Source: a phage. From it: 64,000 nt of DNA. Both the position numbers and the translations under genes were made by a program. The stretch is taken from sequence record PZ445446.1, one strand, 5' to 3'. The notes under the pieces were generated by a model that saw nothing but the letters and a program-made list of their open reading frames with translations, had not been told where the DNA came from and did no database searches. This document shows, one piece after another, positions 1 to 64,000 of the stretch. Positions within the stretch are counted from its first letter, which is position 1, and each line of letters opens with the position of its first letter.

Positions 1-13
1 AAGGCGGCGAGAT

Positions 14-700
14 ATGGCAGAGATTAAGTCGGATGTTAACCACATCCACACTCTGCCAGATTTTGTTCAGGGAGGTCTTGACTACCTACCTGGAGATTTT
101 CTGGCTGAGAAGGTTAATTTAGTCACATTCTTAACCGTATACCTTAAAAGGTTGGAGGATGTTGATAAGATGCTGGTAGGTTTGGCTGAAGGAAGATTGC
201 TTAACAATGCCAGCGGAAGATACCTTGACGAAGTTGGTAATCAGCTTGGTATTCTTAGGAATGGACTTTCAGATGCTGATTTTCGTGCCACACTAATTAT
301 TCAGCAGGCTGCAGCATCAAGGGGCGGGACTCGCGAAGATGTCATCTCCACCTTGCGACAATTGTTCGGAAGAGACAATTTCGATACGTGGAAAGGAGAC
401 AACTTCAGGTTTGACATAAATATTAGAAAAACTTGCTTTGACATATTGCAGTCTATCGATCAGATCTTAGATATGCTACCATTACCTTGTCATTTGCGTC
501 TTACAGAATCGCAAGGGCAAGCTTTTGGTTTTGAAGGGGACTCTACAGCTCTTGGCTTCGGATCAGTGTGGGAAGAAAGCCAATTCGGAGTTGGTGGGCT
601 GGCTACTTTGCTATATGTTCCTGACGTAAGACCTGATTGGGACACCACAACCATTTATTGTGAAAGTATTACAGTAAACGCAACTAGACAGGAGGGTTAA
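14..700 (+). CDS. putative tail/baseplate structural protein
   Basis: 228-aa ORF heading a co-directional block of fiber genes; no catalytic motif; structural role inferred from context. Confidence 0.45.
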   Translation: MAEIKSDVNHIHTLPDFVQGGLDYLPGDFLAEKVNLVTFLTVYLKRLEDVDKMLVGLAEGRLLNNASGRYLDEVGNQLGILRNGLSDADFRATLIIQQAAASRGGTREDVISTLRQLFGRDNFDTWKGDNFRFDINIRKTCFDILQSIDQILDMLPLPCHLRLTESQGQAFGFEGDSTALGFGSVWEESQFGVGGLATLLYVPDVRPDWDTTTIYCESITVNATRQEG

Positions 701-2772
701 TGGCAACAGCTGTTTTTAAACCTTACCGTGATTACTCTACAATGGCTGCACAGTTTCATTACCGAACAGTTCAGGATACTGCCGTTCCTGGTAGGGATTA
801 TAATCATGTTGAGGGCGATATAACTATCCCAGTTGGGGCAACAAGTATTGAGATCCCCGTGGAAATTGTTGACAAATTACCCAACAGGTTGCCAAGAAGC
901 TTCTTTATGGAGTTTTCATCAAAATCCCAAGGGGTAATGATTGGAACACAAAGGGCGAAATGTACAATAGTTTCAGATGAGAATCTTGACAGGATATCTT
1001 GGGATACTGTTGAGGAGAGAATGTTTCACCCAAGGTATTGGGTTACAACTACTCAGCAGACTGAAAGTACCTGTATTGTTGCAGATAACAACTGTTGTAT
1101 TAACCGTTTAGTGTCAAGAACATATGGAGGTATGGCTGGGTGTATTTGGGAAACAGTTGACAAGTATGACCATTTCGGCATTGGGTTTGATGATCACTAT
1201 GAGATGAGAAACACCAAGCTCTGGTTCAGAATGTCAATAACCAACGCCAGCAACTTCTCCACTCCTGAAAAGATGATTATGACTGTAGACCTTGTTGATG
1301 GCACAATCATCTATGTTCCTTTAGCTCAATATGCTGTCAGCATCTCAGAGGATAAGAATGTTGCAGAAATTCATATTGATTTTGAGGACTGCGTCGGGAT
1401 GGACCAGAACAACAACATGATGGGTGTTGATCCTCGGCAGGTGAGAAGGATTTTAATACCACTCATGCCTAAAGACTGGGTAAGTAATAGCACAGACCCG
1501 AGAACGGAAAATGTAGAGTGTGAGTTGCGCCTAGATCTGCTTCAGCCAGACACAGGCTGGAAAATGATGCAACTTAACAATATTCAGGTTAAAGAGCACG
1601 ACGTTGGGATCTGCACCGCATATGACGATATGTGGAACGTATCTCCTTTAAGGGTGTTGAACAATATCAAGCGTCTGGGCTATACCGGAACCATAAACCA
1701 TTATGTTGGTATGAGTCATTATTATGACTACACATGGTCAGGAACCCAATGGTCTATAAACAGAACAGGGGCGCTAAACGCTGCAGCTTATAAATGGCAT
1801 GATGATTTTATGTACAATGCCAAACGACATAACTTCGACGTTATGCAATCTGTAAGTTTTGAGCTTTTCAGCGATGCCTGCCCGTTGGAATGGACCCAAA
1901 GAGACTGGAACGATAACTACGCTAAAACAGGGTATACACCCTGTAGCTACCTCCTGTCTCCAACCATTGAAGAGGGTATGAATTTCCTTACTGCAGTATT
2001 TAAGAATTTTGCATCAGCCGCTATGAGAAACAACCTGCCAGTGATTATGCAGGTTGGTGAACCGTGGTGGTGGTACAATACCGATACTCGTAGACCTTGT
2101 ATTTATGATTACCCTACAAAACAGGCGTTTTATGATGAGACAGGAGAGTATGCATTAGATATTGGGACTATTGACGATCCTAAAACTGGCGGTGTTTACG
2201 ATAAGTATGTAGCATTTTGTCGTGGTAAGCTTGGCGCTCGTATTGCGGCTATTTCAAAGGCAATAAAGGCACACGCTGCATCAGCTCAGATGACAGCTCT
2301 GCTGTTTTTCCCAACCATTATGGAAACCGAGCTTACGCAAAAGCTTAACCTTGCTGACCAATATAAAAAGGAAGCAGGTGCTCTTGATTTCTTCTGCACC
2401 GAGTGCTACGATTGGGTGATGCAGGGAGGTATTGAAAAGGCAAAAGAGTCTGTAAACATACCTATCGTTAAGTTAGGTTGGCAACCGTCTGAAATACAAT
2501 ACCTTGCAGGGTTCGTTCCTAGTAAAGAGCTTGCTCCGGTATATGGTTACGACCCAACCAGGAATTACCAAGAATTTTTATGGAGATGTATTTGCGGAAA
2601 CATGGCAACTATAGAGTATAGATATCCTGAGGTAAAACAGTATGTGTGGGCATACCCGCAAGTAATGTCTGACAGCATCACTGTTACCGCTAGAGATTCT
2701 ACCGTGCTTCATATGGGGCAGGTTGCTCTGAAAGGGTATGTAGAAGATGTTGTCCCGCCAGACTTCTCATAA
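700..2772 (+). CDS. putative tail structural protein
   Basis: 690-aa ORF, start overlaps upstream stop; W/Y/N/T-rich composition; lies in fiber module. Confidence 0.45.
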   Translation: MATAVFKPYRDYSTMAAQFHYRTVQDTAVPGRDYNHVEGDITIPVGATSIEIPVEIVDKLPNRLPRSFFMEFSSKSQGVMIGTQRAKCTIVSDENLDRISWDTVEERMFHPRYWVTTTQQTESTCIVADNNCCINRLVSRTYGGMAGCIWETVDKYDHFGIGFDDHYEMRNTKLWFRMSITNASNFSTPEKMIMTVDLVDGTIIYVPLAQYAVSISEDKNVAEIHIDFEDCVGMDQNNNMMGVDPRQVRRILIPLMPKDWVSNSTDPRTENVECELRLDLLQPDTGWKMMQLNNIQVKEHDVGICTAYDDMWNVSPLRVLNNIKRLGYTGTINHYVGMSHYYDYTWSGTQWSINRTGALNAAAYKWHDDFMYNAKRHNFDVMQSVSFELFSDACPLEWTQRDWNDNYAKTGYTPCSYLLSPTIEEGMNFLTAVFKNFASAAMRNNLPVIMQVGEPWWWYNTDTRRPCIYDYPTKQAFYDETGEYALDIGTIDDPKTGGVYDKYVAFCRGKLGARIAAISKAIKAHAASAQMTALLFFPTIMETELTQKLNLADQYKKEAGALDFFCTECYDWVMQGGIEKAKESVNIPIVKLGWQPSEIQYLAGFVPSKELAPVYGYDPTRNYQEFLWRCICGNMATIEYRYPEVKQYVWAYPQVMSDSITVTARDSTVLHMGQVALKGYVEDVVPPDFS

Positions 2773-2784
2773 TCAGGAGATAAA

Positions 2785-3825
2785 ATGTCAAAACCTAGTT
2801 TTCCATTAGAGATTTGGGCAGAGGAGGATCAGGTTCTGCCTAACACCCACAGACAGAACAGGCTACGCCCGATTGATGATTTGTGGAGAAAAGGTTGGGA
2901 TCTTGGTCAAAAGCCCTCATGTGAAGAACTTAACTATATTTTCAATATGCTCGGAACTTGGGCAAAATACATTGCTGACGAGCAGATCCCCGCTCAAGAA
3001 GGCCGTTATCTGGTACGTGATAATAACTTGAGTGATCTTTTGAACATTCCTGTTGCCCGTAGAAACCTTGGGATTATTACTAAGGAAGAGGCAGACGCCA
3101 GGTATGTAAAAGTTACAGGTGATACAATGACAGGCCCATTGGGTTTGCAACGTATCAACTTTAAAGCTGCCGAGTCAGATAAGGCTTGGATAGAGACAAC
3201 TATTGGCCCAGATAAGACAACTCTCGACTTTGGGTTAAGTGATAATACCGGGTCGTTTGATGATGGTGGTACATCTACAGTGGATGCGTTCCGTTGGAGA
3301 TTCCAGCCAACTCAGCCGGATATTAATCCAGAGTTCACTTTGATGTACCTTAACGCGATCACGGCTAACCGTGCGCTGTTGAAAGTGGTAGGCAATGTTG
3401 AAGTTGTCGATAACATGAGGTGCAATAACCTTACTATCAGCAATACAGCGACATTCACCAACTGTAATGTGGCTAGTCAGTTGACGGCTGGGTCAGTGTA
3501 TGTTAATGGTGGTGCAAGTTGTGACAGTATGGTTGTAAGAAGCCAGCACTGTGTTGTCGGTAACAGAAATGTGGTTCGCTCTGTGAACGGAGTGACGGCT
3601 AACGGTAACGGTGATGTAACGATCACTATCCCGCAGACAGGTGTGCAAGACATCAGAATCGGTGCAAGACTTGTGGACGGAGTTTCTGAATCTCCAATCC
3701 GCAACGGCTACGTTGTCACAGGCTGGCATTTCGGTGACAAAAAAGAGATGCGTGGTTCAACCTACTGGGCAGGACCTTTACAAAAACTTGTAAATGGTCA
3801 ATGGATCACTGTTAATTATGCATAG
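2785..3825 (+). CDS. tail fiber protein (paralog A)
   Basis: 346 aa; N-terminus (FPLEIWAEEDQVL) and C-terminus (QKLVNGQWITVNYA) conserved with ORF 4837-5883; G/N/T/V-rich repeats typical of fibers. Confidence 0.6.
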   Translation: MSKPSFPLEIWAEEDQVLPNTHRQNRLRPIDDLWRKGWDLGQKPSCEELNYIFNMLGTWAKYIADEQIPAQEGRYLVRDNNLSDLLNIPVARRNLGIITKEEADARYVKVTGDTMTGPLGLQRINFKAAESDKAWIETTIGPDKTTLDFGLSDNTGSFDDGGTSTVDAFRWRFQPTQPDINPEFTLMYLNAITANRALLKVVGNVEVVDNMRCNNLTISNTATFTNCNVASQLTAGSVYVNGGASCDSMVVRSQHCVVGNRNVVRSVNGVTANGNGDVTITIPQTGVQDIRIGARLVDGVSESPIRNGYVVTGWHFGDKKEMRGSTYWAGPLQKLVNGQWITVNYA

Positions 3826-3839
3826 ATCGGAGGACTAGC

Positions 3840-4424
3840 ATGAAAATACTTCAAGAGTTTAAACTTTACCAACCGGGATCTGGCGAATACCGCACCAACA
3901 AGGAAACCAAGGAGCTGACCCCTCAAGAGGTTGAGGATTACACAGCATACACTGGGTATTTTTTACGTAATGATGATGGCGATTGGTATGTGCAGTCACG
4001 AACATTACGACAAGAAAATCCGGGGTGTATCTTCCTACTTGTTGACGAGAAGGGAATTCTTAAGACATCTACAGAAGAACCTGATGCCTTATGGCCTGCT
4101 CCAGGTCTTCGTGTGGTTATCGCCAAAAAAGAAGAGGTACCAGAAAACATTATGCTTCACCACGACGCTTTGCGTTTAGTTGGTGATGAATTTGTCACAG
4201 ACAATGAATTCTTTGTTCAACAGGCAGAGGGTGTCATAGAGACAGAACTTGCTTGGGCTACTGCTAGAATTGGTGCCTATCAAGACATGATTGACCTTGA
4301 ATATGATCTTACTGATGACCAGAAACGTAACATCAGAGATTTGAAAATGTACAGGGTAAAACTTCTTGAAATAGATACATCTAAAGCCCCTGACATTTTC
4401 TTCCCGGAGCGACCTACCCTCTAA
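3840..4424 (+). CDS. putative tail fiber assembly/chaperone protein
   Basis: 194 aa directly downstream of fiber gene; role inferred from position only. Confidence 0.35.
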   Translation: MKILQEFKLYQPGSGEYRTNKETKELTPQEVEDYTAYTGYFLRNDDGDWYVQSRTLRQENPGCIFLLVDEKGILKTSTEEPDALWPAPGLRVVIAKKEEVPENIMLHHDALRLVGDEFVTDNEFFVQQAEGVIETELAWATARIGAYQDMIDLEYDLTDDQKRNIRDLKMYRVKLLEIDTSKAPDIFFPERPTL

Positions 4425-4435
4425 GAGGAGGTGTT

Positions 4436-4750
4436 GTGGAGTTGGATTTGGCGGCATTGTACGGTATCTGCATGGGTACCGTTGTCCCGATCTGTGTATG
4501 GGCTTTCAACCAGTGGCACACCAAATGGAAAGGCATTTCCAAGAGGTTGGATGAACTGGAGAAAGACCTCATCTTAGTGAAAAACAGTATGGTTACAAAA
4601 GATAAACTTGATTCCGTTATCGAGACCCGGTTAAGCAAGCTAGAGGCCGATATTAACGACCTTAAGCAGGATGTCAGGACAGATGTCTCCGGCATCCGAG
4701 CTGATGTACAAAAGATTTTGCACATGCTCGTAGAGCATAGTAAAAGGTAA
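4436..4750 (+). CDS. membrane-anchored coiled-coil protein (GTG start)
   Basis: 104 aa; GAGGAGG RBS before GTG; N-terminal hydrophobic segment then heptad-like coiled coil; i-spanin-like or fiber-associated. Confidence 0.4.
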   Translation: MELDLAALYGICMGTVVPICVWAFNQWHTKWKGISKRLDELEKDLILVKNSMVTKDKLDSVIETRLSKLEADINDLKQDVRTDVSGIRADVQKILHMLVEHSKR

Positions 4751-4757
4751 ACAAAGG

Positions 4758-4795
4758 TCAGAACGGAAAGGACTCCGTTCTTGCATTTTGTTCTC
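4758..4795 (+). terminator. putative intrinsic terminator
   Basis: AGAACGG/CCGTTCT stem then T-rich tract after stop of 4436-4750. Confidence 0.45.
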
Positions 4796-4836
4796 TAAAG
4801 TGTTAAAATAGTCCTAAGGAATTTTCTCAGGAGAAC

Positions 4837-5883
4837 GTGATGACTAAACCAGTTATCCCTCTTGATATTTGGGCCAATCAGGATGTTGTGCTTGAAAATA
4901 CGGGAGAGTTGAATAAATCTCAACCAAAAAAAGAAGAGAGATTGAAAGGTTGGGATATGACACAAAGAATGGCATGTGAAGTTGTTAACTTTGAACTTCA
5001 CATGCTTTCTGCGTGGTTGAAGCATTTAACAGAAGATGTTGTCCCAGGATGGGATAATAGATTCTTAAGGGTCACTAATAATCTAGCAGACGTTCCAGAC
5101 AAAGCTGCTGCACGTCAAGTTCTCAATGTATACTCACCTGAAGAAATGGACGATCTATATGTTGACAAGTCTGGAGACATAATGACTCAGACTCAAACTT
5201 TAGGTCTTCAAAGAATCGAGTTTGCATCTGCGTCAACAGACAGTGCGGCAATATATACCACCATAACTCCAGACAAGACGACGATGGATTTCTGGATTAT
5301 GGACAACATCGGTGGTGCTGACGGCACAGACCTTGATGATCCTTCTCACCAAATAGATGGGTTCCGTTGGAGATTTCAACCTTCTGGTGGGCAGCCTGTG
5401 TTTTCAGCTATGAAGCTCAATGCTATAACTGCCAACCGTGCAAGACTGGCTATCCAAGGAAATCTTGAATGCAACGATGCAAAAAGTTCCTCTGCAAATG
5501 CCAATGCGGTCACGATACCAAGAGCCACTGTTAATGGACAACAATCCTGCGGAAGCGCTCAAATAGGTGGAAGAGTTGATTGTAACGATGAAACCGTCAG
5601 GGGCCAATATGCAACAGTTGGTGGAAGAAACGTGGTCCGCAGGGTAAATGGTAACGGCGCAGACAGTAGCGGTAACCTTACTATCCCTATGCCTAGCAGA
5701 GGGGTTGATGATGTAAGGATAGCAAACCGTTTTAAAACCACCTACAGAGAGTCAAGAGTCTACCCTGGACATGTGATGTGCTCTGGTAACTACGCTTATA
5801 AACACCCTTATCAAGGTGATTACTGGACAGGTGCTATCCAAAAACTTGTAAATGGTCAATGGATCACTATATCTTATGCTTAA
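4837..5883 (+). CDS. tail fiber protein (paralog B)
   Basis: 348 aa; shares N- and C-terminal segments with ORF 2785-3825 (…QKLVNGQWITISYA), central region diverged. Confidence 0.6.
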   Translation: MMTKPVIPLDIWANQDVVLENTGELNKSQPKKEERLKGWDMTQRMACEVVNFELHMLSAWLKHLTEDVVPGWDNRFLRVTNNLADVPDKAAARQVLNVYSPEEMDDLYVDKSGDIMTQTQTLGLQRIEFASASTDSAAIYTTITPDKTTMDFWIMDNIGGADGTDLDDPSHQIDGFRWRFQPSGGQPVFSAMKLNAITANRARLAIQGNLECNDAKSSSANANAVTIPRATVNGQQSCGSAQIGGRVDCNDETVRGQYATVGGRNVVRRVNGNGADSSGNLTIPMPSRGVDDVRIANRFKTTYRESRVYPGHVMCSGNYAYKHPYQGDYWTGAIQKLVNGQWITISYA

Positions 5884-5894
5884 AAAGAGGGTAA

Positions 5895-6161
5895 ATGAAA
5901 CTAACTCAGTTTTTATGGGGACTGGTTGCGGCATCTGATGACCCTACGAAAGTGTCCCAATCTAAGCTATGGTCGAACATAGGCATGGCGGTGATGACTG
6001 GGGTGTTTATTCATATGGGGTATAATGATACGCTTCCTGAATGGTATGCGTGGATATACGCGCCTTCAGTAGCTTGCCCCCAGCTTATTAGCAAATTCAT
6101 CTCGCTCCGGTGGGGTTGCCAGCACCCTGACCACGTTAAAAACGAAGAGCAAAAAGCTTAA
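5895..6161 (+). CDS. small hydrophobic protein
   Basis: 88 aa with hydrophobic stretches (MAVMTGVFIHMGY); downstream of fiber gene. Confidence 0.35.
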   Translation: MKLTQFLWGLVAASDDPTKVSQSKLWSNIGMAVMTGVFIHMGYNDTLPEWYAWIYAPSVACPQLISKFISLRWGCQHPDHVKNEEQKA

Positions 6162-6170
6162 GGAGAAATC

Positions 6171-7916
6171 ATGGCGCAAGACATGACAAGCTTTGAGCAG
6201 GCGGTAGATCAAGTAATTGTTGATTCTGAACGTTTGCACCTGATTGTCAACGGTAACGCTGTGGATGAAGTTGTCGTAGAGGATGGGACCACCATCCCTA
6301 CGGTACGAAAAGCCATGCTTGACACCCTTTATTTTAAAACGCCACCGATCCCTTGGGCGTATGGTGCATCCACAACAGTTTTTAACCAGCTGTACGAGTT
6401 TAAAGGGGACACAGGCCCTCAGTGGTGGTACGCTCCCGCAGCATCAAAATCTAACCCGGTTAGAATGCCAGCAGATCCTTCACAATCTCCAAACTGGAGA
6501 TTATATACCGATTCTGCAGTAATGGCAAAATACTACGCAAAACTTAACAGTCCGAGGTTCGAAGGTGACCCGCGAGTACCTACGCCTCCAATGGACGACA
6601 AATCCGAGTCTATAGCAAACACAGAGTTTGTTGTTGACTATGTGGATAGCATATTTGAAGCCATGGAGGGAATGAAAGTTACTGTAGGGTCTTTGGTGGT
6701 AAAAGGTCTTACAGAACTTGCTAACACTATAGTTGGTGGCACACTCACCTTACATGGGCCTGTTAATGGAGCAGATTCTACTGCACGCTTCAGGAACCTA
6801 ATCCTCACGGCAAATACTTCTACACTTACTTTTGCGTGGAGTGATCCTAAGCATGCAGACTGGAGAAGCACAGAGCTGCAACCTCATGAAGTGTCCACCC
6901 ACAGGGTTATAGCTGACACTATAACTTCTGGGAAACCAGTGGCTAATAATAACGATGTGCATTTTGATGGTCTAGGTAATAACTTTTTTGACTACGTGTA
7001 CATTCGTGGTAATGCCATGAAGGCAGCAACCGAACCGACATTGCAGGTAGATGGAACCACCAGGGTTAAGAACCTTGAGGTGACAGGCACTGTTACAGGG
7101 ATAACCTACTCTGTCGATGGCACCATGATTTACCCTAGCTATATTGAAAGCACGGGGGACGCATTAATAAATGGTGATTTAGAAGTTGGCGGATCTGTAG
7201 TTATTCGAGGTACAGCCTCTATCCAAAACATAGCTCTGAATACCCTAAGAGTCAATGAGCGTGCAACTTTTGAAGGGAAAGGGCTTACAGCCAACAAAGG
7301 TGTAATTACCGAGCTGACAACCACTACTTTAACTGCAACAACTGCAAACTCTGAAAACTGCAACGTTACCAGAAACTTACAGGTAAATGGAGATGTTAGT
7401 TTAAACGCAGCAGGGACGGGCACCACCTACCTTCACAACCTTGAAATATCCGGCACAGTGACTGGGTGGCTGCCAGACTTCTCTAATGTCAACTTTGTTT
7501 GTAATGGCATTAACTCCAGTGGCAAGATAACCACCTCTCAAGAAATTGAGGCGGGTAAAACCATTACTGCCCCTACTTTCCACGCAGGAAAGGTAGATTT
7601 TGATTTAGAGGAGGTTGACGCGTCCAGTGGGACATGGACACCTAACGGGCAGGCCAGTATGTATGTTGTCCACGCGAAAGGGGATTTTACAATAGGACAA
7701 TGGCCTGGTACATCAGCGGAAGATAAACCTTATCCATTCACTGCGGTTATCTATGTCATTCAGGATGCTGTAGGTCACAACGTGACTTTGCACGATAAGT
7801 ATGCTATCCTGTCGGCAACGCCTGTTATTAATAACAAGGCTAATAGTGTTACCTTGCTGCAATTAACATATTGTGGTGTTGGTGATATCGTAGACGTAGT
7901 AATTGCACAACGTTAA
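6171..7916 (+). CDS. tail fiber/tailspike protein
   Basis: 581 aa; long G/T/N/V-rich beta-repeat region; AGGAGA RBS. Confidence 0.55.
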   Translation: MAQDMTSFEQAVDQVIVDSERLHLIVNGNAVDEVVVEDGTTIPTVRKAMLDTLYFKTPPIPWAYGASTTVFNQLYEFKGDTGPQWWYAPAASKSNPVRMPADPSQSPNWRLYTDSAVMAKYYAKLNSPRFEGDPRVPTPPMDDKSESIANTEFVVDYVDSIFEAMEGMKVTVGSLVVKGLTELANTIVGGTLTLHGPVNGADSTARFRNLILTANTSTLTFAWSDPKHADWRSTELQPHEVSTHRVIADTITSGKPVANNNDVHFDGLGNNFFDYVYIRGNAMKAATEPTLQVDGTTRVKNLEVTGTVTGITYSVDGTMIYPSYIESTGDALINGDLEVGGSVVIRGTASIQNIALNTLRVNERATFEGKGLTANKGVITELTTTTLTATTANSENCNVTRNLQVNGDVSLNAAGTGTTYLHNLEISGTVTGWLPDFSNVNFVCNGINSSGKITTSQEIEAGKTITAPTFHAGKVDFDLEEVDASSGTWTPNGQASMYVVHAKGDFTIGQWPGTSAEDKPYPFTAVIYVIQDAVGHNVTLHDKYAILSATPVINNKANSVTLLQLTYCGVGDIVDVVIAQR

Positions 7917-7924
7917 TATATATC

Positions 7925-7955
7925 TAACCGCTCCTGACGGGGCGGTTTTCTTATC
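7925..7955 (+). terminator. putative intrinsic terminator
   Basis: AACCGCTCC-tgac-GGGGCGGTT hairpin then TTCTT between fiber gene and giant gene. Confidence 0.45.
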
Positions 7956-7966
7956 TGGAGAACACA

Positions 7967-10900
7967 ATGCTTCCAATCCCTTTGCTAAAACTTGGTCGTC
8001 ATTTCCTCGATAAGAGGGGTGGAATTAAGGAACTTGCTGTTCTGTCATACCCAATAGACAACAGTGATGGTACAAGCAACACAGTATCCTATGTAAATAG
8101 CTTAGCTATACTTTTTGATGATGGTCAGCTTAATATTACTGGCTATAATAGGTTCGGAGAGTGTCGGACTGGAGATCTTGATACAATAAACTATCCTAAT
8201 GAGGCAGCTTGGAACGTAGACCATGTTTGGAGAGCTGACCGTGCATTTGTAATCCGCACATTCGATAATAAATTTTTCTATATTGGTTGCACAGCTGGTC
8301 TTATCGGATCGGAGGCAGCAGGTGGAAACGATGTTTGTGTCAGAGAGTGGACACCTTTGCCGGAACAGATCGTAACAGGGTTGCATTTGGACACCCATCC
8401 TGAGAGACTTGTTGAAGTAATGGGTGGCGTAAACAATACAGTGTGGGTAATTGCTGCACCAGAGGCTGATGGTATGCTTCACCTGTACGGCTCTGGCAAT
8501 AATACTTACGGCTCTCTTCATGTTGACAAAAATCAGCATGCAACCCCTGTAAAGATTGGTGAGACATCGGAAAATCCTGAAACAGGTCCTTGGAAAAACC
8601 CAAGCATCAACTGCGAGGTGCATGACAACTCTGTTATTTTCGGTGGTCCTAGAGGTTTCTGGATTGCTGGATACGACTTTCTGAGAAATAACAGTAGAAA
8701 CGACCTTGTTTGGCCTCCTGTGCAGATTACTCGTAACGATTTGAGGGGCATTCCTGCAGATGAGGAGTGGAAAGGGTTTATGTGCGGTCCTAACGGGGCA
8801 ATAATTGCCACACAGAGGATGCATAGACCCGATGACCAGCAGCTTGTTAACGTATTTTATGGTCAAAACATTTGGGGAGATGATACATGGCGGGAACTGA
8901 ATATCACCTACACCCATGAGGTAATAATGGCTCGTGGGTACGGCACAAGTGGCATTTTCTTCAATAATGGCACCAAGCAGTATCGTGGATTCTCTCGCAA
9001 CTTGTGTAATGATATTGGTGCACAATCTGCAAACAATAGTCCTAGGTCCGATTTTATCCACTATCAAGCTCTTGCTACAGCTAAATATGTTGAGCAACGC
9101 CTGCCAGTTAGCTGGACAGAGAGTGTTTATTTCCAAGGCATCCATAGAGAAGGTTTCTTAGGGACCTTTACTGTTGTTAATGGTAAACTTTGGTGGTCAG
9201 GCATCCCAAGGGGAAGTTTTGCAGGCTCTAACAACCTGTTTGGAGGCAGACTTAATAGCCAGGGGTTCACAGAGGTTCCTGAGAATTGGTATAAAAATGT
9301 CCCGGTAGACAGTTGGGGTGTTGAGGATATTTTCGACGTTAACGGTGTTAGCAGCGTTAGCAATATTTACATTGGTGACACGGTCAAGATGAAGTTGAAG
9401 CCTCAGCCAGAGGGGGCTACGTTCATTATTGACAAGATTGAACTGGTAAATGCTGCAGGTACGGTTGTTACAGATGCAAATTACCAATTCTCCACCAACT
9501 GGAACCACGGCGGGGCCAACGAAGTTGTTGTTACCCAGTATAACAGAAATGTTAACAGACGTGGCCTGTACTCTGTAAAAATAACCTATCATGACAAGCA
9601 TGGCACAGGCAGAACCCATACGACAAGGACTTTGAACTGGAACACCATAGTTCCTGCGTATCCGTCCAACGGCAAGTGGCATACTGTCGGTAGAAACAAA
9701 CAGTTCCATGTCAACGATACTGTATACTTCGGGCTTAACGCAGCTCAACCTGCTGTAGAAGGCGATACATCGTATATAGTACGACTCCATAGAATGGATG
9801 CCGGGTCTGTAACCTACGATGTGACTCAGGAGATCTACGATCAGAGACGTACCACGTATGACAATGTTGTGAAAACACAAGCCTTGTGGGAGTTCAACCC
9901 TAACGGCAGAGGCGGTAAAATGTTGCAGGTCAACGAGCAAAACGGGACATCGTTGACTGTCCATGAACATCCAGATCCTTGGCCTGATCCTGGAAAACCT
10001 AACTCTGGTGCTCGTACACTGAAAATTGTTAGCCATGATGCAGGATATTTCGGAATACGCTGGGAAGCCACAGTAAGATATGCCGACGGGACAACAAACA
10101 ACATAGGGATCACCCTTGATGGCACTAGTGAGGATAACTCCCTGAAAATTGCCTACACCCCTAGGGGCATCTCTATTGACAACATAGATGTTGTTCGCAA
10201 CGGTTACGGCGATGTGAATGTCAAAGTTACTCTTGGCGAACATCTTGGTGGGGAAAGGATCATCATGTATGCCTTTGATCATGATCCGCGCACCAATGGG
10301 ACTTATGCAAATCAGGCATGGAGTTATCTGATAAATGCACCTGAGCCGAATACTAAAGAGTTCTACTACGGTATGAAGCGAGATGTGTGCAAGAAAACAG
10401 GAACACATGACTGGATTGCTATCTGCGTTAAAGATGAGCGCACAGCTTGGGATGAGCCTGTTAACAGATGGTTCATAGGTATTCCTACCAGAAGTGATAA
10501 GTATGTCGCAGAATATATTGTATGCATGGGCGGTACCAACCTAAACATGTGTTGGAACGAAGATGTAAACAAATACTCTGATTATGACTATATGAGGGAT
10601 TACTCTTGTAATTTGTGGTTTAACCAAACTACAGGTTACCCTCCGCGTCAGGCAAGGGTAAATCCTGCAATCTTTACAGATACGCAGGTTTTCTTGACAA
10701 AACAGGCCAACGAGGTCCAGACCTTCAAGAACAAATACGACCCTAATAAGTGGTTCTATAACTGCTATGGGGCATTTTTCTGGGGACCTGGAGAATTACC
10801 TGGTGGTGGCTCTTGTTTTGAGGCTGCAACTTACGCCAGTGACAGATTTATGGGCCAGGTCAAGAAATACAAGATAATTCCAGGGCCTGAAACTTTAGGC

Positions 10901-13603
10901 AACGCTGTCGACCCCTATATCATCATGAGTGATCTAAGATCGAACATGGATGGAACATCCATATCTATGCAAGTTCCGGTAACAAACGGATACAAGCGTG
11001 TTGTGATGATCATTAAGTGCGATCTGATAGGTAAGCAAGTTCTTGCAGAGAACGGAACTTCCACCCACCTATTTGAGACTGCTCTGCACTATCAGTTTGC
11101 TGATTCACCTTTTGCAGGGGATAAGAGAATATCTGACACAGACGCTGTGCGATGCAAGAAATTTATGCTAGGTGGTGGGTGGTGGTGGTATGAATTTGAC
11201 TTAACAGACAAATTCACCGACACGTCTAAAGTAGTGACGGGGCTTCGTCTAGACCTTGGCGAAAACATGCACAAAAGTGTTTGTGATGGCACCTACGGTG
11301 ACCCAACAATCTACTTAAAGTATGTCTCTTTTGAGCACCCAGAGGATGTTGTTTATGGTCCAAAACTGAGACTGTTTGGCAATTGGATTGCTAAAGACAG
11401 GGTAGGTATGGGCAAGAAGGTAAGAGGCTTCTTAATGGATGCCGGTACAGAGGACATGCTAGTCAATGCAGTGTGGCCTGAATTACCTGGGACTCAGTGG
11501 AACAACTCAGCCAAATCTATAAACTGGTTCAATATCCACAGGGCTATGTGGACAACCAACTGTTACCTGTGGAAAGAGCTGAATGACGGCGCTTTCGGGT
11601 TCACAGGCGGCAGAAGAATGGCAATCATTTGCTGGACAACGTTGCAAAGATGTTATGACCATGACTACGAGATTGGAGGTAGGGCATGGAAAAATATTAG
11701 GGATAGAATCATAACCAACTTTGCAGATCCTAACGGTGGTGGAGCGTATGGCTTCGACTGCAGCAGGCTCATCCATTTGAACGGATCCTCTGCCTACAAG
11801 AAAGAAGGTTACTCTGGGTCTATGATAGAATGGGGCCTGGTGAAAGATGCTCGCGTGCTGATGGGTCAACAACTTGCTGCTGCAATAGGTCCTAATGCAG
11901 TGCAATCTGTTAAACCTGCGTGGTTTGATATCCCATTGTGGTCATCCGGTACACCAGGAACTGCTGCAATCAACCCTACCACGGGGGATCTGGAAATCTC
12001 TTGGGAGGACTTGAAGCAGGTTGGAGGCTGGGATAAAACAGGGTATCAGGTCCAGTGGTGGAGGGCTGATGGATCTTTAGCCGCTGATGAGTTTGTTAAG
12101 GACAATTTCTACACCATGTCCTCTGCAAAAGCACAGCAATTATTTGGTCAGGCCACTCCGTCAACGATCACCATGTCTATGTGCTGTAAAGACAACAGGA
12201 CTGGAGCTTTGGGGCCAAGGGTTGCTAAGGTTTTCTCAGGTATTAAATGGAATCTCCCTGTTCAAAGTGTTTCATGGAAGCAAATAGGTGATAACAAGCT
12301 GCTGGTTACCCCTGCCTGTCAGTTCAACGCAACTCTTAACGTTGATCCTGCTGTTGCGGCAAACTCAGCTAAAGCTTCTGACTTCTCTGTGTCTAACACT
12401 GCTATGGCAGATGTGAGGAAGATTGACACACTGAACGCCAGAATTACCTGTAAAAACACTTATGGCACATTCCAAATCATCAACAACTTCACAGATGCTG
12501 ATTCTAAGGTAGTAAGGACAGCAAGCCAGACTCTGAGTTTAGGGACTCTGGCCTATGCGGCCCTGATCACCGAACAGTCGGCAACACTCCAAGGAGGCGG
12601 TGTAGGCAAGTCCATTGCAACACCTGTGTGGAAGCCGAATGAGTGGGTTGTGTTTGATTTGACTGTGGACTTCTCCAGTGATAATAACTGGACATGGGTA
12701 AGGAATTGTTTGTCACAGTTGATGGGCGGTCCAAGCTCCATTAGCGATAGTCACGACTCTACTGACCCGAGCGTGTTCCAGGTGGGTAAAACTCACCCAG
12801 AGACTGGAGAAACGTTGCCTGACAGGAAGTATGCTTTGGTTTGCATCTCTTACGGGAAGGCAGATGTCACCTTCTCAGGGACACACACTTATAACGGAAC
12901 CTACAACTTCTCAAGGAAGTATAGTCTCAAAGCAGGGAACATTGTAGACGAGGTTGGTGTGCTGTATAATCCAGGTAACGGCATAGGGATTGTGGGTGGT
13001 AAACTGCAGATGCAGGAACCTTCTATTACCCCTTCCAACGTATCCGGTATTAGAAAGACTTGGGAAAGTAGTAATACCAACATTGCAACAGTGGATGCTG
13101 CCACAGGGCTGGTAACATTTAAAGCTACTGGGAATGTCACCATAAAGTTTGTAGTTACAGATGATGCAGGGCGCAAAACGTCTTCAACATCTTTTACTGT
13201 CAAACAGATGGCACCACAGTGGAGAATGTGGATAGGTACAGCAACAAACGGGGCATACCCTAATCCGGCAGGTACTTCTGGTATGAAGACTTTCTCTACA
13301 AGCAAACCGATGGAGTACGGCAGCGGTCCTAAGGTAGGGCAGATGGTGTACTTTGGTGCGTATATTCCTGAAATTATAGGGCTTCCGAGAAGTCAGCTTC
13401 AGTTGCTGTTTGGGGCTGGTGTTGACGATCTTGCCACTTTCGGGTATAGCGACAACATCGAGGCTGCAAGGAGTTCAGGATGGGTAGGGTTCAGAATGGA
13501 GTCTGGAAAGGAAGGCAGGATTCTAGGGACAGCCTCTATAGGTGTTATGTTCCCTGGTGACCAGCAGTATCGTCTAGAAGCCTACGCAACCTTTTCTCGT
13601 TAA
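7967..13603 (+). CDS. giant tail-associated structural protein with Ig-like domain
   Basis: 1878 aa; beta-rich W/Y/N/G composition; C-proximal segment resembling bacterial Ig-like (Big_2-type) fold; followed by strong terminator. Confidence 0.55.
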   Translation: MLPIPLLKLGRHFLDKRGGIKELAVLSYPIDNSDGTSNTVSYVNSLAILFDDGQLNITGYNRFGECRTGDLDTINYPNEAAWNVDHVWRADRAFVIRTFDNKFFYIGCTAGLIGSEAAGGNDVCVREWTPLPEQIVTGLHLDTHPERLVEVMGGVNNTVWVIAAPEADGMLHLYGSGNNTYGSLHVDKNQHATPVKIGETSENPETGPWKNPSINCEVHDNSVIFGGPRGFWIAGYDFLRNNSRNDLVWPPVQITRNDLRGIPADEEWKGFMCGPNGAIIATQRMHRPDDQQLVNVFYGQNIWGDDTWRELNITYTHEVIMARGYGTSGIFFNNGTKQYRGFSRNLCNDIGAQSANNSPRSDFIHYQALATAKYVEQRLPVSWTESVYFQGIHREGFLGTFTVVNGKLWWSGIPRGSFAGSNNLFGGRLNSQGFTEVPENWYKNVPVDSWGVEDIFDVNGVSSVSNIYIGDTVKMKLKPQPEGATFIIDKIELVNAAGTVVTDANYQFSTNWNHGGANEVVVTQYNRNVNRRGLYSVKITYHDKHGTGRTHTTRTLNWNTIVPAYPSNGKWHTVGRNKQFHVNDTVYFGLNAAQPAVEGDTSYIVRLHRMDAGSVTYDVTQEIYDQRRTTYDNVVKTQALWEFNPNGRGGKMLQVNEQNGTSLTVHEHPDPWPDPGKPNSGARTLKIVSHDAGYFGIRWEATVRYADGTTNNIGITLDGTSEDNSLKIAYTPRGISIDNIDVVRNGYGDVNVKVTLGEHLGGERIIMYAFDHDPRTNGTYANQAWSYLINAPEPNTKEFYYGMKRDVCKKTGTHDWIAICVKDERTAWDEPVNRWFIGIPTRSDKYVAEYIVCMGGTNLNMCWNEDVNKYSDYDYMRDYSCNLWFNQTTGYPPRQARVNPAIFTDTQVFLTKQANEVQTFKNKYDPNKWFYNCYGAFFWGPGELPGGGSCFEAATYASDRFMGQVKKYKIIPGPETLGNAVDPYIIMSDLRSNMDGTSISMQVPVTNGYKRVVMIIKCDLIGKQVLAENGTSTHLFETALHYQFADSPFAGDKRISDTDAVRCKKFMLGGGWWWYEFDLTDKFTDTSKVVTGLRLDLGENMHKSVCDGTYGDPTIYLKYVSFEHPEDVVYGPKLRLFGNWIAKDRVGMGKKVRGFLMDAGTEDMLVNAVWPELPGTQWNNSAKSINWFNIHRAMWTTNCYLWKELNDGAFGFTGGRRMAIICWTTLQRCYDHDYEIGGRAWKNIRDRIITNFADPNGGGAYGFDCSRLIHLNGSSAYKKEGYSGSMIEWGLVKDARVLMGQQLAAAIGPNAVQSVKPAWFDIPLWSSGTPGTAAINPTTGDLEISWEDLKQVGGWDKTGYQVQWWRADGSLAADEFVKDNFYTMSSAKAQQLFGQATPSTITMSMCCKDNRTGALGPRVAKVFSGIKWNLPVQSVSWKQIGDNKLLVTPACQFNATLNVDPAVAANSAKASDFSVSNTAMADVRKIDTLNARITCKNTYGTFQIINNFTDADSKVVRTASQTLSLGTLAYAALITEQSATLQGGGVGKSIATPVWKPNEWVVFDLTVDFSSDNNWTWVRNCLSQLMGGPSSISDSHDSTDPSVFQVGKTHPETGETLPDRKYALVCISYGKADVTFSGTHTYNGTYNFSRKYSLKAGNIVDEVGVLYNPGNGIGIVGGKLQMQEPSITPSNVSGIRKTWESSNTNIATVDAATGLVTFKATGNVTIKFVVTDDAGRKTSSTSFTVKQMAPQWRMWIGTATNGAYPNPAGTSGMKTFSTSKPMEYGSGPKVGQMVYFGAYIPEIIGLPRSQLQLLFGAGVDDLATFGYSDNIEAARSSGWVGFRMESGKEGRILGTASIGVMFPGDQQYRLEAYATFSR

Positions 13604-13616
13604 CAAGGGGGTAAAT

Positions 13617-13646
13617 AAAAAGGGGCCAAACGGCCCCTTTCTTTTT
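13617..13646. terminator. bidirectional intrinsic terminator
   Basis: AAAAA-GGGGCC-aaac-GGCCCC-TTTCTTTTT between convergent genes. Confidence 0.7.
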
Positions 13647-13650
13647 ATAG

Positions 13651-13851
13651 TTAGTAATACTCCCAACATGCCCCATCTTCAGACGGCTTGACGCGCTTAC
13701 CTTTATGGTCAACATAGGTATAGCCACAACCTTCACAAATAACAGGTGCTGCATAGCCTTCCTTCCACTGATCCTCAGTGATCAATCCTTTCAGATCTCC
13801 GCAGTCACGACCAAACAACTCTTCAGAACAGTCTTTACAAAAATCAGCCAT
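13651..13851 (-). CDS. small zinc-ribbon protein
   Basis: 66 aa with CxxC…CxxC pairs (CKDC…CEGC). Confidence 0.4.
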   Translation of the reverse strand: MADFCKDCSEELFGRDCGDLKGLITEDQWKEGYAAPVICEGCGYTYVDHKGKRVKPSEDGACWEYY

Positions 13852-13920
13852 CTCTATCAGTCTCCATATTTAACCAATCTATATTACATATTGCCGAAGA
13901 AACAGTATTTCATTTCATCA

Positions 13921-14139
13921 TCACAGATCTCCAACAACTTCCCAAATACCCCAGTGAGCATCTATATCCTTGATAAAGTATCTTTCTCCACGGTTTGTCC
14001 ACACACCTATCCCAACTTTACCATCTATCCCATTGTATACATCTGCCTCATACTCTTTGCCCGGTGTAAAGTGTACACCCATCATAAGGGCTGTTATTCC
14101 ATTAGGATTTTTAAATTTAACAAATTTTACTTTGCTCAT
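13921..14139 (-). CDS. hypothetical protein
   Basis: 72-aa ORF in tight minus-strand array. Confidence 0.4.
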   Translation of the reverse strand: MSKVKFVKFKNPNGITALMMGVHFTPGKEYEADVYNGIDGKVGIGVWTNRGERYFIKDIDAHWGIWEVVGDL

Positions 14140-14140
14140 A

Positions 14141-14470
14141 TTACTTAATCCTTGCAGTTACAGTAGCGCTATACCCCATGTAGTTATGAGACATAAAGAA
14201 TGTAAGCCCTTTAAGTTCAGGATTCTTTCTAAGAAATCGTTTCAATTTTCGAATGCAATTAACACCATGATCATAGTTTGAGAAATTAAATTTAATACCC
14301 TGCTCCATCATAGTGCACACTTCTTCATGGGTATGCCATTGTCTATCGTGGTCACAAAACCAGTAACCAATACCTTCTTTTTCTTGGATATGCAATCCCC
14401 AAAATACTTTATGCATTGGATATTTTGGTTTTCTACCATGATAATGTAGTTTAATATTCACATGTGCCAT
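14141..14470 (-). CDS. hypothetical protein
   Basis: 109-aa ORF; His/Cys-rich; promoter-like region upstream on minus strand. Confidence 0.4.
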   Translation of the reverse strand: MAHVNIKLHYHGRKPKYPMHKVFWGLHIQEKEGIGYWFCDHDRQWHTHEEVCTMMEQGIKFNFSNYDHGVNCIRKLKRFLRKNPELKGLTFFMSHNYMGYSATVTARIK

Positions 14471-14639
14471 TTTTTTGTTACTCCGTTCTATATCTGTGAT
14501 AATGAGAATAGCAAACTGGGGTGTGTGCTGTCAACAACATTTTTAAGCGTTTTGGGGAAGTTTTTTGAAAGGTGGGTGTAATCACAAGAGAGGGTGGAGT
14601 TATTGAAGGCACAGGCCTCTTTTGAGGCCTTAAAATCGA

Positions 14640-15020
14640 TTATGACACTTTGACGTAGCGCTCTGACAGAGCTGGAAAGCCAAAAGCAGTACCTATACTA
14701 CCGTATGCTACCCACCATTGAAGTTCATCGTGACACCATTTTCCGATCAGGAAGGTGCTGGGGTAGCGGGTCAGTATTTTGGCATAAGCTTTAGGGTCTG
14801 CATCTTCTGGGATAATGATACTTGGAACATCTTTGTTATGGCCACAGCAGCAGTTTAGAGTTTTCAATCCTGCCGCCCATAGACTCATGATAGGCTTAGC
14901 CATGCACTTATCAAGGCACACACGTTTTTTGCCGTCACGGAGCTTTTTAGGCACATCAACGATAACATTTTGATGCTTGGCACCTTTCACTTTCCAATTA
15001 TAGGATTTACACTTGCACAT
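14640..15020 (-). CDS. hypothetical Cys-rich protein
   Basis: 126 aa with several Cys clusters (CKCK, CLDKC, NCCCGH); possible metal-binding. Confidence 0.4.
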   Translation of the reverse strand: MCKCKSYNWKVKGAKHQNVIVDVPKKLRDGKKRVCLDKCMAKPIMSLWAAGLKTLNCCCGHNKDVPSIIIPEDADPKAYAKILTRYPSTFLIGKWCHDELQWWVAYGSIGTAFGFPALSERYVKVS

Positions 15021-15217
15021 TTAATCAGTCTCCATCTAGAAAGCAATACTTTACTTAAAATCTTTGTCACCTATTACGATTGCACGAATCCACTCATTGT
15101 GATGTTCAATGGCGGTAAGGTGTAACATAATGCAGTGATTGTCATTACCAAACACGGTGCGGTAAGCTTTAGCAGCACCATGATATAACTTCCACATCAG
15201 GTAATGATATCTTCGCC

Positions 15218-15697
15218 TCATGGCTCTTTCTCCGGTTCAGGATCTGGGTAATCTTCAATAATAAAGGGCCATCCGTTCCGCTTAGCCTCAGACTTGTACT
15301 CAATCTCCTTCATTGCAAACTCTAACTGATTTTTAGCCGGAATACATGCCGGAGAATCATCAACCCAGATATCTGGGTAGATATCAAACTGCGCCAGGTA
15401 GGCTGCCTTCTGAACACCGCCAGTATAAAACACACCAACATCGAGCTCCTTGCGCCAATACTCAATGTCCACATTGTCTTGAGTAATGAATCGGAAAGTC
15501 ACAAGGTATACTGTCCACCCCTCCTTCTTCAGGTCCCTGATCAGGCGGGAGAAGATGAAAGGGCTCGCATTAAACGTTCCATCAAAGTCAATGGCAATGA
15601 TGTGAGTGCCGTGGCGAGTCTCATATGGATTGCTTGTGGTAAGATTGCTGTAGTTAAAAGGGACCTCTTCCCCGCAGTAGCTGTAGTCCATATTCAC
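15218..15697 (-). CDS. HAD-superfamily phosphatase (5'-nucleotidase-like)
   Basis: 159 aa; motif I IAIDFDGT (DxDGT) and C-terminal WVDD; HAD-type nucleotidase pattern. Confidence 0.55.
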   Translation of the reverse strand: MNMDYSYCGEEVPFNYSNLTTSNPYETRHGTHIIAIDFDGTFNASPFIFSRLIRDLKKEGWTVYLVTFRFITQDNVDIEYWRKELDVGVFYTGGVQKAAYLAQFDIYPDIWVDDSPACIPAKNQLEFAMKEIEYKSEAKRNGWPFIIEDYPDPEPEKEP

Positions 15698-15969
15698 ACC
15701 TTCTCGTTGATAAATTTACGGGCGGTTTGGTGAGTTGTTTCTGCTGTCTTCAGAATAATATTAATTTTATCGTCAAGATCATTCATCTCAGCAGTTAATT
15801 CAGGAATCTCTCCGGCATGCATAGTGAAATCATACATAGACATGCCAAGAATCTCATTGATTCGGCGGTTGCATTCTGCAGCACGCTGGTTCATTTTCCA
15901 AGCTAACACCAGAGCCTCTTGCGTAGCCTCCAGTGCAAAGTCTAATACGTCAGCTTCTTCTTTCGTCAT
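15694..15969 (-). CDS. hypothetical protein
   Basis: 91-aa ORF, stop/start overlap with neighbour. Confidence 0.4.
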   Translation of the reverse strand: MTKEEADVLDFALEATQEALVLAWKMNQRAAECNRRINEILGMSMYDFTMHAGEIPELTAEMNDLDDKINIILKTAETTHQTARKFINEKV

Positions 15970-16024
15970 CTCAGTCTCTCTTGTTGTATTGTTGGTAGGT
16001 GCATGAACACCTTATATCTCACTT

Positions 16025-16591
16025 TTATTCAAACTGCAATAGTAAGTCCACCACCGCGCTAGGTCTGTCAACAAATTCCCCAGGTCCACATGCCCACAGA
16101 GGGTATCCGTCTACATACCGCCAAATCCAACCTGCAGTGTGTAGCTCAAGCAGGGCAGTACCGTCCTTACTGTCAACCACTCTTTCCCACAGTGTTGGGC
16201 AGCGAAGCTTGAGAATCGGATCACCTCCCTTATACCCGTCCATATAGATACCCATTGCAAAGTTCAGCATCATCTTTTTGTGCACTGATCTCTTACTGAG
16301 AGTGCTCATCACTTCCTCTTTGTGAATGTTTGTAAGCTTCTCTTTGGCTACCCGCAGATCGTTGCAACCATTGTTCAGCAGATCTTCCAGACACTTGATC
16401 CGAAGGTCGTGAATGTCTTTGTCGTGTACCGTTGGCACAGGGTCGTAGCGGTATAGCACTGTTGATACAAGGTTGCTCGGGTGTGGGTCTGACAGCAACC
16501 CATAACCCCAATACTCTTCTGTATCTGAAAGGACAAGACACCCAATGTCTCTGTCAAGCTTTCCTGTGTTGTAAGCCACATTGACCGCCAT
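16025..16591 (-). CDS. hypothetical protein
   Basis: 188-aa ORF in minus-strand array. Confidence 0.45.
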   Translation of the reverse strand: MAVNVAYNTGKLDRDIGCLVLSDTEEYWGYGLLSDPHPSNLVSTVLYRYDPVPTVHDKDIHDLRIKCLEDLLNNGCNDLRVAKEKLTNIHKEEVMSTLSKRSVHKKMMLNFAMGIYMDGYKGGDPILKLRCPTLWERVVDSKDGTALLELHTAGWIWRYVDGYPLWACGPGEFVDRPSAVVDLLLQFE

Positions 16592-16593
16592 GA

Positions 16594-16839
16594 CTATAGC
16601 TCCACTAACAAAGTGCTTTCAAAGTGCCGTTCATGCAGACCGTTGTAAGGGACCACTTCTACAACGCCATCACGGACATATGGGGCCATCATGGTGGTAT
16701 AATCTCCAAACGGGTTGGTATTGTCACTAACCACAACCACCTTCTGCCCTTCCTTGGCAGAGTGCCAAATAGATCTGCACTTCATCAGGTGTTCTAGAGC
16801 TCCAGGTAAAATTTTGTTACGTTCTTTACGGGTCTTCAT
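16594..16839 (-). CDS. hypothetical protein
   Basis: 81-aa ORF, tightly packed. Confidence 0.4.
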   Translation of the reverse strand: MKTRKERNKILPGALEHLMKCRSIWHSAKEGQKVVVVSDNTNPFGDYTTMMAPYVRDGVVEVVPYNGLHERHFESTLLVEL

Positions 16840-17285
16840 AACAGGTATAGCTCCTTATGAAAGTGGTCTTTTAATTTCTCACTGAGAAACCTCTTGATAC
16901 CTTCCTCTAAAGTGTTTTCGATGTAGTCCAGCTTAACCGCTTCGATGGACATATCATAGATCGCCAGCTCTAAGCTGTCAAGTCCCATCATAGCATGAAC
17001 CATAAGATTTTCATCTTCAGATACATTCAGGGGACTTCCTATAACATCTGTAGGTAGGATAGTTTCCCAATTATTCTGGGGGGTAGTTCTCCCACCCTCC
17101 ACTTTACGGCGCAGTTCGAAGGTGTTCTTAGTGTAGAACACTTCATAAGAAACGATACGACTATCGCTCTCATAATAAACGAAGTTCAGGTAGGAGCCTA
17201 GCCGCAGTCGGCAAACTTCTACCCCAAACCATTGTTTCTTATAAGAATTCAGGCTAATGCTGTCGCATTCACGCTTGCTCAACAC
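16836..17285 (-). CDS. hypothetical protein
   Basis: 149-aa ORF, overlapping stop/start. Confidence 0.45.
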   Translation of the reverse strand: MLSKRECDSISLNSYKKQWFGVEVCRLRLGSYLNFVYYESDSRIVSYEVFYTKNTFELRRKVEGGRTTPQNNWETILPTDVIGSPLNVSEDENLMVHAMMGLDSLELAIYDMSIEAVKLDYIENTLEEGIKRFLSEKLKDHFHKELYLL

Positions 17286-17301
17286 GGCTATCTCCTTTTT
17301 G

Positions 17302-17535
17302 TTAATCTTCGTAAATCAGGATCTCTGCTTTAGGTTTTCGTGCTTTCAGGTCCAGCTCTATCCAGTGCACCATAGCTGTTTCAAGAAAAACAGCCTGTAT
17401 GCATCCGTCTTCAGCGTGCCCTACCAGCATAACAAGATCTTCACCTTCATCATCTGCATCACGAACATACAAAATCTCTCCAGATTCAAAGTCTTTCACA
17501 ACCTGATTGCTGGATAATTTACGAATTTTTGCCAT
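17302..17535 (-). CDS. hypothetical small acidic protein
   Basis: 77-aa ORF. Confidence 0.4.
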   Translation of the reverse strand: MAKIRKLSSNQVVKDFESGEILYVRDADDEGEDLVMLVGHAEDGCIQAVFLETAMVHWIELDLKARKPKAEILIYED

Positions 17536-17536
17536 A

Positions 17537-17800
17537 TCAGAAACCCTCTAAAAAGCTCTTGTAGAAAATAATCTCAGTATCCACACCAGTCACGATCTTG
17601 TCGTTCCTGATTTCATCTGTAAGATAGGTGTCAAAACGCAGCACCTGTGTGGTATTGTCACACATCCACTCGGCTGTGACCATGGCAAAAATCTTAGCAT
17701 CTTCATTATCCGGTGTGAATGTTACCACCTCACCGCATTTAAACTTTTCGATAGGTTGCGTGTTAGCTTTTGGTTCTGCAATAGTGATTTTTGTAGTCAT
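17537..17800 (-). CDS. hypothetical small protein
   Basis: 87-aa ORF. Confidence 0.4.
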   Translation of the reverse strand: MTTKITIAEPKANTQPIEKFKCGEVVTFTPDNEDAKIFAMVTAEWMCDNTTQVLRFDTYLTDEIRNDKIVTGVDTEIIFYKSFLEGF

Positions 17801-18066
17801 TACTCTTCCTTCATAGTTTCACCAAATACTTCGATACGAGCGTCAAGCTCTGTTGCTTTCAGCTCCCCAACAAAATCTTTTAGTTCTTTCTCGTCCAGAT
17901 CGTAAGCCCACACACAAGAAGAACATGCAGATTTCACAATCAGCAGCGTAGATACACGACCTGACTCTGTGATCATGCTCACAATGGTTCCCACAGGGAA
18001 CGTGTTGATAGCTTTTTTAACTGGGCGTTCAGCTTTAATTACTACCTCTGTTGCCATAAATAACAT
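17800..18066 (-). CDS. hypothetical small protein
   Basis: 88-aa ORF. Confidence 0.4.
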   Translation of the reverse strand: MLFMATEVVIKAERPVKKAINTFPVGTIVSMITESGRVSTLLIVKSACSSCVWAYDLDEKELKDFVGELKATELDARIEVFGETMKEE

Positions 18067-18072
18067 CCTCTC

Positions 18073-19554
18073 TTACTTAGCGTACTCGATTAATTCCACA
18101 GTTTTACCAAAGCTAGGGATATAATTTTTATTATACCCTTCGGTGAGAACCCATAAAGTATCGTACTTTTTCCACTTGTTGTCAACAGCCTTTTGTTCAA
18201 AGTTATGCTCAAAGTATAGGTCGGTCAGGACGATGACATCTTTTGCATTTGGTATGTTGGCATCTAGATACTCGAACACGCAAGCAGCTGTTGTGCCCCA
18301 TGTTGAGTGGACCTCATAGTTGATCATTTCGTCTATGTTGCCGCGAGTATATACTTTAACCTCTCCGACTTCAGTTGACCAACAGAACATTGTAACCTTA
18401 AACTCTTTATACAGATTGCACAATCCGGTGATTTCATTGAACATTTTCTTTAAAGTTCTTTGAGAGATTGAGCCAGAAACGTCTAAAGCTACCACAATAT
18501 CTATGGTGTTTTCCGGATTACGACCAGGAACAATAACGTGCTGGTTCTTGTTTATAGCCCCAACTTTTCGCATTGTGCTGGTCAAAGACCCAGATCGGCG
18601 ACCAGGTTTTCTGTAGGTCAGTTCAGCCTTTCGTTTAGACAATATGCGTTGCTTAATAATGTCTATATAGTTGATTACAGGCTTACCTCTGTTCTTGACG
18701 AACTCACGCACCGCCTCAGGGCAACGACCTCCGGAAGCTTGCATTGCTGCCTCCAGCATGTCACCAGAGTCCTGCATGGCCTGATCTTTATCAGATTGGC
18801 TGATTACAGGTTGTGGCTGATCATACCCCATAGCCTTTCCAAGATCATCACTGGTGCCACCGTTCCCACTCATGTGATCATCGGTTTGTCGCTTATCCCC
18901 TTGAGAGTTCTCACCTTTACCGCTCTTACTTTTACCGTTATTCTGATCTCTTTGCTTATCAAGAACTGCATAAACGTTCTCAGCAATCCATCCATGAAAC
19001 TTCATGTCGCAGTAGCAGCTGGCTAAGAAGCCAAAAGGCTTACCTTCCACAAACGTAGTGCTTTTCCCCTTCGGGAAGAAAACACAAGGAGGCTTACTAA
19101 AGTCAACCACAAGACCTGTGTTGATAACGTGATCACAAGCAATATTGAACAGTTCCGGCTCAAAACTTTTACCACGGACCAGGTGATCACAGATAATATG
19201 CCCCACCTCATGTGACAGAAGAAAGGCCACCTCCTTCACAGATTTGGGGGAATAGAAAACCTCAGCCATCCCAAACTGTTCGTCAGTTAGAGAAGCCTTA
19301 AGAATAGCCCTGCGTTCATCAGCCAATCCCATAATGAACTCAGGACTGTAATAGATGCGTTTATGGTCGGTTGCCATGGTAGAGCACCATGTGTGGTTTT
19401 CTACAAACTGCAACCCTGACAGTAGCGTGCCATAAAACGGCAGCTTTTCAAGGAGATACATACGTGCAGCCTGCAACATTCTCAGGGCATCATCTTTCTG
19501 TGAGGCAATGATTTCTGAACTTCTGCTATCCATTAAAACTCCAGAAGGGGCCAA
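18073..19554 (-). CDS. zincin-like metallopeptidase / von Willebrand factor A domain protein
   Basis: 493 aa; HExxH (HEVGHIICDH) in N-terminal half; MIDAS-like VVALDVSGSIS in C-terminal half. Confidence 0.6.
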   Translation of the reverse strand: MAPSGVLMDSRSSEIIASQKDDALRMLQAARMYLLEKLPFYGTLLSGLQFVENHTWCSTMATDHKRIYYSPEFIMGLADERRAILKASLTDEQFGMAEVFYSPKSVKEVAFLLSHEVGHIICDHLVRGKSFEPELFNIACDHVINTGLVVDFSKPPCVFFPKGKSTTFVEGKPFGFLASCYCDMKFHGWIAENVYAVLDKQRDQNNGKSKSGKGENSQGDKRQTDDHMSGNGGTSDDLGKAMGYDQPQPVISQSDKDQAMQDSGDMLEAAMQASGGRCPEAVREFVKNRGKPVINYIDIIKQRILSKRKAELTYRKPGRRSGSLTSTMRKVGAINKNQHVIVPGRNPENTIDIVVALDVSGSISQRTLKKMFNEITGLCNLYKEFKVTMFCWSTEVGEVKVYTRGNIDEMINYEVHSTWGTTAACVFEYLDANIPNAKDVIVLTDLYFEHNFEQKAVDNKWKKYDTLWVLTEGYNKNYIPSFGKTVELIEYAK

Positions 19555-19566
19555 TGGCCCCTGTCA

Positions 19567-20610
19567 TTATTTAACGTGTTTGAAAATACCTGCCAACTCG
19601 GTCATTGTCATGCGGGTGGTCTTCATAAGATCTGTCATAGCTTTCTCCATAATTGGAGATACTACCATAAAGTTACCTTTGGTGAAACCTTTATTCCAGT
19701 CGGTCACTAACAGGGGCTTAAGTCCAGCTCCGAGACGTTCACCAGTTAAAGCACAGCATTTGCGAACATACGAACTCTTAAATTGGCTGAACGACAGATC
19801 AACTTTCATACCTGCATCGTAGAACGTTTGACAATAGAAAGTGTAAGCCTTAGCAACCTCAACATCATCAGGCAGTGCAGGAACCTCTTCTGCAATCTCC
19901 TCTTCGACCTCCTGAGGCTCTTTTTCCTCTTCAGAGTTCTGTTCTCCAATTTCTTCTGTCACAGTTTCGTTTACGATGTCTGAAATGTGTTTGTTGGCTG
20001 CACGATCAGCCATGAAATTTTTAAAGTCCTGCATTGGTGACATATCTTCTTCCTCTTCGTCAAAAAGTGCTAGTTTATCTTCTTCTGTCCCGTATTGCAA
20101 GATGAAATCTTCAAAAGTATAATCACCTTTCAATTTCTCCATACGCTCTTCGCTCAGGTGAAGCATCATCTGCTGGACAATTTTTCGATCAGTTTTGTCT
20201 TTTATCAATATTGCAGTCTTTTTATCTACCAGACAGTCTTTCAGAGCGTTGCACCTCAACCCTACCACACAACAATTGTCAATTGCGTAAGGACCTTCAT
20301 CATCTATCCGCTCCAGAGATGGGTAGAAAGGATTCCCCAGCCCGTTTTCATCTGTGTGCATGTCGAAAGGTATAAGAGTATAGTCGCATACCCCCTCTCC
20401 TAAAAGTTTTTTACCAAATAGGAGGTATTCTTCCCATGACAGGTTGAACTCTATATCTCGTTTCCGTGCATTATTTTGTTTGCGTCTGTATTTTTTGAGC
20501 AGGCGCTCTAACTCTTCTGGTGTATAATATTTTTCAAGATTCATGAGTTGTCTCTCGTGCTCTGTAGGTGAAGAAATCTTATCAAGTGCCTCGACAGATG
20601 TCAACCTCAA
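19567..20610 (-). CDS. hypothetical protein with acidic central region (possible His-Me finger nuclease-like motif)
   Basis: 347 aa; Glu/Asp-rich low-complexity centre; segment …NPFYPSLERIDDEGPYAIDNC… faintly HNH-like (uncertain). Confidence 0.4.
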   Translation of the reverse strand: MRLTSVEALDKISSPTEHERQLMNLEKYYTPEELERLLKKYRRKQNNARKRDIEFNLSWEEYLLFGKKLLGEGVCDYTLIPFDMHTDENGLGNPFYPSLERIDDEGPYAIDNCCVVGLRCNALKDCLVDKKTAILIKDKTDRKIVQQMMLHLSEERMEKLKGDYTFEDFILQYGTEEDKLALFDEEEEDMSPMQDFKNFMADRAANKHISDIVNETVTEEIGEQNSEEEKEPQEVEEEIAEEVPALPDDVEVAKAYTFYCQTFYDAGMKVDLSFSQFKSSYVRKCCALTGERLGAGLKPLLVTDWNKGFTKGNFMVVSPIMEKAMTDLMKTTRMTMTELAGIFKHVK

Positions 20611-20617
20611 AAACGTG

Positions 20618-20646
20618 TTGACTTTACTATAAATCTACGATATAGT
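20618..20646 (+). promoter_or_regulatory. sigma70-type promoter TTGACT-N17-TATAGT
   Basis: In divergent intergenic region before the first rightward gene. Confidence 0.55.
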
Positions 20647-20686
20647 GCACCCATTCGAAAGAAAACGAACACAGGAGCACTTAATC

Positions 20687-21586
20687 ATGGCAAATCTTAA
20701 CAGCTTTAGCACTCGGTGGAAACAAGATATCACAACCAATCTCTCAGCAGGTGATATCCTTTCTGCAATTTACGAGGCTTTGGATGATAAAGCTACTTCA
20801 AAATCGGTTTGTACCAACCCGCTAATTCCTATAGTAATGAAGGTTATTGAGCGTAGGCTGGTATCCGGATCTGATAAGTGGACATATCTGGATAATGGAG
20901 GCCACACTTACTCCAACGGCTATGTCGATATAAAAGTAGAATATGCGGTATCATATCGCCGGAGCGGCTCTGTAACTTTCAACTTTTCTGGAGGTTTCCG
21001 ATCTCTGGCAACTTCACCTTTTGTTTCCTCAGAGGAGAGGTTTGAACTTCCGTTCCTTTGGATGATGGCTAACGCGACAGGCAAAACCCCTGTAAGCATT
21101 CGCGTAAAATACAACTACAACGGATCTAGTAAGATCTATGCCGAGAGTGTCTCAGCAAGTTTTTATTTTGTGATGGGGGATGGAATCCTCAAACATATAA
21201 AGATGTGTGATATGCATGATGTTATAAATGAAGTGACTGATAAGAATGTTCTGGTGAAGGATCTCAACAATTTTTATACACCGGGAGACTATTACGTCAA
21301 CCGTCCACTGTGCATCTTTAATGCTGCACACCCTTTAGGTGAGTATTTGATTGCCAATAGTGATATTGCCAATAACCGCTTCGAGGTAGCAAGAGTACAG
21401 AATGAGGTATTGACATCTTGCAAGAGTGGTGATAAGTTCACCGAAGAAGAGATGGGCGTTTTAGAAATGATGGGATATAAGTGTAGCCTTTGGGTAGATG
21501 AGGTGTTTAATGACGGCATCTATGGACAGGATATTTACCCGTTAAAGAAGTATACTGATTCCAGTTTAATTTACGCGGAGATTTGA
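20687..21586 (+). CDS. hypothetical protein
   Basis: ATG with AGGAG RBS downstream of TTGACT-N17-TATAGT promoter; track ORF extends upstream to GTG 20645 but that overlaps the -10. Confidence 0.5.
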   Translation: MANLNSFSTRWKQDITTNLSAGDILSAIYEALDDKATSKSVCTNPLIPIVMKVIERRLVSGSDKWTYLDNGGHTYSNGYVDIKVEYAVSYRRSGSVTFNFSGGFRSLATSPFVSSEERFELPFLWMMANATGKTPVSIRVKYNYNGSSKIYAESVSASFYFVMGDGILKHIKMCDMHDVINEVTDKNVLVKDLNNFYTPGDYYVNRPLCIFNAAHPLGEYLIANSDIANNRFEVARVQNEVLTSCKSGDKFTEEEMGVLEMMGYKCSLWVDEVFNDGIYGQDIYPLKKYTDSSLIYAEI

Positions 21587-21861
21587 CTATGATGAAGGCA
21601 TGTGGTAATGTATATTACGTCGGTGAACATGTTCAGGCAGACAGTGTGTGGAAATCTATTAAGTCCACCACTGACGATGCCTTTCTGAGTGGACTATGTT
21701 TCCCCAACCCTGGAGACATCCTCCCTCACCCTGGAGATTTTGTTGTTAACAAGATGGACGGTTATACCGTGTGCCTGATGGTTGAAAAAATCTTTTTAGA
21801 CACTAGACACAATCACCGTCTTGTGTTAAAATTTCAAGAATGTAAAATGACAATTGCCTAA
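21583..21861 (+). CDS. hypothetical protein
   Basis: 92-aa ORF, ATGA stop/start overlap. Confidence 0.4.
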   Translation: MTMMKACGNVYYVGEHVQADSVWKSIKSTTDDAFLSGLCFPNPGDILPHPGDFVVNKMDGYTVCLMVEKIFLDTRHNHRLVLKFQECKMTIA

Positions 21862-21874
21862 GGAGGCCTTACCG

Positions 21875-22231
21875 ATGTCTAAAGTTACTTATCGTGCAGC
21901 TATTTACTGCAATGAACACCCAATCAATAATGATGGTCACTGTCTTTTTAAAGAAAATCAGTTGGGCTGTATTGTCCTCCCTGATGAAGGGAAAGGTTAT
22001 CTGATTGCATTGACAGGGTTTGAGCCTGAAGCTTTGGAAGCCAATCTGGACTACCTGGTAGAAGAGGGTGCTGCAGACCTGGTTGCCAATGGCCTCTCCA
22101 TAAACCTTGACGAAGTGGAGCGCTTCATGGGCAATTACCGTGTAGTGCGTGAGTTCACTATCGAGGTGGAAACTCCAGAGTGGGGTAGCTCTGAAACTAA
22201 TGCCGAAGAAAAAGAAGAGGAGGTAGAATAA
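21875..22231 (+). CDS. hypothetical protein, acidic C-terminus
   Basis: Internal ATG with AAGGAGG RBS chosen over track start 21854; ends EEKEEEVE. Confidence 0.45.
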   Translation: MSKVTYRAAIYCNEHPINNDGHCLFKENQLGCIVLPDEGKGYLIALTGFEPEALEANLDYLVEEGAADLVANGLSINLDEVERFMGNYRVVREFTIEVETPEWGSSETNAEEKEEEVE

Positions 22232-22488
22232 TGAAAGTGCAGATCTTGACCAATGCCGAGAAGATGTTTATTGAAGATACACCTTTTGAAGCTGGTGAGC
22301 TACAGTTCATTTATTTTGTTGACTTAGATAAGGTGTTCCCTGCACTGAATATGGGTCTGGATGAAGTTCCTCATAAGGTTTTGTGCCAAGTTGTTCGTGC
22401 CTTAGCGGCAGATGGGGAGTTCCACACTCTTGAAGATATCCAGACCTACGGGTATCTTGAACTACAACGAGAAGAAGAGGTGGACTGA
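22231..22488 (+). CDS. hypothetical acidic protein
   Basis: 85-aa ORF, stop/start overlap. Confidence 0.45.
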   Translation: MKVQILTNAEKMFIEDTPFEAGELQFIYFVDLDKVFPALNMGLDEVPHKVLCQVVRALAADGEFHTLEDIQTYGYLELQREEEVD

Positions 22489-22490
22489 TA

Positions 22491-22871
22491 ATGGCCCGGT
22501 GGAAGACAACAGTTGACCTGCATGATCAGTGGTTAGGACGCATCACTGAAGACGGGAAGCTAGTGGAGTGGGACAATAAGCATGTTAGCGAGTTGGCAAG
22601 TATTGTGGCTGGTAAGTTACGCTCCAAGTTCCCTGAACAACTGGATCCTGATAGTTCAAAGTTCGATCCTGAGTTGGAGGATGTTGTATACTACTTCGAT
22701 ACCGTGGATGACTACGATGCGTGGTTTGCAGCACGGGAGCTTTACCCACAAGGCTCTGCTATGCGCCAGATGGAAGAAGATTATCCTCCGTGTGAGCAAT
22801 TCAATAGTGCAATGACTTGCCTCTATGATTGGGCAGATAAGAACCTTGTCTGGATTCGGACTGCATTCTAG
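22491..22871 (+). CDS. hypothetical protein
   Basis: 126-aa ORF. Confidence 0.45.
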   Translation: MARWKTTVDLHDQWLGRITEDGKLVEWDNKHVSELASIVAGKLRSKFPEQLDPDSSKFDPELEDVVYYFDTVDDYDAWFAARELYPQGSAMRQMEEDYPPCEQFNSAMTCLYDWADKNLVWIRTAF

Positions 22872-22915
22872 TGGGCAGGAATGGCGGCAAGGATGCTGCT
22901 TAAGGAGTAGTAGAG

Positions 22916-23185
22916 ATGTTATACCAGCAATATGAACTTCGTGCAGAAAAAGAGTTAAATTTTGACAAAGATATTCACAGATATTATTATGGGAAAGTTA
23001 GAGGGCAAGCAAGAAAGTGTACTCCAACACTCTTTTATGCCAGCAGACGACTAGCGCCAGAAGAGGCAACAGCAGAAAGGGTTGCGTTCAACTGGAAAGT
23101 CACGTATAATATTGACAGATCCGATGTGATATCTGTTTTGGAAAACTTTGAAAACACTTACACACAAGTAGAGGACTTTTACTAA
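22916..23185 (+). CDS. hypothetical protein
   Basis: 89-aa ORF. Confidence 0.4.
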   Translation: MLYQQYELRAEKELNFDKDIHRYYYGKVRGQARKCTPTLFYASRRLAPEEATAERVAFNWKVTYNIDRSDVISVLENFENTYTQVEDFY

Positions 23186-24369
23186 TGTCAAGAAACGTAT
23201 TCGAAAGTGGTCAAATCACTGTCCGTGAGTTGCCAGCTATTATTCAGTTTGCCCAACGTCATAGCCGATCTGTCCTAATTTTGGGACCAATGGGTGTGGG
23301 TAAAAGCCAGGTGATGAAGCAGATCGCTGATAATATGTTCGGTGAGCGAGATGACAACCTTGTTGACGTGCGACTGTCAGATAAAGATCCTGCCGACTTA
23401 TCTGGGCTACCTATCCCTGTAGAAGCGGATGGAACTACACGTACAGTGTTTGCAATTCCAGAATTTTGGCCTGCGGATCCTGACTGGAGCGGAATTATCT
23501 TTCTGGATGAGCTCACTCATGCAGATAACTACCTGCAAAAGGTTGCAATGCAAATTATGCTTGACCACAAGTGCGGCACCTATGCATTCCCTAAGGGTTC
23601 TGTTTTTGTGGCTGCGGGTAACCGTTCTACAGATGGTGCGGTTCTTTCGGCGCTCGAAGCCCCTCTGGCTAACCGTTTTATCATTGTAGAAGTTACAAGC
23701 AATGCAGAGGTGTTTATTGAGGACTACGCATTCCTCAATGGGGTGCACTCCTCTGTAATTGGGTATCTGAAAAGAGTTCCATCAGCTATCGATAATTATG
23801 AGGCTATGGCTGAGATTAATTGTCCATCTTTTGCCACACCGCGATCTTGGGTTGCTGCATCTGACATCTTGCACGATTTTGACAGCGGTATTATTTCTGA
23901 CGCTATGGCCCGTGTTCTTCTGCAAGGTGCTATTGGTCACACTGCAGCGGTAGAGATCTGGACCTACCACACCAAGAAACGCAACTTACCGGAAATCGGT
24001 CGGATTATGGCAGGGGGTTGCAAAGAATACATAGGTCCTAAACAGCCAGACATCTTGTGGATTCTTGGGTCTGAAGGTTGTATCGCTATTCGTAATATGA
24101 TGGAAAATGCAAGTATCTCCGACGAAGATCTTGTTAGCTGTGTAGCAAACTTCCTCGATTTCCTTTGGGAAAATTTCAAGGACGAGAACCGAGATTTTGT
24201 ATTCTCAGTCTTTATGGCGATGATGAAACCTAATGCCTTAGGAAATGCCTTGCTTATCGGTAAAGGGCGTGACAAGATCGTTGCTCAACTGATCAAAGCG
24301 TACCCAAACCTGATGAAGATTGTAAAAGAGTTTGGTGAAGAGTTTAGCGCCATTTTAGCTAAAGCTTAA
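23185..24369 (+). CDS. AAA+ ATPase (MoxR/CobS-like)
   Basis: 394 aa; Walker A LILGPMGVGKSQ, Walker B IIFLDELTHAD. Confidence 0.65.
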   Translation: MSRNVFESGQITVRELPAIIQFAQRHSRSVLILGPMGVGKSQVMKQIADNMFGERDDNLVDVRLSDKDPADLSGLPIPVEADGTTRTVFAIPEFWPADPDWSGIIFLDELTHADNYLQKVAMQIMLDHKCGTYAFPKGSVFVAAGNRSTDGAVLSALEAPLANRFIIVEVTSNAEVFIEDYAFLNGVHSSVIGYLKRVPSAIDNYEAMAEINCPSFATPRSWVAASDILHDFDSGIISDAMARVLLQGAIGHTAAVEIWTYHTKKRNLPEIGRIMAGGCKEYIGPKQPDILWILGSEGCIAIRNMMENASISDEDLVSCVANFLDFLWENFKDENRDFVFSVFMAMMKPNALGNALLIGKGRDKIVAQLIKAYPNLMKIVKEFGEEFSAILAKA

Positions 24370-24378
24370 GGGGGTTGT

Positions 24379-24759
24379 ATGGCTAAAGTAGGTAAGCGGG
24401 GAAATTACCGGGTGGTATTGACCGAGGAGCCGGAGAAGGAGTACGAATGCAGCTCCACTTGCGTGATTGATATCCGAGAAAAAGGTGTAGATGAAATCTG
24501 GTTTAAAATATTGGACGCTTGCGATAGCAGTGATTATTTCTTCATCTATGTCAACGATAAGGCTGGGTTCTTCCATGACGACGGAGAGTTGCCGTATGAA
24601 ATCTATGAACTTGTAGAGGCTTGCCATCGTGGAGATGCGGAGTTGTTTGGCTTACGGCTGAAAAGCGGTAAATTCTTCTATCAAGATGAGTGCATGAATC
24701 TTCATAACTTTGTAGAGGGAACTTGCAACGATGGAGAGATTTTGGCACACTACGATTAA
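24379..24759 (+). CDS. hypothetical protein
   Basis: 126-aa ORF followed by hairpin terminator. Confidence 0.45.
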   Translation: MAKVGKRGNYRVVLTEEPEKEYECSSTCVIDIREKGVDEIWFKILDACDSSDYFFIYVNDKAGFFHDDGELPYEIYELVEACHRGDAELFGLRLKSGKFFYQDECMNLHNFVEGTCNDGEILAHYD

Positions 24760-24771
24760 TTTCTAAGACCT

Positions 24772-24795
24772 CCCCCGCTTCGGCGGGGATTTTCT
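24772..24795 (+). terminator. intrinsic terminator (UUCG tetraloop)
   Basis: CCCCGC-ttcg-GCGGGG then ATTTT after stop 24759. Confidence 0.55.
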
Positions 24796-24808
24796 ATTTG
24801 GAGTCATT

Positions 24809-25309
24809 GTGAAAATTAAGATCTTTGCTATTATTTTGAGCGCACTTTTATCGCTACCTGTTGTTGCAGCACCAAAACAAAAAGTATATCATACTTGCAA
24901 GCCATCAGATACTAAGGAAAACATTCTGGCATGCAATATCTACAGGGAAGCTAGAGGAGATGGCACGATGGGTATGCTGGCATCTGGGTTTGCCACACTA
25001 AACAGGAAATCCCACCCTAAATACCCAGACACTATAAGAAAGATTGTCTACCAACCTAACCAGTTTTCGTGGACAAACCACGGCAAAACTTTTAAGGTGA
25101 CAGAAAAAGATTCATGGGATCACGCTAAAAGTCTTGCAAAGATGCTTCTAAAGGTCTATAATAACAACCATGTTGCATACATGGCTATGGATATAACAGG
25201 TGGAGCAACACACTACCATACAACCAAAGTACGACCGAAGTGGGCAAAAAAGATGCAGAGGACAGCTCAATTCGGGAGTCATATCTACTACAAGGAGCGC
25301 AATAAATGA
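24809..25309 (+). CDS. secreted cell-wall hydrolase (SleB/CwlJ-like), candidate endolysin
   Basis: GTG start after GGAG; N-terminal signal peptide (MKIKIFAIILSALLSLPVVAA); NIYREARGDG…TLNR…QPNQFSWTN resembles Hydrolase_2 family. Confidence 0.55.
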   Translation: MKIKIFAIILSALLSLPVVAAPKQKVYHTCKPSDTKENILACNIYREARGDGTMGMLASGFATLNRKSHPKYPDTIRKIVYQPNQFSWTNHGKTFKVTEKDSWDHAKSLAKMLLKVYNNNHVAYMAMDITGGATHYHTTKVRPKWAKKMQRTAQFGSHIYYKERNK

Positions 25310-27288
25310 TTGTAAACAGTAATGAAACTAAAGCGGTACTGACCGGGAATATGGAGGTCACCAGGGGCTCAATTTCTCTGAACAAAGAGACTTTTGGGCT
25401 AATCATTAAAGGGATTTACGAAGACAAGGTGCTGGCAAGCTGCCGTGAACCAATCTTCAATGCCGTGGACTCTCATGTTGAGTCTGGACGGGGTGATGTA
25501 CCGATCATCATTCACTCTCCTACAGACCTTGAACCATACTTCTTTGTGCAGGACGTTGGATTGGGCATGTCAGAAGAGATGGTCCGCAACACTTTCATGA
25601 ACCTCGGGGAGTCAACCAAGCGCAACAGCAACGCTCTGGTAGGTAATAAAGGTGTTGGTTCAAAGGCTCCGTTCAGCATGGTGGACACTTTCGATGTTAT
25701 CAGTGTGCACAATGGTGTTGAAAGCACATATCTATTGTTCTTGGATCAGGGTATCCCAAACGTTACCAAGATCCGTGAGCGGAAGACTGAAGAGCACAAC
25801 GGGGTAAAAGTTCAGTTCCATGTTAAGAAAGAGCATGTCCTGAAATATCGCACTGCTATTGCATCGTGCTTACGCTATGCGAAGTTTCCGTTCATCGTCA
25901 CCGATCCTATGACCAGTAAGATGTTAGAAGGTGACAAGGTTGAGGCACAGTATCATTACGAGAAGGATGGCTGGAAAATGACCATCCTGAAAGGTTATAC
26001 CAGTTCTGATGAGAGCCGTGTTGTGATGGGTCACCAACCTTACCGCTCCAAGTTCCTGGAGACATTGACCGATTACCCTGCAATCTGCGTGGAAATTCCT
26101 ATTGGGGATTGCAATATTAACCCTGGGCGTGAATGGACCATAGAGGGCCATGACGACGGTGGATTCCAGGATCGCCTGGAGGCCTTTGTCAAAGAAGGTA
26201 TACGTCTTCGCGGGGCAGAAGTTGTTGCAGAACTGGAGACGGCAAAAACCTCCGCAGAAGCACGTGAAATGATGAAGAATAGTGGAGTGTTCGGACACAT
26301 CTTCGGCAAAAACTTTATGTGGAACCGTTGGGAAGAAACAGGGCTTGGCGACTTAGGCGATTGTGAAATTTTCGCTGGCGGCTTAAATAAAGGCCGCATA
26401 GGCTATGCTCGTTACGGAAAGTCGGAGTTCTTACGAGGTGTATACCTTGTATTTAACGACGGAGACGGCAAATATAACCGGAATAAGTGTAACTACTTAA
26501 GCGAGATCACCGGACGCAACGTTTTCTATTGCCGGAACACGGATCTGGTGAAAGAGTTTAAAGAGGCGGCACACCATCCGTTCTTTGCAGATACGGTCAA
26601 ATTGTTATCGGAGCTTCCACGCCGACCTGCGAAGAAAGGTGAAACCAAAACTCGTTACGAGCCAGGCTACTGGGTTAAGAAGCTTAGAGAGGATGGCTAC
26701 TTCCATCGTGAGCGCCTCACGAAGGCAGAGTTCAAGAAGATTAAGCATTGCATCCCTTATGAGGGGGATATCCAACGGGGAAGCTGCTGGCTGGGCCAGA
26801 TGAGTAACATCTACCAGCAAAATTATGACCGTGTGCGTGCTGCACTCCAGATTCCTGAAGGTGAAGATCTGTACCTGGTATCAGAATCTCGTCTGCTTTG
26901 GACTGATCCTGATTGCCAGTATGTTACAGAGAAGAATGTGGAACATTTGTTGAAAGAGGATGCTTGGAAATTCTTACTGACTCGCGCAGCAAATGAAACT
27001 TCATATGACAGCCTGTATAGACAATTAGGGAAAATTATCCCCATGCAGGATTTTGGAAATTATCGGCCACATTTCCACAAGTGGGAAGGTAACACCGCGT
27101 GGAAGCACAGTGAGCTAAATCATCGTGCCAAAATCTTAATCGCCAACCGGGTTAAGTGCGGGAAGGCCTATATTGCAAGATTGGAAAAGAAATATCCACT
27201 TTTGAAGCATGTGGGCTTGAAATATTGGGACACTCCTGCTATGATTGAATACCGTGAACTGATTGATACAAAGAATAACATCAAATAA
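25306..27288 (+). CDS. GHKL-type ATPase, rIIA-like
   Basis: 660 aa; N-box EPIFNAVDS, G1 DVGLGM, G2 GNKGVGSKAPF of HATPase_c fold at N-terminus, as in phage rIIA. Confidence 0.5.
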   Translation: MIVNSNETKAVLTGNMEVTRGSISLNKETFGLIIKGIYEDKVLASCREPIFNAVDSHVESGRGDVPIIIHSPTDLEPYFFVQDVGLGMSEEMVRNTFMNLGESTKRNSNALVGNKGVGSKAPFSMVDTFDVISVHNGVESTYLLFLDQGIPNVTKIRERKTEEHNGVKVQFHVKKEHVLKYRTAIASCLRYAKFPFIVTDPMTSKMLEGDKVEAQYHYEKDGWKMTILKGYTSSDESRVVMGHQPYRSKFLETLTDYPAICVEIPIGDCNINPGREWTIEGHDDGGFQDRLEAFVKEGIRLRGAEVVAELETAKTSAEAREMMKNSGVFGHIFGKNFMWNRWEETGLGDLGDCEIFAGGLNKGRIGYARYGKSEFLRGVYLVFNDGDGKYNRNKCNYLSEITGRNVFYCRNTDLVKEFKEAAHHPFFADTVKLLSELPRRPAKKGETKTRYEPGYWVKKLREDGYFHRERLTKAEFKKIKHCIPYEGDIQRGSCWLGQMSNIYQQNYDRVRAALQIPEGEDLYLVSESRLLWTDPDCQYVTEKNVEHLLKEDAWKFLLTRAANETSYDSLYRQLGKIIPMQDFGNYRPHFHKWEGNTAWKHSELNHRAKILIANRVKCGKAYIARLEKKYPLLKHVGLKYWDTPAMIEYRELIDTKNNIK

Positions 27289-27298
27289 GGAGACCAAG

Positions 27299-28504
27299 AT
27301 GATTTTCATTTACGAACACTTCAAAACTCGTAAAGAAGCACGTGACCGCCGTGCAGAACTTGAGAAGAAGGGTTTCACATGTGCCATTGAGAAAGGTGAC
27401 ACAACCTGGACACTGGCAGTGGGTGCCCCAGAGTTGTTCGATCCTGACCGTGACAGCGTCTGCTACACCCGTGAGGATTTTGAAACCCGTGAAGAGGCCC
27501 GTTTATTTCGATATGGGCTGGAAGATAACGGTAAGTACGCCATGATCTTAGACTTGGGCGAAGGTTCCGTTAAACGTTGGGGCGTGGTATACCCACTGTG
27601 TGTTGTTCACGGTGTGGGGTTCACTGGGGTGGCAATCAAGTCAGAAGGACCTTTAGTAGAAGTCAAAGATCCGGTGCTGGAGGTGGTGAGCAGTGTGTCT
27701 CAGCAACAGACTCGAAGCATCGAGCCTTTAGTAGTTATTTGTGGAGAACTCCTCCAGATCACCTGCAACGAAGGTATTTTTGAAATTCGCCGCAGTGAAA
27801 GTGAGGAAGTTTACCAGAAAGTCTTCGACCATATCTCTGTTCAGGAATATGACGAGGCAATTGGTGAAATCCTTGTCTGGTTGGAACGCAAGAATGAGTT
27901 CACCACACTTGCAGACAACCTGATCATGAAGGATGGTAAGCTCTACTACTACGGTGTAGAGATGCGATCCACCATTGCAAAGAAAATTGAGAAAGATTAT
28001 GCAGACGGAACACTGGATGACCGCTATGTGAAATTCCTAGTTCGCCTGCTACGCAATCCTTCTGCAAAATCTGTAAACATGCTCTACGATTTTATGCAGG
28101 CCAACGATATCCAGATTGCAGAAGATGGTCGAATCATTTGCTACAAAGGGGTTCAGTTTAACGGCAGCAAGTGGGTGGATTGGCACAGTGGTAAAGTTCC
28201 ACAATACCAGGGTGCTTTTGTATCCATGCCTCGTAACTTTGTAGAGGATGATCCGGAAGCTGCGTGCTCCTATGGCTTACACTGCGCCAGCAAAGAGTAT
28301 GCAAAGAGCTACGGCACTGTAATGACTGTTATGGTTGATCCTGCAGATGTGGTTAGTGTGCCATACCAACACAATAGCGCTAAGTGCCGTGCATGCCGCT
28401 ATGAGATTGTGGTAGCTCCGGAAGCACGCAAAGATGGAGACCCTATTGAATATGTAGTTGATCGTGACGGCAACACTATCGACATTCTTTACGAGGAGGC
28501 GTAA
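27299..28504 (+). CDS. hypothetical protein (possible rIIB-like partner)
   Basis: ATG with AAGGAGA RBS just after rIIA-like stop; rIIB assignment rests on adjacency only. Confidence 0.35.
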   Translation: MIFIYEHFKTRKEARDRRAELEKKGFTCAIEKGDTTWTLAVGAPELFDPDRDSVCYTREDFETREEARLFRYGLEDNGKYAMILDLGEGSVKRWGVVYPLCVVHGVGFTGVAIKSEGPLVEVKDPVLEVVSSVSQQQTRSIEPLVVICGELLQITCNEGIFEIRRSESEEVYQKVFDHISVQEYDEAIGEILVWLERKNEFTTLADNLIMKDGKLYYYGVEMRSTIAKKIEKDYADGTLDDRYVKFLVRLLRNPSAKSVNMLYDFMQANDIQIAEDGRIICYKGVQFNGSKWVDWHSGKVPQYQGAFVSMPRNFVEDDPEAACSYGLHCASKEYAKSYGTVMTVMVDPADVVSVPYQHNSAKCRACRYEIVVAPEARKDGDPIEYVVDRDGNTIDILYEEA

Positions 28505-29874
28505 TGGAAAAAGGGCAGTATGATGTAGGCACAGATGCTGCCCTCGTTGCAATCATGAGCGGTGAGAATGTCTTCGTTTCAGGACCCGCAGGTTGTGGGA
28601 AGACGTACCTCATCAACATGATCCAGTCAATGTATGGAGACTCTTGCATAACGGTTGCCCCGACAGGGGTTGCCGCTTTAAACGTTAATGGAGCAACAGC
28701 ACACCGAACCTTCGATCTTGCAGCAGGTGTGAGCATGGAGTCAGACTGGACTGCAATAAGGGCAAAAACAGCAAAGCCTTTGAAAAGCAAGGCATTTACC
28801 ATCCTAATTATCGATGAAATCTCTATGATCCGTGCTGATAAGTTTATAGAGATGGATAGGAAACTCCGCTTCCTTCGAAAAAATGACAAACCTTTCGGAG
28901 GCATACAGGTCATATTGTTTGGCGATTTTTACCAGGCACCTCCTGTTGTCTCTTCTATGGAGAAGGAAGCCTACTTCAACTTCTACCATACGGATCTGTG
29001 TTGCTATACCGAATCTTGGAAAGAGCTTGACCTCCACAACATAGCCCTAATAGATCAGTTCCGACAGGAGTCTATTCGATTTGCCACAATGCTCAACTGT
29101 GTTCGTGAAGGTCGCCGCATAAAAGAGGTTGTAGCAGAACTTAATGCTCGCTGTTACAAAGGTGGTGTACCAACAGATGCTCTCACAATTTGCGCCACCA
29201 ACAAACAAGCAGAGGAAGTGAACAGAAGGTTCTATGATGCCATCAACGCCCCAGAGAAGGTATACACTGGGGAAATGAAGGGTAAGTTTCCCTCCACCCT
29301 GCCAGTTGAGCAGGAGATGAAGTTGAAAATTGGCATGAAAGTTATGATAACCGCCAACGATGTTGACCCGACGCACAAAGTACCTTATTATGTTAACGGA
29401 ACACGTGCCACAATTGTTAAATTTAAGAACAAGGCGGTGGTGGTAGAGCTTGAAGATGGAACACAGGTTGACATAGAGCAGAGGTTGTGGGAGAATAACG
29501 AGTATAAGCCCTCTCAGAGATACAACATTGCAGAAAGGAAGATGGAGAAGTTTATAGAGAGGGTGGTGATTGGGTCATACAAGCAACTTCCTCTAAAATC
29601 CGGGTACGCCGTAACATCTCATAAAAGTCAAGGACTTACGCTAGATTGTTACAACCTAGACCTTGGAAAGAACGGAGCTTTCTCTCCTGGGATGACGTAT
29701 GTTGCTTTGAGTCGAGTTAAGACAATACAAGGAATAAACTTGTTGCGTCCACTAAGAGAAGTTGACATTATTGTTGACCCGCGAGTCGTAGAGTTTTACA
29801 ATACAACATTCCCTGACTTAGACAAAATTGTCAGGAAAGATTTTGAAACCAGAGCTGAAGAGGGGGACGTATGA
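28504..29874 (+). CDS. SF1B DNA helicase (Dda/RecD/Pif1-like)
   Basis: 456 aa; Walker A VSGPAGCGKTY, Walker B LIIDEISM, C-terminal AVTSHKSQGLTLD. Confidence 0.7.
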   Translation: MEKGQYDVGTDAALVAIMSGENVFVSGPAGCGKTYLINMIQSMYGDSCITVAPTGVAALNVNGATAHRTFDLAAGVSMESDWTAIRAKTAKPLKSKAFTILIIDEISMIRADKFIEMDRKLRFLRKNDKPFGGIQVILFGDFYQAPPVVSSMEKEAYFNFYHTDLCCYTESWKELDLHNIALIDQFRQESIRFATMLNCVREGRRIKEVVAELNARCYKGGVPTDALTICATNKQAEEVNRRFYDAINAPEKVYTGEMKGKFPSTLPVEQEMKLKIGMKVMITANDVDPTHKVPYYVNGTRATIVKFKNKAVVVELEDGTQVDIEQRLWENNEYKPSQRYNIAERKMEKFIERVVIGSYKQLPLKSGYAVTSHKSQGLTLDCYNLDLGKNGAFSPGMTYVALSRVKTIQGINLLRPLREVDIIVDPRVVEFYNTTFPDLDKIVRKDFETRAEEGDV

Positions 29875-30212
29875 GTTTGTGGAGAAATATAGTTAACTAC
29901 GTGTGTGGCAATCCAACTCCTGAAGAGAAGGATGTTGTGATTCACGATTTTACTAAAAGATCCCGTGAAAAAGATCTACTGTTAACAAAGGTGACTGATA
30001 AAGACCCTGCAGTAGGGGACTGGGCAGGTTTTGCGTTTACATCGGACAAATACACCTTTAACAAAGGTGACTACCTTGTTGTGGATTTTAACGAAGACAT
30101 TGAGGGTGCTGAACCTTACTATCAGACCCTTATTGTTGCAGGGTGTGTTGATCTCTCTGCAGGTATGCACAGTTTGATTCTTTTTGAGCTTGACTCTGAA
30201 GACCTCCAGTAG
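29871..30212 (+). CDS. hypothetical protein
   Basis: 113-aa ORF followed by GGGGAGG/CCTCCCC hairpin. Confidence 0.4.
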   Translation: MSLWRNIVNYVCGNPTPEEKDVVIHDFTKRSREKDLLLTKVTDKDPAVGDWAGFAFTSDKYTFNKGDYLVVDFNEDIEGAEPYYQTLIVAGCVDLSAGMHSLILFELDSEDLQ

Positions 30213-30273
30213 TAAGATGTAAGTATAAAGGGGAGGCACTCCTCCCCACAAAAACTAAGGAGAGCACCAAACG

Positions 30274-31599
30274 ATGAGTAAAACCAAATTAGAACTTACC
30301 TGGATAGGTAAAAACGAGCGCAAAAAGTTAGAGCCGCACATTTTGTTAGAAGATTCTAGCAAGTCTTACCACAGCCAGAAAGTGACCGAAAACGATATTT
30401 TTGATAATAAACTGATTTTTGGAGATAACTTATTAGCATTGAAGGCGCTAGAGCAAGAGTACGCAGGCAAAGTGAAGTGTGTTTACATAGACCCACCATT
30501 CAATACCGGGAGGGCTTTTGAGCACTACGATGATAGCCTGGAGCATTCCATTTGGCTGGGCTTAATGAGGGATAGGTTAGAAATAATTCGTAATCTTCTA
30601 AGTGATGATGGGGTAATATTCGTTCACTTAGATGATTGCGAAATGGCGTATTTAAAAGTTTTGATGGACGAGATTTTTGGTCGTGCAAATCAGTTAAATA
30701 CCATATCGATGACCACAAATTCCCCTTCGGGATTTAAGGCAACGGGAGCCACAGTTTTCTCCACAGCAAACTTTTTGCTTGTATATGCAAAAGATCGCAC
30801 CCAGAAACCGCTTAACAAAATCTATATACCTAAAGGGTATGATACCGGATATAACAAATACCTATTAAACCCGGATGATCATTATAAAAATTGGACGTGG
30901 TGCGGTATTGCCGATGCGTTTGCAAAGGCCAATGGCTATAAAGATGCAAAAGAAGCCAAGAAAAAACTGCCTGACACATTCGATGATGAATTAGCACAAT
31001 TTGCAATTGATAATGCAGAACGTGTATTTCAATCTGTTGCAATTGGTGGTGGTGCTAAAATAAAGAGAAAAGAAACTATAGAGAAGTCAAAGAAAGATAG
31101 GGATAAGGTTTATGTACATCCAAATGAGGATGTTGAAGGATTTTATATCGCAAATGGTAGGCAAATGGTCTTTTACTCCAACAGGCTTTTGGAAATTGAC
31201 GGTGATATGCAACCTGCGGAACTAATAACTGATGTTTGGACAGACATTAGTTGGAATGGAATAGCAAATGAAGGCGGCGTTAGTTTCAAAAATGGGAAAA
31301 AACCAGAAGCGCTTTTGAAGCGGATTTTCGAAATGTGTACGCGAGAAGGTGATTTGGTATTGGATTCATTCGGTGGTTCGGGAACTACTGCCGCTGTAGC
31401 TCACAAGATGAAAAGACGTTGGATCTCCATCGAGATTGGTGATCATTGCCATACCCATATTATTCCGCGCTTGGAAAAAGTGATCGATGGGGAAGATCAA
31501 GGTGGTATTTCTAAGTCTGTAAACTGGCAAGGTGGTGGTGGCTTCCGTTATTACAAACTTGCCCCGACCTTAATTGCGAAAGATAAGTCTGATCAATAA
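30274..31599 (+). CDS. DNA N6-adenine (or N4-cytosine) methyltransferase
   Basis: 441 aa; catalytic DPPF (YIDPPFNTG) precedes SAM motif VLDSFGGSGTT (beta-class order). Confidence 0.7.
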   Translation: MSKTKLELTWIGKNERKKLEPHILLEDSSKSYHSQKVTENDIFDNKLIFGDNLLALKALEQEYAGKVKCVYIDPPFNTGRAFEHYDDSLEHSIWLGLMRDRLEIIRNLLSDDGVIFVHLDDCEMAYLKVLMDEIFGRANQLNTISMTTNSPSGFKATGATVFSTANFLLVYAKDRTQKPLNKIYIPKGYDTGYNKYLLNPDDHYKNWTWCGIADAFAKANGYKDAKEAKKKLPDTFDDELAQFAIDNAERVFQSVAIGGGAKIKRKETIEKSKKDRDKVYVHPNEDVEGFYIANGRQMVFYSNRLLEIDGDMQPAELITDVWTDISWNGIANEGGVSFKNGKKPEALLKRIFEMCTREGDLVLDSFGGSGTTAAVAHKMKRRWISIEIGDHCHTHIIPRLEKVIDGEDQGGISKSVNWQGGGGFRYYKLAPTLIAKDKSDQ

Positions 31600-31918
31600 A
31601 GAGTACAATCAAATGATGAAACGTTATAAACCATACACTTTTGAAATCGATTTCGAACTTGACGATATGTTCACTGTAGAAGCTCAGGCAGTTGTCCAGT
31701 TGCCAGACCCGGAGTGCCGTGATTCTGATGTTGACTATTACGGATTTAGACAGATCACTGATGTGCATGTTTACCACAACGGTGAAGAGGTGGACTTCCA
31801 CCAACTGCCAAACGATATTCGCCACTCAATTTACAAACGTGCAGCCCGTGAACTAGAGTCCTATCTGGATGCAGCGACGACAGCAGCTGCATTTGCCGAA
31901 GAAGTGGGAGGTTTCTGA
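31574..31918 (+). CDS. hypothetical protein (start uncertain)
   Basis: Track ORF overlaps MTase 3' end; internal ATG near 31613 may be true start. Confidence 0.35.
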   Translation: MRKISLINKEYNQMMKRYKPYTFEIDFELDDMFTVEAQAVVQLPDPECRDSDVDYYGFRQITDVHVYHNGEEVDFHQLPNDIRHSIYKRAARELESYLDAATTAAAFAEEVGGF

Positions 31919-32316
31919 TGATTACAGGTGTGAAGATTCTCCAATACCACTTAACCAAATTGGAAGATGCTGAAAAAGAGCTTGCAGAAGTTCTGAATAG
32001 TGGATATACTTTGCTATCATGCGCCTGCTCAGACACCTACGTTGTGTGGACACTTATCCGGAAGGAAGAGCCTGCAGGGATCTTGGTGCCAAACCCTAAG
32101 ATTATTAGTGAGGTGGATGACTATTCCCAGGACGGCCTGCCAGAAGGCTGGGAAGTATGGGAAGGTGGTGAAAACCCTGCACCAGGTAAGTGGGTAAAAT
32201 ATAAACTACGTAGTGGTGCACAGTACGCTGACTACTCTGATGACCTAGACTGGAGTCATTCTTCACCAGGATCGTCTGCAAGTTCATATGATATCGTTGC
32301 TTTTCAGGAAGAATAA
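31918..32316 (+). CDS. hypothetical protein
   Basis: 132-aa ORF, ATGA overlap. Confidence 0.4.
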   Translation: MITGVKILQYHLTKLEDAEKELAEVLNSGYTLLSCACSDTYVVWTLIRKEEPAGILVPNPKIISEVDDYSQDGLPEGWEVWEGGENPAPGKWVKYKLRSGAQYADYSDDLDWSHSSPGSSASSYDIVAFQEE

Positions 32317-32328
32317 GGAGATAGTGTT

Positions 32329-32811
32329 ATGTCAGATTTTATGTGGAAAGTAGGTTACGCAGCTCCTGAAATGTGTGAGGCTTGCTTTGTGAAAATAGGC
32401 CGCGAGGATATCGACAAAGTGATCCTTAAGTTTCGTGATGTGGCTGTGATCGGCAACCGAGTGCTTAAGCACTTAAAGAATCTGAAGCTCACTAAAAAGA
32501 AATTCTTCGGGCTTTTCGAAGAGAAAGTTGATGCTTGGACCCATTGCATTCAGGAAGCTAAATCTCACTACAGTGCTATCGTTACCCCAGAACGGGTAGC
32601 CAAGATGGAAGGACTCATCAACAGCACAGAGTTTGAGTGTCTGAAAGCTGCACTCGATAGTTATCCGAAATGCCTCAAGCACTTGGACAAGTATGTAGAA
32701 AAGGATGGGGAAATGTATCTCACCCTGAACGCATATTATGAGATGCAAGAAATTTTAAATTTAGATTTGACATTGGTATCCACCGAGTATACAATAGGTA
32801 TCCGGGTTTAA
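32329..32811 (+). CDS. hypothetical protein
   Basis: 160-aa ORF followed by GAAA-tetraloop terminator. Confidence 0.45.
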   Translation: MSDFMWKVGYAAPEMCEACFVKIGREDIDKVILKFRDVAVIGNRVLKHLKNLKLTKKKFFGLFEEKVDAWTHCIQEAKSHYSAIVTPERVAKMEGLINSTEFECLKAALDSYPKCLKHLDKYVEKDGEMYLTLNAYYEMQEILNLDLTLVSTEYTIGIRV

Positions 32812-32817
32812 CACTAG

Positions 32818-32844
32818 GCCCTGCCCGAAAGGGTGGGGCTTTTT
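32818..32844 (+). terminator. intrinsic terminator (GAAA tetraloop), copy 1
   Basis: gccctgcccGAAAgggtggggc + TTTTT; same 22-nt hairpin recurs at 42964. Confidence 0.65.
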
Positions 32845-32862
32845 GCATTAGGAGACAGCAAA

Positions 32863-33627
32863 TTGAAATTTATCTACAAAGAACACTACCACAAAGGTGT
32901 TGTGTGGAGCCTATTTGACGGATCTGGTGGTGCAGTCATTGACTGGGCAAAAGCTGGATATCTGTGCCTGTGCTTTAACGCAAAAGGTGCTGACCACGGC
33001 AGTTATGCAGAGGTGATCACCGATCATCCAAATATTCACTATGTAGATTATTGGATTGATCCATGGTTCCCTCAGGAAACTTTCTGCATGTACCCAGCTC
33101 CGGACTTTGTTCTTGCATTTCCTCCGTGCACCCACTTAGCGGTGTCAGGTGCTGCACACTTTAAGAAGAAGCTGGCTAAGGACCCGTTGATCCAGATTAA
33201 TGCTGTAAAGGATGCTCGGGTTGCAGAAGAGTTGGGAGAGATTTACGATTGCCCGTGGCATGTAGAGAATCCTGTGGGTGTTATGTCCACACTGTGGCGC
33301 AAACCTGATTACCGTTTTCACCCTTCTGACTATGGCGGGTATTTACCGGAGGATGATGTAAACCCCTGGTTTCCTGAATTTATAGCTCCACGTGATGCCT
33401 ATCCAAAAATAACTTGCGGCTGGATAGGTAATGGATTTATAATCCCGGCCACAAAACCTGTCCCGCAAATAGTTGACGCGGTTAGCGGGTATTCCATGCA
33501 ACACGCCAAGCTGGGTGGAAAGAGTGCAAGAACGAAGATGATCCGAAGCCTCACACCACGTGGCTGGGCAAAAGCCGTATTCTTAGCAAACGAGCCTGTA
33601 GTAAGGAGCAGAATTAATGGGAAGTAA
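32863..33627 (+). CDS. DNA cytosine-5 methyltransferase-like protein
   Basis: Motif I LFDGSGGAVIDWAKAG, PC motif FPPCTHLAVSG, ENV-like HVENPVG; TTG start after AGGAGA chosen because track GTG 32833 lies inside the upstream terminator. Confidence 0.45.
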   Translation: MKFIYKEHYHKGVVWSLFDGSGGAVIDWAKAGYLCLCFNAKGADHGSYAEVITDHPNIHYVDYWIDPWFPQETFCMYPAPDFVLAFPPCTHLAVSGAAHFKKKLAKDPLIQINAVKDARVAEELGEIYDCPWHVENPVGVMSTLWRKPDYRFHPSDYGGYLPEDDVNPWFPEFIAPRDAYPKITCGWIGNGFIIPATKPVPQIVDAVSGYSMQHAKLGGKSARTKMIRSLTPRGWAKAVFLANEPVVRSRINGK

Positions 33628-35695
33628 ATTTATGGCATCTGCATACAACCGTTTCGGTGAGCCAAACCCGAAAGCAACTAAGTATAAAAGTGGGGGAAGT
33701 GTGAAACGAGACTATCGTGATGAAAAAGAGGTTGAAACTGTAGAGACTGTTTTAGAAAATACTAAAATTGTCCCTGTTCCACAACAAAATATCGGTCTGA
33801 TGGCTGCACAATATTTTGGTGTGCGATCAGCATTGTCTCAAGAAGACGGTGTGACAGTTACTGCAACATATTTCCCATATTACGACCGCTACGGAAATCT
33901 GTCAGGTTTCAAAAAGCGTGACTGGACGATTCCTAAAGAGCAAAGGGGCCATTTCTCAGTTGTTGGCATAGTAAAGGCTAACTCTCAGATGTTTGGGCAA
34001 AAGCTGTGTGCATCTTCCAACAACCGTAAGCAAATTAACGTTTGTGAGGGGGAAGGTGATGTTATTGCAGCATGGCAGGCTGCATATCAGATACAAGTAA
34101 AAGGGATTCTCACCAACGCTAAAGCCCCGGCAAAGGTGAAGCAGTGGGCTAAAGAGGTCCAGGACGGGATCGATGCAGTTATCAACGGTGGTGATCTGGC
34201 AGGAAAACCCTGCCTACCTTTTGTTGGAATTAACTGTGGATGTGCAAACGCAGTAGATACTTTTGCAAACAATGAGAAGTTTATCCGTAGCTATGGAACA
34301 GTTGTGCTGGCAATGGATAACGATGCAGCTAACGAGGTAGAGAAGCAAAAACACGTCATTAAAGGTGTCGAGGCCACGCACAATATCGCAGCATTTTTGA
34401 TGGCTGATAACGTTTACCACGTAGAATACCCTGGTGAAGTAAACGACCCTGACGGTGTAAAAGATATCCGAGACATGCTGAAGGCTAAAAAGCTGGAAGA
34501 TATTGTCAACATGTTCCGGCATCCTGTTAAATATGTGCCTGATGCTGTGTCGGATTTAGAAGACTTCTCTATCGAGTCTTTGCGGAAAAAGACTTCCAAC
34601 GGGGTAGATATCAGCGCAGAGTTCCCAAAACTGCAAAAAATGCTAAAAGGCTTGCACAAAGGTACACTCGTAATGCTTACAGGCCCATCAGGTGGCGGTA
34701 AAACAACCGTAGCTAAAAAACTGGAACACTGTATTGCAAGATACCTAATGGACCCGACATGCCCGAAGGCTGATGACTATGAAGAGGATGATCGTCTATG
34801 TATGATCCATCTTGAGGAGGACCCAGAGGAAGCAATTAACTCCTTGTATGCAAACCAGTTAGGGTTTGATGTTAAAGAGTTTGTTGAAGATCCTAGCCAG
34901 TTTTTAACTGATCAAGAACACGCAGAGATTCATCAGTCATGGGCAAAAGCTGGAAAAATCAAAGTGTTCAAACATTTCGGGTCTATTCCGGTGGATGAGT
35001 TGATTACCAAGCTTAAGCAAATGGTTTGCCTGTACCATTGCCGTTATATTGTGCTGGATCACCTGTCCATGGTAATTTCAGGGCTTAATGTTAAGGATGA
35101 GCGAAAAGAACTGGACATGGCTATGACCCAACTGGCTGCGTTTTGTAAGCAGTTTAATGTGTTTATCTTGGTGATCGCTCACCTCAAACGTACAGAGATT
35201 GTGCCTCCTAAGGACAAGGATGGTAACCCGTTACCTTTCTGGTATCCTGTGCGAAAAGAGAATTTGCGAGGATCGGCTGGGCTTGAACAGTTGAGTTGGG
35301 TAGTTATAGGTGTCGAGGCCGAAGAAATGGTGGATCGTTCTCGTGGGCGTGTCCGTCTGGTAGGTCTTAAAAACCGTCCAGCAAAAACTTTAGGTATTGC
35401 TGACACTTTAGTTATGGACCCGCACACAGGTAAGTTCCATGATGCCAGTAACTGGTACTGGGACAAAGAAATGCAAATGTTTACAGACGGAGAAGGTGGG
35501 GAGGTTGTTTGGAGACCTCAGGCTATGTTTGAGGATCAGGAGCATGCAGTTGTAGAAACACCTATGGGCAAGGTTGTGGCTGATAAGGTTGTAACTCCTA
35601 CTGTTAAGCCTGTTGACACGCAGGAAGACCTCCAGTACGATGATCCGTCCTCTGACCATGTTCCTGGTTTTGAGGATGATGAAACACCTTTTTAA
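33617..35695 (+). CDS. DNA primase/helicase (Toprim + DnaB-family helicase)
   Basis: 692 aa; Toprim-like CEGEGD and LAMDNDAAN; Walker A LTGPSGGGKTT, Walker B IVLDHLSM. Confidence 0.7.
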   Translation: MGSKFMASAYNRFGEPNPKATKYKSGGSVKRDYRDEKEVETVETVLENTKIVPVPQQNIGLMAAQYFGVRSALSQEDGVTVTATYFPYYDRYGNLSGFKKRDWTIPKEQRGHFSVVGIVKANSQMFGQKLCASSNNRKQINVCEGEGDVIAAWQAAYQIQVKGILTNAKAPAKVKQWAKEVQDGIDAVINGGDLAGKPCLPFVGINCGCANAVDTFANNEKFIRSYGTVVLAMDNDAANEVEKQKHVIKGVEATHNIAAFLMADNVYHVEYPGEVNDPDGVKDIRDMLKAKKLEDIVNMFRHPVKYVPDAVSDLEDFSIESLRKKTSNGVDISAEFPKLQKMLKGLHKGTLVMLTGPSGGGKTTVAKKLEHCIARYLMDPTCPKADDYEEDDRLCMIHLEEDPEEAINSLYANQLGFDVKEFVEDPSQFLTDQEHAEIHQSWAKAGKIKVFKHFGSIPVDELITKLKQMVCLYHCRYIVLDHLSMVISGLNVKDERKELDMAMTQLAAFCKQFNVFILVIAHLKRTEIVPPKDKDGNPLPFWYPVRKENLRGSAGLEQLSWVVIGVEAEEMVDRSRGRVRLVGLKNRPAKTLGIADTLVMDPHTGKFHDASNWYWDKEMQMFTDGEGGEVVWRPQAMFEDQEHAVVETPMGKVVADKVVTPTVKPVDTQEDLQYDDPSSDHVPGFEDDETPF

Positions 35696-35753
35696 TGTTT
35701 AACAAAGAGTGGGAGGGGTAGTACAACCGCCTCCCCTTTAAGGAGAACTGTAT

Positions 35754-38531
35754 ATGAGCATGTGGTCGTTCGATTTTGAGTCATCCGGTTTGCTGGAAGA
35801 CCCAGATCTTTATTATCACTGCGGCCTGTTTAAAGAGCTGAATAAGAACCGTTTTATGCTGTTCCTTCCTCTGAATGACCGCACACACTACTCCGAGGAG
35901 GATATAGAGAAGGCCAAGAACTTTATTCTGGCAAAGAAAACTCTTTATAAGGATTTTGAAGTTCGCATAGCAGATTTTTCGGAGTTGGAAGGTTGGCTTA
36001 CAGGAAATTCTGACTGGTCACCAACAGCTTTGAACTGCCATAACTGCTACAGTTATGACTTTATGCTGATGGAGAGATTATCCGGTATTCATTTTGATAT
36101 GTTCCGTGATCCTAAATGCATGGGGACTATCAACGACCACCAGGTTAACCTGTTTGATACGTTGGCGATGAGCAGAATCTTGTGGCCTGATCGCCCTTTA
36201 CCAAAAGGTTGTCCGGACTCTGTATTCAACCCGGTTACTAAGAAAATGCAGCCTGTTGGTCCTCACGGCCTTATGGCATGGGGCTACGCCCTTGGTAACC
36301 AGAAAGTTCAAATTGATGACTGGCGCGATCTTCCGTTGTGGAAGTATGTGGATCGTGTATTCGAGGACGTTATCATCCAGGAGCTGCTCTGGAAAGAGCT
36401 GGTAGCGGAATCAAAAGGTGTATTCTACGGCAAATCTGACATGCAGAACTTTATGTACGATCCAGCCAAAGAGAAGCCGAAAGGGTTCAAGAAAATCACC
36501 TGGAAGAACGCATTACGCCGAGGCATGCTGCAGCACTTCCTGATGGAGCTGCAGGCCCGTCAGGGTGTGTATTTCGACATAGATGGGGCTATTGCTTTAC
36601 GTGACCGTTGCGATGCGTGGATGAAAGAGATCGCTGATCGTGTTGAACCTCAACTTCCTTTAAAAGAGTTGTCAATGTCTCAGCGACCCAAGTTCCCTGA
36701 AAAGCCGTTTAACCAAGATGGGACAATCTCCAATAATGGTTGGAAATGGTTAAAAGATAAGCTTGGCTATCCTGTAGACATGAGCGCTTTAGAATTCAAA
36801 GCCCCGCCTAAGCGAGCATTTACCTCCACAGGAGATGTCAGCAAGATGGGGATAAAATGGTGCGAAGAGATGGGCTGCAAAGACCCCGACAAGATGGCTG
36901 ATTTCTTGAGAGGTTATATTAAGGGCACCTCCACACCACAACCTTTACCTAAAGAGCTGATGGATCAGGCAATAAGTGATCTGCAGCAGAAGCGAATGCC
37001 TGACTGCAAGATACCTATGAAAATCAGCAATCAGGACGACATTAAGCGATACCTGATCAGTGCTGGTTGGCTTCCGACAATGTGGAGAACTAAGGATGTA
37101 ACTAAGGACAGCAAGAAGAAAGCTCTACCTGATGCAGATGTTGATGCACGAGTATATGCATACATGGACGAGCTTTTAGAGTCAGAGTATTGTGACCTAA
37201 TTATCAACTTCTGGAACAAAACTGATGCTAAGTTTCAGACAACAGTGCACAAGTTCCGAAGCTTTCCTAACTCCGAAAGGATTAAAAAGGAAGTGTTCGG
37301 GAAAATACGCAGAAAAGCCAGGGCACTTATTACTTCTCCGCAACTGAAAGATACGTTTGGACACCTATGTCCGAATCTTGAAAAATTGAACGGAGAGATG
37401 GCTAAAGATATCGTCTTGTGGTTATCATTGCGAAACCGCAGATCGGTCCTTGATCCAATCAAGGAGGATAAGGTTGATACTGGTCTTCTTAATCACCCAC
37501 GTTTGAAGATTGACCATAAGCTTCCTGCTAAAAGCTCTGGATTAACAAACACTTCCCGACAGAAACACAGTATTTGTGCAAACATGCCTAAACCATCTCC
37601 TAAAGTGGTTATGGGTAAAGAGATGCGTAGCTTGTGGGGTGTTCCTCCTGGATATTTTGAGATCGGTATTGACGGGTCCAACTTAGAGCAGCTTATCGGG
37701 GCTTGGGGTGCCTTTGAGTTCGACAACGGCTTGTACTATGATGTTGTAAGTAACGGAGACGCACACCAAAACAATGCTGAGGCATATACAAAAGTAGCAG
37801 GCAGAGAGGTGTCTCGTAACGACGGTAAACCTATCACGTATGGGGTTATGTACGGGGCACAAAAAGATAAAGTTGCAGATATGCTGGATATCTCCCCAGA
37901 GTTGGGGCAAAGGGTGATCGATGCACTTTGGGATGCCAACCCCGGTCTTAAGGGGCGCAAAGAGGATCTGGAGAAATTCTGGGAAGCAACAGGTAAGAAG
38001 TTTATCTACTCTTTTGATGGTCATGCTATCTGGACCCGATCTAAACACTCTTTACTTAATGCATACCAACAAAATGGTGGTGCATCGCTGTGTGACTTAG
38101 TTGGGATACTCATGCACCACCAAATGGTGAAGCGTGGGTGGTACGATGAAGGTGTCCGTCGTATTATTTATTACCATGATGAGTACCAACTTCAGGTCCC
38201 TGACACACCTAAGTATAAGACTGTGTACACCTTCGACACAATTGAAGAATTGGAAGCATTTAAGGCAGAGCAGGAGGCCAAACTTCATGTGTTCGACGGT
38301 CATAAGTACAAAAAGGCACGCAAGGATGAAAACGGAAACGAAGTGGTTGACAGAGACGGAAACACGGTGTACGATCCTATCCTGAACGATGACGGAAAGC
38401 TTGAACTTATCTGGAGCCCTGTGGGTGAAATGGTGGTGCATTGCTTCTGGCAAGCTTCTAAAATGATGGGCGTTCCATTCCAGATCACAGGTGAATACTT
38501 GTGCGGTCGTAACTGGGGTGATTGTCACTAA
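35754..38531 (+). CDS. DNA polymerase, family A, with 3'-5' exonuclease domain
   Basis: 925 aa; Exo I FDFESSG; Pol motif A DGSNLEQ, motif B RNDGKPITYGVMYGA, motif C YHDEYQL. Confidence 0.85.
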   Translation: MSMWSFDFESSGLLEDPDLYYHCGLFKELNKNRFMLFLPLNDRTHYSEEDIEKAKNFILAKKTLYKDFEVRIADFSELEGWLTGNSDWSPTALNCHNCYSYDFMLMERLSGIHFDMFRDPKCMGTINDHQVNLFDTLAMSRILWPDRPLPKGCPDSVFNPVTKKMQPVGPHGLMAWGYALGNQKVQIDDWRDLPLWKYVDRVFEDVIIQELLWKELVAESKGVFYGKSDMQNFMYDPAKEKPKGFKKITWKNALRRGMLQHFLMELQARQGVYFDIDGAIALRDRCDAWMKEIADRVEPQLPLKELSMSQRPKFPEKPFNQDGTISNNGWKWLKDKLGYPVDMSALEFKAPPKRAFTSTGDVSKMGIKWCEEMGCKDPDKMADFLRGYIKGTSTPQPLPKELMDQAISDLQQKRMPDCKIPMKISNQDDIKRYLISAGWLPTMWRTKDVTKDSKKKALPDADVDARVYAYMDELLESEYCDLIINFWNKTDAKFQTTVHKFRSFPNSERIKKEVFGKIRRKARALITSPQLKDTFGHLCPNLEKLNGEMAKDIVLWLSLRNRRSVLDPIKEDKVDTGLLNHPRLKIDHKLPAKSSGLTNTSRQKHSICANMPKPSPKVVMGKEMRSLWGVPPGYFEIGIDGSNLEQLIGAWGAFEFDNGLYYDVVSNGDAHQNNAEAYTKVAGREVSRNDGKPITYGVMYGAQKDKVADMLDISPELGQRVIDALWDANPGLKGRKEDLEKFWEATGKKFIYSFDGHAIWTRSKHSLLNAYQQNGGASLCDLVGILMHHQMVKRGWYDEGVRRIIYYHDEYQLQVPDTPKYKTVYTFDTIEELEAFKAEQEAKLHVFDGHKYKKARKDENGNEVVDRDGNTVYDPILNDDGKLELIWSPVGEMVVHCFWQASKMMGVPFQITGEYLCGRNWGDCH

Positions 38532-38580
38532 TGTAAACTATCAGCACAGGGAGGTGCTGTTGAGCAAAGAGGAGACTTTT

Positions 38581-38865
38581 ATGGTAGTAGAGCCAACAAA
38601 AACATTTACATCCATGACCATTCCTGTTATTATGCAGGTGGAGTGTGTTCAGGTATCTCAAGTGTGGCCTGGCACCAAAATCCCAACAGGGCCTGATTTC
38701 TTTCAGGTTGGGAAAGTGTACAATGTCTGGAAGGCACCAGATTGTTACCCTTTCATTAAAGATGACCGTGGGATGCTGTGGTATCTTGGAAATGACTTGA
38801 CACTGCACCTTGGGAATGCTATTATTGCAGTATTCAGACTTAACAAGAAGGAGACCGATCAATGA
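38581..38865 (+). CDS. small protein, KDDxGxxW paralog family
   Basis: ATG after AGGAGA RBS; C-terminal IKDDRGMLWYLGNDL shared with neighbours. Confidence 0.45.
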   Translation: MVVEPTKTFTSMTIPVIMQVECVQVSQVWPGTKIPTGPDFFQVGKVYNVWKAPDCYPFIKDDRGMLWYLGNDLTLHLGNAIIAVFRLNKKETDQ

Positions 38866-39089
38866 CGACTTTGGTTAAAGCTACCTTTGTAGAAGAAAAG
38901 ATGACAGACCTGTCATTCTTTAAAGAAGGAAAGACCTACGAGGTTTATTACGATAAAGCTCGTGCAAACAAAATGATTAAAGACGAGGAAGGGGTTGCCT
39001 GGTATATCTCTCACCTGGCAAACGGTGAGTATCATATCTACGGAACCACTTTGCTTGCCAAGTTTGTAGTTGTTGAAGAGGACCTATGA
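38862..39089 (+). CDS. small protein, KDDxGxxW paralog family
   Basis: 75 aa; IKDEEGVAWYISHLANG; ATGA overlap. Confidence 0.45.
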   Translation: MTTLVKATFVEEKMTDLSFFKEGKTYEVYYDKARANKMIKDEEGVAWYISHLANGEYHIYGTTLLAKFVVVEEDL

Positions 39090-39280
39090 AAGTAAAGTAT
39101 CTTGCTGAAGGTATGAATAGGTATTTTACCCTTGGTGAAGAATATTGGCCCTTTACAAACAACGGTGATGTCTACGTGAAAGATAATTTCGGCACGCCGT
39201 GGTTTCTGCACTCTAATGGGCTGGGATACTCCATTTACTGCGGTGCAGTGAACAACACAACTCTTGCAGAGTTCGTTTAG
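39086..39280 (+). CDS. small protein, KDDxGxxW paralog family
   Basis: 64 aa; VKDNFGTPWFLHSNGLG. Confidence 0.45.
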   Translation: MKVKYLAEGMNRYFTLGEEYWPFTNNGDVYVKDNFGTPWFLHSNGLGYSIYCGAVNNTTLAEFV

Positions 39281-39290
39281 AGGAGGTAGG

Positions 39291-39662
39291 ATGTTAGTAA
39301 AAGGTACCCATACAGTCAAACAACGTATTGAAGTTGAGATTGATGATTGTGAGCTGAAGCATATTTTACGGTCATGCTCCAACGTTTTGCTCCTTAGTAT
39401 TCTCCAGGAGCGAGCGGAGAACGAGTTCTTAAATGCACTGGCAGGCCGCCCTGGTGATTTCTGTGTGCGTAAGCGTGGTGACAACAAGTCATGGCTGTGG
39501 GAGATAGACGCAGAATGGGATTACCATAAAAATGAGGGTATAGATGAACCTATTCGTGAATTGACGGACAACGAGGTTCAGATGTACAATGAAGTTTGTC
39601 AGTGGGCAAAAAGTCAACAAACTTATCTTGATCCTTGGTGGATGATCGAAAATAGTCGTTGA
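39291..39662 (+). CDS. hypothetical protein
   Basis: ATG after GAGGAGG RBS (track start 39264 trimmed); weak variant RKRGDNKSWLWEID. Confidence 0.45.
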   Translation: MLVKGTHTVKQRIEVEIDDCELKHILRSCSNVLLLSILQERAENEFLNALAGRPGDFCVRKRGDNKSWLWEIDAEWDYHKNEGIDEPIRELTDNEVQMYNEVCQWAKSQQTYLDPWWMIENSR

Positions 39663-39738
39663 CAGGAAGTAAGATTAGATATAAGATGCTTCACACAAAC
39701 AGAGCGTTGATTGTTTAACACTTAAGGAGACCGCTAAG

Positions 39739-39993
39739 ATGAAAATTACTCTGAAGCCAGAATGCGTTGAAAATGACCGAGCTTTTAAAGATTGCACAAT
39801 CGGTGCAATTTATGAAGCAGAGTTTTGTGAGAACCCTTTGGTAAAAGCCCTTCTGGAAGAAGGAGCTCCTCTATCACAGGAAGAGCTTGATGAGTTGGAA
39901 AACTCAGCACAGTGCCTTACCTTTAAAGATGATGAAGGAGACTCTGTCTGGTGCACTGTTAATGAAGTAGTTTTTGTAAAACCTGAACATTAA
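39739..39993 (+). CDS. small protein, KDDxGxxW paralog family
   Basis: 84 aa; FKDCTIGAIY … FKDDEGDSVWCTV; paralog of 40057-40329. Confidence 0.5.
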   Translation: MKITLKPECVENDRAFKDCTIGAIYEAEFCENPLVKALLEEGAPLSQEELDELENSAQCLTFKDDEGDSVWCTVNEVVFVKPEH

Positions 39994-40056
39994 TGCTTGA
40001 CAACAGTCATAGGGCCTACTATAATGGCCCTATCAAAACGGAAGGGGACCACAGCA

Positions 40057-40329
40057 ATGACCAAACAATATCAACGAATTAAAGCCAAGGTTAAGCCAGA
40101 CTATCTGGAGAAGGACTCTGCTTTTCGGGACTGCACAGCTGACAAAGTTTACACAGGGGCCGTCCTGTTGAACGATGAACTTGAAGTAGATATTCTGGGT
40201 AAAGAGGCCACTATTAAGGACGACCAAGGCGATTATGTTTGCTGCACCACACGTGAGCTAGAAATCTTAGAATACTTCGGTGAAATCTTCACCTCTCTTG
40301 ATGATTACTTAGATGATGAGGAAGCGTGA
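40057..40329 (+). CDS. small protein, KDDxGxxW paralog family
   Basis: Internal ATG after GGAAGGGG; FRDCTADKVY … IKDDQGDYVCCTT. Confidence 0.45.
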   Translation: MTKQYQRIKAKVKPDYLEKDSAFRDCTADKVYTGAVLLNDELEVDILGKEATIKDDQGDYVCCTTRELEILEYFGEIFTSLDDYLDDEEA

Positions 40330-40718
40330 TGAAAAATATTTGGGATATCGATATCTTTGAAGCCTCTAAGCTTGATGGTGCTGATGGAGTGATTATGGTG
40401 TCTGATGGCAAGGCAACACTAACTTCTGGGGATATCATCTATGCCTTGGACGAGCTGGCGCTTCTGAAATCTACCGGTAACACTTTAGAGGAGCGTCTTC
40501 AAGGCTTCGCCTTCAAAGAAGGCACAAATACCGCCATGATGTGCACCACACGGACAGTTCAAGTTGGTAACGGTGTCTATATGATCATTGCTGTGTGTCC
40601 TAAATTCAGCAACGTCAACAAAGATGATGCTGACGCTGTCAACGATGTGGTTGTTCTCTTCGTGGGTGACGCTATGGCAGATCTGATGAATGCAGGAGAA
40701 GCAGCAAATGAAGACTGA
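40326..40718 (+). CDS. hypothetical protein
   Basis: 130-aa ORF, ATGA overlap. Confidence 0.45.
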   Translation: MMKNIWDIDIFEASKLDGADGVIMVSDGKATLTSGDIIYALDELALLKSTGNTLEERLQGFAFKEGTNTAMMCTTRTVQVGNGVYMIIAVCPKFSNVNKDDADAVNDVVVLFVGDAMADLMNAGEAANED

Positions 40719-41010
40719 AAACATCACCCCCGCAGGGTTCTTAAAAGTATACCGTGAACTGCTATATACTACAGAGGACAGTGTTCTAGAGTATCCAGAA
40801 TATCTTTTGCTGTATAAGTATCTGCAGGAGGCTGGTGAAAATCTGCCAGTTAGTGCAGAAGGTGGTCCGAACTGGATATACAGCGCATGGAGAAAGGTTG
40901 ACATTCTCCCCGACCCAGGTAAAGATATGGTAGTTTGGCAGCTTATTAACAACATCGGGATTCCAATCTTTGATGAAGCTGTTAAAATCTATTTTGAACT
41001 TGACGATTAA
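40708..41010 (+). CDS. hypothetical protein
   Basis: ATG after AGGAGAAG (track start 40690 trimmed). Confidence 0.4.
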   Translation: MKTENITPAGFLKVYRELLYTTEDSVLEYPEYLLLYKYLQEAGENLPVSAEGGPNWIYSAWRKVDILPDPGKDMVVWQLINNIGIPIFDEAVKIYFELDD

Positions 41011-41027
41011 TATCAGGAGACCTTAAG

Positions 41028-41273
41028 ATGACTGAAGTAGTTGCTCGCGCAGGACAGAAAGTACGTTGTGTTGAAGTAGGTTTTGGTGGCAAAGGGTGTC
41101 AAAACTTGACTCAAGGTAAGGAATACGCTGTTATTTCTGGTGGTGGCGACGAAAGTATTGTGTTCGAGGGCCACATCCTGGATGCTGAAAACTTTGAAAT
41201 CTTTGACGACGATGGAGATCCGATCACCTGCCTGCTGGACGGGAATTGGGGAACTTTCGAAGTGATTGGCTAA
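41028..41273 (+). CDS. hypothetical small protein
   Basis: 81 aa; AGGAGA RBS; FDDDGDPITCLLDGNWG weakly related to paralog family. Confidence 0.45.
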   Translation: MTEVVARAGQKVRCVEVGFGGKGCQNLTQGKEYAVISGGGDESIVFEGHILDAENFEIFDDDGDPITCLLDGNWGTFEVIG

Positions 41274-41356
41274 CAAATACCTATTGTAATTTACAGAAGG
41301 GGATGCTAAAATAGTGTCTCCTTCTATGTTGTTCAAATAAAATCGGAGATTCCATA

Positions 41357-41722
41357 ATGGAACAAATGAACGATCAAGCGTCGGTTGCGATGAACGAGCA
41401 AGAACAACCTCAAGAATTTTTCTTAGGGTTAAGTAAAGATCAAGTGTCTCTTCTGCTAGTGCTTTCTTCTTTCATGGGAAGACTTCAGGAGCTCACACAA
41501 CAGCCAGAGGCTGAACAATTATTCCAAGCTTTGCGTGAAGAAGAAAAATATCGTCGTTTGGACTATGCCTTAGGTTGGGTAGCTCAACAACGAGATATGC
41601 TGATGGCCCTCTCTGGGACCACAAGTTTTGCAATGGGCCTGCTGGCTCAAGTTCAGGACAAATTAATTCAAGCAGGGTTTGCACACACGGCAAACACTAA
41701 CGAAGAACAAGGAGACAAATAA
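41357..41722 (+). CDS. hypothetical protein
   Basis: 121-aa ORF with RBS. Confidence 0.45.
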   Translation: MEQMNDQASVAMNEQEQPQEFFLGLSKDQVSLLLVLSSFMGRLQELTQQPEAEQLFQALREEEKYRRLDYALGWVAQQRDMLMALSGTTSFAMGLLAQVQDKLIQAGFAHTANTNEEQGDK

Positions 41723-42948
41723 TGAGCGTTATTCAACAATTTGCTAACCCGATGAATCCGCGTGAAACTGTTTTACTGGCTCACGGCATGATTAAACGTG
41801 TCAGCATCAAACCTATCAAAGGTGCTGATCCTACAACAGGTATTAAAACCACTGTGTGGCAAGGTAAGAAAATTGAGTCCAGCCACACCATCTCTTTACT
41901 GATTTCTGAACTGGATTCCTCTGATAACCTGCTTCAAGGTGGTGAAGAAGTCTGGATCAGTATGGGTGATAAACTGCTTAAACCGGGTCATCAAGACTCT
42001 GTCTCTGTTAAAATTGATGACAAGTGGGAAACCGTAACACCGGGATGGATCGTAAATATCCCTTTGAAGGCAAACGAGCATAACGGTAAGACCTATTACA
42101 AAGGCTCACTGGCTAAGATGGTCAAGCTGGGGGCAGGAGAGGCTCCAGCAGCGACTCAGCAGCAAAAACAGCAACAAGGTGCACAATCACAAGGCCAGAA
42201 GCAGAAACCTCAGCAGAATGCCAATCAGGACGTTTTACGCATCTATGGTGATGTGACTCAGATTGTTGGCAACGTGGTTACTGTTAATGACCACAAGATT
42301 GGCGAAGGTGCTATGGTTGTCACTGATGAGCAGCTTAAAGACCTGGTGGTAGGTGGTCGTGTTGCAGCCATTGTTGACAAAGACACCGGAAACATTATCA
42401 GTGGTTTCAAAGCCTATCCACCTAAGTCAGAGAACGGCACCCAAGGCTCTGGTGGCAAGCGTAAATCCTCTTACGACCCTATTGGTGTGGAGACGGGACA
42501 TAGCATCAATGCGTTGCAAATCATCCTAGATCGCGGGTTTAAGGTGGACGACCCACTAAGCGTGGCTAAAACACTGCACGTAGTCACCATTGAGCTTAAG
42601 AAAGAGTATGCTCAAGCCACCAACCGAACTGAGGATGAAGTAGGTGCCAGTGTCGGTAATGCGGTGTTGAACGCTTGTCGCCGTATTGACAAGAAAACGA
42701 AAGTTGATGATTTTGCAGCGGCAATTACTGCAGAAGCAAAAGATGTCTTGACTAATCTGGCTGAGCCGTTGTACGATTGGATCAAGAACGGTGCTGGGTC
42801 AACTGACCATCAAGAACCTCAGGCTGCCAAACAGGAAGCAGCTCCACAGCAAAATACTGTAGACGCTCCTCCTGTAAATGATGAGGAAGATGACCCGATG
42901 GATCAGAATCCAGCACAGTACGCCTTTGATGATGACATCCCATTCTAA
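41722..42948 (+). CDS. ssb: single-stranded DNA-binding protein with acidic C-terminal tip
   Basis: 408 aa; Q-rich linker; terminal …AFDDDIPF matches the bacterial SSB C-terminal tip; OB-fold assumed N-terminal. Confidence 0.6.
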   Translation: MSVIQQFANPMNPRETVLLAHGMIKRVSIKPIKGADPTTGIKTTVWQGKKIESSHTISLLISELDSSDNLLQGGEEVWISMGDKLLKPGHQDSVSVKIDDKWETVTPGWIVNIPLKANEHNGKTYYKGSLAKMVKLGAGEAPAATQQQKQQQGAQSQGQKQKPQQNANQDVLRIYGDVTQIVGNVVTVNDHKIGEGAMVVTDEQLKDLVVGGRVAAIVDKDTGNIISGFKAYPPKSENGTQGSGGKRKSSYDPIGVETGHSINALQIILDRGFKVDDPLSVAKTLHVVTIELKKEYAQATNRTEDEVGASVGNAVLNACRRIDKKTKVDDFAAAITAEAKDVLTNLAEPLYDWIKNGAGSTDHQEPQAAKQEAAPQQNTVDAPPVNDEEDDPMDQNPAQYAFDDDIPF

Positions 42949-42963
42949 CATATAGTTAACATA

Positions 42964-42991
42964 GCCCTGCCCGAAAGGGTGGGGCATTTTT
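42964..42991 (+). terminator. intrinsic terminator (GAAA tetraloop), copy 2
   Basis: Same hairpin after SSB stop, then ATTTTTG. Confidence 0.65.
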
Positions 42992-43010
42992 GTATAAGGA
43001 GATCTGAAAA

Positions 43011-43427
43011 ATGACATTAGAAGATATCATTGTTAAGCCTGAGAACTATGACCAATACAACCTGTCAACTCAATCTGTAGACCTTGGATGCGCCACGGTC
43101 AGTGCGTGGCTGGTTAACGGAAAAGAGCTGGATAAATGCTTAGAAGCTCACATGTCTATTAACAAGTTTCTGGATGAAAATACTCACTGGCTTGAGGGTG
43201 CAGGCGTATATGCTTCATGGTTGGAGAGTATGGGATTCGACTACCAATCTGAAGAGGGGTGGTGGAGCTATTTAGCTATCTGCCCAGAGACGCTGCAATG
43301 CTTCATGAAATATTCTGAAGATTTAGAGTATCGCGCTGTGGTTGACAGTGCTATTGCCCGTTATAGCCGTAAACCTTTTTCCCACGACATTAAAACTGTG
43401 GAAGAATTTGTTGAAGTTTTCTGTTGA
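43011..43427 (+). CDS. hypothetical protein
   Basis: 138-aa ORF after terminator and AGGAGA RBS. Confidence 0.45.
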   Translation: MTLEDIIVKPENYDQYNLSTQSVDLGCATVSAWLVNGKELDKCLEAHMSINKFLDENTHWLEGAGVYASWLESMGFDYQSEEGWWSYLAICPETLQCFMKYSEDLEYRAVVDSAIARYSRKPFSHDIKTVEEFVEVFC

Positions 43428-43523
43428 CACAGGTTGAAAGGTGTGCAATTATAACTTCATAGAACGGGAGGACGTGATGAACGAAGAAAACTGGGATGTA
43501 TAACTAACAGGAGGCCACTGCCC

Positions 43524-43721
43524 ATGATTTATCGAATCCGTGTAAGAGAAGATGCACCAGGCTGTTACTTTGACTGGCGTGGGTGGTGGTTTCTCCACCC
43601 GATGGATGGACTCACAGATAGAATGCTGGATGCTGCCCTTTATACAGATACCGACATAGAATATAATCTCTATCTGAAGGACGGTATAGATAACGGTCTA
43701 TTTGAAGCAATTCCTGTGTAA
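43524..43721 (+). CDS. hypothetical small protein
   Basis: 65 aa; AGGAGG RBS. Confidence 0.4.
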   Translation: MIYRIRVREDAPGCYFDWRGWWFLHPMDGLTDRMLDAALYTDTDIEYNLYLKDGIDNGLFEAIPV

Positions 43722-43789
43722 GAGACTGTGATAGCCATGTTTTATGATCTTCCTGTAGCACCACCACCTGTTGAACCTGGAGAACTAAG

Positions 43790-44215
43790 ATGATCTATGA
43801 AATGCCAAAACTGATTCGTGACGATGCCCAAAACGCTCACACCATTATTATGGGCAAACGCATGGATATTATTTGTCATAAAGATTTCTGGGAAGGAAGT
43901 TACTTCACAGAGTATTTTGGTAAACTGGACAATGGTCTGCTGATCCAGTTCTACACCGATGCGGAAAACAACATTCACTGGGAGTTCGAAACTGAAGATA
44001 TCCATAAACTTTTCACCTTCCTCGGTATTAAGGTTGAGGCCAAGTTTGAAGAAGGTGAGTGCGACGATTGTGGATTCTATGAGGTAACAGATTTCTACCT
44101 TCCAAGTGGTAAAAATCTCTACTACGAAAGCCACTTCGGCAACTCAAATATGCCACAGGGTTGGGATGAGTTTTTGGAAATTGCAGAAGAGGAGCTGAAA
44201 TACCGTGATTATTGA
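43790..44215 (+). CDS. hypothetical protein
   Basis: 141-aa ORF, overlaps next gene start. Confidence 0.45.
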   Translation: MIYEMPKLIRDDAQNAHTIIMGKRMDIICHKDFWEGSYFTEYFGKLDNGLLIQFYTDAENNIHWEFETEDIHKLFTFLGIKVEAKFEEGECDDCGFYEVTDFYLPSGKNLYYESHFGNSNMPQGWDEFLEIAEEELKYRDY

Positions 44216-44663
44216 TACTGTAAAGGGAGATCTAATCTCCATTTTCAAGAAAGGGTCAGGCCACATGATCCACGGTTGTAACTGCTTTCACACAATGGGT
44301 GCAGGTATAGCGAAAGATATTGCCCGTGAGTTCCCTCAAGCACTGGCAGCCGACAAAGAGACTGCTTATGGTAATCTAGACAAGCTGGGTATGTTTTCTT
44401 GTTGGGAGCATTTTGCCAAGACCAGGGTCGTATATGGAATCAACCTGTATACCCAGTTCTACCCAGGGCCCAATGCTGAATACTTCTCAATCATGAAAGG
44501 TTTTGAGCGAGTCAACGAGGTATTCAAAGGTATGTCATTGCCGTTCTACATTCCTAAAATCGGATGCGGTATTGGAGGTCTAAAGTGGGAACATGTAGAA
44601 GATGTAATTAATCTTGCAACCACAGATATTGATGTGGTTGTAGTAGAGTACAAAAAGTGTTGA
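44205..44663 (+). CDS. macrodomain protein (TARG1/DarG-like ADP-ribose hydrolase fold)
   Basis: 152 aa; HGCNCFHTMGAGIAKDIA and PKIGCGIGGLKWEHV resemble the glycine-rich ADP-ribose-binding loops of TARG1/OARD1-type macrodomains. Confidence 0.55.
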   Translation: MIIDTVKGDLISIFKKGSGHMIHGCNCFHTMGAGIAKDIAREFPQALAADKETAYGNLDKLGMFSCWEHFAKTRVVYGINLYTQFYPGPNAEYFSIMKGFERVNEVFKGMSLPFYIPKIGCGIGGLKWEHVEDVINLATTDIDVVVVEYKKC

Positions 44664-44717
44664 CGACCATCTTCTGAGGTGATATAGTTTCCACAACAAC
44701 TAAAAGAGGAGAGCACT

Positions 44718-44888
44718 GTGGAGACTAAAATCTTAATTCTTGCTGTGGTAGATACAACCGAAGGAGCTATATTCGAATCTGCAGGAGGGTATTTCTACCT
44801 ACCATACGGAAAAAGAACTTCCGAGCCAAGTAAAGATTCAATCCTCAAAGTGTTCCCGTGTGCTTTCTGGCTGGAGATTTTGGTATAA
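44718..44888 (+). CDS. hypothetical small protein (below 60-aa track cutoff)
   Basis: 56 codons from GTG, preceded by AGAGGAGAG RBS; fills gap between annotated ORFs. Confidence 0.35.
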   Translation: METKILILAVVDTTEGAIFESAGGYFYLPYGKRTSEPSKDSILKVFPCAFWLEILV

Positions 44889-44914
44889 GATTGCAGATGA
44901 TTTGGGAGAGAATT

Positions 44915-45109
44915 ATGAGAAACAAGAAAGAACTTTACTCTGGTGAGTGGATCAACGATCAACAGGTGGGAGAGGTAACCTGCTTCCGATGTTTTACCAG
45001 GTACAATCTTAAAACTGCACCAAAAAGTGTTCCAAAGACTGATGGTTATTATATAAAAGAACCTCATTGCCCAAAATGTAAATGCCGATTGTACTGGAGC
45101 AATCTGTAA
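44915..45109 (+). CDS. small zinc-ribbon protein
   Basis: ATG after GGGAGAG; CFRC…CPKCKC Cys pairs. Confidence 0.45.
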   Translation: MRNKKELYSGEWINDQQVGEVTCFRCFTRYNLKTAPKSVPKTDGYYIKEPHCPKCKCRLYWSNL

Positions 45110-45112
45110 GAG

Positions 45113-45141
45113 GTTGACATCTGAAAACTGCAGTGTATAAT
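45113..45141 (+). promoter_or_regulatory. sigma70-type promoter TTGACA-N17-TATAAT
   Basis: Consensus hexamers about 30 nt upstream of ATG 45173. Confidence 0.6.
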
Positions 45142-45172
45142 ATACGCATAAACTAACAGAGAGCGATGTATT

Positions 45173-45364
45173 ATGGTAATTTTTAACCGGGATGGTATCA
45201 TAGTTAGACAGCACCCGTTCCTTGAATACTATCAAATTGAGCAATGGTGCTACGGGGATTGCAGTCACTCCTATGGGCAAAGTTGGGGATACCGTACAGT
45301 TTTTGAATCCACAGACCTTGACAAAGTAAGACAGAAAGTTTTAGAACTTATTAACAACAAGTGA
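45173..45364 (+). CDS. hypothetical small protein
   Basis: 63 aa; downstream of TTGACA-N17-TATAAT promoter. Confidence 0.5.
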   Translation: MVIFNRDGIIVRQHPFLEYYQIEQWCYGDCSHSYGQSWGYRTVFESTDLDKVRQKVLELINNK

Positions 45365-45371
45365 GTATGAT

Positions 45372-45704
45372 ATGGTAACATTAGAAAGACGTAAAGCTAT
45401 TGCCGCCACACTGGCAGACATCTTTTGGGATTGTAATTTAAAATCTACCCGAAATTGTGGCGCATCTGTAGATGTATTATTCCCACGGCCTACTATTGTT
45501 GCAATGGGCAACCTTCTTGATGTGGTATATGGAGCATGGGACAAGGAAGGTGGATTCTATATCTGGCAACCTGACTACGGGACTTGGAAAGAGGTTAGTG
45601 GTTCTACGGACTTCACTCCTGCAGTGGCTAAAATGGATGGCTGGAAAATCTATGTCGGTAACGACATGGAACTGAAAGGCGAAATTGTTTACTGGTTACC
45701 TTAA
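45372..45704 (+). CDS. hypothetical protein
   Basis: 110-aa ORF. Confidence 0.45.
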   Translation: MVTLERRKAIAATLADIFWDCNLKSTRNCGASVDVLFPRPTIVAMGNLLDVVYGAWDKEGGFYIWQPDYGTWKEVSGSTDFTPAVAKMDGWKIYVGNDMELKGEIVYWLP

Positions 45705-45724
45705 GAAAGTGCAGGAGATAAAGT

Positions 45725-45970
45725 ATGAACAAAGGGTGGACATTTGTAGACGGCGTTGAAAACATGCCTCTAGGAAAGTATATTGTAGCCATGGCAGATG
45801 AGAATGGCAAGGTTGATTTCGGAGCTTGCGAGATTGTTCTTGCAGGATCTGGTGACCATGTGCACAAAACTGGGATAATTAACGGTCATTTCTACTTTGA
45901 TTACAACCCTGTTGTGGCGTATATGGCTATGCCAGAGTTAGAGCTCCCAAAGGAGGGTGCAGATGTTTAA
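45725..45970 (+). CDS. hypothetical small protein
   Basis: 81 aa; AGGAGA RBS. Confidence 0.45.
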   Translation: MNKGWTFVDGVENMPLGKYIVAMADENGKVDFGACEIVLAGSGDHVHKTGIINGHFYFDYNPVVAYMAMPELELPKEGADV

Positions 45971-46160
45971 GCTTAAATCTGCATGGAACATCGCTGTGGG
46001 GGATGAGATCCGCATCCCAGGTGGAAAGACCATTATGAAGATATCACGTATCGAGTATGAAGGTGATCGTGTATTTCATATCTTTGCAGAAGATGGTCGA
46101 GAAATTTATATACAGGCAGGCTCTCACATCTATATCAGTAAGAAAGGGGACGACAAATGA
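45957..46160 (+). CDS. hypothetical small protein
   Basis: 67 aa, overlaps neighbours. Confidence 0.4.
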   Translation: MQMFKLKSAWNIAVGDEIRIPGGKTIMKISRIEYEGDRVFHIFAEDGREIYIQAGSHIYISKKGDDK

Positions 46161-46489
46161 CAGAGATCATCGTTTCAACTGCAGGGTATGTATTCCTGAC
46201 AATCATTGCGTTGGCTATTCTGGTGGCGGTGTATGGATTTGTTATCCTGCCTATTCTTGAGACATTTAGCTTGTGTCGGTGTTGGAGAAAAGCTTACGGA
46301 CCACAACCGTGGAAAGACTGGTTTCATTTGGTGCGTATAGCGTTCTCTTATGCCTATGATCACTCCAGCAGTGCATGCGTAACCGGGTACCATGCCTACA
46401 ACTGGAACTGGGAAGGGCTTGGGAGATGGACTGTTACAAAAACTATACCCTTACGGTTGTATAAAGGAAAGAACACACTGGGAGCCTGA
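46157..46489 (+). CDS. membrane protein
   Basis: 110 aa; N-terminal hydrophobic helices (YVFLTIIALAILVAVYGFVILPIL). Confidence 0.45.
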   Translation: MTEIIVSTAGYVFLTIIALAILVAVYGFVILPILETFSLCRCWRKAYGPQPWKDWFHLVRIAFSYAYDHSSSACVTGYHAYNWNWEGLGRWTVTKTIPLRLYKGKNTLGA

Positions 46490-46799
46490 TATTTTAAGTT
46501 ATCAGATTGCCAGAGATCAGGAGGATTTCTAAAATGGATTTCCTCCTTTTGATATTTTACCTACCAGGATATTTTAAAATCCTTAGAAAATCAGAAAATG
46601 GATCGAAAACTAAAATGGATTTTTCAGAGCAGGCACGACGAGATGAACCACTCATCCTATCGTCTGCACCATATTCCAGACCACCATTACAGATTTCCCG
46701 CACATGCTCACACCCTTCTACTAGAACTTCCCCCACTTACCCTTGACCTTTTATAGTAATAATCCAACCACTACCTTGAAGTTGTGGCGCAGCTTTCCA

Positions 46800-46887
46800 A
46801 GTACTCGATCTGTTTTTCGTTTCAAAGATTGAATTTTCTGAAAATTTTTCTCGATAAATTTCTCAGTACTCGATCTGTTTTTCGTTT
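46800..46887. repeat. 23-bp perfect direct repeat pair (agtactcgatctgtttttcgttt)
   Basis: Copies at 46800-46822 and 46865-46887; partial third copy near 46947-46963. Confidence 0.65.
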
Positions 46888-47090
46888 TCTGAATCGGATT
46901 TTCTGGAAATCGTTCCGGCTCTCGACCTGAAATTTTTGGGGACGAAATCGATTTTTCGTTTTCAGAAATGGATTTTTAAAATTTCTATATGGGAATATTT
47001 TAGTGGATACTATTTTATAGGAAATTGTTACGGAGGATAATTAGCGTGCTAATTAAATTTATTAAATGCGAGGAGTTCTCATTTAGAATT

Positions 47091-47109
47091 TTGAATGATA
47101 ATCATTCTC
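47091..47109. promoter_or_regulatory. Fur-box-like operator (15 of 19 to GATAATGATAATCATTATC)
   Basis: ttgaatgataatcattctc; overlaps candidate -10 hexamers. Confidence 0.5.
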
Positions 47110-47122
47110 GTTTGCAGAATAA

Positions 47123-47165
47123 CGGGCAGGCCCGGTGATTGTCTCCCGGCCCCTACTGCCCCGGC
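47123..47165. repeat. GC-rich structured repeat, copy 1 (core CCGGTGATTGTCTCCC)
   Basis: Follows Fur box A; flanking GGGCAG/CTGCCC can pair around core. Confidence 0.5.
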
Positions 47166-47226
47166 TTGTTATTATAGTAACACACAGGACAAAGAAAGCA
47201 AGAAGTTTTTGCATAAATTTTTAGAC

Positions 47227-47245
47227 GATAATGATAATCGTTCTC
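47227..47245. promoter_or_regulatory. Fur-box-like operator (17 of 19 to consensus)
   Basis: gataatgataatcgttctc; preceded by TTGCAT about 17 nt upstream, so box overlaps a candidate -10. Confidence 0.55.
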
Positions 47246-47254
47246 ATTTCATGC

Positions 47255-47300
47255 AGCGCCCATCCCCGGTGGTTGTCTCCCCCGTCACCGGTGCCTGCCG
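47255..47300. repeat. GC-rich structured repeat, copy 2 (core CCGGTGGTTGTCTCCC)
   Basis: Follows Fur box B; CCGGTG/CACCGG stem. Confidence 0.5.
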
Positions 47301-47509
47301 TCCTTTCGATAGGTATATTTTGCCACCTGGCGGGGCCGCTGTCAACACTTTTCAAAAAAAAAAAAAATTCTAACCTGATGCGCTGACCGCTGCAACCTGG
47401 CGGGGCCAGCCTGGCAGGGCCTAACTGACCAGGTAGGAGAGAATGAAGGCTTGCAAACCTGGTGGGCCTATGCTATAGGATAGGTAACAATTGAAGAGGA
47501 GGTACAAAA

Positions 47510-47647
47510 ATGGAAGGTAATATGATCCCCCTGGTTGAAAAGGCTATGGCGGGAGCGTTGGAACATAAAGAAGAGTACGAAAAAATGATGGTTAACCTGG
47601 CAGGGGCGGCGGCTGGAGAATTCTACCCAAAAAATAATTTTAACTAA
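47510..47647 (+). CDS. hypothetical small protein (45 aa)
   Basis: ATG 7 nt after GAAGAGGAGG RBS; first gene after the 1-kb noncoding region; absent from track. Confidence 0.35.
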   Translation: MEGNMIPLVEKAMAGALEHKEEYEKMMVNLAGAAAGEFYPKNNFN

Positions 47648-47650
47648 TGG

Positions 47651-47679
47651 TTGACAGCTCGGACAGTTCTTGTTATTCT
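47651..47679 (+). promoter_or_regulatory. sigma70-type promoter TTGACA-N17-TATTCT
   Basis: Just after stop of 47510-47647, upstream of 47733. Confidence 0.5.
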
Positions 47680-47732
47680 TATCCTCACAAGGTGAACAAC
47701 ACCACACCAATTAACAGAGAGGATAAAAAATC

Positions 47733-47930
47733 ATGAACGCCTACGGAATTAAAGTACGTCGCAACACTCGCCAGGTGGTCACCAATCAAGTGATTTGCCG
47801 GGTGGATGTAACCATCAACAACGGGCAAGGCCTTTATAAATTTCGTCGCGGTCATAGCTATACCCTGCAACAGCTTAACCGTTGCGCCCTGACAAAAGGT
47901 CAGATCAACCACTGGTTTAATAAAAAATAA
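47733..47930 (+). CDS. hypothetical small basic protein
   Basis: 65 aa; promoter upstream. Confidence 0.45.
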   Translation: MNAYGIKVRRNTRQVVTNQVICRVDVTINNGQGLYKFRRGHSYTLQQLNRCALTKGQINHWFNKK

Positions 47931-47932
47931 TG

Positions 47933-47961
47933 TTGACATATGGTCTGACACAAAATACACT
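47933..47961 (+). promoter_or_regulatory. sigma70-type promoter TTGACA-N17-TACACT
   Basis: 3 nt after stop at 47930; gene starts 47994. Confidence 0.55.
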
Positions 47962-47993
47962 GAAATCACAAAAGACACTAAGAGGATAAAATC

Positions 47994-48392
47994 ATGAAAA
48001 CCACTACCTTTAATTTTGATAATGCGGACTTTTCTTTTTCTGATGTCAAGAACTGCCGCCGTGATCGTGGATTTTACAAGGCTTATAATCTGGTGGGCCT
48101 GGACGATGACAATAATTTGCACGAAGTAGCTGAGATCCGGTATTATGCCGCCGCCAGTGGTAACACTCACTACTGCGTGTTTTGGATTCACGACAACAAG
48201 AACAATAAGTACGGTTATACTGGCGGCAAGGCGAGCGGTCACGGTTACGATAAAGCTAACGCAGCACTTGAGAGCGCATTAAATGCTATGGGGATCACTG
48301 CCGACGGCTGGATCTACGAAGAAGAGTTTTTGTCGGCACTTGCTGACCACCTGGGCTATAAAAAGCACATTGTGACATGCGCCCACGAATAA
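47994..48392 (+). CDS. hypothetical protein
   Basis: 132 aa; AAGAGGA RBS after TTGACA-N17-TACACT promoter. Confidence 0.5.
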   Translation: MKTTTFNFDNADFSFSDVKNCRRDRGFYKAYNLVGLDDDNNLHEVAEIRYYAAASGNTHYCVFWIHDNKNNKYGYTGGKASGHGYDKANAALESALNAMGITADGWIYEEEFLSALADHLGYKKHIVTCAHE

Positions 48393-48398
48393 AAATCA

Positions 48399-48426
48399 TT
48401 GACACGCTGCAAAATTTAAGTAAACT
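48399..48426 (+). promoter_or_regulatory. sigma70-type promoter TTGACA-N16-TAAACT with leader hairpin
   Basis: Followed by GGCGGGAA/TTCCCGCC hairpin (about 48437-48455) before ATG 48476. Confidence 0.5.
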
Positions 48427-48475
48427 AGACACAAAAGGCGGGAATGTTTCCCGCCAGCACAAAGGAAAAAAGATC

Positions 48476-48871
48476 ATGAATAAGAACGTACGCCGCATCA
48501 TGAACGAACTGGCAAACGATGAAAAAATTATTGACATGCATTTAGTCAACATTTGCCGCCGTTGTGTAACATATAACAACCGCGCCGCAAAAGCGCGTGA
48601 GATGAACGCAAAAGGCACCTTAAAGCCCTTTCAGGTGGTTGTAAAATCTATAACCAGTGCAGCAGGCCAGGCGCATGACCACAACAACGGGAGCACTAAT
48701 ATTGATCCGTCTTACGTAATGAAACGGATCCGGACTTGCAAGAATAAAGAGCAGGTGTATAATGTCATAGACTGGTTGGATTCTATGGGCGATGTGGTTT
48801 ACAATAGGTTTTCTGCAGCTATCGAGATCCAGCTTGACAGGTTGGACGGTAAAGTACTGAAAACTTACTAA
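48476..48871 (+). CDS. hypothetical protein
   Basis: Internal ATG chosen because track start 48377 overlaps promoter and leader hairpin. Confidence 0.45.
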   Translation: MNKNVRRIMNELANDEKIIDMHLVNICRRCVTYNNRAAKAREMNAKGTLKPFQVVVKSITSAAGQAHDHNNGSTNIDPSYVMKRIRTCKNKEQVYNVIDWLDSMGDVVYNRFSAAIEIQLDRLDGKVLKTY

Positions 48872-48919
48872 GATTATTTTTAGATGGCCTTGACTTCAGG
48901 GCCATCAATAAAGTAAACT
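48872..48919 (+). repeat. 48-bp inverted-repeat element, copy 1 (GATGGCC-N10-GGCCATC with embedded TTGACT-N18-TAAACT)
   Basis: Starts at stop codon of 48476-48871; near-identical to copies at 49503 and 53243. Confidence 0.7.
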
Positions 48920-48951
48920 AATCCCAGTTAAGCGAAAAAGGAGGCTTGAAG

Positions 48952-49071
48952 ATGAGCACTACACGCCAACACACAAAGGTAACGATTATCGTTTGCATCA
49001 TTGGTTACATCCTGGCGCAAATGTTGATGGGTAGCGCCAATGATTTCGCAAAATTTTTCTTAGACTTTTAA
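48952..49071 (+). CDS. small hydrophobic peptide (39 aa)
   Basis: ATG after AAAAAGGAGG RBS, downstream of repeat element 1; hydrophobic core TIIVCIIGYILAQMLMG; absent from track. Confidence 0.35.
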   Translation: MSTTRQHTKVTIIVCIIGYILAQMLMGSANDFAKFFLDF

Positions 49072-49099
49072 TTGACAAGCTAACTTAAATCAGTATAAT
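49072..49099 (+). promoter_or_regulatory. sigma70-type promoter TTGACA-N16-TATAAT with leader hairpin
   Basis: Consensus hexamers; GGGAAAACTTCCC hairpin in leader before ATG 49152. Confidence 0.6.
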
Positions 49100-49151
49100 A
49101 CTAAGCACATAAACGGGAAAACTTCCCAGAACACCAAAAGGAGAAAACATT

Positions 49152-49502
49152 ATGAATACTTCCATCACTATGACCGCCGAAGAAAAAGCCCTGCAGATCG
49201 CCGCTCTGAAAAAACAGATTGCAGAACTTGAAGACAAGATCGACAATTTTGAAATCGACGAAGACAAGTACGACGATAAATATGATGAATGGTTAGACGA
49301 GATCTACGGCGAAATTATGATCGGAAACATTTCTTTTCTTCCGTCGCGTATCCTCAAGGAGCTAGATCCTATCGCTTACCGCTGCGGATTTAGCGACTAC
49401 ATCGACAGCCTGGATATTGAGGACGATGAAGAATACCAGGAATTACAGACAGAGTTAGAAGAAGCAAAAGAAGAGCTTGCAGAACTGGAAGAAAACGAGT
49501 AA
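49152..49502 (+). CDS. highly acidic protein (DNA-mimic candidate)
   Basis: 116 aa; Asp/Glu-rich, coiled-coil-like ends; TTGACA-N16-TATAAT promoter upstream. Confidence 0.5.
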   Translation: MNTSITMTAEEKALQIAALKKQIAELEDKIDNFEIDEDKYDDKYDEWLDEIYGEIMIGNISFLPSRILKELDPIAYRCGFSDYIDSLDIEDDEEYQELQTELEEAKEELAELEENE

Positions 49503-49550
49503 GATTATTTTTAGATGGCCTTGACTCCAGGGCCATCAATAAAGTAAACT
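49503..49550 (+). repeat. 48-bp inverted-repeat element, copy 2
   Basis: Immediately after stop of 49152-49502; identical core to copy 3. Confidence 0.7.
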
Positions 49551-49591
49551 TTATACTGTTAACACTGAACTAATGCATAGGAGTTAAAACC

Positions 49592-49837
49592 ATGGCAGCA
49601 CTAATCACCAAATATTATGCCCCTACCAACACCAAAAGCGCCCGTATCATGGTAAAAGGCTTCGGACGTAAAAAGGTGTACACCTGGGATTATGCCTTAG
49701 ACACGGAAGACAACTACACCAACGCGATGACCGATTTTATTAATGATCTGAACACGCGGATCTTGACAAATTATAAAATTACCGATATTGCCTATATAGG
49801 GGAAGGCGGGATCTGTTTTGTCGGTATCGTCAAATAA
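49592..49837 (+). CDS. hypothetical small protein
   Basis: 81 aa; downstream of repeat element 2. Confidence 0.5.
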   Translation: MAALITKYYAPTNTKSARIMVKGFGRKKVYTWDYALDTEDNYTNAMTDFINDLNTRILTNYKITDIAYIGEGGICFVGIVK

Positions 49838-49845
49838 GCTGTTTT

Positions 49846-49892
49846 TTCGGTGGTCCTGGTAGCAGGGCCATCTATAAAGATAGTTTATCAAT
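49846..49892 (+). repeat. degenerate fourth copy of inverted-repeat element
   Basis: ggtggtcctggtagcagggccatctataaagatagtttat keeps the 3' arm and AATAAAG-like tail but lacks TTGAC. Confidence 0.4.
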
Positions 49893-49912
49893 ACAATGAA
49901 AGGAGAAAGTAC

Positions 49913-50266
49913 ATGATCAGCGGGGCAAGTTTTATTATTGGCGCTATTGCTACGGCTTTAATTGTAAACAAGATCCAATCTAAAAACGAAAAAGATAGCA
50001 ACGCCCTTACAGAATACCCGTTTTGGGTATTCAACGACAATGAAGACTATATTATCAAGTACAAGAATGAGAAGGGCGACCAGGTAACACCGCGACCGAT
50101 CCCGGCTTACAAGATGCAAGAAACACTATACCGCCTAAAGGCTGGAGGCGCAAAAATCGTAGACTTTTGGGGATACGATCACACAGATCAGGAAGTTATA
50201 AAGCGCCGTATCCGGGCTATTCAGGCCAATATTGAAGTTAGCAAGGGGGGAATATATGAAGATTAA
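49913..50266 (+). CDS. membrane-anchored protein
   Basis: ATG after AAAGGAGAAAG; N-terminal TM (ISGASFIIGAIATALIV); track start 49850 trimmed. Confidence 0.45.
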   Translation: MISGASFIIGAIATALIVNKIQSKNEKDSNALTEYPFWVFNDNEDYIIKYKNEKGDQVTPRPIPAYKMQETLYRLKAGGAKIVDFWGYDHTDQEVIKRRIRAIQANIEVSKGGIYED

Positions 50267-50453
50267 TTTTGAGAAGATTGTAAAGCGATCTCATGCTTCC
50301 GAAGAGCTGCCGGAACGCCGCCAGCGCAACAATAAACTGAATAAGCCAAAAAGATTTGGGAAGATCTGGCGGAATCATTATGATCGCAAATTACCGGGCC
50401 TGCTTTTGGAACGTGAACGACAGGCGGAACGATACCGCCACAAAGGCAAATAA
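50256..50453 (+). CDS. hypothetical small basic protein
   Basis: ATG after AAGGGGGG; Arg/Lys-rich; followed by terminator. Confidence 0.35.
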   Translation: MKINFEKIVKRSHASEELPERRQRNNKLNKPKRFGKIWRNHYDRKLPGLLLERERQAERYRHKGK

Positions 50454-50462
50454 CAACCAACG

Positions 50463-50490
50463 CCCCGCCATTGTGCGGGGCTTTTTATTT
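50463..50490 (+). terminator. intrinsic terminator
   Basis: GCCCCGC-cattgt-GCGGGGC + TTTTTATTT. Confidence 0.65.
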
Positions 50491-50694
50491 CTATCCTACA
50501 AATAGCGCCCCTGGTTGGCCCTGTAAGCGCCAAAAAGGCCCCACCTATGCAATCGCCCCCCTTTAACCTGAAAACATCGCTTAGGGCCGTTTTATGGCGT
50601 TAAAAATATCATTGACAGTGATTTTATTTAAAGCTTGACATCTTAAACAGGTTAGCTATACTAACCACATCAAAGAGAGAAAGGAGTAAACGCC

Positions 50695-50943
50695 ATGCGT
50701 AAATTAAAAAATTTTGATAAAGTTGATGTTGTCCTGAATAATTTTTACTACTGCAACAACAAGGCCATTTGGTGGCGTGATAGTTCCACCGATAAAGTCA
50801 AGGCGCGCTTTCTCCAGGGGCACTGGCAAGGCCGCCCAGTGATTAAAATCATGGGGCAATTGGTAGCGTTTAAAAATTGCCGCCGTGTTGATGACGTTGA
50901 AGAGATCTTGAATATTTTACGCCACAATAATTTAAAAAAATAG
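50695..50943 (+). CDS. hypothetical small protein
   Basis: 82 aa; AAGGAG RBS. Confidence 0.5.
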   Translation: MRKLKNFDKVDVVLNNFYYCNNKAIWWRDSSTDKVKARFLQGHWQGRPVIKIMGQLVAFKNCRRVDDVEEILNILRHNNLKK

Positions 50944-50945
50944 TG

Positions 50946-50973
50946 TTGACAAGTAAATCTCAATAAGTATACT
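50946..50973 (+). promoter_or_regulatory. sigma70-type promoter TTGACA-N16-TATACT with leader hairpin
   Basis: Followed by GGCGGGAAGTTTTCCCGCC hairpin (50984-51002) before ATG 51031. Confidence 0.55.
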
Positions 50974-51030
50974 TAAGCACACAGGCGGGAAGTTTTCCCG
51001 CCACTAACAAAGAAAATAGGAGAAAATATC

Positions 51031-51654
51031 ATGACCACCGTTAACATTACCACAGGTTGCAATTTATCTTTCGACGTGCTGACCGATGAACAAAAAGAAA
51101 AAGCTATTGAAATGGTCCGCGAAAGAGAAGAACACAGCGGAGAGGATTTTTTCGCAGAAAGTGTAATTGAATATTATAAAGAACAAGTTTTTCCAGAGTA
51201 CGGCCTTGAAGATACCGATGTACATTGGTCCGGCTTTTGGTGTCAAGGCGATGGCGCGTCAATTAGTGCTGAAAATGTAGACTTAGAGAAATTCTTGCGT
51301 AAAGTCAAGGCCCTGACCAAGTTCCGATCAATTCGTCACTTGTTCGGAACAATGCACGATGGCGAACTATCAGCCAGTGTTGAACGCGACAAGTACAGCC
51401 ATTACAGCCATGAAAACACTGTAAGCGGATATATTGATACTACCTGGCTAGATCTGACCGCAAAACAAGAAAATAAAGTAGAAGATCTGGAAGAGCTGAT
51501 CACCGAGACGGTACGGGAGCTATCCCGCAAGGTTTATGTAGACCTGGAGGAGGCCTATCTTGAACAGTTTACTACCGAAAACCTGATCGGCCTTATTGAA
51601 GCCAATGATTGGCGGTTTGATGTGGATGAATATGGAGAAATGAGTTTTTCATAA
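51031..51654 (+). CDS. hypothetical protein
   Basis: 207 aa; promoter and leader hairpin upstream. Confidence 0.5.
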   Translation: MTTVNITTGCNLSFDVLTDEQKEKAIEMVREREEHSGEDFFAESVIEYYKEQVFPEYGLEDTDVHWSGFWCQGDGASISAENVDLEKFLRKVKALTKFRSIRHLFGTMHDGELSASVERDKYSHYSHENTVSGYIDTTWLDLTAKQENKVEDLEELITETVRELSRKVYVDLEEAYLEQFTTENLIGLIEANDWRFDVDEYGEMSFS

Positions 51655-51745
51655 ATAAAGTGTTGCAATAATCTAAAAACCTGCTATATTAAAACTTAAG
51701 GGGGAGAGATGACTTGCCCCCACACAAAACAAAGAGGAAAACATC

Positions 51746-52126
51746 ATGAAAAACACTACTAAAGCTATTGACACCGTTATGTTTAACCTGGTTACATTCC
51801 GTGAAGATATGAAAGATCTTCCACGTGAAACAGTGTGCGACCATATCGAAAACTATCGCAAACTAATCAAAGAGTTGCCTTTAAAACGTGACCAGTACGC
51901 GGCTAACGCTATGCTTAACGCCATGATCAAGAAAATGATTCAGTGCGATTTGACTTTAGCTTATGATTATGCAGGTGGTCGTTTTGCAGTATACAATCAG
52001 CCCGTGCCTGGTATGAGCACCACAGAAGAATTGCACGCGTTAAATCTAAAACAAGACGTATGGGATAACATGCCCCGCGTGGTGGTGTGGGCAGAAAGCG
52101 GAAAGATTTACGGCGATAATTTTTAA
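51746..52126 (+). CDS. hypothetical protein
   Basis: 126 aa; AGAGGAAAA RBS; terminator downstream. Confidence 0.5.
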   Translation: MKNTTKAIDTVMFNLVTFREDMKDLPRETVCDHIENYRKLIKELPLKRDQYAANAMLNAMIKKMIQCDLTLAYDYAGGRFAVYNQPVPGMSTTEELHALNLKQDVWDNMPRVVVWAESGKIYGDNF

Positions 52127-52135
52127 TCAGGTAAC

Positions 52136-52163
52136 AGGCGGCATATTTGCCGCCTTATTGTTA
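52136..52163 (+). terminator. intrinsic terminator
   Basis: AGGCGGCA-tatt-TGCCGCCT + TATTGTT. Confidence 0.55.
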
Positions 52164-52190
52164 AACAGAACTGCAAAAGAGGTACATAGA

Positions 52191-52562
52191 ATGGAATTTA
52201 TTATTTTGGCTGTAGTAGTTGCCTTGTTCAACGCCTGGATCGCTGGCAAGATGGGTAGATCCGCTTTTCTATGGTTTGTTATATCTATTTTCCTGGGAGT
52301 GGTTGCAACTATTGTATTGGTTATCCTTGCAATTGTTGACAAGGGGAATAATAGAAAGGGTAAAGTATTTTCAGACCTGTACGACGCTCAAACGTTTGTC
52401 AACGCCTATTATAGTGATCTTCCAGTCTCCCTACGCTGCAGCCTGGCACAACAGGTTTTTGATGAGGCTAAAACCAGAGACCAAGCCCATGAGATATGTT
52501 TAACTGAGGCGGATCGCCTATTTGAGAGGAATAGAAAATATGTGGACCAGCCGTTTAAATAA
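52191..52562 (+). CDS. membrane protein
   Basis: ATG after AAGAGG; two hydrophobic helices; track start 52158 trimmed. Confidence 0.45.
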   Translation: MEFIILAVVVALFNAWIAGKMGRSAFLWFVISIFLGVVATIVLVILAIVDKGNNRKGKVFSDLYDAQTFVNAYYSDLPVSLRCSLAQQVFDEAKTRDQAHEICLTEADRLFERNRKYVDQPFK

Positions 52563-52761
52563 TGCCACGTTAATTAACCCCTTTAGTGAAGATTTGAAGC
52601 CAGCCGCCTGGCGGGATGGATTCAATAACGAAAGCTTTATTTTCAGGCCTGATCTTAAGGAATTTTATAACAATGGATCGAACAACGACAGAGATAATTT
52701 TTCTTGTAATGTGCGTGGTGATAATACTCCTGGGGGCCATTGCAAACCACGTCACTGCTAA
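52540..52761 (+). CDS. hypothetical small protein (uncertain)
   Basis: ATG after GAGAGGA, overlaps upstream gene 3' end; alternative frame 52616-52798 also open. Confidence 0.3.
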   Translation: MWTSRLNNATLINPFSEDLKPAAWRDGFNNESFIFRPDLKEFYNNGSNNDRDNFSCNVRGDNTPGGHCKPRHC

Positions 52762-52781
52762 CAGGAGGAAAGGGGGAGACG

Positions 52782-52901
52782 ATGACACCCAAGGATAAGC
52801 CCCGCACCGATAAGGCGCGCCGTGTTATGGTATGGCTTGAGATCATCGCCCTTGAAATATTGTTAGGCGTAGGGATGTATTTTATCGCTGTAAGTAACTG
52901 A
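52782..52901 (+). CDS. small membrane peptide (39 aa)
   Basis: ATG after CAGGAGGAAAGGGGGAG RBS; hydrophobic WLEIIALEILLGVGMYFIAV; absent from track. Confidence 0.4.
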   Translation: MTPKDKPRTDKARRVMVWLEIIALEILLGVGMYFIAVSN

Positions 52902-53040
52902 TAACGGCCCCGATCCCTGGGGCCTAACTTTTCAAATTTTTTCTCCCTGAGTGTTGCAATCCGATCCAGAATATGGATAATAACAATCAACGGGGAGACA
53001 CTCCCCACCGCATAGACAAAGTTCCAAAAGGAGAAACAAA

Positions 53041-53241
53041 ATGAGCAACAATATCCGCGTTATTAACTTCAAAAAAGAAGAAAAAATTGCCGTGCTGATT
53101 GACGGTCAAGAAATCTTTAAAGGTGATTATGAAGATCATCAAACGGCGATTAGTATCACTCGCGTGATTGGTTACCATAATTTTTACCCTCAAGGCGCTG
53201 AGGCAGCAGTAAAACGAATTAAAGAGATTGTAGGCCTGTAA
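53041..53241 (+). CDS. hypothetical small protein
   Basis: 66 aa; AAGGAGAAA RBS; followed by repeat element 3. Confidence 0.45.
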   Translation: MSNNIRVINFKKEEKIAVLIDGQEIFKGDYEDHQTAISITRVIGYHNFYPQGAEAAVKRIKEIVGL

Positions 53242-53242
53242 A

Positions 53243-53290
53243 ATTTATTTTTAGATGGCCTTGACTCCAGGGCCATCAATAAAGTAAATT
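53243..53290 (+). repeat. 48-bp inverted-repeat element, copy 3
   Basis: Immediately after stop of 53041-53241. Confidence 0.7.
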
Positions 53291-53332
53291 TAAACCCTGT
53301 TAAAATAATCAGTGCAAAAAGGAGTAATGATC

Positions 53333-53632
53333 ATGTTTATCCAGGCTAATAATCTTTATTTCTTTGATGGTCAGATCGTAGACGGCGTGGAGGTGGAAAT
53401 CACCGGGTGCCCTGGCGGTCAGGTTATGACTTTTCGGAATAATGCCTTTGATGATTCTCATATCGTTATGAGAATGGAAGTTAGTAAGCTGGATGACAAG
53501 AAAACACTTATCGACTATTCCGTCAAAGATCATCCAGACTACCACATGATCTATGGTGATTTGTGCATTGTTGACCGTGACAAGGTGGGCGGCATTGTGA
53601 TCGCTATTGTGAACGATGTTTTCTCAAACTAA
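53333..53632 (+). CDS. hypothetical protein
   Basis: ATG 8 nt after AAAGGAG; downstream of repeat element 3. Confidence 0.45.
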   Translation: MFIQANNLYFFDGQIVDGVEVEITGCPGGQVMTFRNNAFDDSHIVMRMEVSKLDDKKTLIDYSVKDHPDYHMIYGDLCIVDRDKVGGIVIAIVNDVFSN

Positions 53633-53649
53633 TTTCAGCAGGTGATTTT

Positions 53650-54000
53650 ATGAAAGTAAAACTATATTACCTTAATGAGCTTAACCCCCTTGCCCAGGTC
53701 CGCGCCCTGGCTAATACCTTGATTTGTGAGAAATCTGTATATTGTGTTGAGCTTAACGCCATGCGTGAACGTCTCAAAGGTGGTTACTTTGACATCCATG
53801 CTGCAATCAACGGCCTGAATATGGAATTTATCCGCTTACGTAACAGCCGCCAGAATCTGGCAAGAATGGAACAAGATCCGGCCCACCTTCGTAAGCTGGT
53901 TATTGAAAATCATCTGATGTTTAATGCCGATGGTGATTATTACCATTTTCACCGCAAACGCTGGTACCGTGGCGGCAATACAGGCAAGAATGCAAAATAA
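53650..54000 (+). CDS. hypothetical protein
   Basis: 116-aa ORF followed by hairpins and terminator. Confidence 0.5.
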   Translation: MKVKLYYLNELNPLAQVRALANTLICEKSVYCVELNAMRERLKGGYFDIHAAINGLNMEFIRLRNSRQNLARMEQDPAHLRKLVIENHLMFNADGDYYHFHRKRWYRGGNTGKNAK

Positions 54001-54037
54001 GGCCCCAGGCAGGGCCTGCAGCGATATAATCACATAA

Positions 54038-54070
54038 AGGCTATGCGGTTGCATGGCCTTTATTATTTTA
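54038..54070 (+). terminator. intrinsic terminator
   Basis: AAGGCTATGC-ggtt-GCATGGCCTT + TATTATTTT. Confidence 0.55.
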
Positions 54071-54201
54071 GCGTTACAGCGGCCCCAAGGCGCTTAAAAA
54101 ATTTTTAAAGAAGTACTTGCATCAAGTCCTACAATATGGATAATAGGACGTGTCAGGGGGGCGGCCCCCAATCATTAACCGGATAGATAGGAGTTAAAAT
54201 C

Positions 54202-54486
54202 ATGGCTATTGTCACCGTTGGCGATGTAGTGGAAATGGAAGCAAAATACTTAAAAGCGGGTATGCATATCCTACGGAATGATCAAGAATTGTTATTAACG
54301 ATGGTAGACTATAATCCCGGCCAGGATTATCCAAGCATCGACTACTTTTTTGAGTATGTTGATGAAGAATTGAAAGAGGATGAGGCTTATCAGGGTGAAT
54401 TCTGCAATTTCTTTTGCCCTGATGAGGTTGTAAAAGTTATCTATCAACCTGGAGTACCTTTCCCGCTGCACGCTATCAATAAATAA
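54202..54486 (+). CDS. hypothetical acidic protein
   Basis: 94 aa; TAGGAG RBS. Confidence 0.5.
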   Translation: MAIVTVGDVVEMEAKYLKAGMHILRNDQELLLTMVDYNPGQDYPSIDYFFEYVDEELKEDEAYQGEFCNFFCPDEVVKVIYQPGVPFPLHAINK

Positions 54487-54540
54487 ACCTGGTGGGGCCG
54501 AAAAGGCCCCAATTATGAAAATAAAGAGAGGTAAATCATC

Positions 54541-54774
54541 ATGATGGAACAAATTAAACGCGCTGAGTCTATTAATGGCAATGTGATCTATTTTGTCAGC
54601 AAAAACGAAAAAGGCGTACCATATGCGGCGGTAATAGTACAACCTGACGGCGATTATTGGTTTACTGTGTACGGCGCTTATTCTTTTGGGCGTCCGGTGC
54701 ATGATAGAATTTTGAAAGTAGCGAACCCTACCGGGAAAAATATTACAGCAGAAAAATTTTTTGAAAATAGTTGA
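54541..54774 (+). CDS. hypothetical small protein
   Basis: 77 aa; AGAGAGG RBS. Confidence 0.5.
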   Translation: MMEQIKRAESINGNVIYFVSKNEKGVPYAAVIVQPDGDYWFTVYGAYSFGRPVHDRILKVANPTGKNITAEKFFENS

Positions 54775-54798
54775 CATGACCATATAAGACTGTAGAAT
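54771..54798 (+). promoter_or_regulatory. sigma70-type promoter TTGACA-N16-TAGAAT
   Basis: Overlaps stop of 54541-54774; leader hairpin GGGGCaacaaGCCCC follows. Confidence 0.5.
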
Positions 54799-54850
54799 AT
54801 AAATCAAAGGGGGCAACAAGCCCCACCAACCACAAAGAGGATAAAAAATC

Positions 54851-55030
54851 ATGGCTATTATTGCAAAGACTGAGATCGTAGGCTTAGATTCTATTCTCCT
54901 CGCATATGAGGAAGCTATAGAAATGTATGTGGTTTCCTATGGTGAATATATCCGTGAATATAAATCTATTGATCTGGCTTTTGAATGTTATATTCGCCAG
55001 GTTAATAAAGCGTACGATGATTATCGTTAA
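54851..55030 (+). CDS. hypothetical small protein (59 aa)
   Basis: ATG after AAAGAGGA, downstream of TTGACA-N16-TAGAAT promoter and GGGGC/GCCCC leader hairpin; below track cutoff. Confidence 0.45.
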   Translation: MAIIAKTEIVGLDSILLAYEEAIEMYVVSYGEYIREYKSIDLAFECYIRQVNKAYDDYR

Positions 55031-55120
55031 AATAGCTTGACAACAAACAACCATCTAACAAAGCATAATACATAAGGCGGTGGAATGGTCCGCCACCTGG
55101 AACAAGAAGAGGAAAACAAG

Positions 55121-55225
55121 ATGAAACAGAAATTAATTGATGCGGTGATCCTGGTTATTGCCCTGGGTATTGGCCTGATTGCAACCATGTCTAATATGAT
55201 CTTGTCTTCCAACGGTATCGGGTGA
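55121..55225 (+). CDS. small membrane peptide (34 aa)
   Basis: ATG after AAGAAGAGGAAAA; single hydrophobic helix; absent from track. Confidence 0.4.
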   Translation: MKQKLIDAVILVIALGIGLIATMSNMILSSNGIG

Positions 55226-55234
55226 GGTTGGCAA

Positions 55235-55450
55235 ATGATCACTAACAAAACAGGCAAAACAGAATTTTTACGCAACTTACAGATCGGCAAGCCTGAGATC
55301 TGGTATTGCACTAAAACACCACGTGACGAAATGAAAGACTTCACCGCCACGCTGCAACGGGTAAAGATATCCATCACGCAGAAAAAGGCCTTATTAGTGG
55401 TGGAAGGTGAGATCCCCCAAACCGTTGTTATAGTTGGGCGTACAGCATAG
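55235..55450 (+). CDS. hypothetical small protein
   Basis: 71 aa; GAGGT RBS. Confidence 0.45.
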   Translation: MITNKTGKTEFLRNLQIGKPEIWYCTKTPRDEMKDFTATLQRVKISITQKKALLVVEGEIPQTVVIVGRTA

Positions 55451-55541
55451 TTTAATTTATACCGATACCCGAAAATTAACCAACAAAGCATAAACAGGCG
55501 GTTACCGCCGCCTTAAACGTAGCAGAAAGAGGATAGACACA

Positions 55542-55826
55542 ATGAAAAAGATGATCGCAGTGGTTGCCCTGGTTGTTGGACTTAATGCGCCTGTAATGGC
55601 TAAAGAGCTGGCAAAAGAGGTTAATCTAACGGATATTCATGCCGTCAATCAAATAGGGGTTACTTATCGCTTATGCCTTGCCGCTAAAACTTTTAAGGAC
55701 GGCACGACAGAGTACTACGGATTCGAGGGTATCCGGTGCGGTGAGCTTGCTCGCGACCTTAAGGAAGATCCAGACCTGGAAGATCTGCCCATAACCGTGA
55801 ACGGGAAAACTTACGTAAACCGTTAA
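55542..55826 (+). CDS. secreted/periplasmic small protein
   Basis: 94 aa; signal-peptide-like N-terminus (MKKMIAVVALVVGLNAPVMA); AGAGGA RBS. Confidence 0.5.
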   Translation: MKKMIAVVALVVGLNAPVMAKELAKEVNLTDIHAVNQIGVTYRLCLAAKTFKDGTTEYYGFEGIRCGELARDLKEDPDLEDLPITVNGKTYVNR

Positions 55827-55828
55827 CC

Positions 55829-55963
55829 ATGAGAAAGATAATTATCACCTTGGGGATTGTGGCGGGATCGCTGGCGCTCTTTCCCCTTATGGTTAGATAT
55901 GTGCTGATCAGTATTGTCCTGATAGTCAGTGATCTATTGGAAACGGTTGGCACCTTGTTTTAA
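55829..55963 (+). CDS. small membrane peptide (44 aa, uncertain)
   Basis: Hydrophobic ORF right after upstream stop; weak RBS. Confidence 0.3.
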   Translation: MRKIIITLGIVAGSLALFPLMVRYVLISIVLIVSDLLETVGTLF

Positions 55964-55975
55964 AGAGCGGTAAAA

Positions 55976-56167
55976 ATGAATATCGAACAAGTTAGAAAGG
56001 TATTAGCAGTACTGCGTTATCATAATCATAGAAAGGTTATAGACGATCCTGATTATGTTGATTCAAGTCTGGAAGGGGATACACTGCAAGCCATAAGCAA
56101 CATGCAAGAATTGCTAAAGCGCATGACAGAGAAAAACCGACCGGACTACATAGGCGAAAAAATATAA
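55976..56167 (+). CDS. hypothetical small protein
   Basis: 63 aa; terminator downstream. Confidence 0.45.
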   Translation: MNIEQVRKVLAVLRYHNHRKVIDDPDYVDSSLEGDTLQAISNMQELLKRMTEKNRPDYIGEKI

Positions 56168-56226
56168 TCCTTATAAACTACAAAACAGGGCTTGCAATGG
56201 TCCTGTTTTTTGTTATACTTGTTTCA

Positions 56227-56273
56227 CGGCAGGCACCTGGCGACGGGGGGAGACAATCACCGGGTGTGCCTGC
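56227..56273. repeat. GC-rich structured repeat, copy 3 (inverted orientation)
   Basis: Reverse complement gives cacccggtgattgtctcccccc…ggtgcctgccg, matching copy 2; GGCAGGCAC/GTGCCTGC stem. Confidence 0.5.
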
Positions 56274-56295
56274 TATATAAAAATTATAAAAACCG

Positions 56296-56324
56296 TTGAC
56301 ATCTGCCAGGTGGTGGGGTAGCAT
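56296..56324 (+). promoter_or_regulatory. sigma70-type promoter TTGACA-N17-TAGCAT
   Basis: Upstream of ATG 56380; leader GGGGGCaaaaGCGCCC hairpin. Confidence 0.5.
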
Positions 56325-56379
56325 TTATCTCGAAGGGGGCAAAAGCGCCCACACAACAACCGGAAGAGAGGAAAACGCC

Positions 56380-56652
56380 ATGTTAAGCTGGATTAACCAA
56401 GAAGTTGAATCACGTTTTAATGCTATTTGGGATCTCATCGAAAAAGAGGACGGAACATCAAGCCCTTATCTCAATAATCTTGAATTCCATTTCGTGGAAG
56501 CGATGAACGCAGAACATGATCACGAAGGTGGTGCGGATGAATTCGCTAAAGGATATGGCTTCAACAATGCCAACGAAATGATCGAGGCGGTTGTACTCCA
56601 GGCTGAGGAAGATTATCAATTAAAAACGCTTGAATTCTGCCGCCGTAAGTAA
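56380..56652 (+). CDS. hypothetical acidic protein
   Basis: Internal ATG after GGAAGAGAGGAAAA; track start 56296 coincides with the promoter -35. Confidence 0.5.
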   Translation: MLSWINQEVESRFNAIWDLIEKEDGTSSPYLNNLEFHFVEAMNAEHDHEGGADEFAKGYGFNNANEMIEAVVLQAEEDYQLKTLEFCRRK

Positions 56653-56712
56653 TAAGATAATGACACGGGCCAAAAGGCCCACTAATCAGAACCGCACAAA
56701 GAGGTAAACATC

Positions 56713-56976
56713 ATGAAACGTCTTGATCAGCTCAAATTAGTTCAATATATGGCTTATCGTGTTCTTGAAGTCCAGAAAGGTAGCAAAAAAGAGGTTTGCG
56801 AGAAAGCTTATAAGATCTTCACTCGCAAAAAAGATGACTGGATGCTGCGCCAGACTAAAAAGGCTGACATCTTGGGGTACCTGGAAGAAGAGATCCGCCT
56901 TGAAGAGCAAGAAGAGATCCGCCGTAGTGAGGCAGATTATCAGGCAGCTTGGGAAAACTGGATGAGCAACAAATAA
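56713..56976 (+). CDS. hypothetical small protein
   Basis: 87 aa; AAGAGG RBS. Confidence 0.5.
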   Translation: MKRLDQLKLVQYMAYRVLEVQKGSKKEVCEKAYKIFTRKKDDWMLRQTKKADILGYLEEEIRLEEQEEIRRSEADYQAAWENWMSNK

Positions 56977-57042
56977 TACAACAAGTTACATGGTCAGGGG
57001 CAATAAAGCCCCTTGATCACATAAAAATTATGCTATCCCTGG

Positions 57043-57071
57043 TTGACAGGGATCGGCAGTTTTGCTATATT
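57043..57071 (+). promoter_or_regulatory. sigma70-type promoter TTGACA-N17-TATATT
   Basis: 78 nt upstream of ATG 57121. Confidence 0.55.
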
Positions 57072-57120
57072 CTTTTTTGAAGGGAAGTTGTAAGAAAATT
57101 AACTAAGAGGTAAAAACACC

Positions 57121-57540
57121 ATGAACATTAAATCTAATAATCCGGCATATAGCTTTGATAACGCTTTTTGTCACGGTCCGGCGGCGAAAGGATTCGAAAT
57201 CGATGGTAAACTAATTATTGTCAATGTTGACGGGGAAGAGGTTGCAGTATATCCGGTGGCAGACGTAAAAAGCCGTTTACAATGCCGCATGGATGTTACC
57301 GCCTATCAGCTTGATCCGGTCCGCATAGTTGCCCTGGTCCTGGAAGAAGAAATTAAAGCCATGCACCATAGCAACAGATTTATTGGTGACGCGCAGGATA
57401 ATATGAAAGTATGCCGCCATAAAGTTAATGAAGTGCTTAAAGAGTACGGCTATAAAGATCTTATGATCAAACGTGAGGAAAAATTCCGCTACCGTAACGA
57501 CCTGGCAAATCGGATTTTTGAAATATACGAATCATTATAA
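57121..57540 (+). CDS. hypothetical protein
   Basis: 139 aa; AAGAGG RBS after TTGACA-N17-TATATT promoter; strong terminator follows. Confidence 0.5.
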   Translation: MNIKSNNPAYSFDNAFCHGPAAKGFEIDGKLIIVNVDGEEVAVYPVADVKSRLQCRMDVTAYQLDPVRIVALVLEEEIKAMHHSNRFIGDAQDNMKVCRHKVNEVLKEYGYKDLMIKREEKFRYRNDLANRIFEIYESL

Positions 57541-57557
57541 TTTTTTAACTGAATTAT

Positions 57558-57586
57558 CAAGGGGCTTAGGCCCCTTTCTTTTTGTC
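57558..57586 (+). terminator. intrinsic terminator ending rightward small-gene module
   Basis: AAGGGGC-ttag-GCCCCTT + TCTTTTTG after stop 57540. Confidence 0.7.
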
Positions 57587-58200
57587 TGCTCTTCTCCTAC
57601 CATAAACGGCCCTACCTGGCAAGTGGAATAATTGACTAGCCATCAATCCCACATACTGTACAAATATACATGGAAAATAACTATTGCATAATTTTTCATT
57701 GTGTGGTAGCAAGTCCATTTTTACCCGTTTTCTCTCCCAAAAGTGCACGTAATGCCGCTATTGCACAAATTTTAACCTGATGCACATCTCCAATATCTTG
57801 TCAACAACTAAAAATCTTTATAAGTCATACACTTACACAGCATCGAAAGCGTGTTCTACGCGAAAAATCGAGTATAACTATAGCCGCCAGATCTCAGAAT
57901 TCACGTACGCACGCCATTCTATAGCCTGCAAAGTATTTATTCCAACCACAGAATAACGGAATAGTCAATACCTGCATAAAATAATTATTCGTGTAAACTG
58001 CATAACATAAATCAGCTCAGGTGTCAACATTTTTCGTAAACAGTCCGAAATTATCACGATGAGCTATCATAAACAGAGAAATATTTAGTCGTCTAATGTT
58101 TACTGTACATTACTATACTGACTGGAATCATTAGATGACTAAGAGAAAGATAAGAAATAATTAATAATGTAATTATTTTACCTGTAACAATAAGGCAACT

Positions 58201-58494
58201 ATGCAAACGAATGGCATGGCGCGACGGAGTCGCGACATAATATAAAAGCAGTAACCATCACCCCCGTGATAGTTTGTCTGCAAACTATTAATCAGATCAT
58301 AGTTGCCTTGTATTTAGTTAATCATGACATAACAAGCAAGGCAACTATAGATCTTCTAATAGTTGCCCTGCTTTTATATTATGTCATAGGAACGCCCGAA
58401 GGGGTGACCTAGTCACCTGGTATAGCCAGCGAAAGATTATTAACTTGTCGATTGTTATCTTGTTAATTGTTTTCATGCAAACGAATGGCATGGC
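58201..58494. repeat. 20-bp direct repeat pair (atgcaaacgaatggcatggc)
   Basis: Copies at 58201-58220 and 58475-58494. Confidence 0.6.
58234..58387. repeat. 18-bp perfect inverted repeat pair (gacataatataaaagcag / ctgcttttatattatgtc)
   Basis: Arms at 58234-58251 and 58370-58387. Confidence 0.6.
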
Positions 58495-60060
58495 TTATCA
58501 TCTATGCGTGAACAGTGAGGCATGCAATAGTAACAATTGTTATTGTATCCAGTGTGTTGAGTATGCCCAGTGTGTCACTATTATGTCATATTATGTCACA
58601 GTATGTCAGACAAGTTTTCCTCCTCTTTGTCAAGTGCTGCATGAAAAATTTACAAGCTTGTATGGTAGCATTTTTGCGGCCCTGTTTACATTCAGTGTTG
58701 TATGTATAATCCTTGTTGTGTGGGCGTTTAGACGTCTGGACGGTCAGAAGTTTGCAGGTCAATATCTAATCTATTGGCTGCTAACTATATCCCCCACAAA
58801 TAATAAGAAATATAATTGTTATGTGCGTAAACAGTAACCCATGTTATCAATCCCTGTATGTATCGCCAGTGGTGCGCATAATGGGTATTATGTTAAATTG
58901 CCCGTAATGATAACAGTTCTCACAATGATAGGTATTCTCATTCATCCACACAAAATAGGTTGCAAATGTTGTGCCACTGTGTGAACGGCCTGGCCTATTA
59001 ATTTCTCTCACTGCCTCGATATTTGAGAATTGTTATAAGAATGAGAAGTATTCCCATTCCGTCCGCCTGGCAGCACTCCAGTAGCTACCGGCTCCTGACA
59101 GGGCAGCACTCCTGTAGGTCAGGTCAAAATCGTGGTAGAATTGGGCCTGTTCAGATATTTCTGACTGACTCTTCAGATCTGTGTGGGAAAAGCCAACCTC
59201 TCCGGAGGGGCAGGGGAGGTCAATTAAAAAATTTACGTGGTGTATGAAGCGCTCTTCAGGTAAGGCATGTATTATGGGATGAAACCCTCTTCAGGCAATG
59301 ATATTTGTGGGTGTGATATTTGCTGGAAAGCCAGATATGACGGGACTCCCGGCGGGGATGGGGTAGTACAGACAGGGAAAATATGGGGATGTAGTTGGGT
59401 AAATTGATCAGACAGGTAGAGTATGGAATATGTTACAAGTATGTTAAATAGGGAGGATGAATATCTGCAGGATTTGTGTGTAAAATCAAAGACTTAAGTG
59501 GTGTTGTGGTATTTTCTATAAATAATTCAAGTTTAATAGGTAATATTTGTCTCTATCCACTTTGTGTGGTAAACAGATTCAGATGAAATTGGTTTACAAG
59601 TGTATACATAATATACAAATTAAAGATACAAGAAACCCCCCTCCCCCTTCGGCTACCATTCACCTTTTCCTCTGACTGGTACTTAAACACTTATTCAGAC
59701 TCTTCAGGTTATCACCCATATATCATATGGCAGTGACTGGTGTCCTCCGGCCCCTCTTTCGTCACCCGTCCGCTTCGCCATGCTAATGCCATAGCCAATG
59801 GTTCGGTTGTTCACTCTGTTCACTCAGGTGTATCTCCATACCCCTTCAAACCGAAGAGAACAGAAAACCCGAATTACTCGGTAAAAGAAAAGAGAAGAAC
59901 TTAATTTTATCAGGATAGGCAAGAATGTCAAGGCATGACTGCTCACTAAACAAGCAAACAGTCATGTGTGGAAGGTAAGTGATTGTGGTGGTGGGAAATT
60001 TAGTTGAAAGATGTGTTATAGGTGCGCTTCCAGCACTTTGGCCGGGCAGCTAATTGTGTG

Positions 60061-60276
60061 TCAGTCCAGCGGTTCATCCTCTACTTCACTGAAATCAATG
60101 TTCATGGTCTCCTCCCAACCATCGATCTCAGCACAAGAGTGGAGTTCTTTAGGGTTTACTCCCAAAGCCTCAGCAACAGAGTCTATATTTAACACCTCTG
60201 GCAGGTATGATTCATCGAATTCAAGGTAAATCAGGCCACGAGTGTTGTCAGCTCCACCAAATATCTCTATCTTCAT
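60061..60276 (-). CDS. small acidic protein
   Basis: 71 aa, Asp/Glu-rich; last gene of leftward array. Confidence 0.45.
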   Translation of the reverse strand: MKIEIFGGADNTRGLIYLEFDESYLPEVLNIDSVAEALGVNPKELHSCAEIDGWEETMNIDFSEVEDEPLD

Positions 60277-60397
60277 GAAATCTCCTCTGGAAATGAGAGT
60301 GTGAACAGGGTTTTATACGTTCTAATGCACAGGAATTATACACGTTTGCCTCTTCAGGCCATGCTTTAGCATGAGGAACCTGTGTGGGCTCGGTGCT

Positions 60398-60610
60398 TCA
60401 TAGTCTACCACCTCTGAACTCTTCGTGCTCAGGCATAATAGAGAACCAGATATCTACGATGTCCTCCCACGTCAGGTCATCAGCCTCAGGATCTGTCTGG
60501 GACGAAGATGAAGAGTCCTCAGAATCTAAGTTTTCCTCTTTAACTGGCTCATCCAAGGGACATATGGTCACTCCTTCGGATGTCTCTTCAGATGCATGTG
60601 TGTTGATCAT
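60398..60610 (-). CDS. small acidic Ser-rich protein
   Basis: 70 aa; poly-Ser and D/E-rich. Confidence 0.45.
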   Translation of the reverse strand: MINTHASEETSEGVTICPLDEPVKEENLDSEDSSSSSQTDPEADDLTWEDIVDIWFSIMPEHEEFRGGRL

Positions 60611-60708
60611 GTTCCCCCCGTGAGTATTCCGGCAACAGCCGCTATGGAAGTAATGATCATCAGGATCACCACTAAAACTTCAGACAATGTTCTCATTGTA
60701 TATTCCAT
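60607..60708 (-). CDS. small membrane peptide (33 aa, uncertain)
   Basis: Hydrophobic ORF whose TGA overlaps the ATG of the next gene (ATGA); GGAGA upstream; minus-strand promoter just upstream. Confidence 0.3.
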   Translation of the reverse strand: MEYTMRTLSEVLVVILMIITSIAAVAGILTGGT

Positions 60709-60728
60709 ATTCTCCAAACTGTGTGTGG

Positions 60729-60757
60729 ATACTATCACGGGAGCGGTAATGTGTCAA
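60729..60757 (-). promoter_or_regulatory. sigma70-type promoter (minus strand) TTGACA-N17-TAGTAT
   Basis: Read on minus strand; upstream of the 60607-60708 / 60398-60610 pair; overlaps the GTGGATACTAT 11-mer. Confidence 0.45.
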
Positions 60758-60916
60758 CAGCAACGCCGCGAGGGTTTGGTTAAAATCCGAGCGTATGGTG
60801 ATTTGGGTCAAAACGGACGTGCGTTCTCGCTACGCTCGAAAGAGAGACTTGTTTGTAGAAAGCTCTTAAACGCTCTGTAACGAGATTATCTGTCCAAGGT
60901 ATGCAATCGTGCACCA

Positions 60917-60946
60917 GATAAAGAAAAGGACGCCACAGAGCGTCCT
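60917..60946 (-). terminator. intrinsic terminator (minus strand)
   Basis: On minus strand AGGACGC-tctgtg-GCGTCCT + TTTTCTTTAT downstream of 60971-61282. Confidence 0.55.
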
Positions 60947-60970
60947 AGGTGTCTTAAATTTGATATTTTG

Positions 60971-61282
60971 CTATACCCATGAGGGCTTATCAAGGTTGGA
61001 GTAGCTGAAAGGTGTCAAAAGGTGACTGTCAAAATCCCTCAAACTATCCAAATCTTTTTCCTCGTCCTGACACCATCTGTGCCTACATTTATTGTTGTAG
61101 TGCATAGAATGCATAGCGTTCTGCAACTTAACAGGTACAAGTGATTCAGGAGTAGATAGTATTGTTGGGTATGCCAGAATCACCTCAAACAGTGGAAACA
61201 CATCGAAACTAAAGTCTATCTCTGCAGAGGTTGATGGCATATAGGAGTATTTAGCCGCCTTTGTAGACATAATCCACCTCAC
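60971..61282 (-). CDS. hypothetical protein
   Basis: 103-aa ORF followed on minus strand by hairpin/U-tract terminator. Confidence 0.45.
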   Translation of the reverse strand: MRWIMSTKAAKYSYMPSTSAEIDFSFDVFPLFEVILAYPTILSTPESLVPVKLQNAMHSMHYNNKCRHRWCQDEEKDLDSLRDFDSHLLTPFSYSNLDKPSWV

Positions 61283-61605
61283 ACAGGTTTGATAATACCT
61301 TTACCGAATAATTCTTCGTATCTAATCTTATCCGGATCCCACTCTTGGATAATTTCGAAGACAATATCCAACCCAGGGATAATCACTTCTCCAGTGTCAA
61401 GTTTGGCAAGAACAAAACCAGAAGGCTGAATGGTTTCCCAGTTGCGCCGATTGGAATAGAAGACCTCGAAAATATCGCCGACCTTTATCTGTTGATCAAG
61501 ATGTTCAAGATTCTCTTTCATATAGACGCAGCGGATTTTTCGTGCAGGCCAGAGACCACCTGCATCACGTTCATTTAGCTCTTTTACAGTAATCGGTATA
61601 CCCAT
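61279..61605 (-). CDS. hypothetical protein
   Basis: 108-aa ORF, overlaps neighbour. Confidence 0.45.
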   Translation of the reverse strand: MGIPITVKELNERDAGGLWPARKIRCVYMKENLEHLDQQIKVGDIFEVFYSNRRNWETIQPSGFVLAKLDTGEVIIPGLDIVFEIIQEWDPDKIRYEELFGKGIIKPV

Positions 61606-61627
61606 CTCAAATCTCCTTCATAGATAG

Positions 61628-61655
61628 TAAAAAGAGGGGCCCAAGCCCCCCTCTT
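61628..61655 (-). terminator. putative hairpin terminator/attenuator (minus strand)
   Basis: GAGGGGCC…GCCCCCCTC hairpin between two leftward genes; weak U-tract. Confidence 0.35.
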
Positions 61656-61660
61656 TGTCA

Positions 61661-61966
61661 TTATTCTACAGAGCGTTTGAACAGAATGTCTGCCTCAGAC
61701 ATGTGCTCAACCTCTTCTTCGATTTTAGCGCGACGTTTTTCAGCCTCATAGCGAATATCGAACTCGGTAGCCACCAGAGATTTGATGAATTTAGGAGAAT
61801 ACAGGTGATCCTGCTTCTCAACGAGAATGATATCCTTAATGGCATCTTTCAGATCTTTAATCTGAAGTTGGAGTTCTACCAGTTCTTCGATTGTTTTGCG
61901 AAGGCGATCACGCTCTGCAGTGTCAGAAGGAAGAGAGGTGAACAGTTCAACTTTAGATTTAGCCAT
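61661..61966 (-). CDS. hypothetical coiled-coil protein
   Basis: 101 aa, charged heptad-like sequence. Confidence 0.45.
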   Translation of the reverse strand: MAKSKVELFTSLPSDTAERDRLRKTIEELVELQLQIKDLKDAIKDIILVEKQDHLYSPKFIKSLVATEFDIRYEAEKRRAKIEEEVEHMSEADILFKRSVE

Positions 61967-61994
61967 AGTAAGAGTCTCCTTATGTTGTTTTAAA

Positions 61995-62246
61995 TTAACG
62001 TTCTACAAAAATACCGTTCAGTTCAATAACCAGGAATTTCTGGTCTTCACTATCGTCTCGTGCCAGCACCTCACAGACGTATCGGTCATCCCCATCATCA
62101 TCGCAGTCAAATACAAGACTGAGGACTTTATCATGGTAAACCTTCGCCACTACCGCCTCGTAAGTATTGCCGATTGTGAATCCAAGATAATCTCCGATGC
62201 ATTTGACAACAACATGGTCTCCAGCATTTAAGTCAATCTTCGTCAT
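61995..62246 (-). CDS. hypothetical small acidic protein
   Basis: Internal ATG after AAGGAGCG RBS chosen over track start 62312. Confidence 0.45.
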   Translation of the reverse strand: MTKIDLNAGDHVVVKCIGDYLGFTIGNTYEAVVAKVYHDKVLSLVFDCDDDGDDRYVCEVLARDDSEDQKFLVIELNGIFVER

Positions 62247-62373
62247 TACTGCGCTCCTTGGGTAATAATACTGTATGTAAAACTTTAACCAGAGATGTGA
62301 ATAACGCCCCAAAACACACCGATAGCGCTAAAACAGACAAGGCCATCATTAAAGCTTCAGTAAAATCAGTCAT
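62233..62373 (-). CDS. small membrane peptide (46 aa, uncertain)
   Basis: ATG after AAGAGGTGAGGA; hydrophobic MMALSVLALSVCFGALF; 3' end overlaps next gene start; absent from track. Confidence 0.3.
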   Translation of the reverse strand: MTDFTEALMMALSVLALSVCFGALFTSLVKVLHTVLLPKERSNDED

Positions 62374-62401
62374 TCCTCACCTCTTGTTAGTCACTGTACT
62401 A

Positions 62402-62665
62402 TCATTTATCCTTGTCGTCAAGAACTTTTTTAAATCTTTCAGGGATATCTCCCGTTCTTAGATAGTTCATGACCTCGCAAGGTTCCCACTTGAATTTCTT
62501 ACAGAGCAGGGCGGCTGAGATTGTTTCATTGCGAAAAGAAAGGATATTAATATCCCACTCTGAGAACCCCAACTTCCGAAGGGTAGCTACAGAAATCCTC
62601 ACCGCAACCCAGCAGCAAAAACATGCAACAAACGCCACTGCTACAACCCACATCAGGATGTTCAT
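62402..62665 (-). CDS. membrane protein
   Basis: 87 aa; N-terminal TM (ILMWVVAVAFVACFCCWVAV). Confidence 0.4.
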   Translation of the reverse strand: MNILMWVVAVAFVACFCCWVAVRISVATLRKLGFSEWDINILSFRNETISAALLCKKFKWEPCEVMNYLRTGDIPERFKKVLDDKDK

Positions 62666-62754
62666 ATAAGCACCTTACTGAAATACAAGACACAGTGTTA
62701 AGGTTACTGACCAGCAAATAATTAACAGTGCCGTTGCAACCTTTGCAAGATTTA

Positions 62755-63042
62755 TCATAGTGCCTCTAAGATTTCATATCCTTCGGGTCGGAATACAAGC
62801 CACTCCGTGGCTCCGTTTGGTCGATACGCTTTATACAGAACAACCTGGTCTCGGCACATGCACATGGCTACATAGTTTTCATCCACACCTGCAGCCTGCA
62901 TTGCATCTTCTTCTCCGGCAACTGCTTTGCTTACAACTTCCTTGGTAGGCAGGTGTGCGATCAGCTCGTCACCATCATTAATTCCAAAATGGCTGAGTTC
63001 GCCGTTGGTATCTTTAATCTTAATCTTAACCAGATCTTTCAT
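62755..63042 (-). CDS. hypothetical small protein
   Basis: 95-aa ORF. Confidence 0.45.
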   Translation of the reverse strand: MKDLVKIKIKDTNGELSHFGINDGDELIAHLPTKEVVSKAVAGEEDAMQAAGVDENYVAMCMCRDQVVLYKAYRPNGATEWLVFRPEGYEILEAL

Positions 63043-63371
63043 TAGTCTTCCCCCAGGTTCAAAGGTCCTAAGATTTCATATGCCAGATTAGAAGTTACAA
63101 GAGGGTCTTCTGCGTCTTTAGTATTATACCACCCGTGAATGACCAGAGTCCCACTTTGTTTCATGTCCAACTGGAACTCTTCTGCCGTTTCCTCATCCAG
63201 CTCCAAGATTTCCATAAGGTATTTGATGTTAGGGAGGTATGCAGCTGTTACAGTCCCCTCTACCAGACCTTCAGGCCAACCTACATCTGGATGACAAGTA
63301 GGAACCAGGTTGGTCAGCTTAATGGTGTACGCTTTTTCTGCACGAGCCTTCAGTAACGGGTCAATCTTCAT
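63042..63371 (-). CDS. hypothetical protein
   Basis: 109-aa ORF, start/stop overlap. Confidence 0.45.
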   Translation of the reverse strand: MKIDPLLKARAEKAYTIKLTNLVPTCHPDVGWPEGLVEGTVTAAYLPNIKYLMEILELDEETAEEFQLDMKQSGTLVIHGWYNTKDAEDPLVTSNLAYEILGPLNLGED

Positions 63372-63721
63372 TATTCGTCCTCCTCTTCGGTACCTGCTTC
63401 CAGTAATAAGTTAAGAATATCTTCTGCACAAGGTTCATAGAACTCTTGGCCTTCATTATCGATGATTTTGTAGTCATCTCCACGAATAATCAGGGGATCA
63501 CTATCAAAATTATCGAGACCTTTAACAACGACAACACGATCGATTGCCATCATTGTAAGAACTTTATCGACATCTTCCTCTGCTACACCATACTGCAGCA
63601 GAATGTCTTTGGTAGGAGGAACAGCATCCACCACAACGCCGTTACCAAAACCTTCTGGAAGTTTAGCTAAAATATCTTCCGGAACCACATTCACATCAAA
63701 ACCGGTAATTTCTACTTTCAT
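63371..63721 (-). CDS. hypothetical acidic protein
   Basis: 116 aa; resembles neighbour 63722-63982. Confidence 0.45.
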   Translation of the reverse strand: MKVEITGFDVNVVPEDILAKLPEGFGNGVVVDAVPPTKDILLQYGVAEEDVDKVLTMMAIDRVVVVKGLDNFDSDPLIIRGDDYKIIDNEGQEFYEPCAEDILNLLLEAGTEEEDE

Positions 63722-63982
63722 TTACAGCACCTCTTCGTCAACTACTTCATAAAAATGGCCTGGGATTGCAATAGCGTTCTCACCTTCACCTACAAACACA
63801 GTTCCGTCAAGAATCAACATCATAAGAATTTCTGTAATATCCTCTTCCGGAACGTTGCCAAAACCTTTAATCAGCTCGTAGGTTGGAATATTTACCTCTA
63901 AGATGTCACCATCTTTAGAACGGAAATCAACACCGTCCTGAATCTCTGCCGTTTCAAGGTTTTTCAATTTAATCTTCATCAA
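63722..63982 (-). CDS. hypothetical acidic protein
   Basis: 86 aa; array continues beyond window. Confidence 0.45.
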   Translation of the reverse strand: MMKIKLKNLETAEIQDGVDFRSKDGDILEVNIPTYELIKGFGNVPEEDITEILMMLILDGTVFVGEGENAIAIPGHFYEVVDEEVL

Positions 63983-64000
63983 TCGGTCCCCTGTCTTGTT

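Follow-up and report, generated by a model that had tools for sequence, protein, structure and literature searches.

A putative genome-terminus locus with a conserved, strand-biased fold in an rV5-like phage

The phage DNA analysed here (record PZ445446.1; the whole stretch of 64,000 nucleotides is called the window) contains 2,520 bp without genes, located at 57541-60060 and bounded by convergent gene arrays, and raises the question of what a repeat-dense locus of this kind is used for. The window is derived from an rV5-like Vequintavirus, to which 119 phage records are related at 90-99% identity. The first-pass annotation had marked 57590-58840 as a gene-free span between convergent transcription units and had proposed that it is a protein-binding hub such as a replication origin, a packaging site or a partition-like site. 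The gene arrays do face each other across 57541-60060, and the absence of a credible gene is borne out. However, the stretch is longer than was thought, and the proposed span ends in the middle of a terminal repeat, so that the second boundary at 59067 was left out.

The longest ORF of the region (58475-58837, 120 aa) was rejected as a coding sequence because the window and phage CM1 alone have it intact, while the 16 other relatives sharing its start retain only 10-54 aa of it. A 14-aa 'leader peptide' starting at 58201 was likewise rejected, with only 3 aa of it present in the L005 clade, and a tRNA search found none. In the rV5 map, as given by Kropinski et al. 2013 (PMC3606486), the same locus appears as a 'non-coding' box of 2.5 kb between genes 163 and 164; according to the same source, a gp4-type primase-helicase and a PolA-type polymerase are among the products of the rV5 genome. 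An IMG/VR search with a neighbouring protein returned only 3 loci, while pattern scans of metagenomes and genomes gave chance matches for the most part, along with 5 rV5-like contigs.

Putative genome ends and the arrays beside them

The features that define the outer architecture of the region are as follows.

57559..57576, plus strand: intrinsic terminator closing the plus-strand gene array (last gene 57121-57540), a stem-loop AAGGGGCTTAGGCCCCTT followed by a T run; the Murica and EdH4 annotations also have a terminator here
57577..58190, unstranded: conserved non-coding spacer, 90-99% identical and with 0 indels in 20 relatives
58495..58572, plus strand: remnant of array A, 15-16-bp units YGTRAAYWRT of the GTAAACAGT type, of which the window retains one (58507-58516)
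58573..58609, plus strand: array B, four (T/G)RTGTCA units at a spacing of 10-11 bp, the last of which adjoins the terminal-repeat boundary
58609..59067, unstranded: putative direct terminal repeat (DTR), present once only, the arrangement of a concatemer junction or circular assembly; physical ends placed at 58609 and 59067 from the EdH4 repeat, record starts of relatives, conservation and the KPP-1 boundary
59069..59117, plus strand: two GGCAGCACTCC(A/T)GTAG copies, 33 bp apart, just beyond the outer repeat boundary, with variable copy number and spacer

Comparison with the records of related phages suggests that the region is most probably the genome-terminus (concatemer-junction) locus of an rV5-like phage. 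The linear record of EdH4 carries an identical 459-bp sequence at both of its ends, which maps to 59067->58609 of the window (the evidence comes from records of relatives and not from reads of the window genome), and the repeats of EdH4 and HdK5 share 95-97% identity with the interval 58609-59067. A terminal redundancy of 458 bp is given for the Vequintavirus phages EdH4/HdK5 by Korf et al. 2019 (PMC6563267). The records of HdK5, ECP2309, bov11CS3, bov25_3 and Pr121LW, several of them from other submitters, start exactly at the DTR boundaries. Two of these (HdK5 and ECP2309) also contain the repeat twice; the records of YN3 and ECP2303 show two places as well, but with a neighbouring query only.

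Alignment of 21 genomes reveals that the DTR interval is 92-99% conserved and free of indels whereas both of its flanks are hypervariable. Indel-rich DNA is confined to 58359-58609 and 59059-59150, which is just outside both boundaries, and conservation changes sharply at both 58609 and 59067. To the left of the variable DNA, the spacer ends in an AT-rich stretch (24% GC at 58080-58190), and only the part from 57778 to 57887 can be aligned with the L005 clade.

The inner boundary is also recognizable in another genus. KPP-1, a Klebsiella phage of the genus Mydovirus, has a T7-like DTR of 514 bp as defined from PhageTerm and 2x coverage (PMC9862379), and position 58609 falls in the same alignment column as this PhageTerm-defined DTR end. 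For the outer boundary at 59067 no homology with KPP-1 is detectable, and the flanking-gene proteins of the window and KPP-1 show no similarity. The inner boundary is marked by the motif CTTGACA-(purine-rich)-TTGTC|TGACA (minus-strand spelling), which is also present in Seunavirus and Henunavirus. The earlier suggestion of a packaging site is partly right, as the reported physical ends of relatives map in and beside the region, while nothing was found in favour of a partition-like site. Contrary to fixed ends, two PhageTerm-based papers describe Vequintavirus genomes (the bov phages; BpE1AUH) as circularly permuted or headful. Circular permutation is also reported for Certrevirus. In addition, the CM1 record contains a 523-bp tandem duplication (58545-59067), by which array B would fall inside the repeat and which counts against the 459-bp boundaries.

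The only hypervariable DNA of the region adjoins both DTR boundaries, and on the left side it consists of the two arrays, A and B. The relatives carry between 1 and 8-10 units of array A, spaced 15-16 bp apart; the array A motif has 4 matches in the window, 3 of which lie inside the non-coding region. Array B contains 2-5 units in the relatives, the last one always followed by ACAAGTTTT. It is absent from Mydovirus/Seunavirus, where dispersed TTGACA blocks are present instead. In the window, three consecutive phased TGTCA-N-TGTCA occurrences are located at 58573-58608, and the total of 4 compares with 1.07 expected and is reached in 1 of 100 shuffles. The 'at least six' TTATGTCA-type units noticed earlier are obtained only if 1-2 mismatches are allowed; exact copies number four in the region (58325 on the minus strand; 58379, 58581 and 58591 on the plus strand) and six in the whole window.

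From this arrangement, the terminase would be expected to cut at both DTR boundaries, 58609 and 59067. The phased TGTCA array together with the inner-boundary motif would be the most likely recognition and cleavage signals, presumably through terminase binding. The short-repeat arrays on either side freely expand and contract.

A folded module inside the left boundary

The repeats between the spacer and array A had been taken for a hub of separate protein-binding sites. Our analysis suggests instead that a single conserved, strand-biased fold, with compensatory substitutions across genera, accounts for the inverted repeat and the AAGGCAACTAT copies, which form its stems. The elements of this part of the region are listed below.

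58201..58220, plus strand: direct repeat copy 1 (ATGCAAACGAATGGCATGGC), 20 bp; left end-point of the FV3 deletion
58226..58391, minus strand: conserved multi-branched folded module, from the covariance model, fold z-scores and conserved arms
58234-58251 / 58368-58385, minus strand: P1 outer stem (18-bp perfect inverted repeat), both arms exact in 20 of 21 relatives
58253-58274: hairpin A of the module, followed on the minus strand by CTGCTTTTAT
58299-58310 / 58337-58348: P3 stem of the module
58334-58348 / 58359-58373: alternative 15-bp hairpin, followed on the plus strand by TTTTATATT; annotated as a terminator in Murica and flagged in Alma
58393..58436, unstranded: GC-rich triple-hairpin cassette containing GGTGACctaGTCACC, an optional insertion present in 12 of 21 relatives
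58475..58494, plus strand: direct repeat copy 2, 20 bp, exact; right end-point of the FV3 deletion

Every repeat noted earlier is real, apart from slight errors of position. The 18-bp perfect inverted repeat does exist, but its second arm had been placed 2 nt too far to the right. The occurrence of AAGGCAACTAT in both orientations is confirmed at 58192 and 58338 on the plus strand and at 58299 and 58359 on the minus strand, the last with one mismatch. The 20-bp direct repeat is exact at 58201-58220 and 58475-58494, and the palindromes GCGACggaGTCGC (58221-58233) and GGTGACctaGTCACC (58403-58417) are present. With up to one mismatch allowed, AAGGCAACTAT occurs 8 times in the 64-kb window, where 1.44 matches would be expected and 0 of 100 shuffles reach 8, and the AAGGCAACTAT pair of the window sits in P3 of the covariance model.

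Judged from sequence comparison, the fold is very probably a real conserved element. A covariance model, R1, trained only on Mydovirus/Seunavirus sequences, matches the window at 58226-58391 on the minus strand with 25 bits (E = 2.7e-4 over the whole window), the sole match with E <= 0.01, while the same interval on the plus strand gives 15 bits (E = 0.1). The model also recovers the L005 clade (E = 1e-7), whose module had no match in a BLAST search against phage records, and it scores a Henunavirus sequence on which it was not trained at 117 bits, where P1 is completely different in sequence and still paired. P1 and P3 of the window are also paired, though their sequences differ from the training set. 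Across 9 lineages the outer arms are perfect over 17-21 bp, in at least 5 sequence variants. In P1, 10 of 18 pairs are changed on both sides and none on one side only, and the P1 pairing percentage is partly by construction because the arms were located by a perfect inverted-repeat search. Pairs were counted by script on a chosen subset, since one alignment combines opposite strands at certain loci. The RNAalifold prediction comprises 56 pairs, and compensatory changes are seen in P1, P2 and P4.

Folding is stable for a sequence of this composition and depends on the strand. Compared with shuffled sequences, the folding energy of 58185-58400 as RNA has z = -7.9 and -8.1, and that of 58225-58395 as ssDNA has z = -10.3. 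In all 8 of the 8 genomes compared, the strand running from the terminus inward outfolds its complement (alifold energies of -78.2 vs -64.7 kcal/mol), a bias that is also seen in the window and in L005. The MAFFT alignment contains 24 G.U cells against 1 C.A cell.

The module is found in at least five groups, namely Vequintavirus, Mydovirus, Seunavirus, Henunavirus and one further clade, and measures roughly 150 nt in the window. Its distance from the cut-equivalent is 223-403 nt over 10 lineages (223 nt from 58609 in the window). The same terminus-relative position in at least five genera, together with internal hairpins kept by compensatory change, argues for purifying selection on the structure. 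In FV3, a viable phage, the whole module is cleanly deleted; the module is therefore dispensable and cannot be essential for packaging or replication. The optional cassette at 58393-58436 is found at another locus in IMGVR_b. Small GC-rich hairpin cassettes move around within the region.

Possible roles of the fold and rival explanations

On balance, we lean towards reading the region as a concatemer-junction/packaging locus that includes a structured, strand-specific element in an accessory role. The folded element would act in cis, as a single strand with a polarity from the terminus inward, which could be ssDNA on the lagging-strand template of inward-moving forks or RNA of the same polarity. 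By comparison with the inverted repeat beside the T7 concatemer junction, it might assist end formation, duplication of the terminal repeat or priming near the end, and would be accessory and not essential. This role is put forward tentatively, as one possibility suggested by analogy.

The strand bias of the fold might also be explained by a structured ncRNA gene, transcribed on the minus strand from the terminal-repeat side inward and serving regulation or packaging. The G.U pairs are strand-biased, one polarity consistently folds better, the fold z-scores are high, and the local hairpins P2 and P4 carry compensatory changes as in RNA families. Array B moreover contains promoter-like minus-strand sites, of which 58609->58580 scores 10/12 and has an upstream TG. 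However, no promoter is conserved across the relatives, and the array B units of most phages are without the -10-like CATAAT; sigma70 promoters in array B or at the boundary TTGACA were ruled out because their -10 elements are not conserved. There is also no conserved terminator after the module (the L005 clade is without a U-rich tail behind hairpin A, and no terminator was seen downstream of the module in Mydovirus/Seunavirus when the sequence was read by eye), and the outer stem is without any G.U intermediate in 9 arm constructs aligned by sequence alone. Rfam 15, which includes the phi29 pRNA, has no match with E <= 1 in window positions 57000-60600, and gives only chance-level matches on KPP-1, all of them outside the module. 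A literature search for Vequintavirus transcriptomes found no transcript data, which was also counted against an ncRNA gene, and we regard this explanation as unlikely.

Another reading of the tandem phased short repeats, which adjoin an AT-rich stretch, is a replication origin in which arrays A and B are initiator iterons, the 24%-GC stretch at 58080-58190 is the unwinding element and the module aids opening or priming. The cumulative GC-skew extreme falls here. The sister L005 clade has 2-3 perfect DnaA boxes in its terminal-repeat equivalent, and the folded strand would be the lagging-strand template for inward forks, which fits a priming signal. However, in rV5 the GC/AT-skew switch at 104425-105475, which overlaps the DTR-equivalent at rV5 104973-105431, coincides with a change of transcription direction according to its authors (PMC3606486). 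The iterons would have to vary from 1 to about 10 among phages 93-97% identical, with a single array A unit in the window; furthermore, the module is missing from FV3 and no initiator gene was identified. DnaA boxes (TTWTNCACA) form no cluster within the repeat-dense region or the DTR; a lone match at 59477 is all that the 2.5-kb non-coding region contains, and the DnaA box TTATCCACA has a single 8/9 match at 58942, with no cluster in the window. We consider an origin at this place improbable.

It is also conceivable that the inverted repeats are back-to-back intrinsic terminators, which stop the convergent units or keep transcription out of the terminus. The rV5 authors expected genes 163 and 164 to be separated by a bidirectional terminator (PMC3606486). 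On the plus strand the 15-bp hairpin at 58334-58373 is followed by TTTTATATT, in agreement with the Murica annotation and the Alma flag, and on the minus strand the hairpin at 58274-58253 is followed by CTGCTTTTAT. However, the plus-strand gene array already ends in the strong terminator at 57559-57576, 800 bp upstream. In the L005 clade as well as in Mydovirus/Seunavirus, conservation extends to the long-range P1 and the multi-branched architecture but not to the U-tracts, and simple terminators need no outer stem of 17-21 bp spanning 80-220 nt, all of which makes this explanation very doubtful. An attenuator formed by alternative pairing of the AAGGCAACTAT copies (1:2 / 2:3 / 3:4) was considered separately and dropped because neither the leader ORF nor the U tract is conserved.

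A degenerate miniature transposable element (MITE-like) without function for the phage would account for the perfect 18-bp terminal-type inverted repeats with 20-bp direct repeats on either side, the clean absence of the module from FV3 and the mobility of small GC-rich hairpin cassettes in the region, but is scarcely credible, as the direct repeats lie 13 and 89 nt from the inverted-repeat arms and not adjacent to them, there is one copy per genome (one in the window by model R1), and at least five genera share its position relative to the terminus, the internal hairpins being maintained through compensatory change.

If the reading as a concatemer-junction/packaging locus is right, it has practical consequences. 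Isolations of rV5-like phages are frequent, and cocktails for therapy and biocontrol include them, yet reports on their packaging mode disagree (short terminal repeat vs headful) and most deposited genomes have been opened arbitrarily. Ends at 58609/59067 and a cross-genus boundary motif would provide a simple rule for genome orientation, annotation and the judgement of transduction risk, and the locus would show where engineered or rebooted genomes must retain cis elements. The passages searched in PMC6563267, PMC9862379 and PMC3606486 give repeat length or ORF absence only and describe neither the boundary motif nor the variable arrays nor the fold. As far as these passages go, the module had not been described before; it is a conserved structure with good support, located next to the end of a phage chromosome. 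Nature has already supplied tests of the module in the FV3 deletion and in the compensatory variants, and the long-standing problem of the duplication and recognition of short terminal repeats could become approachable in a second, unrelated phage group.

Comparison with known systems

The EdH4/HdK5 repeats and the 'non-coding' box of rV5 represent the same locus as that of the window. Outside this group, phased short repeats bound by the small terminase beside the cut site are present in lambda cosB, SPP1 pacL-pacR and P1 pac. Array B resembles these sites in that it consists of several 5-7-bp cores, about one helical turn apart, directly at the putative cleavage position. It differs from them in its copy number, which varies from 2 to 5 among close relatives, and in its replacement by dispersed TTGACA blocks in other genera.

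Folded single strands active in priming or packaging are represented by G4 oric, plasmid ssi/sso and phi29 pRNA. The module is similar to these in being 140-250 nt long, multi-stemmed, strand-specific and near a genome end or origin. However, it is without sequence or Rfam similarity to them, and the phage DNA enters as a duplex. The module is dispensable in FV3, whereas phi29 pRNA is reportedly essential.

The concatemer junction of T7/T3 is said to comprise a short DTR, flanking SRL/SRR arrays and pac signals, together with an inverted repeat at a distance of about 190 bp from the DTR, for which a hairpin priming the duplication of the repeat has reportedly been proposed. Unlike T7/T3, the phage studied here is a 137-kb myovirus without a phage RNA polymerase, and its genes converge on the junction whereas those of T7/T3 all run one way. 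The structured element is a multi-branched fold of 150-250 nt and not a simple short palindrome, and there is no sequence similarity. The two systems nevertheless have in common a terminal repeat that is short (a few hundred bp) and exact, short direct-repeat arrays beside the repeat boundaries, and an inverted-repeat element a few hundred bp off, in unique DNA and on one side only; the replisome is also T7-like, as judged from the gp4-type primase-helicase and PolA-type polymerase of rV5. A bolder conjecture, which we consider somewhat unlikely as a whole, is that the module is the earliest recognized example of a new class of strand-specific, multi-branched RNA or ssDNA associated with termini, which the Vequintavirinae as a whole would retain 220-400 nt inward of the left terminal repeat and which would improve end formation, terminal-repeat duplication or priming. 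Such an element might be the functional counterpart, in large myoviruses, of the T7 junction hairpin or the phi29 pRNA.

Genomic setting and coding potential

The repeat locus lies in a gene-free interval of 2,520 bp (57541-60060) with the following borders.

Up to 57540, + strand: array of small genes to the left of the interval
57559-57576, + strand: clean terminator 3' of this array
60061-60276, - strand: last gene of the - strand array to the right of the interval

The rV5 map carries a 'non-coding' box for the same interval, and the switch in GC/AT skew seen there was ascribed by its authors to the changed transcription direction (Kropinski et al. 2013, PMC3606486). Megablast with 57500-59200 matches 119 phage records, which are 90-99% identical and without exception rV5-like Vequintavirus. 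Eighteen are labelled 'Campylobacter phage' with C. jejuni as host (MG0656xx, e.g. MG065646.1); they share 93-96% identity with the coliphage region and probably represent contaminants or wrongly assigned rV5-like genomes. The sole long ORF (58475-58837) is intact in the window and Shigella phage CM1 only, and 16 other relatives with the same start retain 10-54 aa of it; the region is therefore truly non-coding, as the first-pass annotation had proposed in finding no credible gene.

The last + strand gene (57121-57540, homologue of rV5 ORF164) is about 83% identical among relatives, below the 90-99% of the adjacent non-coding DNA. Highest conservation of the whole region is found in an ORF-free stretch of 350 bp (59609-59959, 98-100% identical in 20 relatives), which opens with a near-consensus sigma70 promoter-like site on the minus strand (59931->59904, TTGACA-16-TAAAAT, upstream TG) directly followed by a minus-strand hairpin and U run (59881->59869). 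This stretch may be a small RNA or regulatory leader.

Terminal repeat and its boundary arrays

A terminal redundancy of 458 bp has been described for the Vequintaviruses EdH4 and HdK5 (Korf et al., PMC6563267). The EdH4 record begins and ends with an exact 459-bp repeat, corresponding to window 59067->58609, and the first base of the HdK5, ECP2309, bov11CS3, bov25_3 and Pr121LW records is exactly the equivalent of 58609 or 59067. Independent sequence support for these ends comes from the alignment of 21 genomes across 3.8 kb used for conservation, in which the 459-bp repeat is free of indels and 92-99% conserved while hypervariable, indel-rich DNA is restricted to 58359-58609 and 59059-59150, directly outside both boundaries of the direct terminal repeat (DTR). 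In Klebsiella phage KPP-1 (Mydovirus), a 514-bp DTR was defined by PhageTerm and two-fold coverage (PMC9862379); it too is placed where small genes converge on a gene-poor gap. The alignment column of 58609 is exactly the inner DTR boundary of KPP-1, and the motif CTTGACAARGAG...TTGT, ending at the boundary (terminus-to-inward strand), is common to both and is also carried by Seunavirus and Henunavirus. No counterpart of the outer boundary (59067) was detectable in the alignment with KPP-1. The first-pass guess of a pac site was thus correct in substance, as the genome ends of relatives map here; contrary to this, two announcements using PhageTerm call Vequintavirus genomes permuted or headful.

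In the deposited CM1 genome, 523 bp are duplicated in tandem (7046-8091, corresponding to 58545-59067 of the window). The duplicated unit consists of the terminal repeat and a 64-bp TGTCA array and has only the outer boundary in common with the 459-bp repeat. The duplication is either an assembly artefact of the terminal repeat or evidence of a 523-bp repeat in the CM1 lineage. In the sister clade of L005, L028 and L055, two or three perfect DnaA boxes (TTATCCACA) are clustered inside the terminal-repeat equivalent (L005 6845-6884; L028 6430-6457; L055 2619-2646).

The stretch from the second 20-bp direct repeat (58475-58494) to the DTR holds two tandem arrays, A and B, and further units are present beyond the DTR.

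Array A: 15-16-bp units, YGTRAAYWRT; one unit in the window
Array B: 10-11-bp units with TGTCA core; 2-5 copies
Outside the outer DTR boundary: 16-bp unit GGCAGCACTCC...; one or two copies, variable spacers

Array A reaches at least eight units in rV5, Murica, slur12 and IMGVR_b. The final unit of array B always adjoins the repeat start ACAAGTTTT, and GTATGCCTAA units hold the same position in the L005 clade. Phased TGTCA units are enriched, as are AAGGCAACTAT-type motifs (8 observed against 1.44 expected; 8 reached in 0 of 100 shuffles). Every repeat of the first-pass list was found in the sequence, but the 18-bp inverted repeat has its second arm at 58368-58385 rather than 58370-58387, and the TTATGTCA units, counted there as at least six, have just four exact copies in the region. 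Small-terminase recognition sites of lambda, SPP1 and P1 are phased short repeats touching the cut site; array B resembles them in this respect, and by analogy we infer that its units may be bound by small terminase.

GC-rich cassettes of about 45-80 bp with two or three mini-hairpins also occur, their presence varying by site in otherwise collinear non-coding DNA, and look like small mobile palindromic insertions.

Window 58393-58436: shared by 12 of 21 relatives; IMGVR_b has it at a different locus
L006 (compared locus) 8319-8362
L028 5626-5706
L075 (Mydovirus): P4 loop of the folded module
Relatives: about 59085

Conserved folded module

The segment 58170-58390 is almost invariant inside the rV5 clade, both 18-bp arms of the outer stem (P1) being exact in 20 of 21 genomes, and the predicted fold of 58185-58400 is stabler than shuffles by 8-10 standard deviations. 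In the more distant L005/L028/L055 clade (IMG/VR and metagenomes) the architecture is kept with different sequence: P1 is formed by GACATAATAACGCTGAG / CTCAGCGTTATTATGTC where the window has GACATAATATAAAAGCAG / CTGCTTTTATATTATGTC, and the CCCC-loop hairpin is rebuilt on another stem. In KPP-1, an inverted repeat that is perfect over 21 bp (AGCGACACAATAACACGGGAG) is found 311 nt inward from the DTR, and BLAST shows the surrounding non-coding DNA to be conserved in Mydovirus, Seunavirus and beyond. Outer arms are perfect over 17-21 bp in 9 of 9 lineages with at least five sequence variants, and arm constructs show two-sided change in 10 of 18 pairs and one-sided change in none, figures to be read with the caveat that the arms were located by searching for perfect repeats.

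RNAalifold on a MAFFT alignment of eight full Mydovirus/Seunavirus modules predicts 56 pairs, comprising P1, the P2 hairpin, a 13-bp P3 and the P4 hairpin, with compensatory changes in P1, P2 and P4. A covariance model built from these eight matches the L005 clade (E = 1e-7 to 9e-5) and, run against all 64 kb of the window, gives a sole match with E <= 0.01, which covers minus-strand positions 58226-58391 (25 bits, E = 2.7e-4 for that search space). An untrained Henunavirus genome scores 117 bits with an entirely different P1 sequence and all pairs kept. In the model-based alignment, the AAGGCAACTAT / ATAGTTGCCTT pair (58299 / 58337) is P3, substituting for GTGTTATCGTGGC / GCCACGATAACGC with every pair retained. 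Across ten lineages, 223-403 nt separate the module from the cut-equivalent position; the module matches no Rfam family. By covariance modelling, the inverted repeats are parts of one conserved folded element. The earlier picture of a protein-binding hub is unsupported, the inverted repeats and AAGGCAACTAT copies being predicted stems of that fold.

The rV5 genome has a 33-bp insertion (TAAACTCAGGCATAGCCTTCGTCTCGAGGATGT) in a loop of the module, between the equivalents of 58330 and 58331, with stems intact. A weaker match in L007, a 153-kb IMG/VR contig (6023-6160, 19 bits, E = 0.016), falls on an inverted repeat that is perfect over 15 bp (GCTAATAATAAGCCA / TGGCTTATTATTAGC) where flanking genes continue in the same direction, and may be a further divergent member.

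Strand polarity and interpretation

In the eight-sequence alignment, the terminus-to-inward strand (window minus) shows 24 G.U cells but only one C.A cell, and in all eight genomes it folds more stably than the complementary strand under RNA as well as DNA parameters (consensus energy -78.2 against -64.7 kcal/mol); the window and L005 have the same bias. These asymmetries point towards a single-stranded species of terminus-to-inward polarity. One candidate is an RNA transcribed inward from the repeat side; another is ssDNA, because inward-moving forks that start at the end would use this strand as their lagging-strand template. That the module is a structured ncRNA gene, as the strand-biased G.U pairs and better folding of one polarity would allow, seems rather unlikely to us, as no conserved promoter or terminator was found for it in relatives, including the L005 clade and other genera.

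FV3 (junction 1520-1550) is a natural knockout, having cleanly lost exactly 58221-58474, the whole module, through recombination of the 20-bp direct repeats on either side of it (58201-58494 equivalent). At least one viable phage thus does without the module, so it can be neither an essential pac site nor the only origin. Together with the varying array copy number and the lack of a perfect DnaA box in the window at the place matching the L005 cluster, this deletion leaves the first-pass guess of an origin unsupported and makes an iteron replication origin quite improbable. Back-to-back terminators, plausible in the window, are unconserved elsewhere, and we consider this explanation of the inverted repeats very doubtful. 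A selfish mini-element is scarcely credible, contradicted by fixed position and structural covariation.

The best-supported reading of the locus is a concatemer junction, with a short terminal repeat whose boundaries would carry the signals for recognition and cleavage; the flanking arrays are unstable. Earlier work had established the non-coding box and, for two relatives, a repeat of about 458 bp; as far as term searches in the papers cited here and Rfam show, the cross-genus boundary motif, the arrays marking both boundaries and the conserved folded module are new. It is suggested by analogy that the accessory, strand-specific fold would help in end formation, repeat duplication or priming. 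In T7, an inverted repeat is located beside the concatemer junction, and we regard this as the nearest described parallel.

Follow-up and report, generated by a model that had tools for sequence, protein, structure and literature searches.

A same-strand 9-base motif clustered beside the 459-bp terminal repeat in an rV5-like coliphage

Few coliphages are isolated more often than those of the rV5 type, which also feature in therapy cocktails, and the 2.6-kb non-coding box of rV5 has stood unexplained since the genome was published in 2013. The DNA analysed here (the window: 64,000 nucleotides of sequence record PZ445446.1) belongs to an rV5-like coliphage (Vequintavirus), and the locus that concerns us falls in that published box, which is flanked by convergent gene blocks. 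A preliminary description had called this DNA gene-free, and rightly: it holds no convincing ORF, and the corresponding stretch of rV5, 104013-106618, is without observable ORFs (PMC3606486). Small protein genes were considered for 59100-60060 and rejected, the only ORFs there being short, devoid of a ribosome-binding site and spread over indel-variable DNA; ARAGORN found 0 tRNAs or tRNA remnants. A literature search for transcriptomes or for descriptions of the motif returned nothing relevant.

The non-coding box also contains the physical genome ends, a 459-bp direct terminal repeat (DTR). In virion orientation, which is the reverse complement of the window, the records of YN3 and Gotham start at window position 59067 and end at 58609; the Gotham record annotates 459-bp repeats at both ends, and terminal repeats of 459 and 458 bp have been reported (PMC7471380, PMC6563267). 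The features of the locus, in window coordinates, are these:

58579-58608, plus strand: three tandem 10-bp units, TATTATGTCA/TATTATGTCA/AGTATGTCA, the last ending exactly at the left DTR boundary
58609-59067: the 459-bp DTR, the physical genome ends
59068-59130: indel-rich spacer directly outside the DTR, opening with the conserved TGGCAGCA and containing GGCAGCACTCC direct repeats
59169-59177, plus strand: copy A, CTCTTCAGA, starting 102 bp past the right DTR boundary
59182-59187, plus strand: TGTGGG partner of copy A, at +4
59252-59260, plus strand: copy B, CTCTTCAGG, starting 185 bp past the right DTR boundary
59273-59278, plus strand: TATGGG partner of copy B, at +12
59287-59295, plus strand: copy C, CTCTTCAGG, starting 220 bp past the right DTR boundary
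59306-59311, plus strand: TGTGGG partner of copy C, at +10
59636-59647, plus strand: C-rich run CCCCCCTCCCCC, length-polymorphic between isolates
59640-60000, minus strand: nearly invariant block containing copy D and a strong minus-strand promoter
59700-59708, plus strand: copy D, CTCTTCAGG, inside the nearly invariant block, 633 bp past the right DTR boundary
59904-59931, minus strand: sigma-70 promoter-like TTGACA-16-TAAAAT with an upstream TG (11/12 matches), pointing toward the DTR
60350-60358, plus strand: copy E, intergenic between two minus-strand genes, 1283 bp past the right DTR boundary
60383-60388, plus strand: element similar to the TGTGGG partner
60584-60592, plus strand: sixth match, CTCTTCAGA, inside a 70-aa minus-strand CDS, where it encodes Ser-Glu-Glu

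Five counted copies of a 9-base motif, CTCTTCAGG (consensus CTCTTCAGR), lie just outside the DTR, all on the plus strand. Copies A to D, at 59169, 59252, 59287 and 59700, had been pointed out before and all prove to be exact matches; copy E, upstream of the last minus-strand gene, and the sixth match had been missed. The sixth match probably stands outside the motif set and was left out of the count because it is inside a CDS and variable, reading CTCTTTAGG/CTCTTTAGA in 4/18 sequences. Start-to-start spacings (83, 35, 413 and 650 bp) are irregular and out of helical phase, and copies B and C, B first, are units of a 35-bp imperfect tandem duplication. In the Gotham record, the right DTR has copies starting 109, 191, 226 and 639 bp upstream.

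The motif is over-represented. The window holds 10 matches to CTCTTCAGR, against 1.10 +/- 1.08 expected from 100 dinucleotide-preserving shuffles, 0 of which reached 10 (largest count, 4), and 6/10 lie on the plus strand within 59169-60592. The complete rV5 genome contains nine exact 9-mers, five of them on one strand within 1.2 kb (rV5 103717-104904); the remaining four fall in ORFs 104, 106, 112 and 236 as in-frame CCT GAA GAG (Pro-Glu-Glu) codons, and there is no non-coding copy elsewhere in that genome. A paired-motif scan of IMG/VR was swamped by coding P-E-E repeats. On this whole-genome census a late or modified-polymerase promoter motif is rejected, which removes a tempting but wrong candidate: the copies had been proposed to mark promoters for a phage-modified RNA polymerase, and the 9-mer, searched genome-wide, stands upstream of none of the rV5 late genes (27-81) and, the gene next to copy E aside, of no gene in 138 kb.

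The copies also evolve more slowly than the DNA around them. Across 18 sequences, 6/810 motif cells depart from the column majority, compared with 158/4788 in the +/-30-bp flanks, so that the 9-mers are ~4.5-fold less variable. All six differences are singletons; single substitutions in copies A, B or C occur in individual isolates, and copies D and E are invariant in 18/18 sequences. The final A of copy A is particular to this window, a G, i.e. CTCTTCAGG, being present in 16/18 relatives. The flanks of copies A, D and E show no mutual similarity, yet five 9/9 cores persist. Around copy D, the nearly invariant block has a mean majority frequency of 0.97-1.00 per 30-nt bin among 16 genomes, against ~0.92-0.96 for flanking CDS, and the spacer next to the DTR differs in length by ~80 bp between isolates, with frequent repeat-mediated indels.

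In more distant phages, the gap DNA of A7_1 and LTH01 is unalignable by blastn or nhmmer, and nhmmer gap profiles searched against A7_1, LTH01 and phAPEC8 found one small island only, in the DTR. Within this gap, CTCTTYAGR occurs three times in A7_1 and twice in LTH01 on the same strand, where 0.34 would be expected for the whole 10.4-kb locus on both strands, and its first copy lies 99 bp (A7_1) and 94 bp (LTH01) from a conserved junction between GCC and TGGCAGCA, which we infer from sequence similarity to be the DTR boundary. Phapecoctavirus, whose DTR is 328 bp judging from the record ends of Mt1B1_P17, carries a different 8-mer, TGCCATGA, in three exact copies plus one CGCCATGA on one strand, within ~260 bp outside the equivalent boundary. 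This layout fits lineage-specific recognition repeats; the TGCCATGA cluster of phAPEC8 is weakly supported, its one-mismatch counts being not above shuffles. The neighbouring 71-aa protein, used as an IMG/VR query, returned only 3 loci, and synteny followed through the DsbA-like gene, which in the window spans 61661-61966, placed that gene of PVP-SE1 and KPP-1 in a different gene context. The motif is real, confined to one locus, strand-specific, slower-evolving than its flanks and set beside an experimentally defined terminus; an equivalent position in a more distant lineage also carries it, and it is under selection.

We posit that the CTCTTCAGG copies are candidate cis-acting sites for sequence-specific protein binding, marks of the unique DNA just outside the right DTR boundary, a reading to which we give a probability of about 35%. 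A phage DNA-binding protein, most likely the terminase small subunit or an end-processing accessory factor, would occupy the same-orientation array in replicating concatemers; binding would locate the concatemer junction and set cleavage at the conserved junction of GCC and TGGCAGCA, roughly 70-125 bp away, and the three tandem TATTATGTCA units abutting the other boundary could be the counterpart on the opposite flank. The identity of the binder and the purpose in packaging or end formation are what we infer from this arrangement. Confinement to one locus is needed for a packaging site and unusual for a transcription signal, and all copies lie 102-1283 bp outside the right boundary, at one locus adjoining the mature genome end; in T3 and T7, packaging specificity resides within 5% of the termini (PMC3276506). 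Against a terminus mark stand the distance of copies D and E, far out for a compact pac/cos-type site, the plausible promoter setting of copy E upstream of a gene, the 9/12 sigma-70 match that copy C overlaps, the irregular, out-of-phase spacing and the single substitutions that isolates tolerate in A, B or C. The ~80-bp variation between isolates in the distance from copy A to the boundary implies that no fixed measuring distance would be used. A looser option of the preliminary description, a transcription-factor site, remains viable as a protein-binding site and comes near the reading preferred here, the motif flanking the genome's terminal repeat. Placing the DTR inside the box provides concrete targets for studying how rV5-like phages recognise and cut their genome ends, namely a 9-mer, constrained and locus-specific, at one flank and the tandem 10-mers at the opposite one, with a practical bearing on genome finishing and annotation, phage engineering and transduction-risk assessment.

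Known systems offer partial parallels for a terminus mark. Short repeat arrays, SRL and SRR, flank the terminal repetition of T7 and T3, as Dunn and Studier reportedly found in 1983. The likeness lies in an exact DTR of short length, 160 bp in T7 and 459 bp in the window phage, in strand-specific short repeats in the unique DNA on both outer flanks (here CTCTTCAGG and, opposite it, tandem TATTATGTCA) and in a promoter aimed from the right arm at the junction. The sequences, however, are dissimilar; the CTCTTCAGG copies make a sparse, irregularly spaced set and not a dense array, the host and not a phage RNA polymerase would transcribe toward the junction, and the window phage is a myovirus with an unrelated gene set. 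The lambda cosB R sites, P1 pac hexamers and SPP1 pacL/pacR boxes are terminase small-subunit recognition repeats, and they resemble the present motif in being several short asymmetric copies clustered at one locus beside the terminase cut site; they lie within about 50-300 bp of the cut, whereas two copies here are 0.6 and 1.3 kb away, and lambda, P1 and SPP1 use cohesive ends or headful packaging, not exact DTRs. The first-step-transfer injection-stop region of T5, inside a 10-kb repeat, controls two-step DNA entry; it too is a large non-coding, repeat-rich region tied to the terminal repeat of a virulent coliphage, but rV5-like phages show no sign of two-step entry.

The main rival, which we regard as doubtful and which fits only two copies, makes the 9-mers minus-strand sigma-70 promoter elements or operators of a local regulator. 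Read as CCTGAAGAG, the motif would overlap or replace the -35 element, and RNA polymerase, unaided or joined by a phage factor bound to the 9-mer, would start transcription ~25 bp downstream. From copy E, the last gene would be transcribed; from copy C, short non-coding RNAs would run toward the terminal repeat; and a copy that lacks a -10 would serve as a regulator site or a roadblock. On the minus strand, copy C indeed overlaps the -35 of TTGCCT-16-CATAAT (59298..59271, the 9/12 match), and ~40-75 nt beyond the start that it implies comes a GC-rich hairpin with UUGGCUUUU after it. Copy E reads CCTGAAGAG-N9-(T/C)ATAAT, with the hexamer (60340..60335) ~60 nt upstream of an ATG at 60276 that has a GGAG Shine-Dalgarno sequence; this -10 is good but stands at a 15-bp spacer from TGGCCT. 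The copy E hexamer varies only at its first base (T/C) in 17/18 sequences, A2 and T6 being kept; that of copy C keeps A2 and T6 in 3/4 natural variants, one of them a perfect TATAAT, but the C7 variant destroys A2. Motif orientation agrees with the transcription direction of the adjacent gene block. A fixed distance between motif and -10 is nevertheless absent: only 2/5 copies (C at N10, E at N9) have a minus-strand -10-like hexamer, near copies A, B and D no spacing yields an acceptable -10, and sequence reading finds none at any A7_1 copy. IMGVR_3300010279 carries a 46-bp insertion between copy E and the -10, with both retained, the rV5 authors found no promoter here, and the lack of 9-mers upstream of any other gene in the genome likewise counts against a promoter element.

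In a T4 middle promoter, the 9-bp MotA box precedes the sigma-70 -10 by about 12 bp. Copies C and E are similar in that an asymmetric 9-bp element precedes a -10-like hexamer by 9-10 bp without a good -35, but three copies have no -10 and, outside ORFs, the motif is absent from the rest of the genome. No MotA/AsiA-type takeover is known. T4-type reprogramming of RNA polymerase was argued against by the rV5 authors (PMC3606486). On inspection, a sigma-32-type promoter (CTTGAA ... CCCCAT) was rejected, the spacing being 3 bp too short and the fit limited to one copy, and comparison by eye with CRP, PurR, DnaA and IHF consensus sequences gave nothing convincing.

An action at the RNA level strikes us as improbable. 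It would have CCUGAAGAG repeated in putative minus-strand transcripts, initiated at the 59931..59904 promoter or continuing from the last gene, where an RNA-binding protein or ribonuclease would bind or process it, or where the repeats would be the modules of a long non-coding RNA. The promoter, near-consensus and conserved, is aimed through copies D, C, B and A; a nearly invariant 360-bp block follows it, and the strand predicted to be transcribed carries all five copies. Moreover, plus-strand GC skew is +0.43 to +0.57 over 59200-59600, and the predicted minus-strand transcript of this stretch is strongly C-rich and G-poor and resembles a Rho-loading (rut) site, a composition that makes the region look built for transcription and then termination. 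The structural evidence argues the other way and lends no support to the earlier suggestion that the copies mark ncRNA boundaries: across 57500-60400, Rfam gave 0 matches, with no family at the gathering score or even at E <= 10, and folding z-scores were -0.9 to +0.3 (-0.79, +0.28 and -0.87 for window minus-strand stretches), significant on neither strand; a value of -2.35 came solely from a short stretch in its rV5 version. The structural context also differs from copy to copy, with different stem registers at A, B/C and E.

Several RNA elements were considered individually and rejected. A hammerhead, whose CUGANGA core the motif resembles, had no Rfam match, and by inspection CUGAAGA is without a following stem II and GAAA; a ~45-nt sRNA directly downstream of the strong promoter would have a weak hairpin (-4.5 kcal/mol); and a CsrA-type GGA sponge does not suit a motif from which GGA is absent. 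The lambda and rrn boxA antitermination consensus is CGCTCTTTA, which copy B, reading CGCTCTTCA on the plus strand, matches at 8/9 positions. A boxA/nut site was nonetheless rejected: the other copies match at 6-7/9, no boxB-like hairpin follows and none is shared by the copies, no nearby plus-strand promoter scores above 9/12, and plus-strand transcription would be antisense to the gene block.

A more elaborate proposal, which we consider a long shot, combines transcription with end formation. The 59931..59904 promoter, the conserved 360-bp block and the downstream CCTGAAGAG copies could form one unit that drives host RNA polymerase toward the concatemer junction, where the 9-mers, as DNA or nascent RNA, would bring in or stall a complex that passes the junction on to terminase. 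In a variant, the transcript itself would be a new non-coding RNA of the phage, with repeated CCUGAAGAG modules that titrate a protein. T7 maturation involves RNA polymerase pausing at the concatemer junction (PMC3276506). If true, the one-unit arrangement would be a host-polymerase version of the transcription-coupled start of T7 packaging.

That a replication origin occupies the non-coding terminal region, with the copies as its iteron-like sites, is very unlikely. Origins in T7-type replication systems combine promoters with AT-rich DNA. The phage encodes a T7-type DNA polymerase and a primase-helicase, and the box has AT-rich stretches (GC 0.30 at 58000-58200 and 59400-59600) and GC-skew inflections, computed here and also described for rV5 (PMC3606486). 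The skew change, however, coincides with the transcription-direction switch, as the rV5 authors noted (PMC3606486), and the copies, at irregular and wide spacings, form no regular tandem array beside an AT-rich unwinding element; better iteron-like candidates are the inverted CAAGGCAACTAT copies at 58185-58376. Least probable, and disfavoured, is an absence of function, in which the copies are chance matches or relics of local duplication, as the tandem duplication holding B and C and the richness of the DTR-adjacent spacer in repeat-mediated indels might suggest, but which sits poorly with five intact cores amid dissimilar flanks, their low variability, the presence of the motif in A7_1 and LTH01 within unalignable DNA and a count that no shuffle matched.

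The G-rich elements near the copies belong to a broader pattern. A (T/A)(A/G)TGGG-like partner had been assigned to each of the first four copies; it does follow A, B and C, but D has no same-sense partner and is followed by the inverse element CCCATA at 59715. The C-rich run noted nearby is present on the plus strand at 59636-59647. TGTGKG is strand-biased across 59100-60620, with 10 occurrences on the plus strand and 0 on the minus, ~1 being expected, and the TGTGGG-like elements belong to a strand-biased G-rich theme (GATATTTGTGGG) shared with A7_1, LTH01 and phAPEC8.

The four reported positions of the 9-mer CTCTTCAGR are borne out on the plus strand at 59169 (copy A, with A as its final base), 59252 (B), 59287 (C) and 59700 (D), and two further plus-strand copies lie at 60350 (E) and 60584. 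Genes of the plus strand stop at 57540 and those of the minus strand at 60061, so the reported copies sit, as the claim of gene-free DNA had it, within a ~2.5-kb gap between convergent gene blocks. The window contains 10 matches against 1.10 ± 1.08 expected, a count that no shuffle reached; the other four (13819, 19927, 29919 and 43248) have CCT/TCT GAA GAG on one strand, probably within coding sequences. Strand bias is pronounced at 59100-60620, where TTCAGR occurs nine times on the plus strand versus once on the minus, and TGTGKG 10 times versus none. A TGGG-type partner, proposed for every copy, follows three of the four reported ones and fails at 59700, where the nearby element is inverted. 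The partner seems to belong to a second locally enriched family, GATATTTG(T)GGG, with GATATTTG at 59018, 59300 and 59315; related (G)ATATTTTGGG / ATATTTGGG elements lie on the same strand near the terminal repeats of A7_1, LTH01 and phAPEC8 (loci L147, L148 and L146).

About 120 records of Vequintavirus (rV5-like) coliphages, including rV5, RudolfGeigy (Bas52), navn and Shigella phage CM1, match the 3 kb around the motif at 93-96% identity. Some 19 unannotated UNVERIFIED records labeled "Campylobacter phage" are 89-96% identical to these coliphages, and their labels probably reflect host misassignment or contamination in the deposits. We assembled the whole rV5 genome and counted exact CTCTTCAGG: five of nine copies lie on one strand within 103717-104904, corresponding to E, D, C, B and A, and the remaining four, inside ORFs 104, 106, 112 and 236, all encode in-frame Pro-Glu-Glu (CCT GAA GAG on the coding strand, with the frame taken from annotated starts). 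Neither the late genes 27-81 nor any other gene has one of these four upstream, so the motif is not a genome-wide signal and the suggestion of a late-gene promoter motif is not upheld. By our own estimate, which does not count orientation, the probability that five of nine randomly placed copies would fall within some 1.2 kb of 138 kb is of the order of 1e-6.

The alignment of this region drew on 15 further Vequintavirus genomes or contigs and the end fragments of two more. Among the 18 sequences, D and E are invariant and A, B and C have two singleton variants each; the copy at 60584, which is coding, varies. When A-E are pooled, off-majority cells, which are not phylogenetically independent, make up 6/810 (0.7%) of the motif versus 158/4788 (3.3%) of the ±30-bp flanks. 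One relative, IMGVR_UViG_3300010279_000001, carries a 46-bp insertion with a GGTGAC..GTCACC hairpin, aligned at 60349/60350 directly beside E and separating it from its -10; the insertion opens with CTCTTTCG, which resembles the motif, as though the motif had been duplicated or targeted by insertion.

Several GenBank records are linearized within this gap. That of vB_EcoM_YN3 opens at the equivalent of window position 59067, proceeds downward and has its last base at 58609, which gives a 459-bp repeat at each end, and the annotated 459-bp repeat_regions at both ends of vB_EcoM_Gotham map exactly to 59067->58609. Together with published terminal redundancies of 458 bp in EdH4 and HdK5 (PMC6563267), these ends place the direct terminal repeat (DTR) at 58609-59067, and the virion orientation is that of the window's reverse complement. 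From the right DTR boundary outward, copies A-E start at 102, 185, 220, 633 and 1283 bp, a position that in virion terms immediately precedes the right-end repeat; in Gotham, motif starts lie 109, 191, 226 and 639 bp from that repeat. The boundary itself, ...CGTCCGCC/TGGCAGCA..., is conserved between isolates. Two features belong to the repeat and its left edge:

58579-58608: three tandem 10-bp units (TATTATGTCA, TATTATGTCA, AGTATGTCA) ending exactly at the left DTR boundary, 58608/58609
58870-58899: the most conserved DTR piece, GTGCGCATAATGGGTATTATGTTAAAT, the sole part of the gap recovered in A7_1 and LTH01 by profile search

On the minus strand, at 58609..58580, the tandem units form a promoter-like CTGACA-18-CATAAT with TG (10/12); the conserved piece adjoins and slightly overlaps a "repeat_region" annotated in phage navn (~58890-58925). 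The DTR itself falls within the noncoding box; the original description of rV5 had its genome circularly permuted (PMC3606486), and in GenBank many records are linearized at another point or contain only one copy of the repeat. Isolates differ through repeat-mediated indels of up to ~80 bp at 59068-59130, a hot spot that opens immediately beyond the DTR and involves the direct repeats GGCAGCACTCC / CTCCTGTAGGTC; others lie at ~59215, 58390-58600 and 59530-59620. In the most AT-rich part of the gap (58185-58376, GC ~0.30-0.35), CAAGGCAACTAT / ATAGTTGCC recurs four to five times in inverted and direct orientation, with a perfect 18-nt inverted repeat at 58234-58251 / 58368-58385, a layout that looks like an operator or origin.

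A 139-aa protein encoded left of the gap (57121-57540) has homologs 85-90% identical in phAPEC8-type phages and in A7_1 and LTH01, both unclassified Vequintavirinae; each homologous gene is followed by its own noncoding gap, and nucleotide similarity ends where the gene ends. Profiles of the Vequintavirus alignment recovered only the small DTR island GTGCGYATAA..GTATTATGTTAAAT at 58870-58899, and pairwise alignment also matches the junction GCC/TGGCAGCA. In A7_1, all three CTCTTYAGR matches of the 10.4-kb locus (0.34 expected) lie in the gap on the plus strand, at 6904, 7249 and 7406, or +99, +444 and +601 from this junction; in LTH01, two of three do, at +94 and +425. The first copy thus stands ~95-100 bp outside the presumed boundary, versus 102 bp here, across unrelated intervening DNA. 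Phapecoctavirus, whose DTR is 328 bp by the Mt1B1_P17 record ends, lacks CTCTTCAGG in its terminal region and carries a different 8-mer, TGCCATGA; three exact copies and a CGCCATGA variant, all on one strand, lie no more than ~260 bp beyond the corresponding boundary, weak support for a flanking-repeat layout. In Phapecoctavirus (phAPEC8, L146 6351-6964), genes beyond the DTR are transcribed away from the repeat, not toward it as here, indicating that the terminal region was rearranged between the two groups despite the shared 139-aa gene.

We tentatively posit, with a probability of roughly 35%, that the copies are putative protein-binding sites through which a sequence-specific DNA-binding protein, the natural candidate being the small terminase or an end-processing accessory, would mark the concatemer junction. 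Such a protein would explain why the motif is found only at this locus, with five copies on one strand and constraint exceeding that of the flanks, why it lies beside an experimentally defined genome end, and why it is retained at the equivalent place in an unalignable lineage; the distance of D and E from the cut and the promoter-like look of C and E are not explained well. Short repeats flank the terminal repetition of T7/T3, and lambda, P1 and SPP1 have repeated terminase sites, both parallels to the motif copies beside the DTR. According to PMC3276506, packaging specificity in T3/T7 maps no farther than 5% from the termini, and initiation of packaging is aided when the polymerase pauses at the junction. 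The noncoding box and the 459-bp repeats are already published; our literature search found no description of the motif, its restriction to the terminal region or the flanking-repeat layout, and the set most likely adds a new case to a known kind of element, cis repeats next to phage termini. Although their function is putative, the copies are directly testable targets of moderate specialist interest.

A promoter or operator role, which we regard as possible but unlikely, would account for C, which overlaps a 9/12 match (TTGCCT-16-CATAAT, 59298..59271, minus strand), and for E, where CCTGAAGAG-N9-(T/C)ATAAT precedes the ATG of the last gene by ~60 nt. It leaves unexplained A, B and D, where no usable -10 was found, the A7_1 copies, which by sequence reading have no -10-like hexamer downstream on the minus strand, and the fact that the rest of the genome lacks the motif. 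A role in RNA, including the suggested ncRNA boundaries, is improbable: the window holds no tRNAs or Rfam families, an Rfam search at E <= 10 gave four chance-level matches, none close to the motif, folding of 59625-59897 or 59130-59420 on either strand gave z from -0.79 to +0.28, and in local folds the stem register of the motif differs from copy to copy; for covariation, the relatives are too alike and the distant ones unalignable. Even less probable are origin iterons, and copies without function, given their constraint, are the least credible of all.

Putative signals for minus-strand transcription toward the terminal repeat include:

59931..59904, minus strand: near-consensus sigma-70 promoter TTGACA-16-TAAAAT with TG (11/12), pointing at the terminal repeat
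59935-59972, minus strand: hairpin with a 13-bp stem (-15.7 kcal/mol, z = -3.4) and no U-tract, after the last minus-strand gene

The hairpin abuts the -35 of this promoter, which heads a ~360-bp minus-strand block (59640-60000) that contains D, is nearly identical in 16 genomes and exceeds the neighboring genes in conservation, flanking coding DNA scoring ~0.92-0.96 on the same measure. The block has no ORF, Rfam match or significant fold; it could be a new noncoding RNA or a DNA-level element. The authors of the rV5 genome expected bidirectional terminators in the noncoding region and found none (PMC3606486). Plus-strand GC skew reaches +0.57 at 59200-59600, with several GGG/GGGG runs at 59345-59400, and a transcript of the minus strand would be rich in C and poor in G, a composition like that of a Rho-loading site; the left flank (57500-57900, skew -0.21 to -0.27) is a weaker mirror image for rightward transcription. 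From this composition we infer that Rho may halt convergent transcription on either flank of the terminal repeat.
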